Source of the DNA: a virus
Taxonomy: Duplodnaviria; Caudoviricetes
IMG/VR virus record: IMGVR_UViG_3300002307_000018
Span: 160,001-224,000 of that record
Direction: 5' to 3' (one strand)
Length of the DNA: 64,000 nt
Below, piece after piece: positions 1 through 64,000 of this stretch; the first letter of the stretch is position 1; every line of letters begins with the position of its first letter. The notes beneath the pieces are model-generated. The model was given only the letters and a program-made list of their open reading frames with translations, was not told the origin of the DNA and searched no databases. Both the position numbers and the translations under genes were made by a program.

Positions 1-74
1 GCATCATCTACCGGTTCACGCCTGCGTGATATCGACGGAAATTGGTATTGCATTTCAATCTGTATCGGACCCAT
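1..74 (-). CDS. Partial small protein (N-terminus only), probably a fifth member of the tandem FxLRW family
   Basis: ATG at 72-74 overlaps the stop of the 74..280 ORF. MGPIQIEMQYQF...PVDDA resembles the N-terminus of 507..689 and runs off the window edge. Confidence 0.5.
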   Translation of the reverse strand, partial: MGPIQIEMQYQFPSISRRREPVDD

Positions 75-280
75 TATAGCCACCTCAAAGCAAAGAACAC
101 CGCTTCTTCTTCGTCCCGAAACTCGAACGTGCCCATACCAACATAATTCCATTTTGGGTTACCGTACATACATGAACCGAATCTATCCTTACACCAGAGT
201 ATGGCGTTATCGACCTCGACTTCGGGATAGTCCGTCATTTCCCATTTCATGTTAACACGTGTCATACGTTTCATGACCAC
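74..280 (-). CDS. Small phage protein, tandem FxF..EDAVxFxLRW family
   Basis: 68 aa with AILWCKDRFG and C-terminal FEFRDEEEAVFFALRWL, shared with neighbours. Confidence 0.75.
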   Translation of the reverse strand: MVMKRMTRVNMKWEMTDYPEVEVDNAILWCKDRFGSCMYGNPKWNYVGMGTFEFRDEEEAVFFALRWL

Positions 281-516
281 CTTAGCGTAAATAGTACCGC
301 ATCTTCACTTGTTTTAAAATAAAAATGGTAGTAATACAAATTGTCATTCCATGAACCGCTTGTATACCATTTCCGTGTAGACCACGTCATGTCGCTTCGG
401 CTTTTGCCGTATTTTTTCTCGCACCACTCAACGGCCTGTTTATATAGATTAGGCTCTAGTAAGATACAATATTCGTAATGTTCTAATATATCAGAATTTG
501 TTATTTTCATACCCAC
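271..516 (-). CDS. Small phage protein, tandem FxLRW family
   Basis: 81 aa with AVEWCEKKYG and FYFKTSEDAVLFTLRWS. Confidence 0.75.
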   Translation of the reverse strand: MGMKITNSDILEHYEYCILLEPNLYKQAVEWCEKKYGKSRSDMTWSTRKWYTSGSWNDNLYYYHFYFKTSEDAVLFTLRWS

Positions 517-689
517 CTCAGTGCAAAGAACACTGCGTCTTCTTCCCGTTTAAATACGAACTCACCATGCCCAAGATAATTCCATTTGCCCGGCAATTTG
601 CCGAATTTATCAACACACCAAAGTATAGCATCATCGACAATGGTATTATTGCTGAAGCCGTATTGTATTTGAATTCGTGTCATACCCAC
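507..689 (-). CDS. Small phage protein, tandem FxLRW family
   Basis: 60 aa with AILWCVDKFG and FVFKREEDAVFFALRWV. Confidence 0.75.
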   Translation of the reverse strand: MGMTRIQIQYGFSNNTIVDDAILWCVDKFGKLPGKWNYLGHGEFVFKREEDAVFFALRWV

Positions 690-898
690 CTCAACATAAA
701 CAGTACGGCATCTTCTTCACGTTTAAACTCAAACGAACGCTGACCACAATAAACCCATCTGCCATTCTCACTAAAATTAGTCGTTGACAATTGTTCAAAG
801 CCAAATTTCTCATAGCACCAATCATACGCAGCAACCGGCCAGGGTCCGGGAAAAGAAATCCTAGTCCAACCACTATGATACGTGGATAGATTGGTCAT
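680..898 (-). CDS. Small phage protein, tandem FxLRW family
   Basis: 72 aa with AYDWCYEKFG and FEFKREEDAVLFMLRWV. Confidence 0.75.
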   Translation of the reverse strand: MTNLSTYHSGWTRISFPGPWPVAAYDWCYEKFGFEQLSTTNFSENGRWVYCGQRSFEFKREEDAVLFMLRWV

Positions 899-1254
899 GC
901 AGGCATCACAAATTCATCAACATGCCGACACTTGGCACGGAACTTGAATCCGCTGCAAGAACATGACAGTTTAAGACCGTGACGTTCGATTGTATAGGTA
1001 CTGCCAGATGACGATTTAATTTGCCACGAGTTAGCAGTATTTACCAATTTGGGTTCGACATAGCCGAAGGTATTGGCAACTTCTGTAAACTTGCGGCGTC
1101 GAACATCGAACGGCAAGGGTTGCTTGAACATTTCAAGTACAGTAGTGCCAGAACGAACATAGCCCAACATCTTTTCCTTGCTATCAACAACAAGGTAAGT
1201 ATGATTAGGCGTTTGAGTAGTCCACTCTGTACGTTCTTGTAAAAATTTTGTCAT
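895..1254 (-). CDS. SWIM zinc-finger protein
   Basis: C-terminal CSCSGFKFRAKCRH matches CxC-xn-CxH. Confidence 0.75.
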   Translation of the reverse strand: MTKFLQERTEWTTQTPNHTYLVVDSKEKMLGYVRSGTTVLEMFKQPLPFDVRRRKFTEVANTFGYVEPKLVNTANSWQIKSSSGSTYTIERHGLKLSCSCSGFKFRAKCRHVDEFVMPA

Positions 1255-1685
1255 CAGCAGTCCTCGGCTTCCAGTTTCATGGCTTCTTCAACTGACACAA
1301 AATCAATTTCGCCGTAGGTAACTTCCCAGAATTCTCCGTTGAAGTAGTAATTATACTCTTCTCCTTGAAATTCGTCAAAGTATTCGGTTGTATTGGTAAA
1401 CGTGTTTGGTTCGGTATCTTCGTCGCCACGATCACGACCATAATACACGCATACGCCATTTTGCGCTACTTTAAAGTTATGAATTCCGACTTCAGGATTG
1501 GGCGTGACACGTTCTGCCAGTACTGACAGACTGCCTTTGCTTACCAAAAATTCAGCGGCAAGTAGTGAGTTATAGTGTGTCATCAACATTTTGCCAACGC
1601 CAGACAAATAGCCATCAAAGTGACAGTAGATTTGCGATACGGTTCCGTCTTCATGTTTCACAGCGATAGTTGAGCGAGTAGCCAT
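1254..1685 (-). CDS. Conserved phage hypothetical protein
   Basis: 143 aa with MATRSTI...IYCHFDGY and GEEYNYYF motifs typical of a widespread phage family. Confidence 0.65.
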   Translation of the reverse strand: MATRSTIAVKHEDGTVSQIYCHFDGYLSGVGKMLMTHYNSLLAAEFLVSKGSLSVLAERVTPNPEVGIHNFKVAQNGVCVYYGRDRGDEDTEPNTFTNTTEYFDEFQGEEYNYYFNGEFWEVTYGEIDFVSVEEAMKLEAEDC

Positions 1686-1734
1686 TAAATATTCCTTGAT
1701 TTGATTTTATGAGTGTATGCGAGAAACGCAATGA

Positions 1735-1935
1735 TTAGAAAAAATCGCCAGCGAAATAGTCAACTGGGAGACCCAGCAAGTCGCACAATTTTGTGGGATT
1801 GCCGACTGCACCCTCACGTTTGGCGATCCAGCGAATGGCGCTCAAACGATCATGATAGCCATTGCTCATGACGAGAATGTACTTAATACGATTCTCAAAT
1901 TCGGTCACTGCCTGATTTTCTAATTGAGTATACAT
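1735..1935 (-). CDS. Hypothetical protein, truncated paralog of 1970..2347
   Basis: Likely start MYTQLENQ at 1935. C-terminus AIRWIA...LGLPVDYFAGDFF matches AIRWLA...LGLPDNYFAGDFN of the neighbour. Confidence 0.6.
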   Translation of the reverse strand: MYTQLENQAVTEFENRIKYILVMSNGYHDRLSAIRWIAKREGAVGNPTKLCDLLGLPVDYFAGDFF

Positions 1936-1969
1936 TGAATTCCTTGATTTGATTTTGAGAATGCAGCGA

Positions 1970-2347
1970 TTAGTTAAAATCGCCGGCGAAATAGTTGTCT
2001 GGGAGACCCAGCACAAAGCAAAAATACGACTGATCATTAACGGCATCTTCAGCCTCAGCTAACCAGCGAATTGCCATGCGGCGATCTTTTGCGCCCGACA
2101 TCAACAGATTTTGAACACGCAGTTCAAAATCGTGAGCGGCTTTAGCCTCGCTTTCTTTTTGACGAATAGCATTGATACGACCCTGTTCACCCAGAGCCGT
2201 AAACTCACGGTCGAAATCCTCAGCAGTCCAAGTAGACGTATCGATGTGACGTGGGCGAAACCCGTGAACAGACTTATAGAAGTCCGAGAATTCCCAACCC
2301 AATTGCTCTAATTCCGTTACTGCAACTGCGCTTTCAAATGTAGTCAT
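1970..2347 (-). CDS. Hypothetical early protein
   Basis: Start re-called at MTTFESA (2347), because the longer ORF runs through the promoter. Confidence 0.7.
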   Translation of the reverse strand: MTTFESAVAVTELEQLGWEFSDFYKSVHGFRPRHIDTSTWTAEDFDREFTALGEQGRINAIRQKESEAKAAHDFELRVQNLLMSGAKDRRMAIRWLAEAEDAVNDQSYFCFVLGLPDNYFAGDFN

Positions 2348-2357
2348 TTCTTTATCC

Positions 2358-2432
2358 GTTTTCTCAGTGTATGTGTATATTATAGCAGATTTCGGAATTA
2401 AAGTCAACATATTTGTTGTATAAAAACAACAC
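2358..2432 (-). promoter_or_regulatory. Sigma70-type early promoter cassette with upstream TGTTG-N8-CAACA palindrome
   Basis: Minus strand TTGACT-17-TATAAT followed by ATACACATACACTGAGAAAA; palindrome at 2414-2431. Confidence 0.75.
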
Positions 2433-2878
2433 TACCAGCTAGACTGATAGTGATATCTCCAGTTTCCCGCATCAGGATTATTGACAATTTTCTCTAAAAT
2501 TTCTTTAGTATGCTGTAAGCTGTCAATATACCACTCGTCAACATCGGAATTTCCAAAGAAGAATCCCACAGACGGAGGCAGAATCTCGTGCGCCAGTGAA
2601 TTATCGTCCAAAACCATATCAACAATGGCAAGCAATTCTTTCAGTTGTCCCAGATCGACAAGCGTTTTTTGACACTCGTCCACTCCGTCTTGACAATTTT
2701 TGACGAACCAAAAATGAATAGCATTTGCCTTTCGCCAGTATCCGCATTCAAGTTGAACATGACAAACGGATCCAAGCGAAGTGACAAGAGCATCATTCAA
2801 TGCCGTGATAAGTACTTTTTCCTCTGGCACATATTCAGCAAAGAACCGCTCAGCGGTCAAGTACATATCTAAGCCCAT
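2432..2878 (-). CDS. Conserved phage hypothetical protein (MGLDMYL family)
   Basis: MGLDMYL and GYWRKANAIHFWFV motifs; ends YHYQSSW. Confidence 0.7.
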   Translation of the reverse strand: MGLDMYLTAERFFAEYVPEEKVLITALNDALVTSLGSVCHVQLECGYWRKANAIHFWFVKNCQDGVDECQKTLVDLGQLKELLAIVDMVLDDNSLAHEILPPSVGFFFGNSDVDEWYIDSLQHTKEILEKIVNNPDAGNWRYHYQSSW

Positions 2879-2881
2879 CGA

Positions 2882-3307
2882 TTACTCCTGATCTGTTGCA
2901 ACAGACACAACAGCGGGAACAACAACCGGCGCCTGATCAACGTATGAGGCATAATTGCGAATGCGTGACTGACGCTCAGTATTGCGATGCACAAACTCGA
3001 CTTTCTTGCCTGCACGTTCCATGGCAAGCATAAACGTAGTCATATCTTGATCTTCCTCAAGATACGCATACTCAGTACGCATATAAGAGAATGGCGTAAT
3101 ATGAGCCGAGATACCCAGCTTGGCAAGCATACGATGCGGCACACGCAACCAGCCATGCCCTGCGTCAGAATACGACAGTAGCTTAATGGTGGTTTTCTTG
3201 GGCTTAGCAGGCTTAGCGACTTTAGGCGGTTTAACAGCTTTAGCGGGCTTAGCAGCTTTGACGGTTTTGACGGGTTTTGCAGCTTTGGGTGTGGTAACTG
3301 TGGTCAT
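2882..3307 (-). CDS. Hypothetical protein with N-terminal Ala/Lys/Pro repeat tail
   Basis: KAAKPVKTVKAAKPAKAVKPPKVAKPAKPKK followed by a globular DAGHGWL...YLEED part. Confidence 0.7.
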   Translation of the reverse strand: MTTVTTPKAAKPVKTVKAAKPAKAVKPPKVAKPAKPKKTTIKLLSYSDAGHGWLRVPHRMLAKLGISAHITPFSYMRTEYAYLEEDQDMTTFMLAMERAGKKVEFVHRNTERQSRIRNYASYVDQAPVVVPAVVSVATDQE

Positions 3308-3390
3308 AAAAATTCCTTAATGTGTGTAAAAGTGTGTAAATTTAACTATTGAAACTACATTGTAGCAGATTCGGGATTTATTGTCAATAC

Positions 3391-3579
3391 TTAAAATACA
3401 GAATATCCGGCATAAGCATTGTATTGAGTGTAAAAGGCGATAATGAAATCCTCAACCGCCGTTGTTCCCTCGTTGGTTGTCGCTGGCTTTTGACCATAGA
3501 AAAACTCGTAAGCGCCTCGTGGGCCCGAACGTTCGTTTACTGTGAAGATATCTTGCAATTGCTTAGTTGTAAATTTCAA
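3391..3579 (-). CDS. Hypothetical protein
   Basis: 62-aa ORF in the minus-strand gene run. Confidence 0.5.
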   Translation of the reverse strand: MKFTTKQLQDIFTVNERSGPRGAYEFFYGQKPATTNEGTTAVEDFIIAFYTQYNAYAGYSVF

Positions 3580-3584
3580 TTGGT

Positions 3585-3863
3585 TTAGTCCGAAAGATTG
3601 ATAATGCGGGCATCGTATTCCATAAACGATACTTCTGCAGGCACGTGAGTTAGTTTGCCGACTCGACTATCCCGACCTTCTTCTAAGCGTTCGCCTGCCC
3701 ATACGTCACGGGTAGTCAGAATCTCAAAAGCCAAGTACCCGTTGACATTGGTCAATTCTAGCACTTTGCCCTCGACATAACAATTCTCACGACCAGCCAT
3801 TGGCTTGAAATCATAAGCACGAATCACGTCACCGACTTTGGCGATTTTCTCAAATTTTAACAT
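3585..3863 (-). CDS. Hypothetical protein
   Basis: Start re-called at MLKFEK (3863), downstream of a GGA-containing RBS. Confidence 0.6.
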   Translation of the reverse strand: MLKFEKIAKVGDVIRAYDFKPMAGRENCYVEGKVLELTNVNGYLAFEILTTRDVWAGERLEEGRDSRVGKLTHVPAEVSFMEYDARIINLSD

Positions 3864-3882
3864 ACTTGTCCTTTTGTCTAGT

Positions 3883-4023
3883 TTAAACACGCTGCAAACG
3901 GGTCATGAGCATTGCAGTGAACAGCTTTGCTTTGAGTTCGGCACGTACTGCACAGGCTTCGGCAGTTTGCGGCATTGTGTGCGCTTGTGCGACCCGCTTG
4001 ACTACAGTGACTTTTGCTTTCAT
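3883..4023 (-). CDS. 46-aa hypothetical protein, not in the ORF track
   Basis: MKAKVTVVKRVAQAH...TRLQRV, directly behind the promoter at 4030-4119. Confidence 0.55.
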   Translation of the reverse strand: MKAKVTVVKRVAQAHTMPQTAEACAVRAELKAKLFTAMLMTRLQRV

Positions 4024-4029
4024 ATCTTT

Positions 4030-4165
4030 CTCCGTTTTCTCAGTTTATACGTTATTATAGCAAAAAACTGATTTACTGTCAAATTTTGCCACAAAAAAAG
4101 TGTTGTATTTTTACAACACTTTTTTGCTTACTTTTTGAGCATTATTTGCTCATTTTTTGAGCAGT
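4030..4165 (-). promoter_or_regulatory. Early promoter cassette with TGTTG-N8-CAACA and two TGCT(C/T)A-N5-TGAGCA palindromes
   Basis: TTGACA-17-TATAAT on the minus strand; gtgttgtatttttacaacac at 4100-4119. Confidence 0.7.
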
Positions 4166-5137
4166 TTAAGCGAAGATTTCCAGTGCTGTTCCACACTCGA
4201 CACAGAACTTTGCCGTGGCTTTGTTCTGACGCCCACAAGTCACGCACTTTGGTTTAGTCTTGACTGTCACTGACTTGATCACAGGCTTGTTGTCTGGTGT
4301 CTCGCCCAATAGTCGAATGACCATTGAGAACTTCTCACTGTCCATGGCTCCCATTGTAGTGGTCGAGAATCGCTGATTACTCCGACTGCCGGACACCGTA
4401 ATACCCGCATCATTGAACCCCATGTCCATGGTAGCGCAGCCATCGTGAACTTCACCTGATGATGTGGGTTTGATATTGTTGTCCCTGAGATACTGATTGA
4501 CAGCCGCCGATGCTACCTCGCCAGTAAACTTTCCACTGCTCATATCAGCACTACGAGCGATACCGCCTACATTGTATACACCGCTTACGCCGGTATTGTT
4601 TGTAGTTAGACTAGCGTTGGTAGTATTAGTGGCAAGACTTGCGTTGTACGCATTGACCTGACCGCCGCTGGCTGATAACCAATGTCCCGGTACATCAAGT
4701 GAATTATACCCCGAGCCAACTTTCAAGCCATTGTAGTAGTGATCCTGACCAACATTTCTAAACACAGATGGTGTGCGAATCTGTGCGATACTTTCAAATT
4801 GATATTCAATTTTTACTAGTCCATCCTCCAGTTGAACGCCGCGATGTTGTTCAACTGCGCCAGTACGCTCAATGAACTTGAACCGGTTACCCGCTGTTAG
4901 GCTACCGTTGAGCAGACTACGCTCCAATTCACATTCACTGAGTCCATCGACTACAAGGCCGCCTGGAGTTTGGTTGACACCATCGATGAACACATTGACT
5001 ACTGCTCTGGTTGTGTGTTGATTTTTAAGTAAGATTGAATATTCTGTGCCGAACGGAATGTATACCGTGTCTTTGAATTCACGCAGAACTTTACCTTTGG
5101 ATTTTATGGCGAATGCCATCTTTGATTGGTACATCAT
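4166..5137 (-). CDS. Conserved large-phage protein with C-terminal double zinc ribbon
   Basis: 323 aa ending CVTCGRQNKATAKFCVECG. Confidence 0.7.
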   Translation of the reverse strand: MMYQSKMAFAIKSKGKVLREFKDTVYIPFGTEYSILLKNQHTTRAVVNVFIDGVNQTPGGLVVDGLSECELERSLLNGSLTAGNRFKFIERTGAVEQHRGVQLEDGLVKIEYQFESIAQIRTPSVFRNVGQDHYYNGLKVGSGYNSLDVPGHWLSASGGQVNAYNASLATNTTNASLTTNNTGVSGVYNVGGIARSADMSSGKFTGEVASAAVNQYLRDNNIKPTSSGEVHDGCATMDMGFNDAGITVSGSRSNQRFSTTTMGAMDSEKFSMVIRLLGETPDNKPVIKSVTVKTKPKCVTCGRQNKATAKFCVECGTALEIFA

Positions 5138-5246
5138 TTCTTTTCCTTTTAGAACCGGTCACTGTCAGGGCCGCCAAGTTTAAAGACAGTAAGGACTACG
5201 CATTGTCTAGCGCAGTGAAAGTATTTAGTCTTGATGTGAGACTACA

Positions 5247-5272
5247 AAAAATAAAGGGGCATTGCCCCCTTA
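5247..5272 (-). terminator. Rho-independent terminator
   Basis: GGGGC-AAT-GCCCC hairpin followed by a T-run on the minus strand, just after the BI-1 gene. Confidence 0.7.
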
Positions 5273-5273
5273 C

Positions 5274-5942
5274 TTAATCCTTTTTGTCGCCAAATAGTGA
5301 CAGTAAACTTAAGAAGATGTTGATGAAATTGAGATACAAACTCAGGGCTCCAAGAACCTCAATGCTTGTGGAATCGTCTTCAGATACCATTTCACGAATC
5401 GTCTGTGTGTCATACGCAGTCAAGCCCATGAACACAATGATCGCAACCGCTGAGACTACCATTGCTAACACCGAACTACCGATAAAGATATTGATAATCG
5501 ATGCGATAACAACTGCGATTAGTCCGACAAATAAGTATTGTCCCAGTGTATCTAAGTTTCGTTTGGTAAAGTAACCATAGAAACTCATTGTTCCAAACAG
5601 TACTGCGGCCCCCATAAACGCACTGACAATACTGGCGCTAGTATAGACTACAAAGATAGTAGCGAAACTTAGACCCATTAGTGCTGCGAACCCAAGTAGT
5701 GCCGCTAGTGCCACAGGCATTGGAGGATTGCTACTTAAGAACGGTGTAATGATAAACACCGCAACAAGTGGAGCAAACAGAACTACCCACTTCATAACGC
5801 CAGTAAACAAGAACTGCATAAATTCCGGTGAGGTGCTGGCAAAATAACTAACAAACATACTTGTAAGTACTGCCAGAAACATGTTGTTGTAAACACGTAA
5901 CATGGCATCATTTACTTGTGTTGCTGATTTAACTGCGTACAT
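5274..5942 (-). CDS. Bax inhibitor-1 / YccA-family membrane protein
   Basis: About 7 hydrophobic segments with MLRVYNNM, TAYDTQTI and ALSLYLNFINIFLSLL signatures. Confidence 0.9.
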   Translation of the reverse strand: MYAVKSATQVNDAMLRVYNNMFLAVLTSMFVSYFASTSPEFMQFLFTGVMKWVVLFAPLVAVFIITPFLSSNPPMPVALAALLGFAALMGLSFATIFVVYTSASIVSAFMGAAVLFGTMSFYGYFTKRNLDTLGQYLFVGLIAVVIASIINIFIGSSVLAMVVSAVAIIVFMGLTAYDTQTIREMVSEDDSTSIEVLGALSLYLNFINIFLSLLSLFGDKKD

Positions 5943-5963
5943 TTACTTCTCCTTTGAATAAAA

Positions 5964-6734
5964 TTACCAATCTGAACTATCAGAACTACTAGAATCACCA
6001 CCCCAATCGCTACTAGAATCGCTCATGCCGAAATTTTGTTCTGGAGCATAAGACGGAGTATAGGATGGTTGATGTTCAACAGGCGCAGCCGTAGCTTTAT
6101 TACCGTTTAGTAGATGATTAGCTAATGTTGCACCGGCAGCTACACCCACGCCCATTGCAGCACCAGTTGCTAAACTACCCATTAGTCCACTACCAGAAGA
6201 TGCAGGAGCACTAACAGCAGCGCCAGCGGGTGCAGGTGGTGTTGGTGTAACAGGTCTGTACTGTGTGTTGTGTGCGTCAGGATATTGCTGATATGGCGAA
6301 TATTGCTGAGCGGGTTTCTTGCGCTTGAATAACATGATCACAATCAACAATGCTAACAGAATACCGCCACCCCATAACATAGCCTTGTCAGTATCAAATT
6401 TCAAAGTGTCGGTTTTCTTAACCCCAAGTGCAGTACGTAGACGTTCTACGCTTTCAGGCTTAGCAAAACTCATTGATGGGTCAAGTGACTGAGATTTTAA
6501 AAACGCAGTCTTTGCCTCGACTTTTTTGCCCAGTTGCAATAGCAAATCACTTTGAACGTAATGTGCTCGTGCGCTGTTAGGTCTAAGCTTGATTACTTCA
6601 TTGACCATTGTCAGTGCTTGTTGTTTATCTACTTGGGCGGTTTTATAAATGTCTTGAACTGTAGGTTCGGCCAATACGATATTGGCAGATAAAACAGCTA
6701 ATGACAGTACTAATGCTTGCATAAGTTTTTTCAT
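5964..6734 (-). CDS. Signal-peptide, TPR-like single-pass membrane protein with Gly/Ser-rich tail
   Basis: N-terminal signal, PNSARAHYVQSDLL TPR-like helix pair, one TM segment, GSLATGAAMGVG region and DSSSDW repeats. Confidence 0.7.
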   Translation of the reverse strand: MKKLMQALVLSLAVLSANIVLAEPTVQDIYKTAQVDKQQALTMVNEVIKLRPNSARAHYVQSDLLLQLGKKVEAKTAFLKSQSLDPSMSFAKPESVERLRTALGVKKTDTLKFDTDKAMLWGGGILLALLIVIMLFKRKKPAQQYSPYQQYPDAHNTQYRPVTPTPPAPAGAAVSAPASSGSGLMGSLATGAAMGVGVAAGATLANHLLNGNKATAAPVEHQPSYTPSYAPEQNFGMSDSSSDWGGDSSSSDSSDW

Positions 6735-6812
6735 TTGATCTCCTTGATCATAATTGATCTATCGAACTACTATACACTGATAGTTGTTAATTGTCAAGCG
6801 TTTTGGATGAAC

Positions 6813-7100
6813 TCATTCTGGCCGTTTGATACCGGACAATTTTCTTAGATCATCAATATCAGGGTTCTCTTTAAGTATGCGTTTCATGTTGCGGCGTTGT
6901 TGATACTTCTTGTACTTGTTTTTGACTGGATCCCAGAAACCTTCAAAAAAGTTTTCCCAGTTTTTGTGTACGATGCCTTGATGTAGCCACACAAATGCAA
7001 GCAGATACCACCAGAGCGGTCTGGCATACCAATGCCACTTTTCTCTGTCACTAAATGCCATGGCTTGAAATGCTTGGTAATGGTCTTCAACTATTTTCAT
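6813..7100 (-). CDS. Hypothetical protein
   Basis: Start re-called at MKIVEDH, coupled to the upstream stop. Confidence 0.55.
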   Translation of the reverse strand: MKIVEDHYQAFQAMAFSDREKWHWYARPLWWYLLAFVWLHQGIVHKNWENFFEGFWDPVKNKYKKYQQRRNMKRILKENPDIDDLRKLSGIKRPE

Positions 7101-7438
7101 TCTGTACCTTCCTTTGTCCAACCACGTGGTCTGCGAGTATATCCGGCAGCGGCCATTTTCTGAGATTCGGTCTGTTCTTTAACTCCGTAAAAATGTTTTG
7201 CGAGTACTTCGTCCGCATATAAAAAATGTCCACAACATTCTGGTGGGACTTGTCTATAAACATCAGCAAGAACATTTCTACATTCTTCTACAATCAACTC
7301 AGCGAACTTTTCCCTAAAGATTTCTTCTTCCATATCACCGGTGCAATATCTATTATGTAATCTTTCCCGATATGAAACTTCATCTTTTTTAAGTTGCTCG
7401 GCCCATTCAACAAGTTCTCGAATTCGTTCGTTCATCAT
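7097..7438 (-). CDS. Hypothetical protein, MNERI...KFAELIxxEC family
   Basis: MNERIRELVE, EKFAELIVEEC and KHFYGVK motifs. Confidence 0.65.
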   Translation of the reverse strand: MMNERIRELVEWAEQLKKDEVSYRERLHNRYCTGDMEEEIFREKFAELIVEECRNVLADVYRQVPPECCGHFLYADEVLAKHFYGVKEQTESQKMAAAGYTRRPRGWTKEGTE

Positions 7439-7575
7439 TCAACTCCAATATATTTCATAAACATTACAAACCCACCGTGTATCATTAGCGCAATGAACAG
7501 GGCCATGAATAGTGCTACCAGTAAGTACAGTGCGCCGAATACAATGGCCACGAAGTGACCTACTGTCTTCACAGT

Positions 7576-7941
7576 TTAACGCTTCAAAAATGGCGCAAGA
7601 TTTGGCGGTACCCAACCCTCAGGCTTCAATACTTTTCCGTCTTCACGCTTGCGTACTTTGCCAGTATCAAGATCAATCTTGGCTGCGTTAGTCTTCATGA
7701 CTTCTTCCCACGCGCCTTCCGCATCAGCGCCCATGCTGTGAATAGCGCCTATCGACACTACGATTATATCGATCAAGGCGTCTAAGGTTTCAACACGATC
7801 ATTTTCCCGAATCGCAACCGCAAGTTCAAATGCCTCTTCACCGATTAAATTAGTGTATAGAGCAAACTGCTCTTCATTGTTTATGCCCACTGTTTGGTCA
7901 CACGCCCGCATAAACCATTCCTGATCTTTAAATGGATTCAT
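7576..7941 (-). CDS. MazG-like / PRA-PH family NTP pyrophosphohydrolase
   Basis: LIGEEAFEL, ETLDALIDIIVV and KREDGKVLKPEGW motifs. Confidence 0.85.
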   Translation of the reverse strand: MNPFKDQEWFMRACDQTVGINNEEQFALYTNLIGEEAFELAVAIRENDRVETLDALIDIIVVSIGAIHSMGADAEGAWEEVMKTNAAKIDLDTGKVRKREDGKVLKPEGWVPPNLAPFLKR

Positions 7942-8185
7942 CTACTTTCCTTATCATAATTGTAATATCAGATGGGCAACCGCAGCCCATTAGCTGCTCA
8001 AAACGTAACCCACATACCTCATACCCAGTGTCATCATTCTCGTCAACACACTCTACCCTAATGTCACTAACAATCTTGTGCGAACCCATCCAACCTTCGG
8101 GATTGTCCATACAGCCAACTTCTTTCAAGTAGTCAGCAAATGCTTCCGCAAATTCTTTGAGTTTTGGCTCTTTTTTCCAGTCCAT
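7928..8185 (-). CDS. Hypothetical protein
   Basis: 85-aa ORF coupled to its neighbours. Confidence 0.55.
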   Translation of the reverse strand: MDWKKEPKLKEFAEAFADYLKEVGCMDNPEGWMGSHKIVSDIRVECVDENDDTGYEVCGLRFEQLMGCGCPSDITIMIRKVDESI

Positions 8186-8427
8186 TAGAATTTAATCCCA
8201 AAATGTTCACAATAAACTTCTACCATACGTGAATGTCCTGGCATGGCAAGTTCCTTGCCATTTAGGTTGATACATTCCTGTACCACCGCTTCCAGCAAGG
8301 TGTTCATTTCTGCCTGACTCACTGTATAAGTCACATGGGCAGTATGCTGACCCTGCTCGTCACGAGCCACAGCAAGTGCTGGCGGTGCGATATGCTTGAC
8401 TAATAGTTCTTTAAGTCGTTCGTTCAC
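8185..8427 (-). CDS. Hypothetical protein, MNER family
   Basis: MNERLKEL, VVQECI and EHFGIK motifs. Confidence 0.6.
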   Translation of the reverse strand: MNERLKELLVKHIAPPALAVARDEQGQHTAHVTYTVSQAEMNTLLEAVVQECINLNGKELAMPGHSRMVEVYCEHFGIKF

Positions 8428-8666
8428 TTGTTATTCTCCAAATAAAACATACCAACACGAACTAACGCTTCGGCGTGTTCACGGTCTTTTGGCAACACCA
8501 CTGCTTCACCATTGATAAGTTTGTTATACTCACTGGCACATTCCTTAATAATCAACTCGGCGAACTTTTCTGTAAATTCTTTTGGGATATTTGCCTCGTA
8601 ATTATAAACTGATTCATATTCTAAGAATGCTTGTTCAGCGAGTTTATTGATTCGGTCGTTCATCAA
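8424..8666 (-). CDS. Hypothetical protein, MNER family
   Basis: MNDRINKLAEQA and EKFAELIIKEC motifs. Confidence 0.6.
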   Translation of the reverse strand: MMNDRINKLAEQAFLEYESVYNYEANIPKEFTEKFAELIIKECASEYNKLINGEAVVLPKDREHAEALVRVGMFYLENNK

Positions 8667-9145
8667 TAATCCTTAACGATAGTAATAAGATGTTCAATCA
8701 ACTCTTCGTACGTGTTGAACAGCGGAATATTGTAACGATCACAAACTATCTCAACATTACCCTTGCGCCAGAACCCGTCAGGACAACATACGTATACGTG
8801 ATCACTCCACGTGTCCGAGCTACATGCAATGCCCAGTTCCATAAGAGTAATGGGTGATTTTGTACTGGGATCAAAGTAAAAGATTACAATGTCAGAGTTA
8901 TCAATTCCATCAAGTTCCCATGTAACCTGTTTATTGAATTGTGGATCATCGATGGATTGGCGCCAAGACGAGTCCCAATCATCACGACGTGGATTGAGTA
9001 GAACTACATCAGAGTCGGCCAGATCACCGACAACACGGGTTTGCCAGTTTTCCGCCACGCCCATTTCAATCGATCCCGCCAAGAAGATTCTTGGCAGATA
9101 ATGGTCAATGTCATGATCACTATTAGGTGCTTTAATTTCAATCAT
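8663..9145 (-). CDS. Nucleoside 2-deoxyribosyltransferase-like protein
   Basis: IFLAGSI...WQ, LLNPRRDDWD, QVTWEL and TKSPITLMELG motifs. Confidence 0.85.
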   Translation of the reverse strand: MIEIKAPNSDHDIDHYLPRIFLAGSIEMGVAENWQTRVVGDLADSDVVLLNPRRDDWDSSWRQSIDDPQFNKQVTWELDGIDNSDIVIFYFDPSTKSPITLMELGIACSSDTWSDHVYVCCPDGFWRKGNVEIVCDRYNIPLFNTYEELIEHLITIVKDY

Positions 9146-9214
9146 TGCTATTTCCTATAACAACAAACAAGGCGACCATGATCGCAATAGCGACAATGAT
9201 CACCGTATCCATGA

Positions 9215-9997
9215 TTACTGACCGTAGTTATCGTTAACGAACGAATTATCCCACTCGGTGTTGGCATTATCTTGCACTGCGGCCGTGAATGCGTCTTCTG
9301 GATTTACACCCAACTCGCCAATCACTTCGTAGCGTGAGCAACGACCTTTCGAGTTATTGTAGTCACTTGGGATAGACACAACATCACGTGGATTGATCTT
9401 TAAGATCATAGTGTGTTCGCCACCAAAGTGATTCAAGTACTCTTGTGAACAAAAGTGCAAGCCGGTTGAACAAGTACGATCCTTGTCATCATCAACTTGA
9501 TTACGTTCCATTTCGCAGATCATACCAATTGAATTGTTGAATGTGCCGCTATGACAGTCCATGTAGTCCGATCTTACTTTTTTATAAGCCAGAAAGTGAC
9601 CATCAGGTGTGATCGGCAGGTTGTTCTTTTCCAAGAAGCCATACAACTCGTCAACTGCACGTTTTGATGGATTGCTCATCAGGTTTTCCATGAACAACAC
9701 CAGTGGTTCGATTGGAAATCCTTCTTGAATCATAGCAATCATTCTGGATGTCAGAGCATTATGAAGTGGTTGTCCCTTCCAGAACAAATCATCTCCTTGA
9801 ATTTCAATGTTGCCTGCGCCATAATTCAGAACAACTTTTTTTGGATTTATAGTATCACGAACAGTGTTCCAATCACTAGATTTAATCGCATCAAGCACTT
9901 TTTGATAAGTAATGTGAGTACGACTCACGGTATGTGGTTCATTATCAATGACAACGACAATGTTTGAACCTTGAATAATGTATGGTAGTGCGTTCAT
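9215..9997 (-). CDS. rIIB: rIIB-like protein
   Basis: NPSKRAVDELYGFL, ITPDGHFLAYK, CSTGLHFCS and INPRDVVSIP..YNNSKGRC motifs; located downstream of rIIA. Confidence 0.9.
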   Translation of the reverse strand: MNALPYIIQGSNIVVVIDNEPHTVSRTHITYQKVLDAIKSSDWNTVRDTINPKKVVLNYGAGNIEIQGDDLFWKGQPLHNALTSRMIAMIQEGFPIEPLVLFMENLMSNPSKRAVDELYGFLEKNNLPITPDGHFLAYKKVRSDYMDCHSGTFNNSIGMICEMERNQVDDDKDRTCSTGLHFCSQEYLNHFGGEHTMILKINPRDVVSIPSDYNNSKGRCSRYEVIGELGVNPEDAFTAAVQDNANTEWDNSFVNDNYGQ

Positions 9998-10178
9998 AGT
10001 AAGCCTTTAAAATTTAAGTTGAGAATGATAGTATAACAGACAGCGTATATAAAGTCAATAGAAAATGGATGAATTGCTTGTTGTATTTTTGATACAAGAA
10101 TGCTATAATGATAAATAGTTGTGAGTCACGATGCTACCAACATCCACTCACTCTAACAGTTTATAAGGAACTATCAGC

Positions 10179-10835
10179 ATGACTATTTATTTAATAAAAA
10201 AGACTCACAGAAAAACTGGACTCCAATATCTATGTAAAACGATTAGAAAAGATTGGCATAGATATGCGGGTTCTGGAAAATACTGGAAGAGACATATTAA
10301 AGAACACGGAAGAGATATTGATTCCGAACTCGTTCGTGAATGTGAAACCATAGAAGAATTCAAAGAGTGGGGCATTTATTACAGTACACTATGGAACATT
10401 GTGGAAAGCGACGAATGGGCCAATTTAAAACCAGAAGACGGAGATGGTGGCACGGGATGTCCCGGCTACAAGCATACTCCAGAAATGATAGAACATCTGC
10501 GTAAAACTAAAACTGGCGTTCCAAAATCCGAATCGCATAAAGATTCAATGAGTAAAGCAAGAATTGGATTTAAATGGGGTAATCATACTGACGAAACCAA
10601 AGAACGAATTAGAAATCAGAGTCATAGTGATGAATATATTCAATTTTTGAAAACAAGTAGAATAGGGAATGGAAATCCTAGAGCCGATAAAACAATTTAT
10701 ACATTCATTCACGATAGCGGTATTACAGAAATCTGTACTCGCTCTGATCTTAGAATAAAATATAATCTAAACAAAAACCACATGGGAACCATCATTGCCT
10801 CTCGTGGGAAAAGTAATGGATGGTCCCTTGGTTAA
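10179..10835 (+). mobile_element. Free-standing GIY-YIG-type (Seg-like) homing endonuclease with NUMOD3-like repeats
   Basis: IYLIKK...QYLCKT, YAGSG and WANLKPE motifs with HT/HK..SE repeats; antisense to the flanking rII genes. Confidence 0.8.
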
Positions 10836-13039
10836 ACAACTTTCTTCTGACTGTCAATCAGGTTAATGTACTCTGCAAACCGTTCGGAAGAGAATGCAGT
10901 ACGATCAATCGAATTCTCTAACATTTCCAATAGTGGGTAATGCTTGTAACAAGCATCACATTCAATACGTAATTCTTTTCTGCCCTTTTCAATCAACGCC
11001 ATCATGTCAGGATTGTATGCAGTCATCAATACGTTCATTGAATGCTGATCAATTGCAAAGTCTCGTCTAAGATTTTTTACCTTATTGACAATAGTGGCAT
11101 AGGGCGCAGTTTTATCAACAACATAACGAAGAATAGACGTTGTGCTACTATTATACTTGACAAACGGATAGTTGTCAAGCGATCTGGACAACACCGATTC
11201 CACAATACCAGTTTGGTTCTTCTTTAGTACATCAACAATATGATCTTCCAAATTGACCCAGTTTTTCTTGGCTTTGATGGTTTCAATATCAGCCTTACGA
11301 ACACCATATACTGTAATAGTATTTAGAGCGCCAACACCAAAACATTTTAAATAATTGCCAAGATCACTGGCAGATAGACTCCACTTGTACTTGGAGTTCA
11401 TCATGAACCCATTCAATGGCAAGTAATAAAATAAAACGTTGTTGTCAAAGATGCTGCTATTGCCCGCATCACGCCATACCAAGTCATCGCTATTACGGCG
11501 ATATCCACCATCACGACGTTCCAATCGCATGATCGTGACATCACGACTCATTGTCTTACGTTCCTTTTCGTCAAGAGTGCTGACCTTAACGATATTCGGT
11601 GGATTCATGATGTCATTGAAGAATTCCTCAGTCAGCATGGGCTTGCTACGATCTGCCGGTTCAAGCAGAAACACGGTGGCGCCACCATCTCCACGTTTGA
11701 GATTTTGTCTGTAGTGATGCTTACAACGTTCCAGTCCGCCTTTCTTAGTGTCGTTGACTGCAAAGATATGGCTGGCACGTGTTTGAATCCGCATACCATA
11801 GCCCCACTCTGCCAGTGATCTGTTATCATCTGGATTGAGTCTAATGGCAGCATTATCATTGAACATCGAGACCGTTGGTTTGGCTGCATTTCCATTGTTA
11901 ACTTGAAATCCTTTGATAACCAAGTTAAACGTGTTTGCCAAATTGGTCTTGATAAGTTCGATCTCACGAAACGAACCGTACCCGTTACGTGGAGTATACA
12001 GTGTGAACTTGGTAGCAGTCACGTATTTTTCAACCGCAGCAGCCCACAAGCGGCGCCCGTTCAGTCGTTCCAATTCCTTGGCACGTACCCACAAGTTTTC
12101 AATCTTATCAACATCTTCTGTTAACTTAGCGGTCAGTGCGGTATTAAGAGCTTCAAGTTTACGCTTGATAGCATCAATAGTCTGCGGCACATATGATAAG
12201 CCCTCACGACTTGCCTGAAAGTCCAACTCGCCAATACCAAAGTGCATTTCCAACCCGCACTCTAACAGTCCAGATAAGCTGCCCAGTACTGTAACCGAGT
12301 TTGGAACTGCAATAGGGTACGCAATGTTGCCCATAACGGCAAAAGATCGACTAGAATGGCGACTTGCATACTCGTGTACGCCGGGAATAATATCTCGGGT
12401 AGCGTATTCATCTATCGGAACTTGTAAGCCAACATTAGTCTGTGGTTTCAGTGCAAAGTAACGGTAAACTTCACAAGCCTCGTCACGAAACTTAGAGTAA
12501 TCGTACTTGTCATTTACTGAAAACTTGATCTCAACGCCATTGGCTTCATCGGTGGTTTCAGTAGTCATTAGTGCAATTGAGGGCACTCCGTCACCGTTGA
12601 TAAACGCAGAGTAAACGCCACGCACACCATTTTGAACGGCGGCAACTGTGAAGTTATCAGTGTACGAGAATGGGGATTTTGAGCCAAGACCAAGCGCACC
12701 AATAAAGTCGTTCGATCCAGTTTTGGTCGATTCAAAGTATGTGGTGTAAATTTTGGTAACTTGATCGTGAGATAAGCCAATGCCATAATCACGTACGGCA
12801 AACCATGGCTCTAGATTGGTGGGAAGATGTACATCAAATGGTACGGTAGACTTGCCAGCAGCGGCGTGTGAGTCTACGGCATTACATGACAACTCACGCA
12901 CAATGGCACGAATTTTGTTGGCATACAAGCCCGATGATAGAATTGAAAATGCCTTAGCACTGTTGCGAATACGGAATTCCCCGATTTCGCCAACATTACT
13001 AAGAACTGCTTCGTGCGTGGGAGTGTTATTTAAAATCAT
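10832..13039 (-). CDS. rIIA: rIIA-like protein with N-terminal GHKL ATPase domain
   Basis: RELSCNAVDSH, VRDYGIGL and GALGLGSKSPFSY motifs; 735 aa. Confidence 0.9.
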   Translation of the reverse strand: MILNNTPTHEAVLSNVGEIGEFRIRNSAKAFSILSSGLYANKIRAIVRELSCNAVDSHAAAGKSTVPFDVHLPTNLEPWFAVRDYGIGLSHDQVTKIYTTYFESTKTGSNDFIGALGLGSKSPFSYTDNFTVAAVQNGVRGVYSAFINGDGVPSIALMTTETTDEANGVEIKFSVNDKYDYSKFRDEACEVYRYFALKPQTNVGLQVPIDEYATRDIIPGVHEYASRHSSRSFAVMGNIAYPIAVPNSVTVLGSLSGLLECGLEMHFGIGELDFQASREGLSYVPQTIDAIKRKLEALNTALTAKLTEDVDKIENLWVRAKELERLNGRRLWAAAVEKYVTATKFTLYTPRNGYGSFREIELIKTNLANTFNLVIKGFQVNNGNAAKPTVSMFNDNAAIRLNPDDNRSLAEWGYGMRIQTRASHIFAVNDTKKGGLERCKHHYRQNLKRGDGGATVFLLEPADRSKPMLTEEFFNDIMNPPNIVKVSTLDEKERKTMSRDVTIMRLERRDGGYRRNSDDLVWRDAGNSSIFDNNVLFYYLPLNGFMMNSKYKWSLSASDLGNYLKCFGVGALNTITVYGVRKADIETIKAKKNWVNLEDHIVDVLKKNQTGIVESVLSRSLDNYPFVKYNSSTTSILRYVVDKTAPYATIVNKVKNLRRDFAIDQHSMNVLMTAYNPDMMALIEKGRKELRIECDACYKHYPLLEMLENSIDRTAFSSERFAEYINLIDSQKKVV

Positions 13040-13103
13040 TTTTTCTCTGTGTTTTGAGTGTAGATAGAGAGTATAGCAAGAATTTGATTTAATGTCAAGG
13101 GTT

Positions 13104-13289
13104 TTATGCTACACGTTCGTATGTAGCGCGGAAGTAGCAGTCATAAGAACCGCTGGCATATTCTTCGCAAAAACGCTTGGCTTCTGCCTCGTTGTCAAAG
13201 TATTTAGTACCCATGGGACGTTGGCCCCAGCCACTTTCATACTCGGTCATTGTAACTTTATAAAGATGGGAAACATAGACTTCTGCCAT
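13104..13289 (-). CDS. Hypothetical protein
   Basis: 61 aa with EYESGWGQR; RBS GGAG upstream. Confidence 0.6.
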   Translation of the reverse strand: MAEVYVSHLYKVTMTEYESGWGQRPMGTKYFDNEAEAKRFCEEYASGSYDCYFRATYERVA

Positions 13290-13306
13290 TTTTAACTCCT
13301 TTGTTA

Positions 13307-13540
13307 CTAACTGTAACTATCGCTTTGAAGATCGGGATCGATAACTGAAAAGGATAAGTTGGCACTGTATGAAATAAAGTGCAAACTGCCGACAACCAGC
13401 TTGTTTATATCTGCCTTTTGTGATTGCGTGATTTTAAACAAAACCCCGTTATCATTGATATCCATAATGATACCCTGTTTTGAGTAGTGATCATTTGGGT
13501 AAATGCGGGCTTCTTTGCCAATTAAGTCTTTGACTTTCAT
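13307..13540 (-). CDS. Hypothetical protein
   Basis: 77-aa ORF in the gene run. Confidence 0.55.
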   Translation of the reverse strand: MKVKDLIGKEARIYPNDHYSKQGIIMDINDNGVLFKITQSQKADINKLVVGSLHFISYSANLSFSVIDPDLQSDSYS

Positions 13541-13551
13541 AATTTTCCTGT

Positions 13552-13788
13552 TTAGCTTTGAACAAAGTGCATACGAACGGTGAAATGCACATCCTCTTGC
13601 CCTTTGTACTCTTTATTTTTTTGTGCTGCGTGATCTTTGGCGGCTTGCTCAGTAGCGAAAACGCCACGAACCATTTCCGAAACTTGATCAGCATCAACGT
13701 CATCAATGTCTTGACCGTCTAAGGTATACTTCATAGTAACGACAAAAACAGCGGGCATAGTCTCAAGTTTGAGAACGTCTGGATTCAT
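13552..13788 (-). CDS. Hypothetical early protein
   Basis: Directly behind the promoter cassette at 13800-13874. Confidence 0.6.
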   Translation of the reverse strand: MNPDVLKLETMPAVFVVTMKYTLDGQDIDDVDADQVSEMVRGVFATEQAAKDHAAQKNKEYKGQEDVHFTVRMHFVQS

Positions 13789-13799
13789 GTTTATTTCCT

Positions 13800-13874
13800 T
13801 TTCTTCAGTGTATGTGTATATTGTAGCAGAAAAATAGATTTGTTGTCAACTAAAAGTGTTGTTTTTACGCAACA
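13800..13874 (-). promoter_or_regulatory. Early promoter cassette with TGTTG-N8-CAACA
   Basis: TTGACA-17-TACAAT, conserved ATACACATACACTGAAGAAAAGG leader, palindrome at 13857-13874. Confidence 0.75.
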
Positions 13875-14089
13875 AGTGCGACACGCATTGCTTTAAGATT
13901 GCCATCACTAGCACAAAGTCGCACACTTTTGAGTTCATACATATCTGAAATCTGTACTAAGGATTCAACGTCAATCCACGGCGTAATAACGCCATTAGCA
14001 GCAGGGCTGAGAACAACGTTTTTAATAGTGCCACGCTTGACGCCTGCGGCTGATTCCCAACGCACTTTAGTGCCGATTGATAAATTCAT
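13865..14089 (-). CDS. Hypothetical early protein
   Basis: Start re-called at MNLSIGTKV. Confidence 0.6.
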   Translation of the reverse strand: MNLSIGTKVRWESAAGVKRGTIKNVVLSPAANGVITPWIDVESLVQISDMYELKSVRLCASDGNLKAMRVALVA

Positions 14090-14099
14090 GTTTTCTTCC

Positions 14100-14198
14100 T
14101 TTTCTTCAGTGTATGTGTATATTTTACACGAAAATGGAATTAAAGTCAAGCTATTTTTGTTGTAAAAATACAACACTTTTTGCTTACTTTTTGAGCAA
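14100..14198 (-). promoter_or_regulatory. Early promoter cassette with TGTTG-N8-CAACA and TGCTTA-N5-TGAGCA
   Basis: TTGACT-17-TAAAAT, palindrome at 14158-14175, flank ctttttgcttactttttgagca nearly identical to the 4119-4141 copy. Confidence 0.75.
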
Positions 14199-14199
14199 T

Positions 14200-14607
14200 T
14201 TATAAACGACCGTATCGTATGTTCCAGCCTTGCGAAACGTGTTCGATTGGCCTGTCTAGAAATACTGGCTCAAATGTCATAGGGTCTGGGTCGCCATAGT
14301 ATAGAGGCATTCCGACATTGTACCACAGATCGTACAGAAATATGTGACTTTCGCCCACAGCATCTTCACACAGTAAGATAAAATCGTCAAGTGAATCCAT
14401 ACTCACGGTTATCGCATGAAAATATGATCCACGATATTCTGCTACTGGTCCCGTCATGAATCCAGAAAGATTACAACGTTGATCCAGATAGCGAAGTCCT
14501 GGGATATCTCTGCACCATCCACCCTTATCATTGTCTTGCGATTTTTCTTTATCTTCGATCCATCGATCAAAGTCAATTGTAATGTTTGATGTTTTTCTGT
14601 AGCTCAT
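14200..14607 (-). CDS. Hypothetical protein
   Basis: Likely start MSYRKT, behind a TTGAA/TATAAT promoter. Confidence 0.55.
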   Translation of the reverse strand: MSYRKTSNITIDFDRWIEDKEKSQDNDKGGWCRDIPGLRYLDQRCNLSGFMTGPVAEYRGSYFHAITVSMDSLDDFILLCEDAVGESHIFLYDLWYNVGMPLYYGDPDPMTFEPVFLDRPIEHVSQGWNIRYGRL

Positions 14608-14654
14608 TGTATGATTATACTCTATCAGTTGATATTGTTCAAGTATTTTGGACA

Positions 14655-14682
14655 ACAAAAAACCCGCCGAAGCGGGTTGTTG
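14655..14682 (-). terminator. Rho-independent terminator with cUUCGg loop
   Basis: AACCCGC-TTCG-GCGGGTT followed by a T-run; same hairpin as 15289-15310. Confidence 0.85.
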
Positions 14683-14683
14683 A

Positions 14684-14818
14684 TCAAAGTTCCATTAGTT
14701 CGTAGTCGTTCTTACTAACGCCGCATTCTGGGCAATTGACTTCATCTGGTAAACTAAGCCAATCTTCTTCGGATAAGGTGTGTCCACAGACAACACAAAC
14801 GTAAATGCGTTCGGTCAT
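14684..14818 (-). CDS. Rubredoxin (44 aa, not in the ORF track)
   Basis: MTERIYVCVVCGHTLSEEDWLSLPDEVNCPECGVSKNDY has CxxCG...CPxCG; ATGA overlap with the rubrerythrin stop. Confidence 0.85.
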   Translation of the reverse strand: MTERIYVCVVCGHTLSEEDWLSLPDEVNCPECGVSKNDYELMEL

Positions 14819-15267
14819 TTTAGTTCTCCTAATACTTTCTGATAGGCCTCGGCGTGACGCTGTTCAACTTTAGCAAGAGCGGCGAATCGCTTTTCTGCTT
14901 TGAGTAGTACTGCCTTAAACTGTTCAGCGTGTTCACGTGATTCCGCAATTTGATTGTTTGCTTCTTCTGCGGCAAGTTCATTGCCTTCGGCTACAGCGAC
15001 TTCACGAAAACTTGGATACATTGTGGTGAACTCGTATGTCTCACCGTCAATGGCTTTTTGTAAACACTCACGTGTGGTTGGCTTACCAACTAACAACTCA
15101 AGATGTCCCCAAGCGTGAAGAATCTCTTGATCTGCGGTATGTTCAAAATGCTTTGCTACATCTTCAAACCCTTCTGCACGTGCCAATTTCGCAAAGTAAC
15201 GATACTTGATATGTGCCATACTTTCGCCAGCTAAGGCCGCTTCTAAATTTTTTAATGTTAGACTCAT
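14815..15267 (-). CDS. Rubrerythrin (ferritin-like diiron domain)
   Basis: AALAGESMAHIKY, QEILHA, GETYEFTTMYP and ESREHA motifs. Confidence 0.92.
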   Translation of the reverse strand: MSLTLKNLEAALAGESMAHIKYRYFAKLARAEGFEDVAKHFEHTADQEILHAWGHLELLVGKPTTRECLQKAIDGETYEFTTMYPSFREVAVAEGNELAAEEANNQIAESREHAEQFKAVLLKAEKRFAALAKVEQRHAEAYQKVLGELK

Positions 15268-15288
15268 AATTTTCCCTGTGTGTTATGT

Positions 15289-15312
15289 TAAACCCGCCGA
15301 AGCGGGTTTGTT
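15289..15312 (-). terminator. Terminator-like hairpin with cUUCGg loop
   Basis: AAACCCGC-TTCG-GCGGGTTT between ompA-like and rubrerythrin genes; short U-tract. Confidence 0.65.
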
Positions 15313-15858
15313 TTAGTTAGAGATAACTACTCTGCGATCTGGTGCTAAACAGGCTTTGTATTTCTCAAAGTTTTTCATACCAGTACACAGCTTAGTTCCC
15401 TCTGTTGGTTGTGTTGAACCTACTCCACTAGCTGCAAAGGTCGCTTTGCTCTTAGAGCTAAGATACTGTGCAACAGCGTTGGCACGTGCTTCACTTAATG
15501 TTTGATTGTATGAACTTGCGCCAATACGATCAGCGTGTCCTACAACTTTAACATTACCAATGATTTTTGGGGCCGCCGCATCTAAAGCTGTACGACCCTG
15601 TGGAGTCAGTACTGCTGAATCAAATGCAAACAACACATCACTACTCAATGTAACTGCAACAACCGGTTTCTTGGCTACTGGGTCACATCCTTCTACTGCG
15701 TCGGCTGGTGTATATGAACCTGTGCGTAAACACAAGTCAGTACCAGTCTTTACGATCTTTCCGCTACCATCCACGACATAACCCTGTGTGCCTTGGGCAA
15801 CACACAGAGCAGTCACGAAGGATAACAAGATTGCGGAAACTACTTTCGCTACTTTCAT
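15313..15858 (-). CDS. OmpA-family outer-membrane / peptidoglycan-binding protein
   Basis: Signal peptide with LSSDVLFAFDSAVL, VVGHADRIG, NQTLSEARANAV and PDRRVVI motifs. Confidence 0.92.
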   Translation of the reverse strand: MKVAKVVSAILLSFVTALCVAQGTQGYVVDGSGKIVKTGTDLCLRTGSYTPADAVEGCDPVAKKPVVAVTLSSDVLFAFDSAVLTPQGRTALDAAAPKIIGNVKVVGHADRIGASSYNQTLSEARANAVAQYLSSKSKATFAASGVGSTQPTEGTKLCTGMKNFEKYKACLAPDRRVVISN

Positions 15859-15873
15859 TGTTATCCTTTATGA

Positions 15874-17058
15874 TTAGAATGCGTGACGCAAACCAACTGT
15901 GGCTGTATTACCAGACAAGCCGGCAACGTTCTGATAGTTGTTAACGTATGAGTAAATACCATATACGTTAGTGCGCTTAGTAAACGCATACGAATAACCT
16001 AAACCGTATGTGTTTTGTGTAGCACCACCAACATCAGCAACAGTACCTGTTGCAGACTGACCTTGATAGGCAGCCATTACAGTACCGTTCGCACCAACTG
16101 GAGCTGCCACGTTGATGTTCCATGCGTTTGTACCAGCGCCGTCAGCGAATACTACACCGCCGTTAGCCATTGGGTTAACAATTTCGCTTGACACAGTTGA
16201 CATACTGCCACCGTTGATCAAACCACCACGAACTTGGTTGTATGCGACACCAACTTTAGCAACTTTAGCGTCATACGCACCCGCAACAATCCATGATCTC
16301 ACGTTTGTACCGTTTGAGCCTGCAACAGTATTACTTGCTGGAGTAAACTGATCATAAACGGCTGACACGTAGATAGGACCATTTTCATAGCTAACTGCAC
16401 CTGATACGTTACGCATATTGTTACCAGTTTCAAAGGCGCTGCCAGTTGCTGCGTCGGCAGTTGCGGCACCGTTTGCTAACTGACGATTAGTAGTCAAGCC
16501 AGTATTGAATGAGTACTGAGCACCGACTTTAAAGCCTGACATCGAAGGCGACTGATACATCAACATATTGCTCTGACGAACAGCAGTTACGCCCATTACG
16601 CCAGAAATATTGATGATCGGAGCGTTAACACCGAAAGCGTTGTCGATTGGAGCACCGGCAAATTTATATGCCAAGTTCAATTGACGGCCTAAATCAACTT
16701 GGCCCCAAGCATCGTTACGCAAACCAATGATTGATGTACGTTGCCACTGACTGTATGATCCTTGTGAACCATCACCAACGTTGACTTGACCTTCCAAGTT
16801 CCAGACAGCTTGGTTACCTGAGCCGAGGTCTTCAACACCGCGAACGCCAAAGCGTGAGGTTGACTGAGTACCTGACACTACACCAATGCTGCTGGTTGAA
16901 ACGTCAGCTTTAGAGAATGGACCCGATGATAGATTCCAGTTTTGGTAGCGAACGCCACCGTCTAACACGCCGTAAAGTGTGACCGAACTTTGTGCCTGTG
17001 CTGCTGTTGCGCTTGCTGCAAGAATTGCTGCTGCGACTAAAGTTTTATTAAATTGCAA
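15874..17058 (-). CDS. General-diffusion porin, Burkholderiales/Neisseria type
   Basis: AQAQSSVTLYGVLDGG, SRFGVRGVEDLGSG, YAFTKRTNVY and C-terminal GLRHAF; TTG start with RBS AAGGAG. Confidence 0.93.
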   Translation of the reverse strand: MQFNKTLVAAAILAASATAAQAQSSVTLYGVLDGGVRYQNWNLSSGPFSKADVSTSSIGVVSGTQSTSRFGVRGVEDLGSGNQAVWNLEGQVNVGDGSQGSYSQWQRTSIIGLRNDAWGQVDLGRQLNLAYKFAGAPIDNAFGVNAPIINISGVMGVTAVRQSNMLMYQSPSMSGFKVGAQYSFNTGLTTNRQLANGAATADAATGSAFETGNNMRNVSGAVSYENGPIYVSAVYDQFTPASNTVAGSNGTNVRSWIVAGAYDAKVAKVGVAYNQVRGGLINGGSMSTVSSEIVNPMANGGVVFADGAGTNAWNINVAAPVGANGTVMAAYQGQSATGTVADVGGATQNTYGLGYSYAFTKRTNVYGIYSYVNNYQNVAGLSGNTATVGLRHAF

Positions 17059-17164
17059 GTTACTTCTCCTTAAGGTTAATCATTATTGATATAATGAATT
17101 ATTGTACATCTTTCTATGACTATTATTTAGTAGTCACAAAAGATGCAAAATAATTTTGTTGACG

Positions 17165-17434
17165 TTACACTGTGATAATAGGAGTCACAGAGATAACATT
17201 GTTGGTGCGAAAGCTACGCCATTCTTTTTTGTCTAGTGCCCATACAGAGATAACTCCTGGTGTTGGTGCCTTAGTCTTGGCGTTCTCCACTACTACTCGT
17301 GGCGGAAGTTCTTCTGCTCGTAGAGTACATGACATCACACGAATTTCTCCATCGACCTTTCTAAAGGTGACTTCACAGTTGTGTTGATGTAGCAGTTCGA
17401 GAATTTCTTCTGCTGATAAGATTTTATTTTCCAT
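17165..17434 (-). CDS. WYL_2-like (Sm/SH3-fold) phage protein
   Basis: VTFRKVDGEIRVMSCTL and VWALDKKEWRSFR motifs. Confidence 0.75.
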   Translation of the reverse strand: MENKILSAEEILELLHQHNCEVTFRKVDGEIRVMSCTLRAEELPPRVVVENAKTKAPTPGVISVWALDKKEWRSFRTNNVISVTPIITV

Positions 17435-17550
17435 AGTTTAAAAGTTTAAGTATTTAACTGAGAACCAAATTACAAACGCTATAATGCCAGCAACTCCTAG
17501 TGCCATACCGATTACTGCAACTGTCGCTAAGAGTATGTTGAGCAGTGTTG

Positions 17551-17871
17551 TCATTCGTCATCTGTTCCGGTTGATAAGAGACCATTGCTATGTCTTGAAC
17601 GAACATTATCAAGGTCTTGTGTTAAGCGTTTCTCTTGTTGAGTAGGCTCGTCAAAGAACTTTCTTGGGTTACCGCACATTACACAGTTACTATCACCACA
17701 AGTCATTCCACTTACTTTGTGATAACGATGCGGAGATTCGCTCGCTGAGAGTGTAGGCGTACCATAATCTGGCGTCGAATGAGCTTTCCGAATGCTCATC
17801 TGTCGATTGATATGATTTTCTTTCTGTTGCTGCCGTTTGCTATGTTTGAGTTTGTCTTCTTCGGTACTCAT
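17551..17871 (-). CDS. Hypothetical protein
   Basis: 106 aa with CGDSNCVMCGNPRK. Confidence 0.6.
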   Translation of the reverse strand: MSTEEDKLKHSKRQQQKENHINRQMSIRKAHSTPDYGTPTLSASESPHRYHKVSGMTCGDSNCVMCGNPRKFFDEPTQQEKRLTQDLDNVRSRHSNGLLSTGTDDE

Positions 17872-17992
17872 AGTAACACCTCGCTTTTCTAGTCTACTTA
17901 TTATACATTGATTACGTTATAACGTCAACTATTTTGGTCACATTGAAATGATTCCAAAAGAATAAATACTTACAGAATAAGGAGAGACAATA

Positions 17993-18445
17993 ATGTCCGA
18001 AGAAGTTAAAAGCGAAAGCGAGAAGAAAAAAGAAGATTGGATGAACTCAAAGTGGCGCCCAATGATGGGTTGGATGTACATGTTGGTATGTACTATGGAC
18101 TTTGTGGCATTTCCAGTTCTATGGAGTTTAGTTCAGGCACTACACGGCGGTAATGTAACCACTCAATGGAGCCCAATCACACTACAGGGTGCAGGTCTAT
18201 TTCACATGGCAATGGGTGCTATTCTTGGTATCGCTGCATTTGGACGCACACAAGAAAAACTAGCAGGTGCTAATAACGGAAACGTCATAGCTCCAAGTAA
18301 TTTCAGCGGAGTGTCGGCATCTATGCCTGCACCTATGCCAATGCCAACTAACAACTATGTGCCAGCACCAGCAAGTGCGTCAGGCATTACATACTCGTCA
18401 ACTGGTAAAGCAATGCCAGAACAACCATTGCAGCCAGCACTATAA
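17993..18445 (+). CDS. Holin-like membrane protein (GTA 3-TM holin-like)
   Basis: KWRPMMGW and MGAILGIAAFGRTQEK motifs; first gene of the lysis cluster, after an ATAAATA late motif. Confidence 0.65.
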   Translation: MSEEVKSESEKKKEDWMNSKWRPMMGWMYMLVCTMDFVAFPVLWSLVQALHGGNVTTQWSPITLQGAGLFHMAMGAILGIAAFGRTQEKLAGANNGNVIAPSNFSGVSASMPAPMPMPTNNYVPAPASASGITYSSTGKAMPEQPLQPAL

Positions 18446-18454
18446 GGAAAAAAC

Positions 18455-18685
18455 ATGAAAACACTATTAGCAATTGTACTAGCGTCATTCAGCATTATCG
18501 CTTGCGCTCAAGATGCAAAGAAGGAAGAGCCAGCACAAGCACCAAAAACAAAACAAGTTTGTAAAGACGTGCTAGACAAGGATGGTAAGCCTGTTCTAAA
18601 CAAGGATGGTACTACAAAACAAAACTGTCGTACTATTCGTATTCACCAAAAATTCGAGGGCACAGAAATCCCTCCAAAGAAGTAA
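18455..18685 (+). CDS. Small secreted protein
   Basis: N-terminal signal peptide and two Cys residues. Confidence 0.6.
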   Translation: MKTLLAIVLASFSIIACAQDAKKEEPAQAPKTKQVCKDVLDKDGKPVLNKDGTTKQNCRTIRIHQKFEGTEIPPKK

Positions 18686-18697
18686 TAGGAGAACACA

Positions 18698-19555
18698 ATG
18701 TCAGGATTTACATTTAACTTTACTGAACAACAACTGGCTCAAATGATTCCAGGTAACCCTTATGTTACTCAATGGTATCATGCGCTTTGTCAGATTCTTC
18801 CTGAGTACAACATCAATACACCACAACGTGTGGCTGCGTTTGTTGCTCAGTGTGCTCACGAGTCAGGTAACTTCCGCTTACTCAAAGAGAATCTTAACTA
18901 TACAGCAGCCAGTCTCGTGCGTGTATGGCCCTCTAGATTCCCGTCTATGGAAGTGGCAAATCAGTATGCCATGCAACCAGAAAAGATTGCCAACAAAGTC
19001 TACTGTGATCGTATGGGCAATGGCAGTGAAGCATCGGGCGATGGCTGGAAATATGCGGGTAAGGGCTTGATTCAACTTACCGGCAAAGACAACTACACTT
19101 GGTTCGCTGAGTCAATTGAAACTCCGCTTGATCAGATTCCTGAGTATCTGCAAACATTTGAGGGCGCAGTGCAGTCTGCGTGTTGGTTCTGGGAAGTTAA
19201 CAATCTCAATCAATGGTCAGATGCGGGTGATATTCTTACACTGACCAAGCGCATCAACGGTGGCACAATCGGTCTTGAAGATCGTCAGAAGCATTACGCT
19301 CACGCATTACAAGTGCTTGGTGGGCAAGTGTCGGAATCTGTTTCGGTGACTGAAAGTGGACCAGATATGTCTGCTGTGATTCGTCGCGGTAGTCGTGGAG
19401 CAACTGTTGCTGCGGTACAGGCTAAACTAGGACTCACTGCTGACGGAGACTTTGGACCAGGAACTGAACGTGCGCTAATGGGTTGGCAACGTGAACATGG
19501 TCTAGAGCCTGATGGTGTAGCTGGCCCACTAACTCTAGCTAAAATTTTAGGATAA
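18698..19555 (+). CDS. Endolysin: GH19 lysozyme/chitinase-like domain plus C-terminal PG-binding domain
   Basis: AAFVAQCAHESG, ENLNY, GKGLIQLTGKDNY, TKRINGG and ADGDFGPGT/PDGVAGPLT motifs. Confidence 0.92.
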   Translation: MSGFTFNFTEQQLAQMIPGNPYVTQWYHALCQILPEYNINTPQRVAAFVAQCAHESGNFRLLKENLNYTAASLVRVWPSRFPSMEVANQYAMQPEKIANKVYCDRMGNGSEASGDGWKYAGKGLIQLTGKDNYTWFAESIETPLDQIPEYLQTFEGAVQSACWFWEVNNLNQWSDAGDILTLTKRINGGTIGLEDRQKHYAHALQVLGGQVSESVSVTESGPDMSAVIRRGSRGATVAAVQAKLGLTADGDFGPGTERALMGWQREHGLEPDGVAGPLTLAKILG

Positions 19556-19558
19556 ATT

Positions 19559-20005
19559 ATGTGGCAAATTATGTGGCTGTTCTCATTACTACCTGACTTT
19601 GTATATCATATCTTATTGTTCGTGGGTGCATTGGCATTTGCTGCCAGTTATCTACTAACAATGATCCCGTTCTTGATGCAGAATGCCTATGTGATCAGAA
19701 TTGCCAGTTTATCACTGATCATATTTTGTATTTGGATCGAGGGTGGTCTTGCGATAGAGGCCAAATGGAAAGCACGTGTGGCTGAACTTGAAGTCAAGGT
19801 TGCGGCAGCGGAGAAAGCGGCCAGTGATGCCAATGGTAAGATTCAAACCGTGTATGTAGATCGTGTACAAACTGTAAAAGAGATTCAGTATGTGACTGTC
19901 AATAAGATTGCCAAGGATGCCGGTAAGCTTGACAAGAACTGCGTAATTGATCCAGAAGCGATTCAGATACTTAACGGCGCAGCGCACTCAGGAGCAAAGA
20001 AATGA
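19559..20005 (+). CDS. Inner-membrane spanin-like (Rz-like) protein
   Basis: N-terminal TM helices followed by a coiled coil; lies between the endolysin and a lipoprotein. Confidence 0.6.
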   Translation: MWQIMWLFSLLPDFVYHILLFVGALAFAASYLLTMIPFLMQNAYVIRIASLSLIIFCIWIEGGLAIEAKWKARVAELEVKVAAAEKAASDANGKIQTVYVDRVQTVKEIQYVTVNKIAKDAGKLDKNCVIDPEAIQILNGAAHSGAKK

Positions 20006-20262
20006 AAACAGTAATAGCAATTATGATGTCATTGTTGTTAGTAGGTTGTGTTACTCCTGTCAAGCGTGAGTTTCCATCTGTGCCTGAGCAGTTGATGCGT
20101 CCGTGCCCAGAGTTATTAGATGTACCCGCTACAAAGAAGTTAAGCGATGTATTGGTAGTAGTCACTAAGAACTACGGTCAGTACAACGAATGTGGTATCA
20201 AAGTTGACAGTTGGATAGACTGGTACAACAAACAAAAAGAAATATTCGATAGTGTAAAATAA
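20002..20262 (+). CDS. Outer-membrane spanin-like lipoprotein (Rz1-like)
   Basis: Lipobox LLVGC, Pro-rich FPSVPEQLMRPCPEL and NYGQYNEC. Confidence 0.7.
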   Translation: MKTVIAIMMSLLLVGCVTPVKREFPSVPEQLMRPCPELLDVPATKKLSDVLVVVTKNYGQYNECGIKVDSWIDWYNKQKEIFDSVK

Positions 20263-20280
20263 TAATAAGAAAGGGCTACT

Positions 20281-20562
20281 ATGAATGAAATATTTAAACT
20301 GATCTCTGATCTGGGATTTCCTATTGCTGCGGCAGTTGCAGGCGGATACTTTGTATTCTTGACAATCAAGTTGTTGTTGGCAGGTGTTCTATCGGCTGTT
20401 AAAGGTATGGCTGGTATTATCACTGCTCTTGATAATCGTGTTAAGACAATGAATCATGATGTAGTGCGTATTGATGCGGTAGTATCAAATGCGTTGGGCT
20501 TGAAACCTGACGTTGATCGTATTGCTCGTGCAGACGGCAAAACAGATGCAAGGAGAGACTAA
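20281..20562 (+). CDS. Small membrane protein
   Basis: ISDLGFPIAAA TM segment; paralog of the next gene. Confidence 0.7.
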   Translation: MNEIFKLISDLGFPIAAAVAGGYFVFLTIKLLLAGVLSAVKGMAGIITALDNRVKTMNHDVVRIDAVVSNALGLKPDVDRIARADGKTDARRD

Positions 20563-20873
20563 TGGGTAACATAGCAGAACTAATTTCAAAGTATGGATTC
20601 CCAATCGTGGCTGCGGTTGGTATGGGCATGATGATCAAGTATGTATGGACATGGGCTACCACCGAGATCAAGCCTATTATCAGTGAAGCAAACACAGTGT
20701 TGATTGCACTGATTGATCGCATTCGTATGTTAGACAATGATCTAATCAGACTAAATCAAAAAGTCAATACCGTGTTACACTTACGTGGCAAGACAATTGA
20801 ACATGAGCGTGTAGAGGCTGAAGACAAGATCAACAGCAAGAATGACAGTGCTGCTAGTGGCGGCTCGTCGTAG
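20562..20873 (+). CDS. Small membrane protein
   Basis: ISKYGFPIVAA TM segment followed by a coiled coil. Confidence 0.7.
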   Translation: MGNIAELISKYGFPIVAAVGMGMMIKYVWTWATTEIKPIISEANTVLIALIDRIRMLDNDLIRLNQKVNTVLHLRGKTIEHERVEAEDKINSKNDSAASGGSS

Positions 20874-21372
20874 AATAGCGTTTGATAGTAGCAACACTAG
20901 CGGGATCGTTTAACAACAAAACTAATCCATTGTGTAGCGGACTGGGCAGAGTATCTAGTGTACACCATACATAGCCCTGAGTTTCCCAGTCTAGTGTAGG
21001 TTTGAATTCTGTTTGTATCAATGCTAGATAATTGTAATACTTGAAACCGCTTGGATGAGAAAACACATACAGTGGTACTAATTTAAGTTTTCCATGATAC
21101 CCAGATTCTTCCATAGCTTCTCGTTTGACTGCACTTTCAGGTGATTCATTAGAGTCGATTGCTCCACCCCATGTACCCCATGTTCCTGGCTGCTCTACTT
21201 GTGATGATCTGTGAGCGATACATAGTTTCCCTGTATCATGTGCTAAGAACAAACATCCTGCTCCTTGCTTGCCCCAAAAACCAGTTTGCTTTAATGCTTC
21301 TCTGTGTTCAGCGTCATCTTCTGCGAATATATTCCACGCACGACGTTCGTTAAGGATTTCTGTTATCTTCAT
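20854..21372 (-). CDS. NUDIX hydrolase
   Basis: Nudix box WGGAIDSNESPESAVKREAMEESG; N-terminus MKITEILNE. Confidence 0.88.
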   Translation of the reverse strand: MKITEILNERRAWNIFAEDDAEHREALKQTGFWGKQGAGCLFLAHDTGKLCIAHRSSQVEQPGTWGTWGGAIDSNESPESAVKREAMEESGYHGKLKLVPLYVFSHPSGFKYYNYLALIQTEFKPTLDWETQGYVWCTLDTLPSPLHNGLVLLLNDPASVATIKRYSTTSRH

Positions 21373-22055
21373 CTTGTTGCCAGCGCAGTTCTGTCATATA
21401 CAGGATCAGTAAAGACCATTACTGGCCCACGCATCATAATGTTCTCGTCATGTATATCTAATCTATATCCCGACTGATTAACAAACTGATTTAAAATGTC
21501 AAGTGCAGGGACAAAATCAGGATATTTCTGAATGTAAGCATAAAAGCTGTTAGCTGCTGGCTCAGGATCATTGGGTTTTCTTTTAGCAATCAGATGATCA
21601 ACGATTTTACTAGGCGAAAGTTTAGTACGCATTGCGTTGGTAAGTAATGCATTGATTGGCTGCAGTAGTTCATATGCTTCTCTAGTGATACGAGTTAGTT
21701 TTTCCATTCTAACAGCCACAACACCAGGAACAATACGCATTGCTTTAGTACTGATAAAATGTGGCATGTGCGGGTTATCACTGTGTTGACGTGCAGTATT
21801 GATCCAGTCAATATATGCTTTGTCTTGATCAGTAAACACTTTTAACACATAGGGTAAGTTTGGATTGTCCCATACTGTACCAAATGATCCTGACCCTAGT
21901 GCTCTAAATCCATTGTTGTAAAGCAGCTTATGCCAGTCCATACCAAGGGGATACTCAGCAACTCTACGTGGGTCGCGTGGCATGTCCTTGACTACATTCT
22001 TGATGCCAGTCAGTTCTTCTAGGGTTTCTTCGGTTAGTATGTCTGCAATTTTCAT
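21369..22055 (-). CDS. Protein kinase-like protein
   Basis: LGSGSFGTV, VLKVF, RMEKL, DIHDENIM and VFTDP motifs; N-terminus MKIADILTEE. Confidence 0.82.
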   Translation of the reverse strand: MKIADILTEETLEELTGIKNVVKDMPRDPRRVAEYPLGMDWHKLLYNNGFRALGSGSFGTVWDNPNLPYVLKVFTDQDKAYIDWINTARQHSDNPHMPHFISTKAMRIVPGVVAVRMEKLTRITREAYELLQPINALLTNAMRTKLSPSKIVDHLIAKRKPNDPEPAANSFYAYIQKYPDFVPALDILNQFVNQSGYRLDIHDENIMMRGPVMVFTDPVYDRTALATR

Positions 22056-22070
22056 CTAGTATTTATCTAA

Positions 22071-24125
22071 TTACTTGCTTGTGGCTCTGTATACACCGTC
22101 CCAATCTTTGGGCAGCACTTGAGTTTTCATCTCTTCACAGCGTTCACGCCATGCTTCATAATAATCATTCATCTTACCGTCAAACTCGCCCTGTAAGTTA
22201 TCACATAGTGTAATACAGTGATCGAACTCTTGCTTGCGATATGCAACCAACATTTCATTGTGTTCTTGTTGTCCACGTGTCCAATCATTAGTGGCTTCAT
22301 CTAGTCTAGACAGCACAGTATAGATGTTGACACCAACTTTCTTTCCCTTGACTGCTATACAATCAAGCTCTAGTACAAAGTATTCGTCCATTATCTGTCT
22401 AGCAGTTTGTGAACCCAGTACGATTTTGACACCATACGGTTTGCTTTGCCCTTCAAGTCTGGCAGCAAGATTGACGCCATCACCAAGACAAGTGTAATCA
22501 AATCGCTGACTACTCCCCATATTACCCACAACAACGGTATCAGTGTTGATCCCAAGACCCATACCAAAAGCCGGTACACCTTCTGCGACAACTTCTTTGT
22601 TAAACTCATCTAAACTTCCCATCATTTGTAGTGCTGTACGTACTGCGTTCTTGGCATGATTGCTATCATCAAGCGGAGCATTCCAAAATGCCATCTGAGC
22701 ATCACCGATATACTTGTCTAGTGTGCCCTCGTTCTCAATAATCTTAGCAGTCATAGCAGTCATGTATCTGTTCATGATCTTGGTTAGACTCTGCACATCT
22801 TTGCCATAGTGCTCACTGATAGCAGTGAACCCACGAACGTCAGTAAACATGATCGACAGTTCACGACTTTCACCACCTAGTACAAGTAGTTCAGGGTTCT
22901 TCTGTAGTTTCTCAACCATAGCAGGTGACAAGTAAGTACCAAACTGTTTCTTTATCTGTTGCTTTTGTAAGAACTCACTTACGAACTTAACAACATAAGC
23001 ATGGAAAAGAACCAGAACAAGACCAACGCAGATAGCAGTACTATCCAAGAGCCAACTATAAGAAGAAAACAAATATATACTACCACCGGCAGCGCCAGCA
23101 ACAAAAACAATACCACCGATAATGCCGACATAAGTCCACCTTGTTAAGAAAAGTAATATGATACCACCAACTGCTAGTATCACGAGTTCTAAACCATCCG
23201 CATAGTCTGGTCTAGTAATATTTACACCGTTTGCTAGTGTACCAATAACTGTTGCTTGTACATAATGTGGGAACTGTGCGCCTAATGACGTAGGAACGGG
23301 GTTAGAGATACCAGCGGCAGTTGGCCCAACAATAACAATGGCGCCATCTAATTTTTGGGGTAATGTTAGTATACTAACACTTTGTGGTTGCTGTGACCAG
23401 TCAATCCAAATGCGACCTAGATTATCAGTGGTGATGGGTCCAAACTTTGGGATACGCATTCGCTCGACGCCATTCTCATTTAACTTTACCTGAAATGTTG
23501 AGTCGCCGACGGCAACACGTAGGGTTTCCATTGCTAAACTAGGATACAGATTGCCTTCAATAGAGGCGATAAGCGGAAGTCTACGATTAACGCCGTCTAT
23601 TTCCGGTAGTGTGTTGACTGTTCCGATACCGGCGGCACTGTCTTCTAGTTTAGGAACGTTTGCGATAATGCCTGGATAGTTGATGATACGATCCAGATAA
23701 TTACTGTTGATAACAGCCGAGCCTGGTTTGCGTGGTTGATTCTTTGTCCGGTCCGATGGCACGTTGACTAACACAACAGGAAACTCTTCCATTGTTTTTG
23801 CTAGTTTACTATCGCCGCACTGTCTATCTGTTTCACTCATCATTACGTTAAGCACGACGAGTCCAGCGCCTCGGCTGTACAGATCACGAATGATATCGGC
23901 ATATACCGTGCGATTGAGAGGCCACTGACCATACTTATCTAGTGTTGCTTCATCAATGTTAGCAGAAAATATGTTTAGTGGCTTGGGTGCTTGTGCGGTA
24001 ATCAGTTGATCAAAATAACGCAGACGAACCGATTCTACGAATTGATAATCGGCGACACGAATGCCTATGATTAGTGCTAGTGTAAGCAACGCAGTCCATG
24101 GTGATAGTAATATTCGTTTGAGCAT
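22071..24125 (-). CDS. CHASE2-domain class III adenylate/guanylate cyclase
   Basis: CHASE2 (IDEATLDKYGQWP, EIDGVNRRLPL), 3 TM segments, then FTDVRGFT, DKYIGDAQMAFW and GDGVNLAARLEG. Confidence 0.95.
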   Translation of the reverse strand: MLKRILLSPWTALLTLALIIGIRVADYQFVESVRLRYFDQLITAQAPKPLNIFSANIDEATLDKYGQWPLNRTVYADIIRDLYSRGAGLVVLNVMMSETDRQCGDSKLAKTMEEFPVVLVNVPSDRTKNQPRKPGSAVINSNYLDRIINYPGIIANVPKLEDSAAGIGTVNTLPEIDGVNRRLPLIASIEGNLYPSLAMETLRVAVGDSTFQVKLNENGVERMRIPKFGPITTDNLGRIWIDWSQQPQSVSILTLPQKLDGAIVIVGPTAAGISNPVPTSLGAQFPHYVQATVIGTLANGVNITRPDYADGLELVILAVGGIILLFLTRWTYVGIIGGIVFVAGAAGGSIYLFSSYSWLLDSTAICVGLVLVLFHAYVVKFVSEFLQKQQIKKQFGTYLSPAMVEKLQKNPELLVLGGESRELSIMFTDVRGFTAISEHYGKDVQSLTKIMNRYMTAMTAKIIENEGTLDKYIGDAQMAFWNAPLDDSNHAKNAVRTALQMMGSLDEFNKEVVAEGVPAFGMGLGINTDTVVVGNMGSSQRFDYTCLGDGVNLAARLEGQSKPYGVKIVLGSQTARQIMDEYFVLELDCIAVKGKKVGVNIYTVLSRLDEATNDWTRGQQEHNEMLVAYRKQEFDHCITLCDNLQGEFDGKMNDYYEAWRERCEEMKTQVLPKDWDGVYRATSK

Positions 24126-24135
24126 TTAGTATTTA

Positions 24136-24912
24136 TTATTGTCTGACGGTAACAGTCCCGCATGCCGTGTAACAGGTTTGAGTGATTGAATAGTTCTTGC
24201 CGCCACTCTGATATAAATCAACGCTAGCGGGAGCACCGGCATTGACAAGAGTGATTGTGGCAGTGTTGGCGGTTGGACCACCCTGATTCACTGTAGCACT
24301 ATTGCCATTACCTGACATATTAACTATAAGTTGATGCTGACCCGTTCCTGTCTGTGTAGTAGTTAGTGTGTTGAGATTGCCTGTTATACTAGCATATAGT
24401 TGTTTTTGACCATCATTGTTTTGTACAATACCAACCGTGTTTGAGTTTCCAGTCACTCCTAATTCTAAGAAATGACCCCCGCCGCCGCTATTAGTTTGAC
24501 TAGTAGTGATAGAGTTGTTGAACCCGTTAATGTTGACTAGTTGAAAGTTATTACCGCCACTTACACCAGCGGGGTCACTGCCATTGACAAGATACAGATT
24601 ATTACTGCCACCTGTTACACTTAAATCAATCTCGTTCTTACCACCATTACCGGTGCCTTGTTTGATGCTGATATAGTTGTTGCCGTCTTGTATTTTAGCA
24701 AATTGTTCATTGATGCCACCTATTAAATTTCTGTCGCCTATTTGACTGATACCCACAACATCACCGTTGCCGGACTGACGTATATAAATGCCGTTATTGA
24801 ATATGGAGTTACTCGCAAAGTTTGTGACATCACCTTGCCCACCTGAAGTGATAGTAGACTGTGCCCACACACCTTCACACACTAACAACAGAACGAGTAT
24901 AAGTTTTTTCAT
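24136..24912 (-). CDS. Curlin-repeat-like secreted protein
   Basis: Signal peptide and N/G/Q/T-rich repeats of the IxQxGxxN type. Confidence 0.7.
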   Translation of the reverse strand: MKKLILVLLLVCEGVWAQSTITSGGQGDVTNFASNSIFNNGIYIRQSGNGDVVGISQIGDRNLIGGINEQFAKIQDGNNYISIKQGTGNGGKNEIDLSVTGGSNNLYLVNGSDPAGVSGGNNFQLVNINGFNNSITTSQTNSGGGGHFLELGVTGNSNTVGIVQNNDGQKQLYASITGNLNTLTTTQTGTGQHQLIVNMSGNGNSATVNQGGPTANTATITLVNAGAPASVDLYQSGGKNYSITQTCYTACGTVTVRQ

Positions 24913-26048
24913 TAGTTTTGCTTGGTCACTATGGTTGTATTGTTGCCCTGATTTACACGATTTATAACAGTAGTACTGCCCTGTGTAATAGTGATTGTAC
25001 TGTGCTGAGTTTTAGGAGTAGAGATGCAGCTATTGTTAGCGGACGAATCGGGACGACATAACTGTAGTTCTACAGTGTCCATGATAGCAACAACGCCAGA
25101 TGATTTTTTGTAGTCGGGTAATATCTGCTCATTCTTTTGCGGCGCTATTAAGTTGCCAAATGTAATAGACAACTCTTCATTTGATAGCTGTAAGATGTTT
25201 GCTAAGAACTCATTGTCTAAGAAGTTACGGGCCAGTTGACTGGTAAGAATAGCACTGTTTTGTGCAGCTAACACATTGCCTAGATCAACGGGTCCTAAAA
25301 AGTTTTGTGAGAGTGCTGTTGTAGCTTCTTCACGTTCGCCACGTTGATCACGGATAGCCCGTTTGATTTCTTGAGGCGGAGATAATATCAGCATATTATT
25401 GATAGCGTCTTCGTTGAGTTTAAGAGTGACAGGCTTAGTAGGCGGAATATTTCTACTAGTAACGCTTGTTGCTTGAAATGCTACATCAAGGGTAACCGTG
25501 CCTGCATCGTTCTTGACATCTATTACACCTGTCTTACACTGCTTTTCGATTTCATCAGGCAGCATATTTTTTCGTGGACAACTAGGCAATAAAATAATAG
25601 TGCTGCCGCCTAATTCGTCCACAGTTGCGGTAAAATCCGTGCCGCGCACAGCAACAGTAGCAGTGGGAGTGTTAACAGCAACACTAGCAGGATTAGTTTT
25701 TGCAATTTGTCCACTAGCATAACGTACAGTTCCTTGTGCCATGTTAAGAGCAAGTTTGCCAACCTTTTTGTTAGGGTCGTACACAAAGTCATCAATGACG
25801 AGTTTGCTGCCTTCGTTGACCTGTACCTTTGTGTCATCTACGAATACGATACCAACTTTACCCCTGCGGGTGTTGATCTCGTCCTCCATCTCCACGCTCG
25901 TTCCCTTGCTGCCCGCCACCATCGTCTTCTTGCGTTGTATCTGGGCAGGAGAGTCCACGTGCTCTGTTATTGTCCCTACTGATGCGGCGATGCTGCTCTG
26001 CGATGTACTCAGCAAGAGTACCGATAGTATTGCCGTCCATATCTTCAT
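24912..26048 (-). CDS. FecR-domain protein
   Basis: Signal peptide with FVDDTKVQVNEGSKLVID, GTVRYASG and TPTATVAVRGTDF motifs. Confidence 0.88.
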   Translation of the reverse strand: MKIWTAILSVLLLSTSQSSIAASVGTITEHVDSPAQIQRKKTMVAGSKGTSVEMEDEINTRRGKVGIVFVDDTKVQVNEGSKLVIDDFVYDPNKKVGKLALNMAQGTVRYASGQIAKTNPASVAVNTPTATVAVRGTDFTATVDELGGSTIILLPSCPRKNMLPDEIEKQCKTGVIDVKNDAGTVTLDVAFQATSVTSRNIPPTKPVTLKLNEDAINNMLILSPPQEIKRAIRDQRGEREEATTALSQNFLGPVDLGNVLAAQNSAILTSQLARNFLDNEFLANILQLSNEELSITFGNLIAPQKNEQILPDYKKSSGVVAIMDTVELQLCRPDSSANNSCISTPKTQHSTITITQGSTTVINRVNQGNNTTIVTKQN

Positions 26049-26057
26049 TTATTCCTC

Positions 26058-26960
26058 TTAGTGACTACGCTGTGTAATAGACCAAGTGTTGCTGCTACCG
26101 CTCGACTGAATGTTAGTGATGTTGTTAGCTGATACTGCTGACTGGACAACACCGATTGTATTGTTGCTGCCAGTTAAACCTAGAACAAGAGTGTTATCAT
26201 AACTACCGGTCTGAGAGACTGTAACACCGTTACCACTCCCGGTAAGACTCCCACTTACGGTGGTGCCTGTAGCATTGTAACCACCGACTGTGATTTGATT
26301 GCCCAGTGTGCCGCCTGTTTGTGTCAGGTCAAACGTGTTGCTAGCGCCAGTTGATGCTAGTGTTAGTGTAGCATTAAGTGCTGCTGTGGTAGAGTTACCT
26401 TGAACCAGGGTCAGGCTGTTACTAGCACCACCGTTCATTGTAATTGTACTGGTGTTGTTAGTACCATTGACTGTAGCAACTACCGAGTTAGAGGCACCAC
26501 CCGCTGTTGTAGCAGTAAAGTTGTTGTTAGTGCCCAACATGTTTAGATTCAAGTTAGCAGTATTACCAGTTTGATTGACTGCGACATTGTTACTTGCTGA
26601 AGTGCCACTACCCGCATTGTTACTGTTGATGACCGCTGTTGCGTTGTTACCTGTTACGTTGTAGGTGTAGTTGTTACCCGTTAGACCACTAGCAACAGTT
26701 GTGCGGATGCCTAGTTCAAGTGTATTACCTGTACCCACTTGATTGACTGTAAGTGTGTTTGCAGTACCAGTGACAACGGCAGGAGTAGTGTTAGATGTAC
26801 CAACACCCTGAATACCCTCGATAGTGTTACCAGCGCCGTCCTGTGTCATGGTGATAGTAGAGTTACTACCACTTTGATTTAAGTAGATGCTGTTATCTGC
26901 TGCCCGTACCGACACGCCAACAAGTAGTAGGGCTAGTGTTAGATAGGTTAGTTTGTTCAT
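26058..26960 (-). CDS. Curlin-repeat-like secreted protein
   Basis: Signal peptide, ADNSIYLNQSG and many xxQxGxxNx repeats; T/N/G-rich. Confidence 0.75.
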   Translation of the reverse strand: MNKLTYLTLALLLVGVSVRAADNSIYLNQSGSNSTITMTQDGAGNTIEGIQGVGTSNTTPAVVTGTANTLTVNQVGTGNTLELGIRTTVASGLTGNNYTYNVTGNNATAVINSNNAGSGTSASNNVAVNQTGNTANLNLNMLGTNNNFTATTAGGASNSVVATVNGTNNTSTITMNGGASNSLTLVQGNSTTAALNATLTLASTGASNTFDLTQTGGTLGNQITVGGYNATGTTVSGSLTGSGNGVTVSQTGSYDNTLVLGLTGSNNTIGVVQSAVSANNITNIQSSGSSNTWSITQRSH

Positions 26961-26989
26961 GATTTTATTGCCTTTGACCTCATGGGTCG

Positions 26990-27958
26990 TTATTTTACTG
27001 CGCCAGTACGTGCAGCAACATCAGCAGGCGTGTCGATTGTCTTAGACATGCCAACTGGAATATTGGCATTGCCACTAGCCTTAGGGTTTGGTGTGGCTGC
27101 CTCTATTTTTTCTCTGTAATCCCATACACGGCGGCGTTCACCTTCCTTGATCAGTTCAACTACTGCGCTCTCAATTGTACTCTTGAGTGCTAGTGTAGTT
27201 GCCTCATTGATGACCATGCCAGTCTCTGCTTGGAAAATGCCAGCAGTAGGTGAGTTTGAGCCTGTGTTGTTTGCTAACACTTGACTTAGTATGCTAGTGC
27301 CGCCACGTGGGTCTACGCTTTTAAATACTGCGATAGTATCAGTAGTTGAGTAAACAATCTTTGTGACTGTTACTGCGGCTAGAATCTTGCCGGTGTTTAC
27401 ACTAATCGCACGTAGGGATACTGTTACAACATCTTTACTATATTGGGTTGTAGGACCAATTCCCAAGAAATTGTAGCCACTGCCACCAGACTCCATGCCC
27501 GTGTCAAAGCCAATGATGCCGCCCTCTAGAATGATACCAGCGAATGCTAGTGGCATTAACTTCTGAGCATCTTTGCCCTCGTATGCTTGACGCATTTGTG
27601 TAATGATCAATCTTTCTTTTGTTAGAGAGTCAATGTTACCACGCTCGACAACTTCAAACCATTGACCGTGACCCACGTCCTGTAGCGCACGAATAAGCAG
27701 TGCATCTGCGCCCTGTGTGACAGCAGTAGAGAATGATGCAATGCCTGGCACCTGTTTGCGCTGACCTGTCTTGTCTGCAAAACTGTACACGGCAACAGTC
27801 AGACGACCACGTGCAGGTGGTGGCACTTCATCTAGTTCCTGCTGCATGGAATTCTTAGCAGTTTGTGGCTTGTGTTCAACATCTACAGTTTGTCCTGCCC
27901 GTTGTGACAGGGAACAACCGCCTAACACGAGTAGGAGTGATAGTAGAAGTACACGCAT
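26990..27958 (-). CDS. csgG: Curli secretion channel CsgG
   Basis: Lipobox LGGC with AVYSFADKTGQRK, FSTAVTQGA and WFEVVERGNIDSLTKERLII motifs. Confidence 0.93.
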   Translation of the reverse strand: MRVLLLSLLLVLGGCSLSQRAGQTVDVEHKPQTAKNSMQQELDEVPPPARGRLTVAVYSFADKTGQRKQVPGIASFSTAVTQGADALLIRALQDVGHGQWFEVVERGNIDSLTKERLIITQMRQAYEGKDAQKLMPLAFAGIILEGGIIGFDTGMESGGSGYNFLGIGPTTQYSKDVVTVSLRAISVNTGKILAAVTVTKIVYSTTDTIAVFKSVDPRGGTSILSQVLANNTGSNSPTAGIFQAETGMVINEATTLALKSTIESAVVELIKEGERRRVWDYREKIEAATPNPKASGNANIPVGMSKTIDTPADVAARTGAVK

Positions 27959-28434
27959 TATGGTTTCACTCCTGTGATGTTGAATGAACCAAGCGGCACT
28001 GTAATGTTAGTTGAGTTGCCTACATTGTCTACTACCTGCAATTGTATTGAGGTGCCATTGTTGGCCCAGAATATTGTGTTGCCTTGAAAGTCCATGCTAC
28101 CCGATGTTTTCTCGCCGCCTGCAAACATGGCAGTTGCCAAGTTCTGTGAAATTTGTGCGTAGATACGACTTTGTAGATTTGTCAGGAATTGATTGATTGG
28201 ATTATTAGCGGCGTCTGCTTTTGCTTGTGCTTTGGCTGCCTCTAATGCTTGAAGTATAGCTTGCTGACGCTGATACTGTTGATTTTCTAGGGCGATTTGA
28301 AAGGCACCGTAGCCGACGCCATTTAATGACGGACTCTTAAACTGATAGTCAGCAATTGGTGTTGCGGATGATGTAGAAAAGAGGAGGTATGACACTATCG
28401 ACAGTGACAAACCCCGAAGAATACTGTGGTTCAT
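27958..28434 (-). CDS. csgF: Curli assembly factor CsgF
   Basis: YQFKSPSLNG and QFLTNLQSRIYAQIS motifs, C-terminal D..GNSTNITVP; adjacent to csgG. Confidence 0.85.
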   Translation of the reverse strand: MNHSILRGLSLSIVSYLLFSTSSATPIADYQFKSPSLNGVGYGAFQIALENQQYQRQQAILQALEAAKAQAKADAANNPINQFLTNLQSRIYAQISQNLATAMFAGGEKTSGSMDFQGNTIFWANNGTSIQLQVVDNVGNSTNITVPLGSFNITGVKP

Positions 28435-28521
28435 ACTTGCTCCCGACTCGTGGTCGATGTTGTTATTATAATCTTACTAAGTATTTAGAGCTAGTGTTTA
28501 CGAGGATATCTGCTACTATAT

Positions 28522-38049: not shown

Positions 38050-39546
38050 TCATTCTGCTGACACTCTCGCACGAATTGCCTCGAATGAATCATTGACAAG
38101 AACTTCACCATCGAGGTACACAGTCTTCAATTCACCCGAACGTTCTGCCGATTCCGACACTCCGTCAATTAGAACATAGTCACCCGACATTGGGCTGCGA
38201 TGTACACACAGTAAACCACGTGCAGACTTTTTAGTACCAGAATCAGTTTTAGGATCCTTGAAGATTGCAACACCTTCGCCGTTAGTAACACGATGAGTAG
38301 CTTTCATAGCAAACCCAAGCGAGTCACGAGTGGCGTATTGGTATGTGTACGAACCGATACCGAATACAATGTTGTCACTTGCGAAACCTTTAGCTGCCAA
38401 TCCCACGAGAATAGCCTCGCAACGCTCTACAGTAATCGAGTCACCGTAGATAAGACCGACACGTGGGTTCAGTGTCTTGTAACCTTTATCGTTGGTAGTT
38501 GTGCCGAAGATTTCAGCCAAACACTCAACTGCGCCACGACGTTCTGGTGAACCCTCGGGTGCTGATGGATCACCCACGATAATGTTAACTGGATCACCCG
38601 AATCAGGACGAAACACAACTTTAGCCAAACCAAGTGCGTCAGGCGTACGATTCAAGATATCATCTTTAAGAATCGTAGCGTAGGTTGTAATCACTTGGAA
38701 AAAGTCGTATGTATCTGACACAAGCGAAACAACACCACTTGGGTATTTGCTTAGAATGTAGCGATACGTATCCAACTCAGCATCACGGCTTGATGAACTC
38801 ATTACAGAGTGTTCACTGGCAGGTACAGAGCCACCGACAAAGGTCGATTTTCCGTTGTAGTAGTCGTTGACATACTTGACTGCTGGCAGGTTATCTGTGC
38901 CGTTGAAACTTAGCAAGTGACCAGCACCCGATTTTGCAGCATCAGCAATGCCTGACATACCACGAATCGAAAAGTCATGACCTTGCCATGTAACGAACTC
39001 TTTACTTCCGCCAGTAAGATCGGCGTATTCATCGATAATTTTGCGATACACTCGTGCCATTGTGGCAGATGTAGATGATTTCCACAACTCAGTAGAGAGC
39101 CATGTTTCAAGAAAGTTTGGGAGCCAGAATGCTGATGGCACAGTGTTTGTGACTGTCAAGACTGGCACGCCAATTGGTACCCGTACGCCCTCTGGAAGAG
39201 ATTTGATTTCAAGTGGCAAATAGCCGATACGATGCAATTCACGCACACGCTCGATATTGAAGCCATTGGGACCGCAAAATGGTGCTACAAATTCAACAAA
39301 CTCGGCACAAACTGTATCTTCGGGTAAATCGAAAAACGTTTCACGCCAAACTGCATTCAGTTCGTGCAGAAAGCCTTGTAAACCGAACCAGACAATTTTC
39401 TTGTCTGCTTTGTATTGCTCAGGCACGTTAAAGTGCGACATTGAGCGAGGGGTAAAGTTTGAGTAAACTTTAGTCGTACCAGCGGGGTACATTTCGCCGT
39501 GACCCAGTTTGTAACTGTCAATGGATGTAAGGGCTGTGATTTTCAT
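38050..39546 (-). CDS. nadV: Nicotinamide phosphoribosyltransferase-like protein (candidate NARP1 Namat)
   Basis: DSYKLGH, HDFSIRG, PASEHSV, VSDTYDF, RPDSGDP and KDPKTDSGTKKSARG motifs. Confidence 0.92.
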   Translation of the reverse strand: MKITALTSIDSYKLGHGEMYPAGTTKVYSNFTPRSMSHFNVPEQYKADKKIVWFGLQGFLHELNAVWRETFFDLPEDTVCAEFVEFVAPFCGPNGFNIERVRELHRIGYLPLEIKSLPEGVRVPIGVPVLTVTNTVPSAFWLPNFLETWLSTELWKSSTSATMARVYRKIIDEYADLTGGSKEFVTWQGHDFSIRGMSGIADAAKSGAGHLLSFNGTDNLPAVKYVNDYYNGKSTFVGGSVPASEHSVMSSSSRDAELDTYRYILSKYPSGVVSLVSDTYDFFQVITTYATILKDDILNRTPDALGLAKVVFRPDSGDPVNIIVGDPSAPEGSPERRGAVECLAEIFGTTTNDKGYKTLNPRVGLIYGDSITVERCEAILVGLAAKGFASDNIVFGIGSYTYQYATRDSLGFAMKATHRVTNGEGVAIFKDPKTDSGTKKSARGLLCVHRSPMSGDYVLIDGVSESAERSGELKTVYLDGEVLVNDSFEAIRARVSAE

Positions 39547-39609
39547 GATTTTTTCCTTTTCTTTATTCTATAACTATAGTATAGCAAAATTCCTAATTAC
39601 TGTCAAGCT

Positions 39610-40422
39610 TTATCTGGTTGAACCGTTGAAGAAATCCAAGTCAACGTTGTTAATGTTGTTCATAGTGTACACTTCGTCAAAGTCCTCGGCAAACACACTA
39701 ACCCCTTTTGAGAAGATACCGTGCGTCACACACAGAATCAATTTGCCGGTAAAGCCGCTATTACGAATTGCTTTTGCCAATTCGATGAATGTACGCCCAC
39801 CGTCACAAATATCGTCAACGATAATAACTTGATTAAATTTGGAAAGTTGAGTGCCATCAATCTCAGTCTTGACAATATGACCAGTAGCAACGTCACGAAT
39901 TTTCTTGGCTTCAACTACGGGCAATCCAGTAGCGCCTGCGACTTTGTAAATTTTCTTGAGTGCACCAGCATCAGGCGACACAATAACGGTATCGTGATCA
40001 GCCAATTCACGAATGCGATTAGCCCACAAGTCAGCTTGTGACACGTTGACAAACACTCCGGCTGGGAACATTGCGCCAGCTACATCACTGTGAATATCCC
40101 AAGTAGTAACTTTACTAAAGTTACACATTTTGATCATGTCGACCACAGCTTGCAAACCAAATGATTCACCCTCTGTCATTACACGATCTTGCCGACTAAA
40201 TGGCAAATAGGGTACGGTCAGTTCAATTGCAACATTGGGCCCATACATATGACGCAGTGCGTTTACTGCCAGCATCATATCTACTAGATCGTCTGAATTT
40301 TTAAAATCCATACGCATTTGAACTGGCAAACTATGCGTCTGCCCATCGGGTGTTAATTTTACCGAACGCTCTCCACCGGGAAATGTCCAGAATTTGTTTT
40401 CAAAGCCTTTTACTGTGATCAT
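39610..40422 (-). CDS. prs: Ribose-phosphate pyrophosphokinase-like protein (candidate NARP1 Adps)
   Basis: FPGGE, PYLPFSRQDR, VSPDAGA and IVDDICDGGRTF motifs. Confidence 0.9.
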   Translation of the reverse strand: MITVKGFENKFWTFPGGERSVKLTPDGQTHSLPVQMRMDFKNSDDLVDMMLAVNALRHMYGPNVAIELTVPYLPFSRQDRVMTEGESFGLQAVVDMIKMCNFSKVTTWDIHSDVAGAMFPAGVFVNVSQADLWANRIRELADHDTVIVSPDAGALKKIYKVAGATGLPVVEAKKIRDVATGHIVKTEIDGTQLSKFNQVIIVDDICDGGRTFIELAKAIRNSGFTGKLILCVTHGIFSKGVSVFAEDFDEVYTMNNINNVDLDFFNGSTR

Positions 40423-40432
40423 AATTTTTCCT

Positions 40433-40702
40433 TTAAGCTGCGTAGTCTACTGAAGTTTTACCAGTAATAAGATCGAACGACACAATCAAATGAGCGTACT
40501 GAATAGCACAAGTAACATGAGTGTCGTAATACATACCGCAGTAAATAAAGTTAACTTTATTATCGGTAGAAGTAGTAACGCCCTCGAAATGAGTGTTGAG
40601 ATACGGTTCGTCAGCGACGGGATAGCCTGCGTCTGACATCAGGGCGGTCATTTCATCTGCGCCAATGTTCTGCAACTGCTCTAGTTTTTCTGCTGTAATC
40701 AT
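40433..40702 (-). CDS. Hypothetical early protein
   Basis: Behind the promoter cassette at 40705-40833. Confidence 0.55.
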   Translation of the reverse strand: MITAEKLEQLQNIGADEMTALMSDAGYPVADEPYLNTHFEGVTTSTDNKVNFIYCGMYYDTHVTCAIQYAHLIVSFDLITGKTSVDYAA

Positions 40703-40704
40703 CT

Positions 40705-40833
40705 TTTCTTCCGTTTTTTCAGTTTATGATACATTATAGACTGTTTTTGATTTAATGTCAAGGATTTTCGGCCAAAAAAAAGCCCTCAAAGTCTCTGGGA
40801 CTAAGAGGGATTTAGTGTTGTTTTTATGCAACA
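40705..40833 (-). promoter_or_regulatory. Early promoter cassette with ACTAA-N7-TTAGT and TGTTG-N8-CAACA
   Basis: TTGACA-17-TATAAT; palindromes at 40800-40816 and 40816-40833. Confidence 0.7.
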
Positions 40834-40847
40834 TTTACTACTATGGG

Positions 40848-41675
40848 TCAGTCTGGCAGCCACTCTAATTGCCACGATCTACTGTGCAAATAGCCCTTAT
40901 CTACGTAATCTAAGTACTGTCTTTTATTTCTAATCTTTTCCATGATCTGCTTATGAAAACAGTCATAGGATATATTACGTGCATCTAGATTGACTATAGA
41001 CTCATGCAGTAAGTCGCTTAGTATTACTTGATTGGGAATAGCCAAGTGATTGGTACGAGCATCGTATCTGACAAACTCCATTAGCGTGGAATCAAACAAT
41101 TGATCGATCAATTCACCTTCACTAACTTTAAACAACTCTATGCTAGGCATTAAGAAGTTCTTGGGAGCTGCAATCTCAGGCATATCTATTGTGGATCCAT
41201 AAGCTGGAAGAATTACAAATACATTCTCGCTCATACCCTCAGCTAGTGTTCTAACAAGTTGTATGTACGCTTCAAAGTTTATATCTAGTAACTCACGATC
41301 AACGTTGTTGATCCACCATTCAATGTGAGATTTGTTATCCCAAAACCACTTATCTGATTCATTGATGTTCTTTGTATTATGAATGTATAATGCGGCAGTT
41401 TTGGGTGCAACTAAATTCTGATGCTTAAAGTGTAATCTTCCCATGTGCATAGGAACATACACAACTACATCACCGGGAAATATTACACGATCTTTAACAT
41501 CAGACATTAGTTGTTTAATTGCATACTCAGTGCTGCTACCATCAAGCGCCTTGTTAACCAGTTTCATGTTTAACTTAGATGCTAACATCTTAGTCCATGA
41601 AGTTTCTGCTGCCTGTGCTTTTTCGCCAAGTGCAGCATAGTTAACACCGTATATTCTAAGTGAGTTCATGTTCAA
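40848..41675 (-). CDS. Hypothetical protein, possibly SGNH-like
   Basis: LVNKALDGSST and TNHLAIPNQ resemble GDSL/SGNH blocks only loosely. Confidence 0.5.
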   Translation of the reverse strand: MNMNSLRIYGVNYAALGEKAQAAETSWTKMLASKLNMKLVNKALDGSSTEYAIKQLMSDVKDRVIFPGDVVVYVPMHMGRLHFKHQNLVAPKTAALYIHNTKNINESDKWFWDNKSHIEWWINNVDRELLDINFEAYIQLVRTLAEGMSENVFVILPAYGSTIDMPEIAAPKNFLMPSIELFKVSEGELIDQLFDSTLMEFVRYDARTNHLAIPNQVILSDLLHESIVNLDARNISYDCFHKQIMEKIRNKRQYLDYVDKGYLHSRSWQLEWLPD

Positions 41676-41683
41676 TTTAATAG

Positions 41684-42187
41684 TTAAGCTGCGTTAGCGT
41701 CTTTCATCTGTCGTTGATATTCGACCATTGACTTGAATCTATCTGCTGCGTATGACGCTGCCCAAGCGTTGGGCTTGGTCATTGGAATCACGTTACACAT
41801 TCCACGAATATAACCCACAGCTTCGTTAACCACAATGCTTGAATTATGAATCTCGTTTGGGTTAATATCCAAGTGAACTTCGATATCGTGTGCCACAACT
41901 TCGCTCAGTTTCAAGTACAGATCAGCGATCTTATACACTTCAGTCATTAGTCGCATACGTGGCTTGTTAACGTGTTGTTCGTAGTCACGCTCACGATCTA
42001 CTGCACCGAAAATCTTGCAACCTTGATTGCCGTTAATGTGAACTACTACCGCTGTAATATAGTCAGCATACCAAACGTTGTCGATTTGAAAACGTTCACT
42101 ATCGCAGCCGATATAAACTCGGGTATTAGTGTCACATGTTTCCAAAAATTGTACCACATCATCTACGTTGATATGCTTCTTATACAT
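41684..42187 (-). CDS. RNase H-like YkuK-family protein
   Basis: VYIGCDSE, IEVHLDINP and KPNAWAASYAAD motifs. Confidence 0.8.
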   Translation of the reverse strand: MYKKHINVDDVVQFLETCDTNTRVYIGCDSERFQIDNVWYADYITAVVVHINGNQGCKIFGAVDRERDYEQHVNKPRMRLMTEVYKIADLYLKLSEVVAHDIEVHLDINPNEIHNSSIVVNEAVGYIRGMCNVIPMTKPNAWAASYAADRFKSMVEYQRQMKDANAA

Positions 42188-42191
42188 GTTA

Positions 42192-42443
42192 TCACCTGTT
42201 TTTATGTTTGTTGTGTTCTTTGTTACGCTTAGAAGTCTTGGAGACTGCCTTGAGTAAATATTCTCTGCCTACAATGCCTACAGCGATTTCGTTATCCGCT
42301 ATCTGACTGGGCGTTGCAACTTTCTTGTACTGATTAAGCACGTATGTCCCTGTATCTAGACTGTTATATCGTACTTGCTTAATCTCACGTACACGAGCGG
42401 CTGATACTAATACACGCTCATAAATGTTTTCTACTTTACTCAT
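42192..42443 (-). CDS. RNA polymerase omega-subunit-like small protein
   Basis: NIYERVLVSAARVREI and ADNEIAVGIVG resemble the RpoZ motifs RYxLVxxAAxRARQ and ALxEIxxG. Confidence 0.5.
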   Translation of the reverse strand: MSKVENIYERVLVSAARVREIKQVRYNSLDTGTYVLNQYKKVATPSQIADNEIAVGIVGREYLLKAVSKTSKRNKEHNKHKNR

Positions 42444-42979
42444 AAGTTATCCTTGTTAAAAATTACCATCCAACCAAGCTTTTCCAAGTCTTGTCTAATC
42501 TCGTCTGTTACTGTACCTTCGCTTACATAGTTCTGTGCAACGGGTCCGGGTCCATCTGTGTACGCATCAGTAATGCCACTATTGTACCAATCAATATAAT
42601 CACCCTCACCACGCATATCGGATATGATACCGCCGGCATGACGCCAACTACAACTCCAAAAATCTTCTGCTAGAATCTTGAACACATCATCAGGTTTGGC
42701 AAAATCATTGTTACAAAGTGCTGCGTATAAGTGTTGTGCGTACACCTCGTTGATTCTAACTTTTTCTAATATCCAATTAGTAGTGCGTAAGTCCCATTCA
42801 AGATTGTCTTTTCTCCATTCAGGATCATCAATATTCTGTTCATCAATCTTATCCCACGATTCGTACCATTGAATCATGGCAACATATTGTGGATCATCTA
42901 CTGACTTGCCACTTTCAAGATGGCGCAGAATATAGTTTTGCTTTTGAAACGTATTCTTTTGTGGGCTAGTGCTAATCAT
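42440..42979 (-). CDS. Conserved phage hypothetical protein
   Basis: YAQHLYAALCNN, WSCSWRHAGG and GDYIDWYNSG motifs. Confidence 0.7.
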   Translation of the reverse strand: MISTSPQKNTFQKQNYILRHLESGKSVDDPQYVAMIQWYESWDKIDEQNIDDPEWRKDNLEWDLRTTNWILEKVRINEVYAQHLYAALCNNDFAKPDDVFKILAEDFWSCSWRHAGGIISDMRGEGDYIDWYNSGITDAYTDGPGPVAQNYVSEGTVTDEIRQDLEKLGWMVIFNKDNL

Positions 42980-42994
42980 TTCTATCTCTTATTC

Positions 42995-43071
42995 TGGTGG
43001 GCGCAGTAGGATTCGAACCTACGTAATCTATCGTGTAAGGATAGCGACTAAACCGCTCATACCATACGCCC
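42995..43071 (-). tRNA. tRNA-Val(TAC), weak D-stem
   Basis: Acceptor GGGCGTA/TGCGCCC, anticodon arm CTATC-CTTACAC-GATAG, T-loop TTCGAAT, encoded CCA. Confidence 0.85.
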
Positions 43072-43083
43072 GTTTTTACTTCT

Positions 43084-43168
43084 TGGTGCGAGAGGAGGGA
43101 CTTGAACCCTCAAACCTTGCGGCGTCTGGGCTTAAACCAGGTGTGTTTGCCAATTTCACCACTCTCGC
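43084..43168 (-). tRNA. tRNA-Leu(TAA)
   Basis: GCGAGAG acceptor, loop TTTAAGC, long variable arm, CCA. Confidence 0.9.
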
Positions 43169-43174
43169 TAATCT

Positions 43175-43612
43175 TTACTTTTTCGCATTTGTTTTTCCAA
43201 TCATTCCGATTGCAATTGCGTTCTTATGTTCTTCACTTTTTGGCTTGCCCTTATTACCACTTCCATGTTTGTTACCTTGTCTTCCAATTCCATTTCTACG
43301 ACATGCTTCTTCGTAACCGTATTTTCTTACGGCAATTTCCCACGGATTTTTCCATGTCCCGCAGTCTTTGGAATCCTGAACATTTTCCTTACGAGTTCCC
43401 CAATACAAATGAAGTGGATTAGAACACTTATCATTATTACAAGCGTGGCATAAATCCACTTTACTCGGAAAATTTGTATTGAGATATTGAGCCAATACTC
43501 CACGATGAACGGTACTATTTCCTCCTCGCTCTACACACGACTGTGTTAAGTCAAGATGTTTAGTTCTTTCGTCTCTGTCGCTATTCTTGATCCAATCTTC
43601 TACAATAATCAT
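43175..43612 (-). mobile_element. HNH homing endonuclease between tRNA genes
   Basis: LCHACNNDKCSNPLHLYWGTRKEN plus a NUMOD3-like KPKSEEHK tail; start re-called at MIIVED because the track ORF runs through tRNA-Arg. Confidence 0.8.
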
Positions 43613-43628
43613 ATCTCTCGCTAAATTC

Positions 43629-43703
43629 TGGTCCGGCGTGCAGGAATCGAACCTACGTTTAGGAGGTAGAAGCTCCCTGTATTTTCCACTATACGAACGC
43701 CAG
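43629..43703 (-). tRNA. tRNA-Arg(TCT)
   Basis: Anticodon arm GGGAG-CTTCTAC-CTCCT, T-loop TTCGATT, CCA. Confidence 0.9.
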
Positions 43704-43709
43704 ATAATC

Positions 43710-43785
43710 TGGTACTCCCCCCGTGAATCGAACACGGTACCAAGAAATTATGAGTTTCCTGCTCTGACCGATGAGCTAGAGGAGC
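43710..43785 (-). tRNA. tRNA-Met/Ile2(CAT)
   Basis: Anticodon loop CTCATAA, D-stem GCTC/GAGC, CCA. Confidence 0.88.
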
Positions 43786-43846
43786 ATCTACTATAAAAGC
43801 TATTATACTTGAAGTCATGTTAAAAGTCAACAAGCAATCGTTCCAT

Positions 43847-44347
43847 TTACTCTCGAACTATGCCAACCATGTGCAGTCTGTGCTGATCTGAACAGTTCAT
43901 AAACGAATGAAACAATCTTGTATCTACCCAATGTACTGTGCCCGTTTCCAAGTGTCGGTTTAATCCATGTTTGAACACAAAATATGCCTCAGGGTTGGTG
44001 ATCATGGGAATGTGTACACGTGGTGTATAGTCACGGTGCATACTATAACAAGCATAGGGACCTACCCACATGAAACGTGTGCGTGTCATGTTGAACTCTG
44101 TAATCAGGGCTTCAAAGACAGTATTCTTAAAGTAAGGATTGATTTGATCATAGTCAAACTCTTTGCCCTGACTTTTACCCACGCTACTAGTCCATGGATC
44201 ATCACCCAGTCTATGCTGTAGGCTTACTTGTTTACCCTTGTGACCAAAATCAGTCCAACATATGCCAGCTTCAAGTGTACGATATGCCGCTATTACTGGC
44301 TCCATGTCAATAGGTCTAAGTGCTTTTATCAACCGGTCATTGATCAT
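43847..44347 (-). CDS. 2OG-Fe(II) oxygenase-like protein (Asp/Asn beta-hydroxylase-like)
   Basis: YSMHRD, RVHIPMITN, FHSFMN and RLHMV motifs. Confidence 0.75.
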   Translation of the reverse strand: MINDRLIKALRPIDMEPVIAAYRTLEAGICWTDFGHKGKQVSLQHRLGDDPWTSSVGKSQGKEFDYDQINPYFKNTVFEALITEFNMTRTRFMWVGPYACYSMHRDYTPRVHIPMITNPEAYFVFKHGLNRHLETGTVHWVDTRLFHSFMNCSDQHRLHMVGIVRE

Positions 44348-44978
44348 CTGATTTCCAATATTTTTTTAAATCATCAGGCATAGTATAGTCATTTCTATTC
44401 AACAACAGTGTAAAGTTGTCATAGTGATCACGACCCTGCCATGGACTACCCAGTGCTAGTGTAACTTTGATATCATCTGAATTGTTAGTCATACCATGTG
44501 GCCAACCACCGTCCATTAAAAATGGGCCAGTGACATTGGGTGCTGCTACAGTTCCAGTAGCGGTATTAAAATATAATGTATCTGTGTTACCCTGCAATAC
44601 TACTCTAAATTTGTTTTGTCTGGTGTTGACTTCATGCGGAGCACAGTCAATATGCTCGTTGTTGCTGTAATGCGGTTGAGTAATCAGCGCCATAATTCGT
44701 GATCGACTTTGTAGCCAATCAAACGCTACTTCTTCAAACCATTCTACGATTGATAGGGGTGCCCATTCAGTCCATTCAAATGTTTTACCCTTTCTGTGAT
44801 TGTTGATTCCTAAACGTTTTCCCGGATAATCGCCCATCTTAACCATTAGTGGAATCATTTTGGTACTGCGATAAGGATCCCACCATGAAAAAGAATCATC
44901 AATAGCCAATATCGAATTGGCTGCTGATTGTTTGTCTAAAACGGGAATGTCGATAGTACCGAATAAGATATCGTTCAT
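44337..44978 (-). CDS. 2OG-Fe(II) oxygenase / cupin-like protein
   Basis: EHID and distal WPHGMTN (HxD...H). Confidence 0.6.
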   Translation of the reverse strand: MNDILFGTIDIPVLDKQSAANSILAIDDSFSWWDPYRSTKMIPLMVKMGDYPGKRLGINNHRKGKTFEWTEWAPLSIVEWFEEVAFDWLQSRSRIMALITQPHYSNNEHIDCAPHEVNTRQNKFRVVLQGNTDTLYFNTATGTVAAPNVTGPFLMDGGWPHGMTNNSDDIKVTLALGSPWQGRDHYDNFTLLLNRNDYTMPDDLKKYWKSDDQ

Positions 44979-45026
44979 ACTGATATTTATTGTTCGGTAC
45001 TACTGACTGATACTTTATCTAGTGAT

Positions 45027-45590
45027 CTAGATCAAGTCTTCTGCTGTTAGTGTTGCGATTGTTTTATCGCCCAATGGAATTTCAGTCTTGATGTTGAGTT
45101 CAAGAATTGTGTCGTTGATTGACTGCTTTTGCTTCTTGAGCTTTAGTAGTTCGCTCTTGAGATCAGCAAGTTGTTCTTGCGTCAATACTGAAGTCATCAC
45201 AGAGTCTTCACGGCCGTACAACCGTGAGTTGTTATCTTGCGCCCGAATCTTTTCGAGTTTCTTATTGACCATATCAATGTCACGTGGGCCAACTGTAAGC
45301 ATTTCTTGTACTTGAGCAATACGCTTGTCCACAAATGCGGCTGTAGCCAATTGCATTGAGATACCCGATGATACATTGGCTGCGGCTACCAAACTACGAA
45401 TGTTGTAGTACGCAACTGATAGCGCAACACGACGGTAATCGTTGGCAACAAACTCTCGATTTGCTGCTGTGATGGCGTCGAACGCATCAACGTACTCTGA
45501 CACAGTGATTGCAGGTGCGACCTTGATACTGCGTAGTGTTTCTTGAATAGCGTTTTGTAATGCTGATGCTTTGCGTAATGTAATGTTCAT
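45027..45590 (-). CDS. Conserved coiled-coil phage protein
   Basis: 187 aa, MNITLRKASALQ, helical. Confidence 0.7.
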   Translation of the reverse strand: MNITLRKASALQNAIQETLRSIKVAPAITVSEYVDAFDAITAANREFVANDYRRVALSVAYYNIRSLVAAANVSSGISMQLATAAFVDKRIAQVQEMLTVGPRDIDMVNKKLEKIRAQDNNSRLYGREDSVMTSVLTQEQLADLKSELLKLKKQKQSINDTILELNIKTEIPLGDKTIATLTAEDLI

Positions 45591-45889
45591 ATATTTTCTC
45601 TTTAATTAACAGTGATTGAAATTTTAACGTGATGGTAAGGTCAAGTAAAAGACTGGACAATTGACAATAAGGTAACTTGCCGAGGCAGAGGTTCGACCCT
45701 TATGTGACATATGACAATAGACAACTGACATGGGTTCATATATTTGCGATTGACAATTGACAATGTTTTTGTATCGCTACACATGACACGAGCGCCATAA
45801 CGCGCAACAGTAAGCTTCGTTTTCAAGACGAAATGGTGTCTATCCTCATCTACCCTACACTACACGGTCAGTTTAAGAACTGACAAAAC

Positions 45890-45966
45890 TGGCTGGCAAG
45901 GCTGGGCTCGAACCAGCGACCTAATGATTAACAGTCATTTGCTACTACCAACTGAGCTACTTGCCA
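45890..45966 (-). tRNA. tRNA-Asn(GTT)
   Basis: TGGCAAG/CTTGCCA acceptor, AATGA-CTGTTAA-TCATT, CCA. Confidence 0.92.
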
Positions 45967-45975
45967 TCTGAAATT

Positions 45976-46051
45976 TGGTGCCCCCAGCCGGATTCGAACT
46001 GGCCACCCCCGCATTACAAGTGCGGTGCTCTACCAAATGAGCTATAGGGGC
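45976..46051 (-). tRNA. tRNA-Thr(TGT)
   Basis: CCGCA-CTTGTAA-TGCGG, canonical cloverleaf, CCA. Confidence 0.93.
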
Positions 46052-46069
46052 AAAACTTTTACTGCGAAA

Positions 46070-46234
46070 CTATTTAGCCTCTAAGATTCTAATGCGATTT
46101 TTTATTTTCGCTCGAATCTTCTTCTTACCTTCTTTCTCAACTAGTGCGTTGAGTTGTGTGACAGTCAATCCGCCTAAGCGAGTCTTGCCTGTCTTTGTTT
46201 TATTTGGATCTCGTTTTTGATTACGTTGTGCCAC
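46070..46234 (-). CDS. Small basic protein (54 aa)
   Basis: GTG start after AAAGGAAA; the longer track ORF overlaps tRNA-Ser. Confidence 0.6.
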   Translation of the reverse strand: MAQRNQKRDPNKTKTGKTRLGGLTVTQLNALVEKEGKKKIRAKIKNRIRILEAK

Positions 46235-46253
46235 AATGTTTCCTTTAAATTGT

Positions 46254-46347
46254 TGGCGGAGCATGTTGGATTTGAACCAACGGTACGGGTTTTTGCCCAT
46301 ACGGTTTCTTAGCAGGAAACTGGTTTAAGCCACTCACCCAATGCTCC
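46254..46347 (-). tRNA. tRNA-Ser(GCT)
   Basis: GTTTC-CTGCTAA-GAAAC, long variable arm, CCA. Confidence 0.92.
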
Positions 46348-46422
46348 GTATGTACTGCTAAATCTTTACTATACAGCTATTATACATGATGTCTGAATTA
46401 AAGTCAATGCGATTCGGACAAC

Positions 46423-46905
46423 TTAGTAATTTATATTGTCGAACTCAATCATTGAGATACGTGGTTCTTGGATCCATAAATCTATGGCTCGTAAGACTGT
46501 GCTGTATGCAACAGGCTTTTTATCCACATAGTTCTCTAAGTATCCCATTTTAAGTAGTAGCATTGGCAACTGACTAATCTTCTTAGCCAGCTTGTGCTGC
46601 TGCTCTATAGCGTGTTTGTCTCTAAAGTATGTGTTGTCTATGTGAGCATAGTCTGCTCCCATGGACCCACTGGTTACAATCATGGTCTTGTTCAACAAAT
46701 CATCAATAAGATTAGCTTGCTCAACACCACAGTATGCGTTGTTGAAAAAGATGTCGGCAGTACTTGCTACATTTACAATCGCATCATTGCTTCTAATATC
46801 GTAACCGTTGCTACGACTAAGCCCTATAACTGTGTGATCATGTTTGTAGTGATCGTATATTGCTTTTCCCAAACCTGAGGTATGTCCTGTGATAACTATT
46901 TTCAT
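46423..46905 (-). CDS. Short-chain dehydrogenase-like (Rossmann) protein
   Basis: IVITGHTSGLG, FFNNAY and YFRDK motifs. Confidence 0.75.
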   Translation of the reverse strand: MKIVITGHTSGLGKAIYDHYKHDHTVIGLSRSNGYDIRSNDAIVNVASTADIFFNNAYCGVEQANLIDDLLNKTMIVTSGSMGADYAHIDNTYFRDKHAIEQQHKLAKKISQLPMLLLKMGYLENYVDKKPVAYSTVLRAIDLWIQEPRISMIEFDNINY

Positions 46906-46931
46906 AGTACTTATTTACCCTAAATAAATGT

Positions 46932-47528
46932 ATGAACTATAAAACTATTCACAACACTCTTTTACCGATTCTAAGCAACGGGCGCAAGACAGGAATATTT
47001 TGCAGCGGTGGCTTTGACAGTACACTGTTATTGTTCTTGTGTTTGAGAATTATCAAAGAAGAAAATCTCGATACTGACTTACAGGTGTTTACTGTACCAC
47101 GACACGATGATAGTATTGTACACGCTCAACGTATTGTAGATTACATGAATAATATTTTTAAATACACTCTAAGCATACGTGCAGTGGGTGACCCTGATCT
47201 TGAACATGCAAAGCAAGTAAGTAGCGGTCTTAGACCGGCACTTGAATACTGTGAACAAATATTACTGGGTGATACTACCAACCCAGATGAAGTACCCAAT
47301 GGTCCCGTTCGTGTTCGCAGTACAAACGATCTGTACATACAGCCATTCATTGACTATACCAAACGTTCGACTGTTGCACTAGCGGCAGAGATTGGTTTCA
47401 TCGACTGTCAAATACTCTCACACACTTGCACTGAAAGCAAGACCGTACGTTGTGGTCGTTGCTGGCAATGTCGTGAACGTGCTTGGGCGTTTGATGCTAA
47501 CGATTATGTTGACGTTGGTTCAATGTAG
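46932..47528 (+). CDS. QueC-like PP-loop ATPase
   Basis: FCSGGFDSTLL and C-terminal SHTC...RCGRCWQCRER. Confidence 0.75.
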   Translation: MNYKTIHNTLLPILSNGRKTGIFCSGGFDSTLLLFLCLRIIKEENLDTDLQVFTVPRHDDSIVHAQRIVDYMNNIFKYTLSIRAVGDPDLEHAKQVSSGLRPALEYCEQILLGDTTNPDEVPNGPVRVRSTNDLYIQPFIDYTKRSTVALAAEIGFIDCQILSHTCTESKTVRCGRCWQCRERAWAFDANDYVDVGSM

Positions 47529-56107: not shown

Positions 56108-56969
56108 TTATTGCTCCAATCATATTCTTGAGATTCTCTGCTCCAAACTGATAGTAGTTTGCATGTCGATCTTTATAGAACTTTTTAGTATCACTGTCAT
56201 TGTGGTAGTCACGCAGATTTTTATTCCACTCGTCTACAATATGCTTGGGTGTACCCACGGGCAACACAAAACAAATGCCAGTAAAGTCGATCCAGTCTTT
56301 AAACTTGTTGTCTAAGCTGGGGACATTTTCCACGCCTGATATCTTATCGGCAGTGGCAATTAAATTTAAGGTTCCACTTTCAATGTGCTTTTCCAGCAAT
56401 GGATATGGAACCAGTATAAAATCAATCTGACCACCCAGTATGTCATTGACAACTGCGCCAGAACTCTTATAGGGAACGGTAATAACATCGTGATTGTGTG
56501 TTACATTGCGTAACAACTGATTGATGTTGTACAACTGACTAGGAGCATTGTACCCAAATGAGTACTTGTTGCCAGACTTGATCTTAGATACAAAGTCGTC
56601 ATAGTTAGTGATAGTTGTCTTAGAGCTAGCTACCAATGCGGCAGTTATCCAATACGTGGCAGTAACATACTCAAATCTAAGATCATTGTTCTTTACAATG
56701 TTAGCTAGTGTGTATACACCACTCAAACCAATCACAGTGCCGTCATTTTGAGATCGTGATAGCTCACGAAGTCCAATAAGACCATCGGCTCCCGGTTTAA
56801 AAACTACCACTAACTTGATATTTTTCTTTTCAAGAAAATACTTTTCCATGTGTCTGGCAGTTTGATCGGCAACACCACCGGGTCCTGATGACAGAATCAG
56901 TGTTACTGTGTTTGCACTAGTAATCGAACAGAACAGCACTAAAAATAGTTGTATTGTAAATTTTATCAT
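56094..56969 (-). CDS. Bug / TctC-family periplasmic solute-binding protein
   Basis: PGGVADQTAR, KPGADGLIG and VPYKSSGAVVNDILGGQIDF motifs. Confidence 0.85.
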   Translation of the reverse strand: MIKFTIQLFLVLFCSITSANTVTLILSSGPGGVADQTARHMEKYFLEKKNIKLVVVFKPGADGLIGLRELSRSQNDGTVIGLSGVYTLANIVKNNDLRFEYVTATYWITAALVASSKTTITNYDDFVSKIKSGNKYSFGYNAPSQLYNINQLLRNVTHNHDVITVPYKSSGAVVNDILGGQIDFILVPYPLLEKHIESGTLNLIATADKISGVENVPSLDNKFKDWIDFTGICFVLPVGTPKHIVDEWNKNLRDYHNDSDTKKFYKDRHANYYQFGAENLKNMIGAINATQ

Positions 56970-56986
56970 AATGATTTATTTATAAC

Positions 56987-57061
56987 TGGTACAGCTAAGG
57001 AGAATCGAACTCCTCTTCCCGCCGTGAAAGGGCGGTGTCCTGACCGATAGACGATAGCTGC
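56987..57061 (-). tRNA. tRNA-Glu(TTC)
   Basis: CCGCC-CTTTCAC-GGCGG, canonical, CCA. Confidence 0.93.
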
Positions 57062-57067
57062 AAAAAT

Positions 57068-57144
57068 TGGCGGACTGGACGAGACTCGAACTCGCAACTT
57101 CCGCCGTGACAGGGCGGTGCTCTAACCAATTGAACTACCAATCC
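57068..57144 (-). tRNA. tRNA-Asp(GTC)
   Basis: CCGCC-CTGTCAC-GGCGG, canonical, CCA. Confidence 0.93.
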
Positions 57145-57155
57145 AAAACTTAATA

Positions 57156-57271
57156 ACCATATTGAAATACACTACAACTCTGGCAACACGATTTACACTC
57201 TTAAATGAGATACGTCATCGGGCTTTCCTAGGAACCCTTTCCAGTCTTAAGGTAATGTACTTCAATATGGT
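57156..57271 (-). ncRNA. Conserved-stem RNA unit B
   Basis: ACCATATTGAAGTACATT...AGTGTATTTCAATATGGT around an insert of about 80 nt with hairpins. Confidence 0.6.
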
Positions 57272-57377
57272 CATCACTACTGAGAATCGAACTCAGTTGG
57301 CCAGTCTGCGCTAGACTGAGAGATACGCTCGGTGATAAATTATCTTACCTTTTCTCTTGCCTCACCATTATGTGATT

Positions 57378-57450
57378 ACCATATTGAAATACACCAAACT
57401 ACTTAGGCCGCGATAGGGGCCATTGTTCATCTGATGTACTTCAATATGGT
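57378..57450 (-). ncRNA. Conserved-stem RNA unit C
   Basis: Same arms around an insert of about 39 nt with a GGCC/GGCC hairpin. Confidence 0.6.
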
Positions 57451-57545
57451 GTCGATTGGCCAAGATCAACAAGAATAAACCTAGCTCTGTTTCCATGGTT
57501 CAAAGCATCTAGTCTCACCAGTGACTTTTCGTCTATTCTTACTTA

Positions 57546-57666
57546 CCATATTGAAACACTCTGTCATTTCAGACTATACACCCTTGCCAGATGTCAACCA
57601 TAATAGGTTCCTGTTAATTCAGGTACTGTAAAACTTCTTTCATAAAGTTTTGTGCTTCAATATGGC
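57546..57666 (-). ncRNA. Conserved-stem RNA unit D (covariant arms)
   Basis: CCATATTGAAGCAC...GTGTTTCAATATGG with the G.U pair kept. Confidence 0.6.
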
Positions 57667-57788
57667 GTCCTATCGTCGTTTCCGGACAATTGGCGGTCAA
57701 GCCACAGCCCTTCATCTATTGTCGAACTCATGCGATTCTGTTTGGGGTCCGGTGTGACTAGCAACGACCTCCCTCCCGATCTACACTC

Positions 57789-57915
57789 AAACCATATTGA
57801 AATACACTCTTTAAACAAGTTTATCGGCACTGCCTCTTGTTGCGGCTGCTCACGGGTTTATCATATTTTATAATAATAAACGCTGCCTTATACTGAATGT
57901 ACTTCAATATGGTTT
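57789..57915 (-). ncRNA. Conserved-stem RNA unit E
   Basis: AAACCATATTGAAGTACATT...AGTGTATTTCAATATGGTTT. Confidence 0.6.
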
Positions 57916-58026
57916 CTATTGTGGGACTCGAACCCACAGTTTGCAACGGTTTCGATGAGTTTTATCTCATCGGAGGGTTTAAGCGTCCCGCCGCCGTCTG
58001 CGTCTACCTTTACCGCTATTATAAAC
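57910..58026 (-). ncRNA. tRNA-Leu-like RNA with expanded core
   Basis: GGTAGACGCA D-region, CTTAAA loop, T-arm GTGGG-TTCGAGT-CCCAC; its 3' CCA is the start of the unit E arm; weak acceptor stem. Confidence 0.45.
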
Positions 58027-58027
58027 A

Positions 58028-58115
58028 CCATATTGAAATACACTATCGTGATTTGCGCCCCACCCGACACTTCCCGCCGGTACCGCTCTCTCCACGTTAA
58101 TGTACTTCGATATGG
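58028..58115 (-). ncRNA. Conserved-stem RNA unit F
   Basis: Same arms with one mismatch; GC-rich nested insert CGTG..CACG, CCGGC..GTCGG. Confidence 0.6.
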
Positions 58116-58256
58116 CAACTACCGTTCGACCAAGGGCGTGTGACCATTGCAGCCAAACAGTAGTTAATCCATTGCCTAGATTGTGCGTTTACATCTGCTA
58201 GGCGCAGGTGGTCAACCGTAGCACAATACGTCTTGTAGTACTGAGTACTTCAAAGG

Positions 58257-58341
58257 TGGTGGAGATTACTGGGATCGAACCAGTCGTGGGCAAGCCCGCC
58301 GGATTTACAGTCCAGTGCATCACCATTGATGCTTCATCTCC
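58257..58341 (-). tRNA. tRNA-Tyr(GTA)
   Basis: CTGGA-CTGTAAA-TCCGG, variable arm, CCA. Confidence 0.9.
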
Positions 58342-58555
58342 GAAACTTTTACTAAATTTCTGGCAGGGGTTTAACGAGATTATCTACCTGCCCAATCTCG
58401 ACATTACGGCGATTTTTCAGTCACGTGCCTTACTAGTCGCTATCTTATGTTCTTGAATTCGTGCCTCTCCTAGGGACTCTTACCCTACTGTTTCGTAACT
58501 GGCATGCCGCCCGGTGAGGCTCAGGTCGCAGTGCCTTCTTCTTTCAAGAATACTT

Positions 58556-58632
58556 TGGGGTGTAGAACGGGATTTGAACCCGCATCAGTCGGCTTCACAA
58601 CCCGAGGCTTTACCGATTAAGCTATCTACACC
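58556..58632 (-). tRNA. tRNA-His(GTG)
   Basis: Encoded G-1, discriminator C, loop TTGTGAA, CCA. Confidence 0.9.
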
Positions 58633-58734
58633 ATTGAAAAAACTGTAGTAAGTCAGGTGCCCATGTCCTAACATAGCGCCGATACAGGCGGGAGATATCA
58701 ATCTCAGTCGGGCAATACGTATCTCTACAAAACT

Positions 58735-58809
58735 TGGTACTGCATACGGGTTACGATCCCGTCTGGTCACCTTGAAAGGGTGATGACCTCACCAGAAGTC
58801 GAATGCAGC
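58735..58809 (-). tRNA. tRNA-Glu(TTC), second copy with A54/U58 T-loop
   Basis: TCACC-CTTTCAA-GGTGA, T-arm ACGGG-ATCGTAA-CCCGT, CCA. Confidence 0.85.
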
Positions 58810-58819
58810 ATTGAAAACT

Positions 58820-58895
58820 TGGCGCCGCTGATGGGGATCGAACCCACCTAAGTCTCGCAGACAACGAGTTACCCTCACCAGAAAGCTACAGCGGC
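58820..58895 (-). tRNA. tRNA-Asp(GTC), second atypical copy
   Basis: GCCGCTG/CAGCGGC, loop TTGTCTG with a pyrimidine at 37, CCA. Confidence 0.8.
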
Positions 58896-59040
58896 ATATT
58901 AGCGAATAAAATAACACACAGTGAAAAATACAATCAACCCATACAAAAATTGTAGTGATGTACGATGAATTTCTTTTACTGTGTCTTCTTCTGTTTGATA
59001 TTCTACTGTGTACATATTGTTTCCTTTGAAACTAGTACTT

Positions 59041-59150
59041 ATCATTATTGAACACACTACACGGGAATCGAACCCGCCTACACCGTAAATTAACACGCTG
59101 CTATGTCCATCACTCAGCGTGGCCTACGCCTTTATGTGTTCAATAATGAT
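59041..59150 (-). ncRNA. Conserved-stem RNA unit H with an internal tRNA T-arm
   Basis: Perfect 16-bp arms ATCATTATTGAACACA/TGTGTTCAATAATGAT; insert has CACGCTG/CAGCGTG and GCGGG-TTCGATT-CCCGT. Confidence 0.6.
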
Positions 59151-59231
59151 GACTCTTGGGGTGCTTCCCAGCAGGCCGATACTTCCCAGTATCATAGAGT
59201 CAACGTACTGCACTTATTGTGTATAATACAC

Positions 59232-59401
59232 AATATTGAAACTCACTGTCAGACCCCTTCCTAAGTGTATTGCGTCTGCTTGCTCACCTTCTGTTTTCTT
59301 GGCGTCTTGAGCGTATCATTTAAGACAGTACTGCGCTGAGCCACTTCAGGCCACGACTTACGTACTCCCTCAGCCAGTAACGGGCAATGAGTTTCAATAT
59401 T
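59232..59401 (-). ncRNA. Conserved-stem RNA unit I
   Basis: Perfect 14-bp arms AATATTGAAACTCA/TGAGTTTCAATATT around about 140 nt. Confidence 0.55.
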
Positions 59402-59409
59402 ATGTATGT

Positions 59410-59504
59410 TACGCAATATTGAAATACACTCTCGACGCCTGGTCCCGTTGCTGCGGCCCACTCGGCGGGACTTTGCGACTTTGAATGTACTTCAATATTG
59501 CGTA
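59410..59504 (-). ncRNA. Conserved-stem RNA unit J
   Basis: TACGCAATATTGAAGTACATT...AGTGTATTTCAATATTGCGTA; insert GTCCCG/CGGGAC; first unit after the promoter at 59540-59577. Confidence 0.6.
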
Positions 59505-59539
59505 CTGATTGTTAAAGAGCGTTTACTGCATTACTTACT

Positions 59540-59580
59540 ATACTACTATTATAACTGAATTCTGATTTACTGTCAAGAGA
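59540..59580 (-). promoter_or_regulatory. Sigma70-type promoter driving the ncRNA/tRNA array
   Basis: TTGACA-17-TATAAT on the minus strand about 40 nt upstream of unit J. Confidence 0.7.
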
Positions 59581-59592
59581 ATTTAACACTAT

Positions 59593-59784
59593 TTAAAAAT
59601 TAAATTCTCTGACCCAATCGAAACGCTGATTACCAAGGCGCACCCACTTGACTGCGTTAGAGTTTACATCTCCTACATGAGGACAAACACAAACCCACCC
59701 ACGATCCTGTGAGAACTTGACTGTTTCAGCGACACGGATAACTTCAACGATTTTACCGTTCATCTTAGCTACTGTTACAGTCAT
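59593..59784 (-). CDS. Hypothetical protein
   Basis: 63 aa with RBS AGGAG. Confidence 0.55.
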   Translation of the reverse strand: MTVTVAKMNGKIVEVIRVAETVKFSQDRGWVCVCPHVGDVNSNAVKWVRLGNQRFDWVREFNF

Positions 59785-60285
59785 TGCAATCTCCTAATAA
59801 TTACGCCGCGTCTACATCAATACCGACACTACGCATATAAGCGTCAAGAGCATCTGAATAATAATCTTCCGCCATTACTCGCATAATCAAACTACGATCA
59901 AACTTCATGCCGTGAATAACCACGGGACCTTCAGCGTCTAGCTTGTCGCAGAATTTTTCTTCTGCACTCGCCATTTGATTCATTAGATCCATTGGGTTTA
60001 AGTCCATGATTGCTTCCTTTTCTCTAGTGTATGTGTACATTGTACACTATTACCGATTTATCGTCAAGCTATTTTTGCGTTAAATCCATATAAATTACAT
60101 TCCCAACTTGCTGCCACTTGTACTTGTGCCGCATTTGCTCAGTCATGATTTTGTCAACTGGCGCCCACAACTCTGGGTACAATTCTCGCATAGCATTCAT
60201 AAACGGAGTATCATACGCATAAGTAGCGTCTTGATACTTTTCCGCCAATCGAGCAATTTTCTCAACGTCAATTGTAATCTGCATA

Positions 60286-60552
60286 TTAGTCCAGACTGTT
60301 AAAAGCATCTTCAAATACTTTTAATACATCTTTAAGAGTATATATTTTATCTGTTTCAAATAGCCACCCACCGTTACCATGACGACCATCATCTACGCAA
60401 ATATAGCGTATGGGCTCATTGTCACGTCTGTGACTTGGGTGTGCATACTCAGTAATGTTAATCTGAGAATGCTTAGTGACAAAGAATTTGACATCAACTC
60501 CACCGTGCGACCCGTGCATTTTCATTGAAACAATAGCTACATTCTTAGCCAT
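60286..60552 (-). CDS. Hypothetical early protein
   Basis: Behind the promoter cassette at 60560-60659. Confidence 0.55.
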   Translation of the reverse strand: MAKNVAIVSMKMHGSHGGVDVKFFVTKHSQINITEYAHPSHRRDNEPIRYICVDDGRHGNGGWLFETDKIYTLKDVLKVFEDAFNSLD

Positions 60553-60559
60553 AGTATTT

Positions 60560-60659
60560 CCTTTTGTTCAGTGTAAGTACGTATTATAACTGAATACTGA
60601 TTTACTGTCAAGGAAAAGCACTAAACAGTGCTTAGTATTGTGTTGTATTTTTACAACAC
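60560..60659 (-). promoter_or_regulatory. Early promoter cassette with ACTAA-N7-TTAGT and TGTTG-N8-CAACA
   Basis: TTGACA-17-TATAAT; palindromes at 60620-60636 and 60640-60659. Confidence 0.75.
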
Positions 60660-60666
60660 TTTTTAT

Positions 60667-60740
60667 TGGAAGGGGTGCTAAGAATCGAACTTAGGATAGC
60701 GAGTTCAAAGCCCGCTGTTATACCATTTAACTACACCCCA
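60667..60740 (-). tRNA. tRNA-Gln(TTG)
   Basis: GCGGG-CTTTGAA-CTCGC, unpaired 1-72, CCA. Confidence 0.88.
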
Positions 60741-60746
60741 CTTGAT

Positions 60747-60821
60747 TGGTAGGTCGCCTCAGTATCGAACTGAGTTCTTTCGGGTAAGAGCCGAGTGCTT
60801 CACCATTAAAGCTTGCAACCT
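60747..60821 (-). tRNA. tRNA-Lys(CTT)
   Basis: AGGTTGC/GCGACCT, loop CTCTTAC, CCA. Confidence 0.85.
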
Positions 60822-60829
60822 ATTGTACA

Positions 60830-60905
60830 TGGCTCCGTCTGTTGGTAACGATCCAACCTTCTTCGGTTAACAGCCGAGCATACTCACCATGAATATTAAG
60901 ACGGA
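60830..60905 (-). tRNA. tRNA-Asn(GTT), second copy with A54/U58 T-loop
   Basis: Loop CTGTTAA, T-arm GTTGG-ATCGTTA-CCAAC, CCA. Confidence 0.85.
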
Positions 60906-60915
60906 ATTGAAATTG

Positions 60916-61008
60916 TGGCGGGTAGCAGAGGAGTCGAACCCCATCCCCATTACAGAGAACCTGGTTTTCAAGGCCAGTCGCAGGACCAACCCCGCTGCAT
61001 TACTACCC
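60916..61008 (-). tRNA. tRNA-Ser(TGA)
   Basis: Loop CTTGAAA, long variable arm, discriminator G, CCA. Confidence 0.88.
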
Positions 61009-61022
61009 GTTGTTTTTGATTG

Positions 61023-61097
61023 TGGTAGTTCCAACTGGAATCGAACCAGTGGTCTTCACGATGTCAACGTGACGATTTACCGCTAATCTATGGAACT
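61023..61097 (-). tRNA. tRNA-Val(GAC)
   Basis: TCACG-TTGACAT-CGTGA, CCA. Confidence 0.92.
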
Positions 61098-62040
61098 ATT
61101 TTTTAACTATTGCTGGATTATATTTATTTAATTGTATATCTCCAGGGAATGTACAATTTGGTCTAGAACAGGTTAGATACTCGTCAAGAAACTTGAAATT
61201 TGAAATATGTCCAAGTATTTTTACCTTACAAATTCCAGCACTGACCTGACCGTTTGCGTACACATCGATTCCTTCGCTACCAGCCGAACATCTCCAATTT
61301 TGAAAATAGTGTTGTCCTTCTGCCATGATAGTGTTCGGCAATGTACGTCTAGTGGTGTTATCGGAGTATACAGACTCACAATCCCACGTGAAATTCATAT
61401 TTAACTTCGTTGGATAGTTCTTAACGAAATTTAACTGCTCTTCGGTATACTGATGCAGATTTCTACTAACTGTGCTTTGATGCTGTAATATTTTTGGAAC
61501 AATGAACGGTTTGAACCGATCATCAACATCATCGACTATTTTCAATACAGTGTCCCACATTTGAGGGTGACACATCAAGTTAAATCTAATCGATACCCCG
61601 TTATCATTTAAAAATTCACAAAGTTCATTGATGCGTATCTTTTTACTATCATAGTACTCGGGGTGTAAAGACAGTATGACTAGATTGGGCAGATGTGGCA
61701 AAGATTTCCACCAACTAATGCCTCTAGTTCCGTTGGTTGTCAATATGATAACGGCATAGTCATGTAGTCGCTCAATAATATTACCGCACTTAGGATGTGC
61801 AGTCGGCTCACCACCTGATATGTTAATCATCAATCTTTTTTGCGTTGTTCGCTGCGTGTCAATCAACGTGTCAATAAACTTATCTATATCATGATCAGTT
61901 GGAAATCCTTGACTTTTAGCGAATTTTCCTTGTTTTAACGCAGGAGGACAATATGTACAATCCTGATTACAGAAATTCGTGATAACCCAATGAACAAAAA
62001 TGTCATTGTTTAAATTTTTTATTTCTATAATCTCTTTCAT
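61096..62040 (-). CDS. Radical SAM protein with C-terminal SPASM/twitch-like Cys cluster
   Basis: CNQDCTYC, SGGEPT and TTNG motifs; C-terminal CSAG...C...C..PNC. Confidence 0.9.
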   Translation of the reverse strand: MKEIIEIKNLNNDIFVHWVITNFCNQDCTYCPPALKQGKFAKSQGFPTDHDIDKFIDTLIDTQRTTQKRLMINISGGEPTAHPKCGNIIERLHDYAVIILTTNGTRGISWWKSLPHLPNLVILSLHPEYYDSKKIRINELCEFLNDNGVSIRFNLMCHPQMWDTVLKIVDDVDDRFKPFIVPKILQHQSTVSRNLHQYTEEQLNFVKNYPTKLNMNFTWDCESVYSDNTTRRTLPNTIMAEGQHYFQNWRCSAGSEGIDVYANGQVSAGICKVKILGHISNFKFLDEYLTCSRPNCTFPGDIQLNKYNPAIVKK

Positions 62041-62053
62041 ATTATCCTAATGT

Positions 62054-62137
62054 TGGTGCCCCCAGCGAGACTCGAACTCGCACGGATTTCTCCACTAGTT
62101 CCTAAGACTAGCGTGTCTGCCATTCCACCACAGGGGC
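62054..62137 (-). tRNA. tRNA-Leu(TAG)
   Basis: CTAGT-CTTAGGA-ACTAG, variable arm, CCA. Confidence 0.93.
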
Positions 62138-62155
62138 ATTGTACTCTTTACTATT

Positions 62156-62229
62156 TGGCGTACCCCCAAGGACTCGAACCTTGACTAGCGGTTTTGGAGA
62201 CCGATATGCTGCCATTACATTAGGGATAC
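62156..62229 (-). tRNA. tRNA-Trp(CCA)
   Basis: Loop CTCCAAA, CCA. Confidence 0.9.
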
Positions 62230-62235
62230 AAAAAC

Positions 62236-62311
62236 TGGAGCGGGTGATCGGGATCGAACCGACGACAATCACGTTGGCAACGTGGCGCTCTACCATCTGA
62301 GCTACGCCCGC
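62236..62311 (-). tRNA. tRNA-Gly(GCC)
   Basis: CCACG-TTGCCAA-CGTGA, canonical, CCA. Confidence 0.93.
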
Positions 62312-62386
62312 ATTAAATTTGTACTACGAAACTATTTATATGTTATACATACTGTCATATAATATGTATGCAAACTTCTCTCGATC

Positions 62387-63100
62387 TCAGCAAATATGCG
62401 GAGGAAGAAGTTTGATTTTCTCAAACTCAGTAATTGGGCCAAGATTTTCTGTAATTATACTAGTGTACTCTGTTGGAATCATATCCAAGGCCAGCATTCC
62501 ACGAGGAGCTGATGACTTACTTACAGTTTTATGAGGTATTCTATGATTGAACACATAGTAAAATCCAGACTTCATTTCTACTTCATATAGATCATCTGAC
62601 AAGTGTGGTACTGGGTTAAAGTCTCCACGATCAGTCGGAGTGTCGGCAGTCCAACTACAGAAATAATTTTTTACATCACTGTTATCTGTAAGCGGAATCA
62701 TTACTTTGCTTGCTACTATTCCATTTGCCAGTCTATCATGATGCCATCTTATAGTACCATTGGGTACTAATAGAGTTAGTTCAGCCCATAACAACGACAT
62801 TGAAACTGTAAACAATGTTTTGATTTCTTCAGCCACGTTGACGATTGCCGCTTCTAATTTTTTATTAGAAAATAATCTTGTTGGATCATATTCTACTCGT
62901 CTAGTGCATGGATATATCGCAGCCTGAGCAGGGTCTCTTTTATTATTTTGAAAGTTTTCTCCCCAGTCTTCTTCTTGCCAACACTGTTGTAGTGCTGAAA
63001 AAAGATCAGAATTCACTGGATTTGGAAACTGATAAATGCTAGTCCATGGTAAATTATTTTTCGTTGGATAAGAAGTATTCATAGTATGAATATTTATCAA
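62387..63100 (-). CDS. 2OG-Fe(II) oxygenase-like protein (Asp/Asn beta-hydroxylase-like)
   Basis: IRWHHD, VMIPLT and FNHRIPHKT motifs. Confidence 0.7.
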   Translation of the reverse strand: MINIHTMNTSYPTKNNLPWTSIYQFPNPVNSDLFSALQQCWQEEDWGENFQNNKRDPAQAAIYPCTRRVEYDPTRLFSNKKLEAAIVNVAEEIKTLFTVSMSLLWAELTLLVPNGTIRWHHDRLANGIVASKVMIPLTDNSDVKNYFCSWTADTPTDRGDFNPVPHLSDDLYEVEMKSGFYYVFNHRIPHKTVSKSSAPRGMLALDMIPTEYTSIITENLGPITEFEKIKLLPPHIC

Positions 63101-63129
63101 ATCGTAAGCGACCCTGTATAAATACTCAC

Positions 63130-63666
63130 ATGGAATATGTCATTAAACTAAATCTACCGCAACTTGATCAGGTCTTGACTGCCGAGGCATTGTCAATGAT
63201 AAATGTGACTCCAACTGATGCAGTGCGTTCTTATTACAAACCCGCTGATATAATCAGATCAGAATTTCTAATCGTCAATGGTTTCAAATGGGATCGTATT
63301 TTTGATTTTTCTAAGCCACCCAAATATACAGCGCAAATCCACACTGATTCATTCTTACACAAATGTGCTTGGGGAATCAACTGGATATACGGCGCAGATG
63401 GACTTTTAAATTACTGGGATAGAAAAGATGTTGTTGAGAATGAAACCATAAACAACAAACTAGGTAATTTAGTTAGGTTTAAACCAACCGACATTCCTCC
63501 AATTAAAAGCTACTATATGACGCCGGCTGCATATCTTGTTAATGCAAGAGAGCCGCATCAGGCTGTTAGCATAGGCGATCGCCATTGTATCAGCGCACGT
63601 TGCAGTACATCATACAACTTTAGTTGGGAAGAAATCGTAGATCGATTTCAAGACTACATTATGTAA
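63130..63666 (+). CDS. Cupin / 2OG oxygenase-like protein
   Basis: QIHTD, WGINW, EPHQA and RHCISAR motifs. Confidence 0.6.
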   Translation: MEYVIKLNLPQLDQVLTAEALSMINVTPTDAVRSYYKPADIIRSEFLIVNGFKWDRIFDFSKPPKYTAQIHTDSFLHKCAWGINWIYGADGLLNYWDRKDVVENETINNKLGNLVRFKPTDIPPIKSYYMTPAAYLVNAREPHQAVSIGDRHCISARCSTSYNFSWEEIVDRFQDYIM

Positions 63667-63667
63667 T

Positions 63668-63743
63668 TGGTGCCCCCTGTTGGTTACGATCCAACCTTTA
63701 CAGCTTTTCAAGCTGTCACTTTCACCAGATTAGTTTAAGGGAC
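63668..63743 (-). tRNA. tRNA-Phe(GAA) with A54/U58 T-loop
   Basis: ACAGC-TTGAAAA-GCTGT, T-arm GTTGG-ATCGTAA-CCAAC, A at position 8, CCA. Confidence 0.85.
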
Positions 63744-63745
63744 AT

Positions 63746-63821
63746 TGGTCTCCACGCCAAGATTTGAACTTGGACCGCCTGGCTCCAGACCAGCTACGCT
63801 ACCAGATTACGCCACGCAGAG
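63746..63821 (-). tRNA. tRNA-Pro(TGG), atypical anticodon loop
   Basis: C1-G72, discriminator A, loop TCTGGAG (C33, A37), CCA. Confidence 0.75.
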
Positions 63822-63831
63822 ATTAAAACTT

Positions 63832-63909
63832 TGGTACCCTCGCTCGGAGTTGAACCGAGAGAATTTTTCCTTTTGAGAGAAACGACTTTGCCAATTTGTC
63901 CACGAGGGC
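63832..63909 (-). tRNA. tRNA with CAA (Leu) anticodon but no long variable arm
   Basis: TTTCT-CTCAAAA-GGAAA, variable region of about 5-6 nt, CCA. Confidence 0.8.
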
Positions 63910-64000
63910 ATTACTATCGGCGCATTTTCCAAGTATAGTTTTCACCACTTGGCAATCGACCGTTTTCAACACTATCTACTCCCATCTTACCTACTTGATT

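What the first reader, a model, noticed from the sequence alone, without database searches (positions are those of the whole stretch)
57268..58026. tRNA-like RNAs whose 3' CCA is the first part of the next cassette stem
Seen (minus strand): a T-arm ACTGAG-TTCGATT-CTCAGT is followed by AGTGATG-A-CCA running straight into TATTGAAG of unit B, with a CAGTC/GACTG hairpin upstream. A Leu-like RNA with GTGGG-TTCGAGT-CCCAC ends AATAGAA-A-CCA running into unit E. The distal arm TGG can pair with that CCA. Units C, D and F also begin with CCA. Inference: the cassette stem doubles as a 3' trailer that masks or presents a CCA end, coupling release of the cassette to maturation of non-canonical tRNA mimics.
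Basis: partly seen in the sequence, partly recalled or inferred. Interest (0 to 1): 0.66.

Follow-up and report, generated by a model that had tools for sequence, protein, structure and literature searches.

The report
Phage tRNA ends fused to hairpins
In the tRNA gene array of an uncultured giant freshwater T4-like phage, two odd tRNA-like RNAs end in a CCA that is also the first three bases of a conserved 20-base-pair RNA hairpin. Ordinary tRNAs show the same fusion in dozens of related phages, so it is a real design feature, probably for cutting small RNAs out of one long transcript, but its purpose is untested.

Summary
On the minus (tRNA) strand, two non-canonical tRNA-like RNAs (57268-57378 and 57910-58027) end in N-CCA, and that CCA forms base pairs 1-3 of the closing stem of hairpin cassettes B and E.

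The junction is neither chance nor special to mimics. In uncultured phage contigs, 22 distinct cassettes start exactly on the CCA of a bona fide tRNA (12 anticodon identities). Nine more, including the two in this window, follow a cryptic T-arm.

The stem is an RNA-level structure:
- Wobble pairs fall on the tRNA strand 78:6.
- Inner pairs covary.
- Uninterrupted length has a median of 20 bp.

The Arg-like mimic is under selection: 7 of 11 pairs show compensatory changes across 5 lineages. The Leu-like one is compatible but unproven.

My best reading (about 50%) is that the stem is an RNase III-type processing stalk. Cutting it would free the cassette RNA and leave a short trailer that is trimmed back to CCA. 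Phage T5 RNAIII, as annotated, has this same architecture.

The cassettes match no Rfam family, and I found no description of them in the papers searched. This scan has met the same family before on other phage DNA. I rate it a new variant of a known kind (stable RNAs in T4/T5 tRNA clusters). The function is unknown.

The parts
57268..57378 (-). Arg-like tRNA-like RNA. It has an anticodon-like hairpin CAGUC-UAGCGCA-GACUG, a T-arm CUGAG-UUCGAUU-CUCAG and a 3' strand AGUGAUGA-CCA. The region 5' of these replaces a normal D-arm. The CCA (57270-57268) is shared with cassette B.
   Evidence: Sequence. ARAGORN -ps80 calls a 68-nt tRNA-Arg(GCG) at 57272-57339. There is no Rfam tRNA hit. Homologs exist in L089, L121, L122/L134 and L125. 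All 11 pairs are 100% paired, 7 show double changes, and 0/500 shuffles reach the covariation score.
57157..57270 (-). Cassette B: closing stem CCAUAUUGAAGUACAUU / AGUGUAUUUCAAUAUGG around an 80-nt interior.
   Evidence: Fold z = -6.3. CM R1 scores 65.4 bits on the minus strand against 40.7 on the plus strand. The interior is 94% identical to L065.
57910..58027 (-). Leu-like tRNA-like RNA. It has an acceptor-like stem (5/7 pairs), a D-arm (GCG/CGC with a GG loop), a helix GACGG/CCGUU enclosing two hairpins (one loop contains CUUAAA), and a T-arm GUGGG-UUCGAGU-CCCAC followed by AAUAGAA-A-CCA. The CCA (57912-57910) is shared with cassette E.
   Evidence: Sequence. ARAGORN calls it only at -ps70 -i. 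Homologs exist in L063 and L158, plus near-identical copies of L063. 90.8% of cells are paired, against 31-58% in slid controls, but covariation is not significant.
57792..57912 (-). Cassette E: the same closing stem around an 87-nt interior.
   Evidence: Fold z = -7.0. CM R1 scores 56.7 bits.
57379..57449 (-). Cassette C.
57546..57665 (-). Cassette D. It is 99% identical to L025:127-246, where it sits in a different neighbourhood.
58028..58115 (-). Cassette F.
58116..58256 (-). Module between tRNA-Tyr and cassette F. It contains a hairpin with an invariant 21-nt loop UGCAAUGGUCACACGCCCUUG and ends in UUG-CCA of cassette F.
   Evidence: The 21-mer is exact in 5 other phage loci, always at the same distance (16 nt) before a cassette, and its flanking stem covaries.
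57450..57545 (-). Inter-cassette module with no T-arm. It is conserved in L011 (90%).
57666..57791 (-). Inter-cassette module with no T-arm next to the cassette. It is conserved in L025 (82%), but there it lies downstream of the D-like cassette.
58257..58341 (-). tRNA-Tyr, the upstream boundary of the array.
57068..57144 (-). tRNA-Asp. It starts 12 nt after the end of cassette B.
59548..59576 (-). Perfect sigma-70-type promoter (TTGACA-17-TATAAT) upstream of cassettes E9, E8 and E7, the tRNAs and this array. No terminator-like site lies on this strand before 57000.
   Evidence: It is conserved in at least 9 related loci.

Best explanation
**What it is.** The segment is part of one long early transcript of a T4-like jumbo phage. 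That transcript strings together tRNAs, tRNA-derived non-decoding RNAs and 'cassettes'. A cassette is a hairpin whose roughly 20-bp closing stem has a nearly fixed sequence and whose interior differs from copy to copy. The stem's first three base pairs are C-G, C-G, A-U. Wherever a tRNA or tRNA-like RNA precedes a cassette, its own 3' CCA supplies those bases, so the precursor holds the CCA (and in B and E part of the acceptor strand) in a duplex.

**How I think it works (inferred).**
1. A double-strand-specific endonuclease, most likely host RNase III, cuts both arms a few base pairs above the base of the stem.
2. By analogy with T5 RNAIII, the cassette RNA would start at UGAAG (57264 for B, 57906 for E) and end at UUUCAAU (57161, 57796) with a 2-nt 3' overhang.
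3. The upstream RNA keeps a trailer of about 3 nt (UAU). Host 3' exonucleases trim this back to CCA.
4. The piece left on the downstream side is removed by RNase P where a tRNA follows.

**Status of the steps.** Shown: the structure, its strand, its conservation, its junction with CCA, and its co-transcription context. Inferred: the nuclease, the cut sites, and that the released RNAs are stable and functional.

**The two mimics.** They are most likely diverged tRNA genes (Arg-ACG-like and Leu-UAA-like) kept for a non-decoding role. They are comparable to the 'tRNA-like stable RNAs' of phages T4 and T5, whose function is unknown.
For: **RNA-level stem on the tRNA strand.**
- G-U versus A-C asymmetry agrees with the nearest tRNA's strand in 78 cassettes and disagrees in 6.
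- There are frequent wobbles at pair 11 (G-U 56, G-C 30, A-U 26) and pair 16 (U-G 76, C-G 22, U-A 12).
- The CM scores the minus strand 9-25 bits above the plus strand.

**Length and fold.** Uninterrupted stem length has a median of 20 bp and a mode of 19-20. This matches what I recall, from general knowledge, as the minimal substrate of bacterial RNase III. All five hairpins persist in the MFE and centroid folds of the 1.2-kb transcript.

**The junction is general.**
- 22 distinct tRNA-CCA/cassette overlaps cover 12 tRNA identities.
- In 8 distinct junctions (10 instances before removing duplicates) the final GG of the cassette is nucleotides 1-2 of the next tRNA.
- Other cassettes end 5-8 nt before the next tRNA.
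- 573 of 594 tRNAs in these loci, and 27 of 27 in the window, encode CCA.

**Location.** Cassettes occur only in the tRNA region of this 264.6-kb genome. They lie downstream of a perfect promoter with no intervening terminator.

**Mimic under selection.**

**Precedent in phage T5 (GenBank AY543070).**
- The record annotates tRNA-like stable RNAs and stable RNAs interleaved with tRNAs.
- The RNAIII precursor forms a 20-bp stem that begins in the GCCA end of RNAI and ends in the first bases of tRNA-His.
- Its annotated mature ends leave a 2-nt 3' overhang.

**Precedent in phage T4.** RNase III takes part in T4 tRNA maturation, as stated in PMC4810235 (citing McClain 1979).
Against: - No RNA ends have been measured for this phage or any relative, and the host is unknown.
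- The stem sequence is far more conserved (several positions at 97-100%) than RNase III recognition would require. This hints at a sequence-specific partner, or at homogenisation by recombination.
- The phage record (74% complete) encodes no RNase III.
- I did not check the experimental basis of the T5 RNAIII end annotation. The cassette covariance model scores T5 RNAIII at only 12.4 bits, E 0.31, so T5 is an analogy and not a shown relative.
- Counts across contigs include orthologous copies and are not independent events.
Confidence: 0.5

Rival explanations
1. tRNA punctuation without RNase III. The cassettes are released purely by the tRNA-processing enzymes acting on the flanking tRNAs and tRNA-like modules: RNase P at the downstream tRNA, and an RNase Z/BN- or RNase E-type cut at the CCA. 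The stem then only protects the released RNA from exonucleases.
For: - Cassettes are framed very precisely by tRNA ends: CCA overlaps the stem in 22 cases, and GG equals tRNA nucleotides 1-2 in 8 distinct junctions (10 instances).
- tRNA-like modules keeping a T-arm plus a 3' strand sit where no tRNA is available.
- The same logic is documented for MHV68 TMERs, where a tRNA-like element is followed by hairpins freed by tRNase Z (PMC4838037).
Against: - 101 of 132 distinct cassettes have neither a tRNA nor a T-arm directly upstream, and some cassettes are only 10 nt apart. tRNA enzymes alone cannot separate these.
- The cut site would lie inside a stable duplex.
- From general knowledge, an encoded CCA is an anti-determinant for many RNase Z enzymes.
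Confidence: 0.2
2. The fixed stem is the binding handle of an unidentified sequence-specific protein, from phage or host. The cassettes are a swappable set of small RNAs that work as ribonucleoproteins (guides, decoys or sponges). The CCA overlap is then only compaction of the array.
For: - Stem sequence is nearly invariant, with wobbles common at fixed positions.
- Interiors are conserved between phages at 80-99% but unrelated between paralogs.
- The family is phage-only: 3 hits among the representative genomes of 185,579 species, and all 3 are phage-like tRNA arrays.
Against: - No candidate protein was identified. There is no Ro/TROVE and no RtcB in the record.
- The interiors have no significant complementarity to the phage's own genome.
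- This reading is compatible with, and not exclusive of, RNase III processing.
Confidence: 0.15
3. The cassettes are selfish or recombination modules: MITE-like elements, or linkers for modular shuffling like the PeSL cassettes of T4-type phages. They prefer to land at tRNA 3' ends, and the CCA overlap is an insertion footprint with no RNA function.
For: - Cassette D is 99% identical to a copy in another phage whose flanks are unrelated.
- Module order differs between phages, with breakpoints at the cassette borders.
- The elements have terminal inverted repeats.
Against: - The strand bias of wobble pairs is 78:6, and there are many compensatory changes.
- No target-site duplications are visible.
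- No two copies within one genome share an interior.
- Cassettes are restricted to the transcribed tRNA strand and region.
Confidence: 0.1
4. The two tRNA-like segments are decaying tRNA pseudogenes. They merely keep the position, and the CCA junction, that they had when they were working tRNAs.
For: - Neither is called by standard tRNA finders.
- In the window's Leu-like copy the acceptor stem pairs at only 5 of 7 positions (G1-A72 mismatch). Both homologs pair at 6 of 7, one with a standard G1-C72 pair.
- One Arg-like homolog has CUA in place of CCA.
- The anticodon loop has A33 and C37 in place of U33 and a purine.
Against: - The Arg-like element keeps its two helices through 7 compensatory pair changes in 5 lineages. 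It also keeps an invariant loop motif, CGCA, and a conserved non-tRNA 5' region.
- The Leu-like insert of about 50 nt is conserved in 3 lineages.
- Comparable tRNA-like RNAs of T4 and T5 accumulate as stable RNAs (GenBank annotation; PMC3014915).
Confidence: 0.15

Closest known systems
Phage T5 stable RNAs in the tRNA region: RNAIII, RNAIV and RNAI, plus the 'tRNA-like stable RNAs' RNA1, RNA2 and RNA3 (GenBank AY543070 annotation)
   Same: - tRNA-like RNAs and hairpin RNAs are interleaved with tRNAs on one strand.
- The RNAIII precursor folds into a 20-bp closing stem that starts in the GCCA end of the preceding RNA and ends in the first bases of tRNA-His.
- The stem even shares CCAnA(n)UUGAA ... 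UUCAAUnUGG with the cassettes.
- The function is unknown.
   Different: - T5 has single, dissimilar hairpins, not a multi-copy family with one fixed stem.
- The cassette covariance model gives T5 RNAIII only 12.4 bits (E 0.31), so common descent is not shown.
- The T5 RNAs were seen as stable RNAs in infected cells. The cassettes here have never been observed as RNA.
Phage T4 species 1 and 2 RNAs (rnaC, rnaD) in the T4 tRNA cluster
   Same: - They are small RNAs co-located with tRNAs in a T4-type phage.
- rnaC carries a T-arm (CCGGG-UUCGAAU-CCCGG) next to its 3' end, with large non-tRNA insertions. This resembles the two mimics here.
- Their roles are still unknown (PMC3014915, PMC9697503).
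   Different: - No sequence similarity was detected: the CM search of the T4 locus found nothing.
- T4 has no repeated fixed stem.
- In T4 the CCA of the preceding RNA is not part of the next RNA's stem.
RNase III processing stalks (stems flanking 16S/23S rRNA; phage T7 early-transcript sites); RNase III in T4 tRNA maturation
   Same: A duplex of about 20 bp within a polycistronic stable-RNA transcript separates neighbouring products. The leftover tails are trimmed by other enzymes (general knowledge; PMC4810235 for T4 and rRNA).
   Different: - Here the stalk closes a variable cargo rather than flanking the mature RNA.
- It has one near-invariant sequence shared across many phages, and it incorporates the upstream CCA.
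- Cleavage is untested.
MHV68 TMERs (tRNA-miRNA-encoded RNAs)
   Same: A viral tRNA-like element is directly followed by one or two hairpins. The release of those hairpins is coupled to 3' processing of the tRNA-like part (PMC4838037).
   Different: TMERs belong to a eukaryotic virus, are Pol III transcripts, and use tRNase Z and Dicer. Their CCA is not encoded or paired. There is no common ancestry.
Bacterial Y-RNA-like YrlA (tRNA-like domain closed by a long stem that binds Ro)
   Same: A long terminal stem is combined with tRNA-like parts. Some cassettes (for example 59043-59148) carry a T-arm directly before the 3' arm.
   Different: There is no Rfam Y RNA/YrlA match. The phage record has no Ro/TROVE and no RtcB gene.

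Membership tests
Canonical tRNA (Rfam RF00005 / ARAGORN) | Scores above threshold with a tRNA covariance model or a default tRNA finder | tested here: not met
   No RF00005 match at E up to 10 in 57145-58256. Default ARAGORN finds nothing. Only -ps80 and -ps70 -i give calls.
Canonical tRNA (Rfam RF00005 / ARAGORN) | T-arm with a UUCRANY loop, then a 7-nt acceptor strand, a discriminator and CCA | tested here: met
   CUGAG-UUCGAUU-CUCAG with CCA at +9. GUGGG-UUCGAGU-CCCAC with CCA at +8.
Canonical tRNA (Rfam RF00005 / ARAGORN) | 5-bp anticodon stem with a 7-nt loop carrying U33 and purine 37 | tested here: not met
   The Arg-like loop is UAGCGCA or CAACGCA (A33, C37). In the Leu-like RNA the anticodon arm is replaced by a two-hairpin insert of about 50 nt.
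Canonical tRNA (Rfam RF00005 / ARAGORN) | 7-bp acceptor stem | tested here: inconclusive
   Arg-like: 6/7 pairs with the proximal strand in the window but 4-5/7 in homologs, while an alternative distal strand UAAUCAC pairs at 5-7/7. Leu-like: 5/7 in the window and 6/7 in L063 and L158.
Fixed-stem hairpin cassettes of phage tRNA arrays (model R1 built here) | 17-bp closing stem CCAUAUUGAARYRYAUU / AGURYRYUUCAAUAUGG on the tRNA strand, around a variable interior | tested here: met
   Cassettes B, C, D, E and F score 38.7-65.4 bits (E 6e-7 to 2e-13) on the minus strand. Folds give z = -6 to -9.
Fixed-stem hairpin cassettes of phage tRNA arrays (model R1 built here) | Location inside a phage tRNA array, with the stem able to start on the CCA of the preceding tRNA | tested here: met
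   Within the own genome, cassettes occur only at 213685-225708 among 31 tRNAs. There are 22 distinct tRNA junctions in relatives. The window supplies two junctions with tRNA-like RNAs.
RNase III substrate | Uninterrupted duplex of about two helical turns (about 20 bp) | tested here: met
   Median 20 bp, mode 19-20.
RNase III substrate | Staggered cleavage of both strands leaving 2-nt 3' overhangs | not testable with these tools
   The only support is an analogy: the annotated ends of T5 RNAIII leave a 2-nt 3' overhang.
T5 RNAIII-type stable RNA | Sequence or structure homology to T5 RNAIII | tested here: inconclusive
   R1 with filters off scores 12.4 bits, E 0.31, at L160:4278-4399. The motif CCAnA(n)UUGAA / UUCAAUnUGG is shared.
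MITE / transposon with terminal inverted repeats | Target-site duplication and several near-identical copies per genome | tested here: not met
   No direct repeats flank the units. Interiors within the genome are unrelated. The strand-biased wobble pairs argue for RNA-level selection.
Y RNA / YrlA | Rfam match and a Ro (TROVE) partner gene | tested here: not met
   No Rfam match. PF05731 is absent from the 264.6-kb record.

The most novel reading that the evidence does not exclude
The fixed stem is a purpose-built clamp on the CCA end. By holding the 3' end of tRNAs and of tRNA decoys in a duplex until a specific nuclease or phage protein acts, the phage would control when these RNAs become usable, or visible to host tRNA-targeting defences. 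The non-decoding Arg-like and Leu-like RNAs (altered anticodon loops) would be decoys for host anticodon nucleases. The released cassette RNAs would form a swappable anti-defence or regulatory RNA repertoire. Together this would be a new phage RNA-processing system, with the stem as its common recognition element.
Probability: 0.1. Interest if true: 0.85.

Novelty: new variant of a known kind. Interest (0 to 1): 0.6.

Why it matters
Large phages carry tRNA arrays whose non-tRNA content has been ignored since the T4 and T5 'stable RNAs' were sequenced decades ago and left without a function.

- **What is new here.** In a widespread group of uncultured freshwater phages, that content is organised by one fixed 20-bp stem that is physically fused to tRNA CCA ends.
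- **Testable predictions.** This gives concrete, mappable predictions for how such arrays are processed.
- **A search handle.** The covariance model and the junction rule offer a way to find hundreds of unknown phage small RNAs.
- **A defined object for an old question.** The tRNA-like RNAs, with selected helices but disabled anticodon loops, are a defined object for asking what T4 rnaC/rnaD-type RNAs do.

If only the ordinary reading holds (RNase III stalks), the finding is still a tidy, previously undescribed processing architecture.

Tried and rejected
- **Rfam at gathering and at E up to 10.** Nothing but tRNAs, and chance hits over the cassettes.
- **GenBank phages by blastn**, using the region and one whole cassette. 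Only tRNA matches and chance 22-25-mers.
- **Antisense targets of the cassette interiors in the phage's own genome.** Only chance-level 11-16-mers.
- **Phage-encoded partner enzymes.** No RNase III, CCA-adding enzyme, Ro/TROVE or RtcB in the record.
- **Co-occurring ORFs.** A phosphoesterase (20 loci), an RNase H-like PF04308 protein (15 loci) and an Rnl1 ligase recur near cassette arrays. A scan with the PF04308 protein returned only close relatives from the same clade, so association cannot be separated from shared ancestry.
- **Alternative register.** I considered arms pairing around each tRNA, like rRNA stalks. I rejected it as the basic unit because isolated cassettes always have the 5'-arm/3'-arm order, and the full-transcript fold keeps that register.
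- **Promoter or terminator function of the arms.** No consensus sites and no U-tract.
- **Host-chromosome copies.** None. The 3 hits in genome bins are phage-like tRNA arrays.
- **More Leu-like homologs.** A metagenome scan gave one new lineage and near-identical copies of L063, too few for a covariation test.
- **Literature searches.** No description of this element was found.
Full report
**Context.** The window is bases 160001-224000 of a 264.6-kb IMG/VR virus record that is about 74% complete. RIIA and NAMPT homologs mark it as a distant T4-type phage. ARAGORN finds 27 tRNAs in the window and 31 in the record. All lie on the minus strand within about 22 kb, and all 27 in the window encode CCA. 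A perfect sigma-70-type promoter (TTGACA-17-TATAAT, 59576-59548, minus strand) lies upstream. No terminator-like site on that strand separates it from the region in question. The region is therefore most simply read as part of one polycistronic early transcript.

**The observation.** Between tRNA-Tyr (58257-58341) and tRNA-Asp (57068-57144) lie five hairpin cassettes:

| Cassette | Coordinates |
|---|---|
| F | 58028-58115 |
| E | 57792-57912 |
| D | 57546-57665 |
| C | 57379-57449 |
| B | 57157-57270 |

They share the arms CCAUAUUGAAGUACA and UGUAUUUCAAUAUGG and have unrelated interiors of 41-91 nt. Each folds with z = -6 to -9. All five persist in the MFE and centroid folds of the 1.2-kb transcript.

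The segment before B ends in a T-arm, then AGUGAUG-A-CCA. The segment before E ends in a T-arm, then AAUAGAA-A-CCA. In both, the CCA forms base pairs 1-3 of the next stem and pairs with the terminal UGG of the 3' arm. The B stem continues 6 bp further into the acceptor-like strand, and the E stem continues 3 bp.

**Are the two segments tRNA-like?** Standard tools say no. Default ARAGORN and the Rfam tRNA model at E up to 10 find nothing. Relaxed ARAGORN calls a 68-nt Arg(GCG) at 57272-57339, and a Ser(CGA) with an arbitrary 37-nt 'intron' at 57910-58024.

A motif scan of the whole record shows that the T-arm-plus-CCA arrangement is not chance. Outside called tRNAs, a 5-bp stem with a TTCGA-type loop and a CCA 8-9 nt later occurs four times. 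All four are on the tRNA strand inside the tRNA region.

Comparative data settle the Arg-like element. Homologs exist in four further phage lineages (L089, L121, L122/L134, L125). They keep the anticodon-like hairpin and the T-arm with 100% of cells paired. Seven of the 11 pairs show changes on both sides, and no shuffle in 500 reaches the covariation score. Its 7-nt loop keeps CGCA but has A33 and C37, so it is unlikely to decode. Its 5' part is a conserved non-tRNA domain. One homolog keeps CCA with no cassette behind it, and another has CUA with a cassette.

The Leu-like element has homologs in two further lineages. A cloverleaf-like model with an extra helix that encloses two hairpins fits 90.8% of cells, against 31-58% in slid controls. 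With only three sequences, covariation is not significant. The window copy has the weakest acceptor stem of the three.

**The cassette family.** In the fetched loci plus the window I found 137 and later 161 minimal hairpins with both arms. They lie in dense tRNA arrays.

- The consensus is a 17-bp stem, CCAUAUUGAAGUACAUU / AGUGUAUUUCAAUAUGG. Several positions are 97-100% conserved.
- Transition-only variation occurs at positions 11-14 and is compensated in the partner arm.
- Wobbles are frequent at pair 11 and pair 16.
- Where the two strands differ in pairing, the better-paired strand is the tRNA strand in 78 cases and the other strand in 6. The covariance model built here scores the minus strand 9-25 bits higher. 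This is the signature of selection on RNA, although many copies are orthologs and not independent events.
- Uninterrupted stem length has a median of 20 bp.
- The family matches no Rfam family. It was not found in GenBank phages at blastn sensitivity. It was found in only three contigs among the representative genomes of 185,579 species, and all three are phage-like tRNA arrays binned into freshwater MAGs.
- Within this phage, cassettes occur only in the tRNA region.

**The junction is general.** In the related loci, 22 distinct cassettes begin exactly on the CCA of an ARAGORN tRNA. These cover 12 anticodon identities: Gln, Glu, Ile, Thr, Asn, Val, Tyr, Phe, two Leu, Ser and Gly. Nine more distinct cassettes, including the two in this window, follow a cryptic T-arm. 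All 22 tRNA-preceded cassettes start with CCA, against 62 of 101 that have no tRNA or T-arm upstream (Fisher p = 1e-4). At the other end, in 8 distinct junctions (10 instances before removing duplicates) the cassette's final GG is nucleotides 1-2 of the next tRNA. Others end 5-8 nt before it, often with a UAAUUU leader.

What is not right is the restriction to mimics. In this array, cassettes C, D and F follow modules with no T-arm. One of these modules is a different conserved hairpin, with an invariant 21-nt loop found in five other phages.

**Mechanism.** The precursor must be cut at or near the CCA, and that site sits inside a stable duplex. A 3' exonuclease could not trim through it. A duplex of two helical turns in a polycistronic stable-RNA transcript is the classical setting for RNase III. 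RNase III is reported to take part in T4 tRNA maturation (PMC4810235).

Phage T5 offers a concrete precedent. Its GenBank record annotates 'tRNA-like stable RNAs' and 'stable RNAs with unknown functions' among the tRNAs. I found that the RNAIII precursor forms a 20-bp stem (z = -6.3). The stem starts in the GCCA end of RNAI and ends in the first bases of tRNA-His. The annotated mature RNAIII starts 7 nt into the 5' arm and ends with a 2-nt 3' overhang, which is the RNase III geometry.

Transferred to this window, the analogy predicts:
- cassette RNAs from 57264 to 57161 (B) and from 57906 to 57796 (E);
- a 3-nt UAU trailer on the tRNA-like RNAs, to be trimmed back to CCA.

I give this reading about 50%. 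Against it:
- The stem sequence is far more conserved than RNase III would need.
- No nuclease is encoded in the record.
- The cassette model does not significantly recognise T5 RNAIII (12.4 bits, E 0.31).
- I could not check the experimental basis of the T5 ends.

**Rivals.**
1. Excision by tRNA enzymes alone (tRNA punctuation, as in MHV68 TMERs, PMC4838037). This fits the precise framing by tRNA ends, but it cannot separate tandem cassettes or the 101 cassettes without an upstream tRNA.
2. A sequence-specific protein handle. This fits the invariance, but no partner was found. It could coexist with RNase III processing.
3. A mobile or recombination-linker reading. Cassette D is 99% identical to a copy in another phage with unrelated flanks, and module order differs between phages. 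The strand-biased wobbles, the compensatory changes and the lack of target duplications argue that RNA function is primary and shuffling a by-product.
4. Plain pseudogene decay of the two mimics. The covariation contradicts this for the Arg-like element. It remains open for the Leu-like copy in this window.

**Comparison with what is known.** The closest known things are the T5 stable and tRNA-like RNAs and the T4 rnaC/rnaD RNAs. T4 rnaC also carries a T-arm beside its 3' end. Their roles remain unknown (PMC3014915, PMC9697503). The present case differs in three ways. One fixed stem is repeated about ten times per genome. That stem is shared across many phages. The upstream CCA is built into it. 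I therefore class it as a new variant of a known kind.

Earlier notes of this scan describe the same cassette family in this genome and in other phage contigs, with similar readings. One of them gave me the lead to look at T5, which I then examined myself. My T4 comparison and the junction statistics were made before I read those notes.

Noticed in passing
window 58116-58170 (minus): A small hairpin module whose 21-nt loop, UGCAAUGGUCACACGCCCUUG, is identical in five other phage contigs. Its stem covaries. It always ends 16 nt before the CCA of a cassette.
   Followed up: partly
window 59043-59148 (minus), and many loci in alignment A9: A subfamily of cassettes has a tRNA-like interior: a T-arm (for example GCGGG-UUCGAUU-CCCGU) sits directly before the 3' arm. 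The long closing stem therefore takes the place of an acceptor stem. About ten members with related interiors appear in A9.
   Followed up: partly
window 54319-54414 (minus), and record position 225208-225224 (beyond the window): Two more cryptic tRNA-like elements, each with a T-arm plus 8-9 nt plus CCA. The first gives a sub-threshold Rfam tRNA-Sec match (22.8 bits) and abuts tRNA-Cys. Neither is followed by a cassette.
   Followed up: no
window 57546-57665 vs L025:127-246: Cassette D is 99% identical to a copy in another phage contig, while both flanks are unrelated. The neighbouring module sits on the other side there. This points to recent modular exchange at cassette borders.
   Followed up: partly
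window 49561-50613, 50972-51580, 41684-42187 (minus): An Rnl1-type RNA ligase, a calcineurin-like phosphoesterase and an RNase H-like PF04308 protein lie in or beside the tRNA region. All three recur near cassette arrays in related contigs (5, 20 and 15 loci). The first two look like a tRNA repair set. The third has no known role.
   Followed up: partly
window 59548-59576, 54932-54960, 54176-54204 (minus): Two perfect and one near-perfect sigma-70 consensus promoters lie inside the RNA island. The first is conserved in at least nine related contigs, but different cassettes follow it in different phages.
   Followed up: partly
L160 (phage T5, AY543070) 4276-4400 and 6830-6962 (minus): The T5 RNAIII and RNAIV precursors form long closing stems. 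The annotated mature ends lie inside these stems with short 3' overhangs. The RNAIII stem shares CCAnA(n)UUGAA / UUCAAUnUGG with the cassette consensus.
   Followed up: partly
L124, L125, L126 (genome contigs): Contigs binned into freshwater MAGs (Planktophila, Aquiluna, Crocinitomicaceae) are dense phage-type tRNA arrays carrying cassettes. They are probably mis-binned phage DNA. At most they are a weak hint about the hosts.
   Followed up: no
window 58899-59096 (minus): This ORF (65 aa from GTG; 39 codons from an internal ATG, by my reading), with a hydrophobic C-terminal half, sits between cassette E7 and tRNA-Asp. It has tblastn matches (47-58% identity over 35-44 aa) in four related contigs.
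   Followed up: no
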